Part shown: one piece after another, positions 1 through 10,347 of the stretch
Layout of the letters: the number at the start of each line of letters is the position of its first letter
Position numbering within the stretch: position 1 is the stretch's first letter
From: an uncultured bacterium
Lineage (GTDB): Bacteria; Abyssobacteria; SURF-5
Assembly (NCBI GenBank): GCA_964510165.1
Contig: CAZEBC010000072.1
Location: 1-10,347, forward strand
Reading direction: 5' to 3'
DNA length: 10,347 bases
The notes under the pieces: model-generated
The model's input: only the letters and a program-made list of their open reading frames with translations
The model's database searches: none
What the model was told of the DNA's origin: nothing
Translations under genes and position numbers: made by a program

Positions 1-2709
1 GCACGCGATTTCAAAGAAGACATGGTTGAACTCCTGAACGCCTCGAAGTTCGGCGAGAAGGAATACACACCGTATCAGGTGTACCTAAAAGCGCTTTATG
101 AGTACTTCCATGATGAACTCGACAAGGAGTTCGTCCCCTCCGGACGCTCAATCATTGACCTCACCCTCTTTCAGGAGCATGCAGTCGAGAAAGCGCGAAA
201 AATTCTTGCCCGGTATGACGGAGTCATGGTAGCCGACTCGGTGGGCCTCGGAAAGACGTTCATCGGGAAAAAGTTGTTAGAGGATTTCGCGTATCACATG
301 AGGCAGAAGGCTATTGTGGTTTGTCCGGCCTCGCTTCGGAATATGTGGAGAGAAGAGCTTGCCGCAGCCTCTATCTCCGCCATAATCGTCTCACAAGAGG
401 AATTGGGACAGGCGGATTTCCCGTCTGAGAAATATGGCGATGCCGACGTGATACTCATTGATGAATCGCACAATTTCCGAAATAGGAGCGCTCAGCGATA
501 CGACAACATCGGCAGATTAATCGCCCACAATAACGGACGCGGGCGGGACGGCATGCGCAAGAAACTGATATTGATAACCGCAACGCCCATCAACAATGAT
601 TTGTTCGACCTGTATAACCAGATCAGCTTGTTCACGCAGGGAGACCGGAGCTATTTCTCCGCAGCGGGAATCGGTGATTTGCACCGATACTTCTTGAATG
701 CCCGGCGGGAAAGCAGTGCAGGCGACGGGGCGGTGGCGCTGTTCAATCTGCTCGAAGAGGTGGTGATACGGCGCACAAGGCCATTCATACGGCGGGCCTA
801 TCCTGAAGCGGTCATTCGGAAACGCAATGCAACGGGCGAGGTCGTAGAAGAAAAGGTGACGTTTCCGGAGCGCCGACTGAAGACGATTGAGTACGACCTC
901 GAATCAACATATGAGGGAATCTATGACGAGGTCGTTTTGGGTATCGAGAGCTTACAGCTTGCACCCTACAACCTGGAATCGTACAAGAAAGAGGGCGTGA
1001 AGGTTGACGAATTCGAGCAAGGCCGCGAGCAAGCCCTGGTCGGAATCTTCAAAAGCCGGTATCTGAAGCGGTTCGAATCGAGCATTGAGGCATTCAAGAT
1101 AAGCATTCAGCGCGCGCTGGAATTCCAGCAAACATTTGAGTCGTATATCCTTGGCGGAAAGGTGCTGAGAAGTTCTGATTTCCATAAGGCGCTGCGGTTT
1201 ATTTCCGCCGAAGAAGAGGAAGACGACGCCACGCCTGCCTCCAGGGCAGAAGAGCTTGATGCGAGCGAAGAAGCCCGCGCCGTGATGGGAGAGTTGGAAG
1301 AGGTTGACCCCGCAGAATACGACTTGAGGAAGCTTCACGAAGCGCTTCAGCATGACATCAGGATTCTTCAGAACATCTGGGAACGCGTCAAAAACATAAG
1401 GCCGGAAGATGATGCAAAGCTGGAACGGCTCAAGAAACTGTTGGCGGAAGACTTGATGGGCCGCAAAGTAATCATCTTCACGTACTACATGGACACAGCC
1501 AGGTACCTCTACCGCGAACTGGCAGGTGATAAGGCCAAGAAGTTCCTGAAGAAGCTTGGGAATCCCAATATCAGGCGGATGGATAGCAGAACGAAATCGA
1601 AAGACAGAGCTAGGATTGTGGAAGGCTTCGCACCGGAGGCGAACAATCGGCCAGAATGGAAGGGGACAGAGAACGAAATCGGCATCCTCATCTCGACTGA
1701 CGTGCTCTCGGAAGGGCAGAATCTGCAAGACTGCGGATATTTGGTAAACTACGACCTTCACTGGAACCCGACCCGAATGGTGCAAAGGGCCGGACGGATA
1801 GACAGAATCGGGACTAAGTTTGACACCCTCTGGATTCATAATATGTTTCCCGAGGAAGGTCTGGAAAGATTGCTTGGGCTGGTGGAGAGCCTTTCGCTGA
1901 AGATAGCGCAAATCGACAGAGCGGGTTTCTTGGATGCCAGTGTTTTGGGAGAAACTGTCCATCCGCGCAATTTCAATACGTTGAGACGCATTCGGGATGA
2001 AGACGGAACAGTGATTGACGAGCAGGAACGGTTTACTGAACTTGCGAGCAGCGAGTATATGCTTCAGCATTTGCGGTCAGTGCTGGATGCCGAGGGTAAG
2101 GAAGCGCTCGATTCCCTGCCGGATGGAATACACTCAGGCCTTGTGAAGAAGGGAGAAAAGGGTCTCTTCTTCTATTTTCAGGCTACGCTGCCGGGCGGGA
2201 AGGGGAAAACTCATTTTTGGAAATACTACGACCTGACGCAGAACCGAATCATTGATAACCGATATTTGATTGCCAACCTGATTGCGTGTGACCGAGACAC
2301 GGCGCGGGTTGTTGCAGATTATGACGTGTTCGGGATTCAAGAGAAGATCATCGAGGACATTCTGAAGAGCCATCGCGAGCAAAGGAGCTTGCAGGCTGCG
2401 CCAAAGATGGTGGACCCGCTACAACAAGTTGTTGCTACCACGCTGCAAGGATTCCTCAATCATCCGAACGTATCCCGCCAGAAGGTGATTCGGGCGATTC
2501 GCTACCTCAACACACCTCTCTCTGTGCCCCTCGTGAAAGAGTTACGGAAACTCCAAAATGAGTTTCAGCACAACGCTGTTGCGCTCATCGATGGAATCTG
2601 TTCGATGTCTGAGAAGTACGGCTCATCTGAGTCAGGAAGTTCGGAAGCTTTGCCGGAGCTTCGCCGCGAGGATTTGCGGCTCGTTTGCTTTGACTATGTT
2701 TCCAGCTAA
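1..2709 (+). CDS. SNF2/Rad54-like superfamily 2 helicase/ATPase, probably 5'-truncated (family often carries an N-terminal phospholipase D-like nuclease domain)
   Basis: The frame is open from base 1 (ARDFKED before the track's Met at 22) to TAA at 2707-2709. It shows Walker A ADSVGLGKT, motif Ia VVCPASL, Walker B IDESHNFRN, motif III LITATPINN, motif V STDVLSEGQNLQ and motif VI VNYDLHWNPTRMVQRAGRIDRIG. The PLD domain is inferred from family knowledge and is not in the window. Confidence 0.9.
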   Translation, partial: ARDFKEDMVELLNASKFGEKEYTPYQVYLKALYEYFHDELDKEFVPSGRSIIDLTLFQEHAVEKARKILARYDGVMVADSVGLGKTFIGKKLLEDFAYHMRQKAIVVCPASLRNMWREELAAASISAIIVSQEELGQADFPSEKYGDADVILIDESHNFRNRSAQRYDNIGRLIAHNNGRGRDGMRKKLILITATPINNDLFDLYNQISLFTQGDRSYFSAAGIGDLHRYFLNARRESSAGDGAVALFNLLEEVVIRRTRPFIRRAYPEAVIRKRNATGEVVEEKVTFPERRLKTIEYDLESTYEGIYDEVVLGIESLQLAPYNLESYKKEGVKVDEFEQGREQALVGIFKSRYLKRFESSIEAFKISIQRALEFQQTFESYILGGKVLRSSDFHKALRFISAEEEEDDATPASRAEELDASEEARAVMGELEEVDPAEYDLRKLHEALQHDIRILQNIWERVKNIRPEDDAKLERLKKLLAEDLMGRKVIIFTYYMDTARYLYRELAGDKAKKFLKKLGNPNIRRMDSRTKSKDRARIVEGFAPEANNRPEWKGTENEIGILISTDVLSEGQNLQDCGYLVNYDLHWNPTRMVQRAGRIDRIGTKFDTLWIHNMFPEEGLERLLGLVESLSLKIAQIDRAGFLDASVLGETVHPRNFNTLRRIRDEDGTVIDEQERFTELASSEYMLQHLRSVLDAEGKEALDSLPDGIHSGLVKKGEKGLFFYFQATLPGGKGKTHFWKYYDLTQNRIIDNRYLIANLIACDRDTARVVADYDVFGIQEKIIEDILKSHREQRSLQAAPKMVDPLQQVVATTLQGFLNHPNVSRQKVIRAIRYLNTPLSVPLVKELRKLQNEFQHNAVALIDGICSMSEKYGSSESGSSEALPELRREDLRLVCFDYVSS

Positions 2710-2735
2710 CTCGGGAGACTTGGTCGCGAAATATG

Positions 2736-2756
2736 TGTGGCCCAAACTGTGGCCCA
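2736..2756 (+). repeat. Tandem direct repeat TGTGGCCCA x2 (12-bp period), candidate integrase arm-type sites
   Basis: Exact copies at 2736-2744 and 2748-2756, with a partial third copy TGTGGCA at 2769-2775, about 120 bp inside the tRNA fragment. The repeat is seen directly; its role is inferred. Confidence 0.6.
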
Positions 2757-2873
2757 TGCCCCTGTATTTGTGGCAGTTCTTAGCGATTTCATGCTTTAGG
2801 TGGAAAGTTGTAACCTAATTATTTGCAGTTGGTTACGGAATGATGCGAAACATCGCAGAAGACCCTGGAATGT

Positions 2874-2915
2874 CTGGCAGTCAAAAGGTCGTGGGTTCGA
2901 TTCCCATCATCTCCA
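2874..2915 (+). mobile_element. 3' fragment of tRNA-Ala(GGC); probable attR core of an integrative element
   Basis: Anticodon loop CTGGCAG (2874-2880), 3' anticodon stem TCAAA, variable loop AGGTC, T arm GTGGG-TTCGATT-CCCAT, acceptor 3' strand CATCTCC with U70 (Ala G3:U70 determinant) and discriminator A at 2915, followed by CTA. The upstream bases (AATGT) cannot pair with TCAAA and no D arm or 5' acceptor strand is present. Confidence 0.85.
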
Positions 2916-2934
2916 CTACATAACTCCTCGCGTC

Positions 2935-2973
2935 GCGGCCACTTGGAAGAGCGCCCAAGTGGCCGCTTCCTTT
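2935..2973 (+). terminator. Rho-independent terminator
   Basis: Perfect 12-bp stem GCGGCCACTTGG (2935-2946) / CCAAGTGGCCGC (2955-2966), 8-nt loop, followed by TTCCTTT, about 20 nt after the tRNA 3' end. Confidence 0.7.
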
Positions 2974-3088
2974 GAGCCTGCCAGAACTCAATACGCCATC
3001 GCTGCGCTCTCACTTGCGCGGTCCAATCTGCTCATGCGCGCGGGCTTCGGCCCGCGCGCATGTGGTGAATGCAATCTTGCAGGCTCAA
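2972..3088. mobile_element. MITE-like miniature element with terminal inverted repeats and internal hairpin
   Basis: TTGAGCCTGCCAGA (2972-2985) and TCTTGCAGGCTCAA (3075-3088) are inverted repeats matching at 13/14 positions. Inside is a perfect 13-bp stem CATGCGCGCGGGC-TTCG-GCCCGCGCGCATG (3033-3062). No target-site duplication is evident. Confidence 0.5.
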
Positions 3089-3145
3089 CCAGGGCGGCTC
3101 CGACGGACAACCCGACCGGCCTGCTTGGGGGATGACGGGAGATTA

Positions 3146-3154
3146 TGCTATACT
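3146..3154 (+). promoter_or_regulatory. Candidate extended -10 promoter (TGcTATACT) for the carboxylase operon
   Basis: TG-n-TATACT about 40 nt upstream of ATG 3195; Shine-Dalgarno AGGAG at 3181-3185; no convincing -35. Confidence 0.45.
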
Positions 3155-3194
3155 GGCGCTTGCTATTGGTGAGTGGTGAAAGGAGAAAGATGGC

Positions 3195-4745
3195 ATGGGC
3201 GAATGGATAAACGGCTACCTTGCGAGGCTCCAGACATGCCGGCAGGAAAACCTCGCGGCGGGAGGGCAGGACCGTGTGGAGTTGCAGCACAGTCTTGGCA
3301 AGCTTACCGCGCGAGAGCGTATCGAATATCTGGCCGACCCCGGCACATTCGAGGAGCTTGGCTCACTCGTTCGCGAGTTTCGGGCGTTCCCGGACAGCGG
3401 AACCAAGCCGAGTCCCGGGGATGGTGTCGTCATGGGAATGGCCAAGGTGAACGGCAGGCCGGTCATGGTTTATTCCATGGATTTCACCGTGATGTCCGGC
3501 TCTTTCGGCGACCAGGGCGTATGGAAGATCGCCGAACTGGTTCAGATGGCGGGACAGGAACAGATGCCGATCATTGGCATTTTCGATTCCGCCGGAAGCC
3601 GTGTCAGCATTAAGAAGGGTTACGTCGGTCAGTTTGGCATCGCGCGTGTCCTCAAGAATTATTGTTATTATTCCGGGATAATTCCTCGAATCGCTCTGGT
3701 GCTGGGACCATGCACCGGACCGATGGCAAAGGTGCCTGTCCTGTCGGATTTCCTGATAATGAACAGCAAGACGGGGTTCTTGTGGCTAGGCGGTGAGGTC
3801 GAGTCCGAAGACGCAGGCACAGCCGATTTCCACATGACCAAATCCGGCCAGTGTCATCTTGTGGCTGACAACGACCAGGAAGCAATCGCCCTGTGCAAAA
3901 AACTGTTGGAGTTCATCCCGCAGAACTGCTGGGGGCGGCCTGCCGCGATCGAGCCTACCGACGACCCGAACAGGAGAGAAGAAGCCCTGCTCGACGTGAT
4001 GCCCGATAATGTCCGGTTCACGTATGACATCCATGAGATTCTCGACCTGATCGTGGACGACGGAGAGTTCTTTGAATTGCAGGAGGACTTCTCCCCCAAC
4101 CTGGTCATCGGCTTCGCGCGGTTCGATGGTATGGTTGCCGGCATCGCTGCGAGCAATCCGGACGAGATGAGCGGCATCATGGAGCCGAACGCCTCCGACA
4201 AGTACGACCGGTTTCTGATGTTTCTCGACTGCTTCAATATTCCGTTGGTCACCATATCCGACACGACGGCGTTTCCCCCAGGCGACCGATGGGAGCGCAT
4301 GGGGGTCATTCGCCACGGCGCCAAGAACCTCCACGGCTATTCTCACCTGACGACCCAGAAGGTCACCATGGTGTTGCGCCGCTCCTACGGCGGCTCCAAC
4401 ATCGTCATGGGATGCAGCAAGATGGGGCCCGATTTCATCTACGGCTGGCCGACCACGGAGTTCGCGCCCACCGGTCCGGAGATGATGGTGCACGCCGTCT
4501 TCCATAAGGAACTGGCCAAGGCGAAGGAAGCGGGTAATTATGACGAGCTTTTCGAATTTTATGTAAGCATCCTTCGCGAGATGTTCAGTGTGATGACGAT
4601 GGGCAAGCTCTTCACCACGTGGTACACAGTCCACGAGGTAATCGACCCCAGGGATACGCGTTCTCGCATCATCAAGGCGCTCCACGCATCGGTCAACAAG
4701 CAGGAACAGTTGCCGGAGAAGAGACGCTACATCAAACCCGCATGA
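3195..4745 (+). CDS. Acyl-CoA carboxylase carboxyltransferase beta subunit (PccB/MccB superfamily), paralog 1
   Basis: 516 aa. Motifs QHSLGKLTARERIEYLADPGTFEE, GDGVVMG, DFTVMSGSFG, GFARFDG, RRSYGGS, WPTTEFAPTGPE and EVIDPRDTR. RBS AGGAG. The N-domain GG motif is altered (GPCTGPMAK). Confidence 0.92.
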   Translation: MGEWINGYLARLQTCRQENLAAGGQDRVELQHSLGKLTARERIEYLADPGTFEELGSLVREFRAFPDSGTKPSPGDGVVMGMAKVNGRPVMVYSMDFTVMSGSFGDQGVWKIAELVQMAGQEQMPIIGIFDSAGSRVSIKKGYVGQFGIARVLKNYCYYSGIIPRIALVLGPCTGPMAKVPVLSDFLIMNSKTGFLWLGGEVESEDAGTADFHMTKSGQCHLVADNDQEAIALCKKLLEFIPQNCWGRPAAIEPTDDPNRREEALLDVMPDNVRFTYDIHEILDLIVDDGEFFELQEDFSPNLVIGFARFDGMVAGIAASNPDEMSGIMEPNASDKYDRFLMFLDCFNIPLVTISDTTAFPPGDRWERMGVIRHGAKNLHGYSHLTTQKVTMVLRRSYGGSNIVMGCSKMGPDFIYGWPTTEFAPTGPEMMVHAVFHKELAKAKEAGNYDELFEFYVSILREMFSVMTMGKLFTTWYTVHEVIDPRDTRSRIIKALHASVNKQEQLPEKRRYIKPA

Positions 4746-4758
4746 CTGTCTTGTAACT

Positions 4759-4810
4759 GCAGGGGCGCCCCAGCGGGGGTGCCCGGGCGGCCACAGAGGG
4801 CCGCCCCTAC
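4759..4810. repeat. Inverted doublet of GTAG-type REP palindromes
   Basis: + strand: GCAG-GGGCGCCCC-AGCG-GGGGTGCCC (4759-4784). - strand: GTAG-GGGCGGCC-CTCTGT-GGCCGCCC (4810-4785). The two copies abut tail to tail. Confidence 0.7.
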
Positions 4811-4858
4811 AACCGATGACCGGATTATGGGATAGTCTCGCATGGGAGGCTTTGAGAC

Positions 4859-6415
4859 ATGGGCGACAGAATGAAAGAAGCGATTGAGCGCTACCGGGCA
4901 ATCCAGGAGAAGAACAGGCTTGGCGGCGGCATTGAACATGTCGAGCGGCAACACGGCCGCGGCAAGCTGACCGCCCGGGAAAGAATCGACGTCCTCATTG
5001 ACCAGGGCACATTCGCCGAACTGGGAACGTGTGTGAACACCACCGGCGTCCGCATTGACGGCCGCTTCACGGACGCGCCGTGCGATGGCGCCGTCGTGGG
5101 CACAGCCAAGGTTCACGGCCGCACCATCATGATCTACTCGTCAGATTTCACCGTCCTCGGCGGCTCCATCGGCCAGCAGCATATCATGAAATATTGTCGC
5201 GTGCTGGAAATGGCGGCCGCATGGAACATCCCGCTGGTGAACCTCCTCGACTCTTCCGGCGGCCGGCTGGGGTATCGTGACGTGGCAATGGCCGGCATAG
5301 ATTGGATGTTCCGCCTCGAGTCGATATACTCGGGCGTCATCCCGCAGATTACCGTCCTGATGGGACCATGCATCGCAGGCGGCGCCTATCTGCCGACGCT
5401 TTGCGATTTCCTGTTGATGAGCCGAGTTTCCGGAAACCTGTGGCTCGGCGGCCCGCGCCAGACGGCCGCGGCCACCTCCGAGAAGATTGACCGCAATGTC
5501 GGCGGCGCCGATTATCACATGCAACTGAGCGGCACCTGCGACCTGGTCGGCGAGGACGACAAAGAAACCATCCTGGCCTGCCGCGAACTGCTCCGATATC
5601 TGCCGCAGAATTATAAGGAGAAACCGTCCGCATGGGAGAGGACCGACGACGCCAACCGCGACGTGCCAAGACTGCTTGACATCGTGCCCGATGACTTCAA
5701 TAAGACCTATGATATGCACGAGGTCATCCGGGAAGTGGTTGACAATGGCGACTTCTTTGAGATCAAGAACGAATACGCCAAGCAGCTCATCGCCGGCTAC
5801 TGCCGCTTCAACGGCGAAGTGGTCGGCCTGGTCGCCAACAACCCCGCCGAACCCGGCAGCATCTATGAAATCAACGCCTGCGACAAGTATTATCGCTTCC
5901 TGCAGACCCTCGACGCCTACAGCACTCCGTTGGTGAACCTGGTGGACACGCCGCCCACAGTTCCCGGCGAAAAAGAAGAAGCGAAGGGGCTGTTGCGGCA
6001 TATCGGCAAGATAGTGGACGTATACGCGACGGCCACCATCCCGAAGATAGGCGTGGTCCTGCGCGAGGCCTACTCCGACGCCGGCAGCATGATCGTGAGC
6101 GGAGTGAAAGGGTTGGGCGCAGACCTGACCTATGCATGGCCCATCGCCCGGTTCGCGGTTGAGGCTTCCGAATTGGACTACCGAAAAGTGTATGACAAGG
6201 GCATCGAGGAAGACGCCTATGAGGAATACCTGAACCGCTCACGCGAAAAGGTAGACGTTTTCGACGCGGCTCACTCTTGGACCGCCCAGGTGGTTGACGA
6301 GATCATCGAGCCTAAGGATACCCGCAAGAAGATTATCGAAGCGCTTGATATTGTCAGGAACAAGACGGAGAAACTCCCGCCCAGAGCCAAACAGCACGGC
6401 TCTTGTCCCACATGA
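4859..6415 (+). CDS. Acyl-CoA carboxylase carboxyltransferase beta subunit (PccB/MccB superfamily), paralog 2
   Basis: 518 aa. Motifs RQHGRGKLTARERIDVLID, DFTVLGGSIG, LLDSSGGRL, GPCIAGGAYLP (MccB-like xAGGAY), VDEIIEPKDTR and C-terminal KQHGSCP. RBS GGGAGG at 4844-4849. The C-domain YGG motif is altered (REAYSDAG). Confidence 0.92.
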   Translation: MGDRMKEAIERYRAIQEKNRLGGGIEHVERQHGRGKLTARERIDVLIDQGTFAELGTCVNTTGVRIDGRFTDAPCDGAVVGTAKVHGRTIMIYSSDFTVLGGSIGQQHIMKYCRVLEMAAAWNIPLVNLLDSSGGRLGYRDVAMAGIDWMFRLESIYSGVIPQITVLMGPCIAGGAYLPTLCDFLLMSRVSGNLWLGGPRQTAAATSEKIDRNVGGADYHMQLSGTCDLVGEDDKETILACRELLRYLPQNYKEKPSAWERTDDANRDVPRLLDIVPDDFNKTYDMHEVIREVVDNGDFFEIKNEYAKQLIAGYCRFNGEVVGLVANNPAEPGSIYEINACDKYYRFLQTLDAYSTPLVNLVDTPPTVPGEKEEAKGLLRHIGKIVDVYATATIPKIGVVLREAYSDAGSMIVSGVKGLGADLTYAWPIARFAVEASELDYRKVYDKGIEEDAYEEYLNRSREKVDVFDAAHSWTAQVVDEIIEPKDTRKKIIEALDIVRNKTEKLPPRAKQHGSCPT

Positions 6416-6468
6416 ACCGGATTCAAAACCGGGCGCGAAGCCGAGGTTGACACGACAGGAGGTCCCGA

Positions 6469-7335
6469 ATGAGTGACAAAGCCATACTCACATGCGCGCT
6501 TACCGGCGTCCTGACCAATCCCAATATGGGCAACATCCCGGTCACGCCCGAACAGATGGCCGAGGCCGCCGAACAAGCCTGGAACGAGGGCGCCGTCATT
6601 GTACACTGCCATTTCCGCGACCAGAGGCCGGGAATGGGCGCGTATCCCACTTGGGACGTTGCCATCGTCAAATCCATTATAGAGGCCATTCGCGCGCGAG
6701 TACCGGGCATCATCATCAACCAGAGCACCGGCGTGGTCGGACCCGACATCTCCGGCCCCGTGGCCTGTCTGGAAGCGATCAAACCCGAGATGGCCGCCTG
6801 CAACGCGGGGTCATTGAACTATCTGAAACTCAAGGAGGACGGCACGTGGGCCTGGCCGCCGATGATGTTCGATAATCCGGTCGAGAAGGTCAAGGCCTTC
6901 CTCGACGTGATGACTGCCAACGATGTCGTCCCCGAGTTCGAGTGTTTCGACTCCGGCATCGTCCGCAGTGTGGCCTTATACAAGAAGGCAGGCATGTTCC
7001 GAGGTGACCCGCACATCTCGTTGGTAATGGGCGTTGCGAGCGGCCAGCCGGCAAAACCGGAATGGATACCGCTCCTCAAGAACGAAATGCTGCCCGGCAC
7101 GCATTGGCAGGTGATCTGCGTCGGCCGGAAGGAAGTATGGGACCTCCAGCGAAAGGCGCTCGAAGAGGGCGGCAATGTGCGTACCGGCCTGGAGGACACC
7201 TTCTACCTTCCAAATGGCGAGAAGGCACGGAGTAACGGGGAACTGGTCGAAGCCCTGGCCAAAATCACGCGCGAAGTGGGTCGCGAAATCGCAACCGCAG
7301 AGGAAGCCAGCGCCATCCTCGGGATCAAGAGATAA
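6469..7335 (+). CDS. Beta-keto acid cleavage enzyme (BKACE / DUF849, 3-keto-5-aminohexanoate cleavage enzyme family)
   Basis: 288 aa. N-terminal ILTCALTG...IPVTPEQMA, Zn-binding HxH (HCHFRD, 6604-6612), NQSTG, PEMAACNAGSLN, PEFECFDSG, GNVRTGLEDT and REIATAEEA. RBS AGGAGG at 6457-6462. Confidence 0.92.
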   Translation: MSDKAILTCALTGVLTNPNMGNIPVTPEQMAEAAEQAWNEGAVIVHCHFRDQRPGMGAYPTWDVAIVKSIIEAIRARVPGIIINQSTGVVGPDISGPVACLEAIKPEMAACNAGSLNYLKLKEDGTWAWPPMMFDNPVEKVKAFLDVMTANDVVPEFECFDSGIVRSVALYKKAGMFRGDPHISLVMGVASGQPAKPEWIPLLKNEMLPGTHWQVICVGRKEVWDLQRKALEEGGNVRTGLEDTFYLPNGEKARSNGELVEALAKITREVGREIATAEEASAILGIKR

Positions 7336-7363
7336 CATCCCCTGCGAGCGAGGAGGAATCGTC

Positions 7364-8149
7364 ATGACCGAAACCCGGGAAGTTCTCTACAATGTCAAGG
7401 ACAGGGTGGCCACCATCACTATAAATCGGCCCGAACGCCGCAACGCACTCAATCCGAATGTCATGGCCGGTTTGAACAGATATCTCGACGAGGCGGGCGC
7501 GGACCCCAGTGTGTCGGCGGTCGCCTTGACGGGCGCCGGCGGGAATTTCTGCTCAGGCGCCGATTTGGGCGGCAGTTTCGGCGGCGAACAGTCCTACCTC
7601 GATATGCATTATGACCGCGGCCGCTACGTCGAGTTGTTGCTGAAAATGAACGCATGCAAGAAGCCGATCCTGGCCGCCATCGAAGGCTACTGCCTGGCCG
7701 GAGGAATGGGGCTTTGCCTGTCCAGCGACGTGGCCATCGCCAGCGAGGACGCTCAGTTTGGCCTGCCCGAGATCAAGCGCGGCCTGTGGCCATACATGGT
7801 CACGGCAGCCCTCATCCGCAACGTGGGCCGAAAAAAGGCCGCCGAACTGTGCATGACCGGCGACCGCATCTCCGCCGCCGAAGCGGAGCGCATCGGCATA
7901 ATCAACTATTCCGTGCCCAAAGACCAGTTCCAGGAAAGGGTGTCGAGGATGGCGAAGAAGCTGGCTTCGTCCAGCCCGGCCATCATGGGTCTTGGCAAAT
8001 CCTCGTTCTATCGCATAGCGGACATGACCATGTACGACGCCCTGAGCTACCTCCATTCGCAGTTGACGATCAACACCCAGGTGGAGGACTTGATGGAAGG
8101 CATCGCGGCCTTCATGGAGAAACGCGAGCCGGTATGGAAAGGGAGATAG
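7364..8149 (+). CDS. Enoyl-CoA hydratase/isomerase (crotonase) family protein, LiuC/AtuE-like
   Basis: The true start is probably ATG 7364 (RBS AGGAGG at 7351-7356), giving 261 aa; the track's start at 7175 overlaps the BKACE gene. Motifs ITINRPERRNAL, FCSGADL, KPILAAIEGYCLAGGMGL, FGLPEIKRG and EGIAAFMEKREPVWKGR. Confidence 0.92.
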   Translation: MTETREVLYNVKDRVATITINRPERRNALNPNVMAGLNRYLDEAGADPSVSAVALTGAGGNFCSGADLGGSFGGEQSYLDMHYDRGRYVELLLKMNACKKPILAAIEGYCLAGGMGLCLSSDVAIASEDAQFGLPEIKRGLWPYMVTAALIRNVGRKKAAELCMTGDRISAAEAERIGIINYSVPKDQFQERVSRMAKKLASSSPAIMGLGKSSFYRIADMTMYDALSYLHSQLTINTQVEDLMEGIAAFMEKREPVWKGR

Positions 8150-8161
8150 GAGCAAGCGAAT

Positions 8162-8410
8162 ATGAGCAAAACCATCGAAGTGAGAGCGCCCATGTCCGGC
8201 GTATTCTACAGGAGGCCGGCTCCCGATCAGCCGCCTTACGTCGAGGTGGGCGATCTGGTCAAAAAGAAGCAGATTCTGGCGCTTCTTGAAACCATGAAAG
8301 TCTTTCAGAAGATCAAATCGCCGGCGGCAGGCACAATCGCCCAGATCGTCGTTCAGAATGAAACCCCGCTGTCGGACGGCGACCTCATGTTTGTCATCAA
8401 TGCCGAATGA
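8162..8410 (+). CDS. Stand-alone biotin carboxyl carrier protein (biotinyl domain only)
   Basis: 82 aa. VRAPMSGVFYRRPAPDQPPYVEVGDLV and biotinylation motif ETMKV (Lys codon 8297-8299). RBS AGGAG overlaps the upstream stop codon. Confidence 0.9.
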   Translation: MSKTIEVRAPMSGVFYRRPAPDQPPYVEVGDLVKKKQILALLETMKVFQKIKSPAAGTIAQIVVQNETPLSDGDLMFVINAE

Positions 8411-8439
8411 ACTGCTCGCAAATACATTTTGCTGCTCAT

Positions 8440-8463
8440 GTAAGGGCGGTTCGCCAACCGCCC
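8440..8463 (+). repeat. GTAG-type REP-like palindrome
   Basis: GTAA-GGGCGGTT-CGCC-AACCGCCC, the same architecture (tetranucleotide plus GGGCG stem) as the copies at 4759-4810. Confidence 0.6.
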
Positions 8464-8476
8464 GTCGCCACCATCT

Positions 8477-8502
8477 GTCATTCCCGCGAAAACAGGAATC
8501 CA
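8477..8502 (+). repeat. GTCATTCCCGCG...GGAATCCA-type short palindromic repeat (CGTC-REP / dRS3-like), degenerate
   Basis: GTCATTCCCGCGAAAACAGGAATCCA differs at two positions from the widespread GTCATTCCCGCGAAAGCGGGAATCCA repeat as I recall it. Confidence 0.65.
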
Positions 8503-8564
8503 TAGTGATCGCGGCACGAAATATGCTCAACCGTTTGCGAGGCTATATATAAGGACCACAACCG

Positions 8565-9932
8565 ATGTTCTCAAAAATATTGATAGCCAACCGGGGCGAG
8601 ATCGCGCTCCGAATCGAGCGCGCCGCAAAGGCGCTCGGCATAAAGACCGTGGCCGTGTATTCCGAGGCCGACAGGGACAGCCTGCACGTTCGTCATGCCG
8701 ACGAGAGCGTGTGCATAGGGCCGCCCATGAGCGCGAAGAGCTATCTGAACGTCGACGCCATCATCAAAGCCGCAATGAACACACGCGCCGAAGCCGTTCA
8801 TCCGGGTTACGGCTATCTGGCCGAAAACGGAGACTTCGCCCGCGCCTGCAAGGACGCAGGCCTTGTGTTCATCGGCCCAACACCCGAAAACCTCGACCTC
8901 GCCGGTGATAAGCTCAAAGCCAAATCGCTCGTGAGCCGCGCTGGAGTGCCTATCATCCCGTCGAGTCTCAACGGAGTGACCTCGATTGACCACGCCGTTG
9001 CGTCCGCCGCTCAGTTAGGCTATCCGGTGATGATCAAGGCGGCAGCCGGAGGCGGCGGCCGGGGGATTCGTGTCTGCCCTGATGAAGCCACTCTCAGGGA
9101 GGAGTTTGGTGTGGCGAGGGCGGAGGTGAAAGCGGCATTCGGCGACGATTCGTTGTATATCGAAAAGTGCCTCGTGCATCCGCGCCACATAGAGTTTCAG
9201 GTATTGGCCGATTCCTTCGGCAATATCATCCATCTGGGCGAAAGGGAGTGCTCCATTCAGCGGCGCTACCAAAAACTGATCGAGGAAGCGCCCTCCCCCG
9301 CCATGACGCCCGAACTGCGAGAGGCCATGGGACAAGCTGCCATCAAAGCGGCCGGGGCAGTCAACTACTTCAACGCCGGCACCGTGGAATTCCTGCTCGA
9401 CCAGGACGGCAAGTTCTATTTCATGGAGATAAACGCCCGCATCCAGGTGGAACATCCGGTCACGGAAATGGTCACGGGAGTTGACCTGGTGCAGGAACAG
9501 ATTCGTTTGGCCGACGGCGGCAGACTGGATTACAGCTTCAACGACATCAATCTGAACGGCTGGGCCATCGAGTGTCGGATCAACGCCGAGAATCCGGACT
9601 TCAACTTCGCGCCCTCGCCGGGCAAAATCGAGGAATATCGCCCCCCGGGCGGCGCCGGCGTCAGGCTTGACACTCACCTGTATCAGGGATACGAGTTGCC
9701 CATATATTATGATTCGCTGGTGGCCAAACTCATCGCGCATGGTGAGACCAGGGACGCCGCCATCCGCGTACTCAAGAAAGCCCTTCAGGAGTTTGTCATT
9801 CAGCCGATTAAGACAACCATCCCCCTGTATCTTGAGATTGTCGATGACCCCGAATTCCGCAAAGGCGATATCCATACCGGCTATATCAAGAAATTCGTCC
9901 CGGATGAAGACGATGACGACGATGACGAGTAA
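8565..9932 (+). CDS. accC: Biotin carboxylase subunit (AccC-type, ATP-grasp)
   Basis: 455 aa. MFSKILIANRGEIALRI, HPGYGYLAEN, YPVMIKAAAGGGGRGIR, ERECSIQRRYQKLIEEAPS, FMEINARIQVEHPVTE, ECRINAE and YYDSLVAKLI. No fused BT or biotinyl domain. It is probably a pathway-specific AccC-like paralog rather than the fatty-acid synthesis copy. Confidence 0.93.
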   Translation: MFSKILIANRGEIALRIERAAKALGIKTVAVYSEADRDSLHVRHADESVCIGPPMSAKSYLNVDAIIKAAMNTRAEAVHPGYGYLAENGDFARACKDAGLVFIGPTPENLDLAGDKLKAKSLVSRAGVPIIPSSLNGVTSIDHAVASAAQLGYPVMIKAAAGGGGRGIRVCPDEATLREEFGVARAEVKAAFGDDSLYIEKCLVHPRHIEFQVLADSFGNIIHLGERECSIQRRYQKLIEEAPSPAMTPELREAMGQAAIKAAGAVNYFNAGTVEFLLDQDGKFYFMEINARIQVEHPVTEMVTGVDLVQEQIRLADGGRLDYSFNDINLNGWAIECRINAENPDFNFAPSPGKIEEYRPPGGAGVRLDTHLYQGYELPIYYDSLVAKLIAHGETRDAAIRVLKKALQEFVIQPIKTTIPLYLEIVDDPEFRKGDIHTGYIKKFVPDEDDDDDDE

Positions 9933-9975
9933 ACACAGTCATCATGAAAAGACCGTCAGGGGGGAACCAAGAAGG

Positions 9976-10347
9976 ATGACCGGCGCGGTCACTGTAGACT
10001 GTTTCGACGACCTCGGCGCATATGCGGAACGCTACAGGGCCGTCCCGGAAGCGCAACATGTCTTCGTGTCGCCGCGCTGGATGCAGACGTGGAGGCAATC
10101 CTTCACACCAAGGGACGAACTCTGCATATGTGCGATTAAACTGTGCGAAAGAACCATCGGCGTCGCCCCCCTTTGCATCAATGGCGCTGCAGCCTCATTC
10201 ATAGGCGATCCCGAGGTCTTCGATTACATGGATTTTATGGTGGCGCAAGAGCATGAAAAGGAATTCTACTCCGCGCTCCTCGACGAGTTGAGGAGAAGGC
10301 GCGTAACCGAACTTGATCTGCGGTGTCTGCGTCCGGAGTCAACTGTG
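9976..10347 (+). CDS. GNAT-family protein, CelD/BcsL-like, 3'-truncated
   Basis: Translated by hand; open from ATG 9976 to the window end: MTGAVTVDCFDDLGAYAERYRAVPEAQHVFVSPRWMQTWRQSF...IGVAPLCINGAAASFIGDPEVFDYMDFMV...ELDLRCLRPESTV. The F.SP.W...W, G.APL and DY.DF patterns are typical of this family. Confidence 0.75.
   Translation, partial: MTGAVTVDCFDDLGAYAERYRAVPEAQHVFVSPRWMQTWRQSFTPRDELCICAIKLCERTIGVAPLCINGAAASFIGDPEVFDYMDFMVAQEHEKEFYSALLDELRRRRVTELDLRCLRPESTV

Follow-up and report, generated by a model that had tools for sequence, protein, structure and literature searches.

A 3-methyl branch blocks beta-oxidation of an acyl chain and can be removed by the beta-decarboxymethylation route. 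The locus analyzed here raises the question of what is accomplished by an operon with an unusual two-part carboxyltransferase and an enzyme that cleaves beta-keto acids (BKACE), probably at the point where known pathways have a lyase.

Organization of the operon

The window, that is, the whole stretch of 10,347 nucleotides that was analyzed, covers the opening 10347 bases of a contig that is 17503 bases long. Six genes, all on the + strand, occupy positions 3195-9932 in the order CT1-CT2-BKACE-crotonase-BCCP-biotin carboxylase (BC). The co-oriented arrangement with short spacers described in the initial annotation was confirmed for all six; the spacers measure 113, 53, 28, 12, and 154 nt in this order, and a simple scan of the gaps found no strong + strand terminator-like site between the genes. 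The features are as follows.

3195..4745, + strand: CT1, carboxyltransferase paralogue 1, 516 aa (PF01039, 371 bits)
4859..6415, + strand: CT2, carboxyltransferase paralogue 2, 518 aa (PF01039, 362 bits)
6469..7335, + strand: BKACE, 288 aa (PF05853, 270 bits)
7364..8149, + strand: crotonase of the AtuE/LiuC/ThnL type, 261 aa (PF00378, 200 bits)
8162..8410, + strand: BCCP, small biotin carboxyl carrier protein, 82 aa (PF00364, 68 bits)
8565..9932, + strand: BC, biotin carboxylase of the ATP-dependent half-reaction, 455 aa (TIGR00514, accC)
9976..10347, + strand: GNAT/FemAB-like acyltransferase gene, 5' part, continuing past the window (ORF list; tblastn against the L003 orthologue)

BCCP bears a Met-Lys biotinylation motif (ETMKV) and scored 83.4 bits on NF005457 (cut-off 87). 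BC contains three BC Pfam domains and scored 664.5 bits on TIGR00514, above the cut-off of 626.5; this match is informative on fold and half-reaction but not on the acceptor. The operon extends beyond the window end with the GNAT gene, a FabK/NMO-like gene, a gene whose product is a metal-binding protein (TIGR03084), and another GNAT gene, those 3' of the first GNAT being identified by Pfam and NCBIfam. In tblastn the first GNAT matched the L003 orthologue as two pieces in two frames, and one of the two GNATs looks frameshifted here. Acyl-CoA dehydrogenase and acyl-CoA ligase genes were found neither in the operon nor elsewhere on the 17.5-kb contig, which counts against the explanation favored below.

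The carboxyltransferase pair

CT1 and CT2 are about 40% identical and form sister clades in the tree. The best solved relatives of CT1 are PCC-beta/MmdA/12S proteins (381 bits), with MCC/GCC beta subunits reaching only 148-167 bits; the best PDB match of CT2 (392 bits) is 1x0u, deposited as a hypothetical methylmalonyl-CoA decarboxylase alpha subunit. Both proteins fall among the PCC/12S-like CTs, separated by a branch of 1.1 from the GCC-like CTs. By score and tree position, the pair is of the propionyl-CoA carboxylase (PCC) lineage and not of the MCC/GCC lineage, which is a new point. Membership in the MCC/GCC clade, as expected of an Atu/Liu-type pathway, was found for neither protein. All gamma-carboxylating or gamma-decarboxylating CTs are, to our knowledge, of the MCC/GCD type. 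Since CT1 and CT2 are of the PCC lineage, gamma-carboxylation would be assigned to them by analogy and not by homology. The PCC/12S type is alpha-carboxylating, and this lineage also counts against the favored explanation.

The hallmark of PCC-beta/MmdA proteins is the presence of both Gly motifs in one chain, AGG in the N-domain and YGGA in the C-domain; neither CT1 nor CT2 has this combination. The N-domain Gly-Gly motif of CT1 is gone (GPCTGP), with a deletion of about 9 residues, and its C-domain YGGS is retained. CT2 retains the N-domain motif (IAGGAY) and has a C-domain motif broken by a 2-residue insertion (AY-SD-AGS). These states are constant in 56/56 CT1 orthologues, and GPCIAGGAY is present in 51 of 52 CT2 orthologues. 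Two canonical PCC/transcarboxylase-type CTs of the same genome retain both Gly motifs; they scored 828-869 bits on TIGR01117 (cut-off 998.8), compared with 427 and 456 bits for CT1 and CT2. Because the degenerate motifs of the pair are complementary, the composite CT2(N)/CT1(C) site looks to be the sole intact one per pair, which is also a new point.

Crotonase and BKACE

The crotonase starts at ATG 7364, preceded by GAGGAGG. Gly116 takes the place of crotonase Glu144 and Glu136 corresponds to Glu164, the two lying 20 residues apart in conserved motifs; the same G/E signature was found in 41/49 crotonase genes lying at most 1.5 kb from a BKACE gene. According to PMC13689101, AtuE, LiuC, and ThnL have lost the Glu144 base and hydrate enoyl-CoAs whose beta-carbon is branched and which carry a free carboxylate. 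By that description, the crotonase matches the (alkyl)glutaconyl-CoA hydratase type without the Glu144 general base. Its best solved relative is 3-hydroxypropionyl-CoA dehydratase.

BKACE scored 270.4 bits on PF05853 (cut-off 24.8), with a match that spans positions 1-274 of the profile. When aligned residue by residue with Kce (2y7d), it retains HxH, STG, NAGSLN, PExE, and RxGxED; HxH, the catalytic Glu, and RxGxED are presumably the Zn-binding and catalytic motifs, as the Kce literature would have it. A neutral Leu occupies the position of the Kce Glu that we take to bind the amino group. The named equivalogs (the Kce, 3-oxoadipate, and 3,5-dioxohexanoate enzymes) were rejected as identities for this BKACE, all profile scores being below cut-off: 198.8 bits on NF052387 (cut-off 382), 164.4 on NF053568 (cut-off 350), and 162.9 on NF053538 (cut-off 430). 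One intact-looking BC-BCCP-BKACE fusion protein (P0007) was detected. Our literature search found nothing linking BKACE to MCC or GCC pathways or to a biotin carboxylase neighborhood. PMC11961710 reports a synthetic cycle in which malonate semialdehyde is cleaved by BKACEs together with acetyl-CoA, and describes acetoacetate and acetyl-CoA, both products of HMG-CoA lyase, as bound in the solved BKACE structure PDB 9HNF.

Conservation of the gene neighborhood

The neighborhood survey called for by the initial annotation covered 28 informative CT-pair loci, each extending 5 kb or more to either side of the pair, and bore out the co-conservation: BKACE lies beside the CT pair in 23 loci and is not nearby in the other five, and an operon-type crotonase is present in 19. 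BCCP was found in 24 loci, BC in 23, acyl-CoA dehydrogenases in 18, a FabK/NMO-like gene in 13, TetR in 11, and an acyl-CoA ligase in 10. Many loci come from related genomes, and the locus counts are not independent. The neighbors of the wider module are catabolic (ligases, dehydrogenases, TetR regulators, ABC uptake systems); PimCD-like acyl-CoA dehydrogenase pairs are located inside related clusters, and a CrtI-like flavoenzyme gene follows the ligase in L008 and L013. The conserved neighbor set contains no malonyl-CoA reductase-like gene, and no kinase or phosphatase genes were seen among the neighbors scanned. The two GNAT, FabK/NMO-like, and TIGR03084 genes after BC recur in the closest relatives (L003, L004, and L012), to which the GNATs are confined, the GNAT6 type being present in 3/28 informative loci.

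A second set of 54 loci, centered on BKACE and each reaching 5 kb or more in both directions, contains CT1/CT2 in 12 cases, one distant CT with a BC-BCCP alpha subunit in 34, a partial set in 2, and neither in 6. This BKACE subfamily thus stands beside biotin carboxylases in 46 full cases out of 54, and in 2 more partial ones. The distant CTs group with that of Rhodopseudomonas palustris JSC-3b, which scored 636 bits with the Pseudomonas aeruginosa geranyl-CoA carboxylase (GCC) beta subunit, 481 bits with MCC beta, and 243 bits with PCC-like chains; the JSC-3b operon reads ACAD-ACAD-GST-AraC-BKACE-ligase-CT-alpha-crotonase. The same BKACE subfamily adjoins a GCC-type enzyme in Rhodopseudomonas, Bradyrhizobium, and others. 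Judged by these alignments, the alternation of the CT pair and a GCC-type carboxylase beside one BKACE subfamily is a case of non-orthologous displacement.

Search for a lyase

HMG-CoA lyase was found neither in the window nor in the 97%-complete genome, and NF004283 was above cut-off in 0/5 family genomes carrying the cluster; the lack of this enzyme claimed in the initial annotation holds for the window, the whole genome, and 5/5 relatives. Three HMGL-like matches in the genome were examined as HMG-CoA lyase and rejected; they correspond to LeuA, CimA, and a PycB/OadA-like protein. A CitE/HpcH-type lyase gave no match above cut-off in the genome. The dedicated lyase (LiuE or AtuA) of an Atu/Liu-type pathway was likewise not found there, and none of the five CT matches in the genome belongs to the MCC/GCC clade. 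Elsewhere in the genome, and in 4/5 relatives, there is a gene with very distant similarity to AtuA (84.8 bits, 21% identity) that could encode the lyase. A true AtuA (PF07287, 553 bits) is encoded directly upstream of CT1 in L007, L019, and L035, and AtuA is present in 3/28 CT-pair loci. AtuA and BKACE occur together in four loci, so BKACE need not replace a lyase. The distant AtuA-like gene, the loci with both AtuA and BKACE, and the 5/28 loci without BKACE all count against the favored explanation. PF01144 CoA-transferase and acetoacetyl-CoA synthetase gave no match above cut-off in the genome; the lack of both, which leaves acetoacetate without a further step here, counts against it as well.

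A proposed route and its alternatives

By comparison with the Atu and Liu pathways, the operon probably removes 3-methyl branches from (isoprenoid-like) acyl-CoAs through a beta-decarboxymethylation route. Such a removal of beta-methyl branches had been suggested in the initial annotation and is the best-supported reading, given the BKACE co-conservation, the Gly/Glu signature of the crotonase, the pairing with GCC-type carboxylases, the lack of HMG-CoA lyase, and the true AtuA, acyl-CoA dehydrogenase pairs, and ligases seen in sister loci. Acyl-CoA dehydrogenases encoded elsewhere in the genome (in-cluster in sister loci) would supply a 3-methyl-2-enoyl-CoA. BC and BCCP would load carboxybiotin, and a CT1/CT2 hetero-oligomer would carboxylate the methyl group to give a 3-alkylglutaconyl-CoA, which the AtuE-type crotonase would hydrate to a 3-hydroxy-3-alkylglutaryl-CoA. 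Retro-aldol cleavage of the latter would generate acetyl-CoA and a free 3-oxo acid, and BKACE, drawing on this acetyl-CoA, would then turn the 3-oxo acid into acetoacetate and an acyl-CoA of reduced length. The substrate could be an isoprenoid-derived or other 3-methyl-branched acid, down to 3-methylcrotonyl-CoA.

The chances appear evenly balanced that BKACE performs both the retro-aldol cleavage and the subsequent step, since aldol addition of the two BKACE substrates to each other would give this tertiary alcohol and no lyase is recognizable in the genome. The joint proposal, that BKACE carries out retro-aldol cleavage and acyl transfer in one site and that gamma-carboxylation by CT1/CT2 arose independently within the PCC lineage, is more doubtful. 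If true, BKACE of this subfamily would accept 3-hydroxy-3-alkylglutaryl-CoA itself, release acyl-CoA and acetoacetate, and so supply the lyase step of Atu-type pathways where an organism has neither LiuE nor AtuA; CT1/CT2 would form an obligate hetero-hexamer in which each pair has a catalytic and a degenerate site, and vinylogous (gamma) carboxylation would have arisen independently inside the PCC lineage.

The closeness of the CTs to PCC-beta/MmdA/12S (381-392 bits) and their distance from MCC/GCC (148-167 bits) would suit a PCC/ACC-kind alpha-carboxylase acting on a saturated acyl-CoA, with BKACE and crotonase in other chemistry, for example, of the 3-hydroxypropionate or malonate-semialdehyde type. 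The 3-hydroxypropionyl-CoA dehydratase as best solved relative of the crotonase agrees with this, as does the cleavage of malonate semialdehyde with acetyl-CoA that is possible for BKACEs (PMC11961710). We nevertheless consider an alpha-carboxylase unlikely: two canonical CTs of the PCC/transcarboxylase type are already encoded in the genome (828-869 bits on TIGR01117, versus 427-456 for CT1/CT2), the crotonase has no Glu144 base, like AtuE and LiuC, the same BKACE subfamily pairs elsewhere with GCC-type carboxylases, and the conserved set is without a malonyl-CoA reductase-like gene. A leucine/isovalerate route, with CT1/CT2 in the place of MCC, the crotonase serving as 3-methylglutaconyl-CoA hydratase, and BKACE as an analogue of HMG-CoA lyase, would yield acetoacetate and acetyl-CoA, the two HMG-CoA lyase products described in PMC11961710 as ligands in BKACE PDB 9HNF; the genome also has neither an MCC/GCC-clade CT nor an HMG-CoA lyase. 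This route is improbable, however, as the sister-cluster CTs in Bradyrhizobium and Rhodopseudomonas are nearer to GCC than to MCC, the AtuA, CrtI-like enzyme, and PimCD-like dehydrogenase pairs indicate larger substrates, and, with methyl as R, the usual reaction of BKACE amounts to a null exchange.

Two further explanations are highly unlikely. HpeCBA is an established biotin-dependent carboxylase that converts a non-CoA ketone into a beta-keto acid (PMC9618137), and a carboxylase of this kind (HpeCBA/XccBCA), acting on a free or phosphorylated methyl ketone, would account for BKACE without any lyase, the beta-keto acid being turned by BKACE into an acyl-CoA and acetoacetate. Hpe, however, has a single CT together with kinase and phosphatase genes, which are not among the neighbors scanned here; the conserved partners are CoA-ester enzymes (acyl-CoA dehydrogenases, crotonases, ligases), and the AtuE-type hydratase would be left without a role. 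The set of two GNAT, FabK/NMO-like, and TIGR03084 genes after BC, here and in L003, L004, and L012, would fit a biosynthetic operon in this lineage, in which an unusual acyl-CoA is attached to an amine or lipid by the two downstream GNATs; against this reading, the GNATs occur only in the closest relatives (GNAT6 type in 3/28 informative loci), one GNAT looks frameshifted here, and the wider module is located among catabolic genes (ligases, dehydrogenases, TetR, ABC uptake).

Comparison with known systems

The Pseudomonas cluster for acyclic terpene utilization (Atu, atuR-ABCDEFGH) encodes the geranyl-CoA carboxylase AtuC/AtuF, the hydratase AtuE, the dehydrogenase AtuD, and the ligase AtuH, alongside AtuA. 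The locus family resembles it in having TetR, acyl-CoA dehydrogenases, biotin carboxylase, a crotonase with Glu144 changed to Gly, and acyl-CoA ligase, as well as a true AtuA in four loci and a GCC-beta-like CT in sister clusters. It differs in having two PCC-lineage CT paralogues with separate BCCP and BC in place of an MCC/GCC-type alpha/beta enzyme, and in that BKACE is a constant member and AtuA usually absent (3/28 loci); the predicted products are acyl-CoA and acetoacetate, versus 3-oxoacyl-CoA and acetate. The Liu pathway (leucine/isovalerate) comprises MCC (LiuB/LiuD), the 3-methylglutaconyl-CoA hydratase LiuC, and the HMG-CoA lyase LiuE. The operon would share with it the carboxylate-hydrate-cleave logic, acetoacetate as an end product, and a hydratase without the Glu144 base. 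Unlike in the Liu pathway, no HMGL-type lyase was found in the genome or in 5/5 relatives, the CTs fall outside the MCC clade, and with a methyl side chain BKACE would serve a purpose only as the lyase.

HpeCBA/XccBCA are set apart by gene make-up, as the present locus has two CTs and no kinase or phosphatase among the neighbors scanned. ThnL (anaerobic naphthalene degradation, culture N47) is similar by signature, with Gly at Glu144 and Glu at Glu164; PMC13689101 describes how, in an anaerobic sulfate reducer, ThnL adds water to a glutaconyl-type enoyl-CoA and so gives a tertiary alcohol before C-C cleavage. The carboxylate on which ThnL acts differs in being ring-borne and in arising with no biotin carboxylase. 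With the BKACE family (Kce 2y7d; Paracoccus BKACE15, PDB 8rio), the operon enzyme shares the fold, the Zn and catalytic motifs, and the expected reaction of 3-oxo acid and acetyl-CoA to acyl-CoA and acetoacetate; it reached no more than 138 bits against Kce and 92 against BKACE15, has a neutral residue at the amino-binding Glu of Kce, and belongs to a subfamily defined by adjacency to biotin carboxylases. The AccD4/AccD5 carboxylase is the sole solved carboxylase we found with two different PCC-lineage CT subunits per hexamer, and CT1/CT2 matched its AccD4 and AccD5 chains with 242-313 bits. In that enzyme each of the two CTs is active, with different acyl-CoAs as substrates, and the AccE tether is required, whereas CT1 and CT2 show complementary motif losses that would leave one intact composite site per pair, served by BC and BCCP as separate small proteins.

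Organization of the operon and its flanks

The window covers the first 10347 of the 17503 bases of contig C72, part of a 4.17-Mb metagenome-assembled genome (MAG) of 325 contigs that is 97% complete with 1.6% contamination. The six-gene operon recognized in the initial annotation was confirmed and was found to extend past what that annotation saw, with four further genes on the forward strand. From the first carboxyltransferase gene (CT1) to the biotin carboxylase gene (BC), the intergenic spacers measure 113, 53, 28, 12, and 154 nt, and a simple scan found no strong forward-strand terminator-like site in the spacers between the six genes.

Features of the operon and its flanks
22-2709: SNF2-type helicase, 895 aa, upstream of the operon
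3195-4745, +: carboxyltransferase CT1
4859-6415, +: carboxyltransferase CT2
6469-7335, +: BKACE, a cleavage enzyme for beta-keto acids
7364-8149, +: crotonase; real start ATG at 7364, preceded by GAGGAGG
8162-8410, +: biotin carboxyl carrier protein (BCCP), 82 residues, ETMKV motif
8565-9932, +: biotin carboxylase (BC)
9976-10347 in the window, on to 11111 on the overlapping stretch L077, +: GNAT/FemAB-like gene, downstream of BC
Beyond the window, downstream, +: FabK/NMO-like flavoenzyme
Beyond the window, downstream, +: TIGR03084 DinB-type metal-binding protein (340 bits, cut-off 248)
Beyond the window, downstream, +: second GNAT

In the reading that we favour, the operon would remove beta-methyl branches by carboxylation, hydration, and cleavage, with BKACE at the cleavage stage. 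The GNAT/FemAB-like gene lies in two pieces in different frames when compared with its orthologue in another genome (L003), apparently through a frameshift, pseudogene formation or an assembly error. The TIGR03084 protein may be the counterpart of the Rv0976c-type gene in the accA2/accD2 cluster of mycobacteria, a likeness that carries no weight here.

The SNF2-type helicase is unrelated to the operon; it matches DISARM DrmD and further defence helicases in part, in each case far under the cut-off (161 bits versus 610). In the gap separating the operon from this helicase gene, a 52-base segment matching the tmRNA 3′ end (2867-2918; 18.9 bits, E 1.3e-05, under the gathering score), where ARAGORN called no tmRNA gene, is followed by a strong, GC-rich 12-bp hairpin (2935-2966). 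Together they have the appearance of an att remnant from island integration at ssrA. Spanning the tmRNA fragment, a 111-codon ORF (2800-3135) that could be assigned to no family is unlikely to be a true gene.

CT1 and CT2 carry complementary active-site motifs

CT1 and CT2 are both full-length PF01039 proteins with ~40% identity to one another. The nearest solved structures are propionyl-CoA carboxylase (PCC)-beta, MmdA, and 12S chains (381-392 bits), and the beta subunits of methylcrotonyl- and geranyl-CoA carboxylase (MCC and GCC) score only 148-167 bits. A maximum-likelihood analysis of 29 rows recovered the CT1 clade and the CT2 clade with full support and placed them as sisters at 96; both group with the PCC/12S-like CTs of the same genome, and a branch of 1.1 changes per site divides them from the GCC-like CTs. 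Three further CTs are encoded in the genome, one canonical beside methylmalonyl-CoA mutase, one 12S-like beside a 5S-like subunit, and one fused as BC-BCCP-CT; the carboxylase of the window is therefore not the housekeeping one. On contig C160 of this genome (L070, 2766-6089), the single-chain BC-BCCP-CT carboxylase of 1107 aa lies two ORFs, one of them of 125 codons, from a B12-binding radical SAM protein; the top match of the latter, to the TIGR04072 'lipid biosynthesis' model, is under the cut-off.

In a PCC-type hexamer, two partner chains form each site, one contributing its N domain and the other its C domain, and we take the CT motifs compared here to belong to the oxyanion holes. CT2 has its N-domain Gly-Gly motif intact, reading GPCIAGGAY in 51 of 52 orthologues, and has a two-residue insertion in the C-domain motif. 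CT1 has lost the N-domain motif, which reads GPC[TA]GP in 56/56 orthologues with a ~9-residue deletion nearby, and has kept the C-domain YGGS, likewise in 56/56. On that basis, a canonical site is predicted only as CT2(N)/CT1(C), and homo-oligomers of either CT would be without any. The complementary loss of motifs favours an oligomer that must contain both CTs and has half as many sites as usual.

BKACE and crotonase are co-conserved with the CT pair

Scanning with CT1 brought up 60 related loci of 67-89% identity, most of them from Desulfobacterales and Desulfarculaceae MAGs and others labelled Nitrospirales, Dehalococcoidia, Gammaproteobacteria, and Candidatus Poribacteria. CT1 and CT2 are complete and adjacent in 53/60, the others being cut or partial. 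We took as informative the 28 loci that had 5 kb or more on both sides; they come partly from related genomes and the counts are of non-independent events. Co-conservation of BKACE and crotonase with the CT pair, which the initial annotation had named as a check, was observed in 23 loci for BKACE and 19 for the operon-type crotonase, together with BCCP in 24 and BC in 23. Acyl-CoA dehydrogenases (18 loci), FabK/NMO-like proteins (13), TetR (11), acyl-CoA ligase (10), a second, PaaG-like crotonase (9), and TIGR03084-like proteins (4) are also present, and tblastn detected a true AtuA in 3/28. The acyl-CoA dehydrogenases are paired, one pair type being most like the PimC/PimD large and small subunits; in two loci the ligase is followed by a CrtI/carotenoid-isomerase-like flavoenzyme. 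BKACE orthologues occur in 7/9 other genomes of the small family to which the source genome belongs and in the sole other genome of its class, and in 0/30 more distant genomes.

In one Desulfobacterales MAG (L054 and L101, both on chromosome record CP070694.1), CT1/CT2 with an amidase, NMO, and TIGR03084 are located ~135 kb from a crotonase-BKACE-NMO group; a BKACE may thus be encoded elsewhere even where none is close to the CT pair. In two Desulfarculaceae loci (L009, 1490-5545, and L010), the module adjoins a pair each of BcrAD/BadFG-type ATPases and HGD-D proteins, making up a set like that of a class I aryl-CoA reductase or a 2-hydroxyacyl-CoA dehydratase, which hints at a branched substrate in these loci possibly derived from an aromatic or alicyclic compound. 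In the closest relative (L002, 5844-9773), a TetR-GNAT-SDR-ThDP enzyme block stands immediately upstream of CT1; similar TetR, SDR, and ThDP genes are found on contig C87 of the source genome (L078, 7198-13019) beside an aminotransferase and PutA.

One BKACE subfamily is partnered by two kinds of carboxylase

Nine BKACE orthologues were aligned, and a scan with the alignment hit at least 600 stretches, at least 576 of them relatives. The best 80 of these were analysed; 79 were new, and 54 had at least 5 kb on each side of BKACE.

Carboxylase beside BKACE in 54 loci (from the best 80 of at least 576 relatives)
CT1/CT2 type: 12/54
One distant CT plus a BC-BCCP alpha subunit: 34/54
Partial: 2/54
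None within 9 kb: 6/54

Among the matches listed, the BKACE subfamily is 55-93% identical to the enzyme of the window, and the distant CTs all group with the CT of Rhodopseudomonas palustris JSC-3b. The scores of the latter are 636 bits for the beta subunit of Pseudomonas aeruginosa GCC, 481 for MCC beta, and 243 for PCC-like chains. Its operon has the order ACAD-ACAD-GST-AraC-BKACE-ligase-CT-alpha-crotonase. One BKACE subfamily thus partners either a GCC-clade carboxylase or CT1/CT2 in clusters that are otherwise alike, a non-orthologous displacement. Sister clusters are present in cultured Rhodopseudomonas, Bradyrhizobium, and Nannocystis strains.

A second displaced pair agrees with this pattern: a GST is found in alphaproteobacterial BKACE clusters (31 loci among the matches listed), and a TIGR03084/MDMPI-like protein is frequent in the remaining clusters (16 loci among the matches listed). 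Since both families include thiol-dependent maleylpyruvate isomerases, we suggest that they may serve in E/Z isomerisation of the enoyl-CoA.

Pfam scans of six candidate fusions showed truncated domains in five, which are probably run-on gene calls. The sixth, P0007 (954 aa, a single-member cluster), appeared intact and joins BC, BCCP, and BKACE, each as a complete domain, in a single polypeptide. It could represent a genuine fusion or the loss of a stop codon; a fusion would hint at close coupling of BKACE with the carboxylase.

The crotonase resembles AtuE and LiuC

The crotonase has Gly116 at the position of the general base Glu144 of canonical enoyl-CoA hydratase and, 20 residues on, Glu136 at that of Glu164 (G/E). 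Loss of the Glu144 base is known from AtuE and LiuC and is also shown by ThnL, all of which hydrate enoyl-CoAs with a branched beta-carbon; in LiuC, the free carboxylate of the substrate is thought to stand in for the base (excerpts of PMC13689101). The label 'LiuC/AtuE-like' given in the initial annotation is thus directly backed by the sequence, and by 41 G/E enzymes among the 49 crotonases located within 1.5 kb of BKACE in the matches listed (7 are E/E and 1 is N/F). The JSC-3b crotonase is again G/E.

The cleavage step

The absence of an HMG-CoA lyase, first remarked for the operon, holds genome-wide: the three HMGL-like genes encode LeuA, CimA, and a PycB/OadA-like protein. The cut-off of the HMG-CoA lyase model was exceeded in 0/5 family genomes with the cluster (92-98% complete) and in 3/14 controls, and no HpcH/CitE-type protein in the genome is over the cut-off. 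Another contig carries a gene with a very distant likeness to AtuA (84.8 bits, 21% identity to the true enzyme), which is also found in 4/5 relatives.

The operon BKACE has kept the Zn-binding and catalytic motifs, with Leu in place of the amino-binding Glu of Kce. A retro-aldol cleavage of 3-hydroxy-3-alkylglutaryl-CoA on the CoA side would give acetyl-CoA and a free 3-oxo acid. These are exactly the two substrates of BKACE, which would next yield a shortened acyl-CoA and acetoacetate. The retro-aldol step itself may be performed by BKACE or by an unrecognised lyase. True AtuA and BKACE occur together in four loci, which argues that the two are not simply interchangeable. As a possible outlet for acetoacetate, neither a PF01144 CoA-transferase nor acetoacetyl-CoA synthetase is over the cut-off in the genome.

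The genome encodes a second BKACE, 28% identical to that of the operon (L165, contig C76, 7361-8428). It is directly followed by a ThDP-dependent enzyme (8544-10259) at the contig end, a separate pairing.

Discussion

Points against chemistry of the Atu (acyclic terpene) type include the CT lineage, which predicts alpha-carboxylation, the absence of dehydrogenase and ligase from the operon of the window, and the missing outlet for acetoacetate. We nevertheless assign Atu-type chemistry to this enzyme despite its CT lineage, mainly because of the displacement seen around BKACE. If the inferred chemistry is true, the acceptor carbon (alpha or gamma) would not be readable from CT lineage. The CoA-ester context led us to drop an Hpe/Xcc-type ketone carboxylase. 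Also dropped were a natural CORE-like route (malonate semialdehyde plus acetyl-CoA) and 3-hydroxypropionate readings, no reductase being conserved and the crotonase being of AtuE type; the glutaryl/glutaconyl-CoA reading was likewise set aside, given the ATP-dependent BC and the GCC-type CT of the sister clusters.

Across the library covered, our search found no literature link of BKACE to MCC, GCC or the Atu/Liu (leucine/isovalerate) pathways; Bastard et al. (2014) or its supplements may note such a context. Carboxylase, biotin, and crotonase are absent from the main text of the NetSyn preprint on BKACE contexts.

Many Desulfobacterota MAGs contain the module, as do MAGs labelled Nitrospirales, Dehalococcoidia, and others. 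The breakdown of isoprenoid and other beta-methyl-branched acids by anaerobes is poorly known; such substrates include phytol, archaeal lipids, terpenes, and products of methylated aromatics. We also know of no biochemical demonstration that AtuA performs the cleavage in the Atu pathway. With its place retained next to carboxylases of both kinds, BKACE is a concrete and testable candidate for this cleavage, and the sister clusters in cultured strains make testing practical. Release of acetoacetate instead of acetate would keep both carbon units in a state from which a single CoA transfer could return them to metabolism; this would matter to energy-limited anaerobes.

The CT1/CT2 pair would be a new biotin carboxylase architecture. 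In the literature we found a single heteromeric CT core, the mycobacterial AccD4(2)AccD5(4), in which, unlike the composite site predicted here, both subunits are active (excerpts of PMC13012033).
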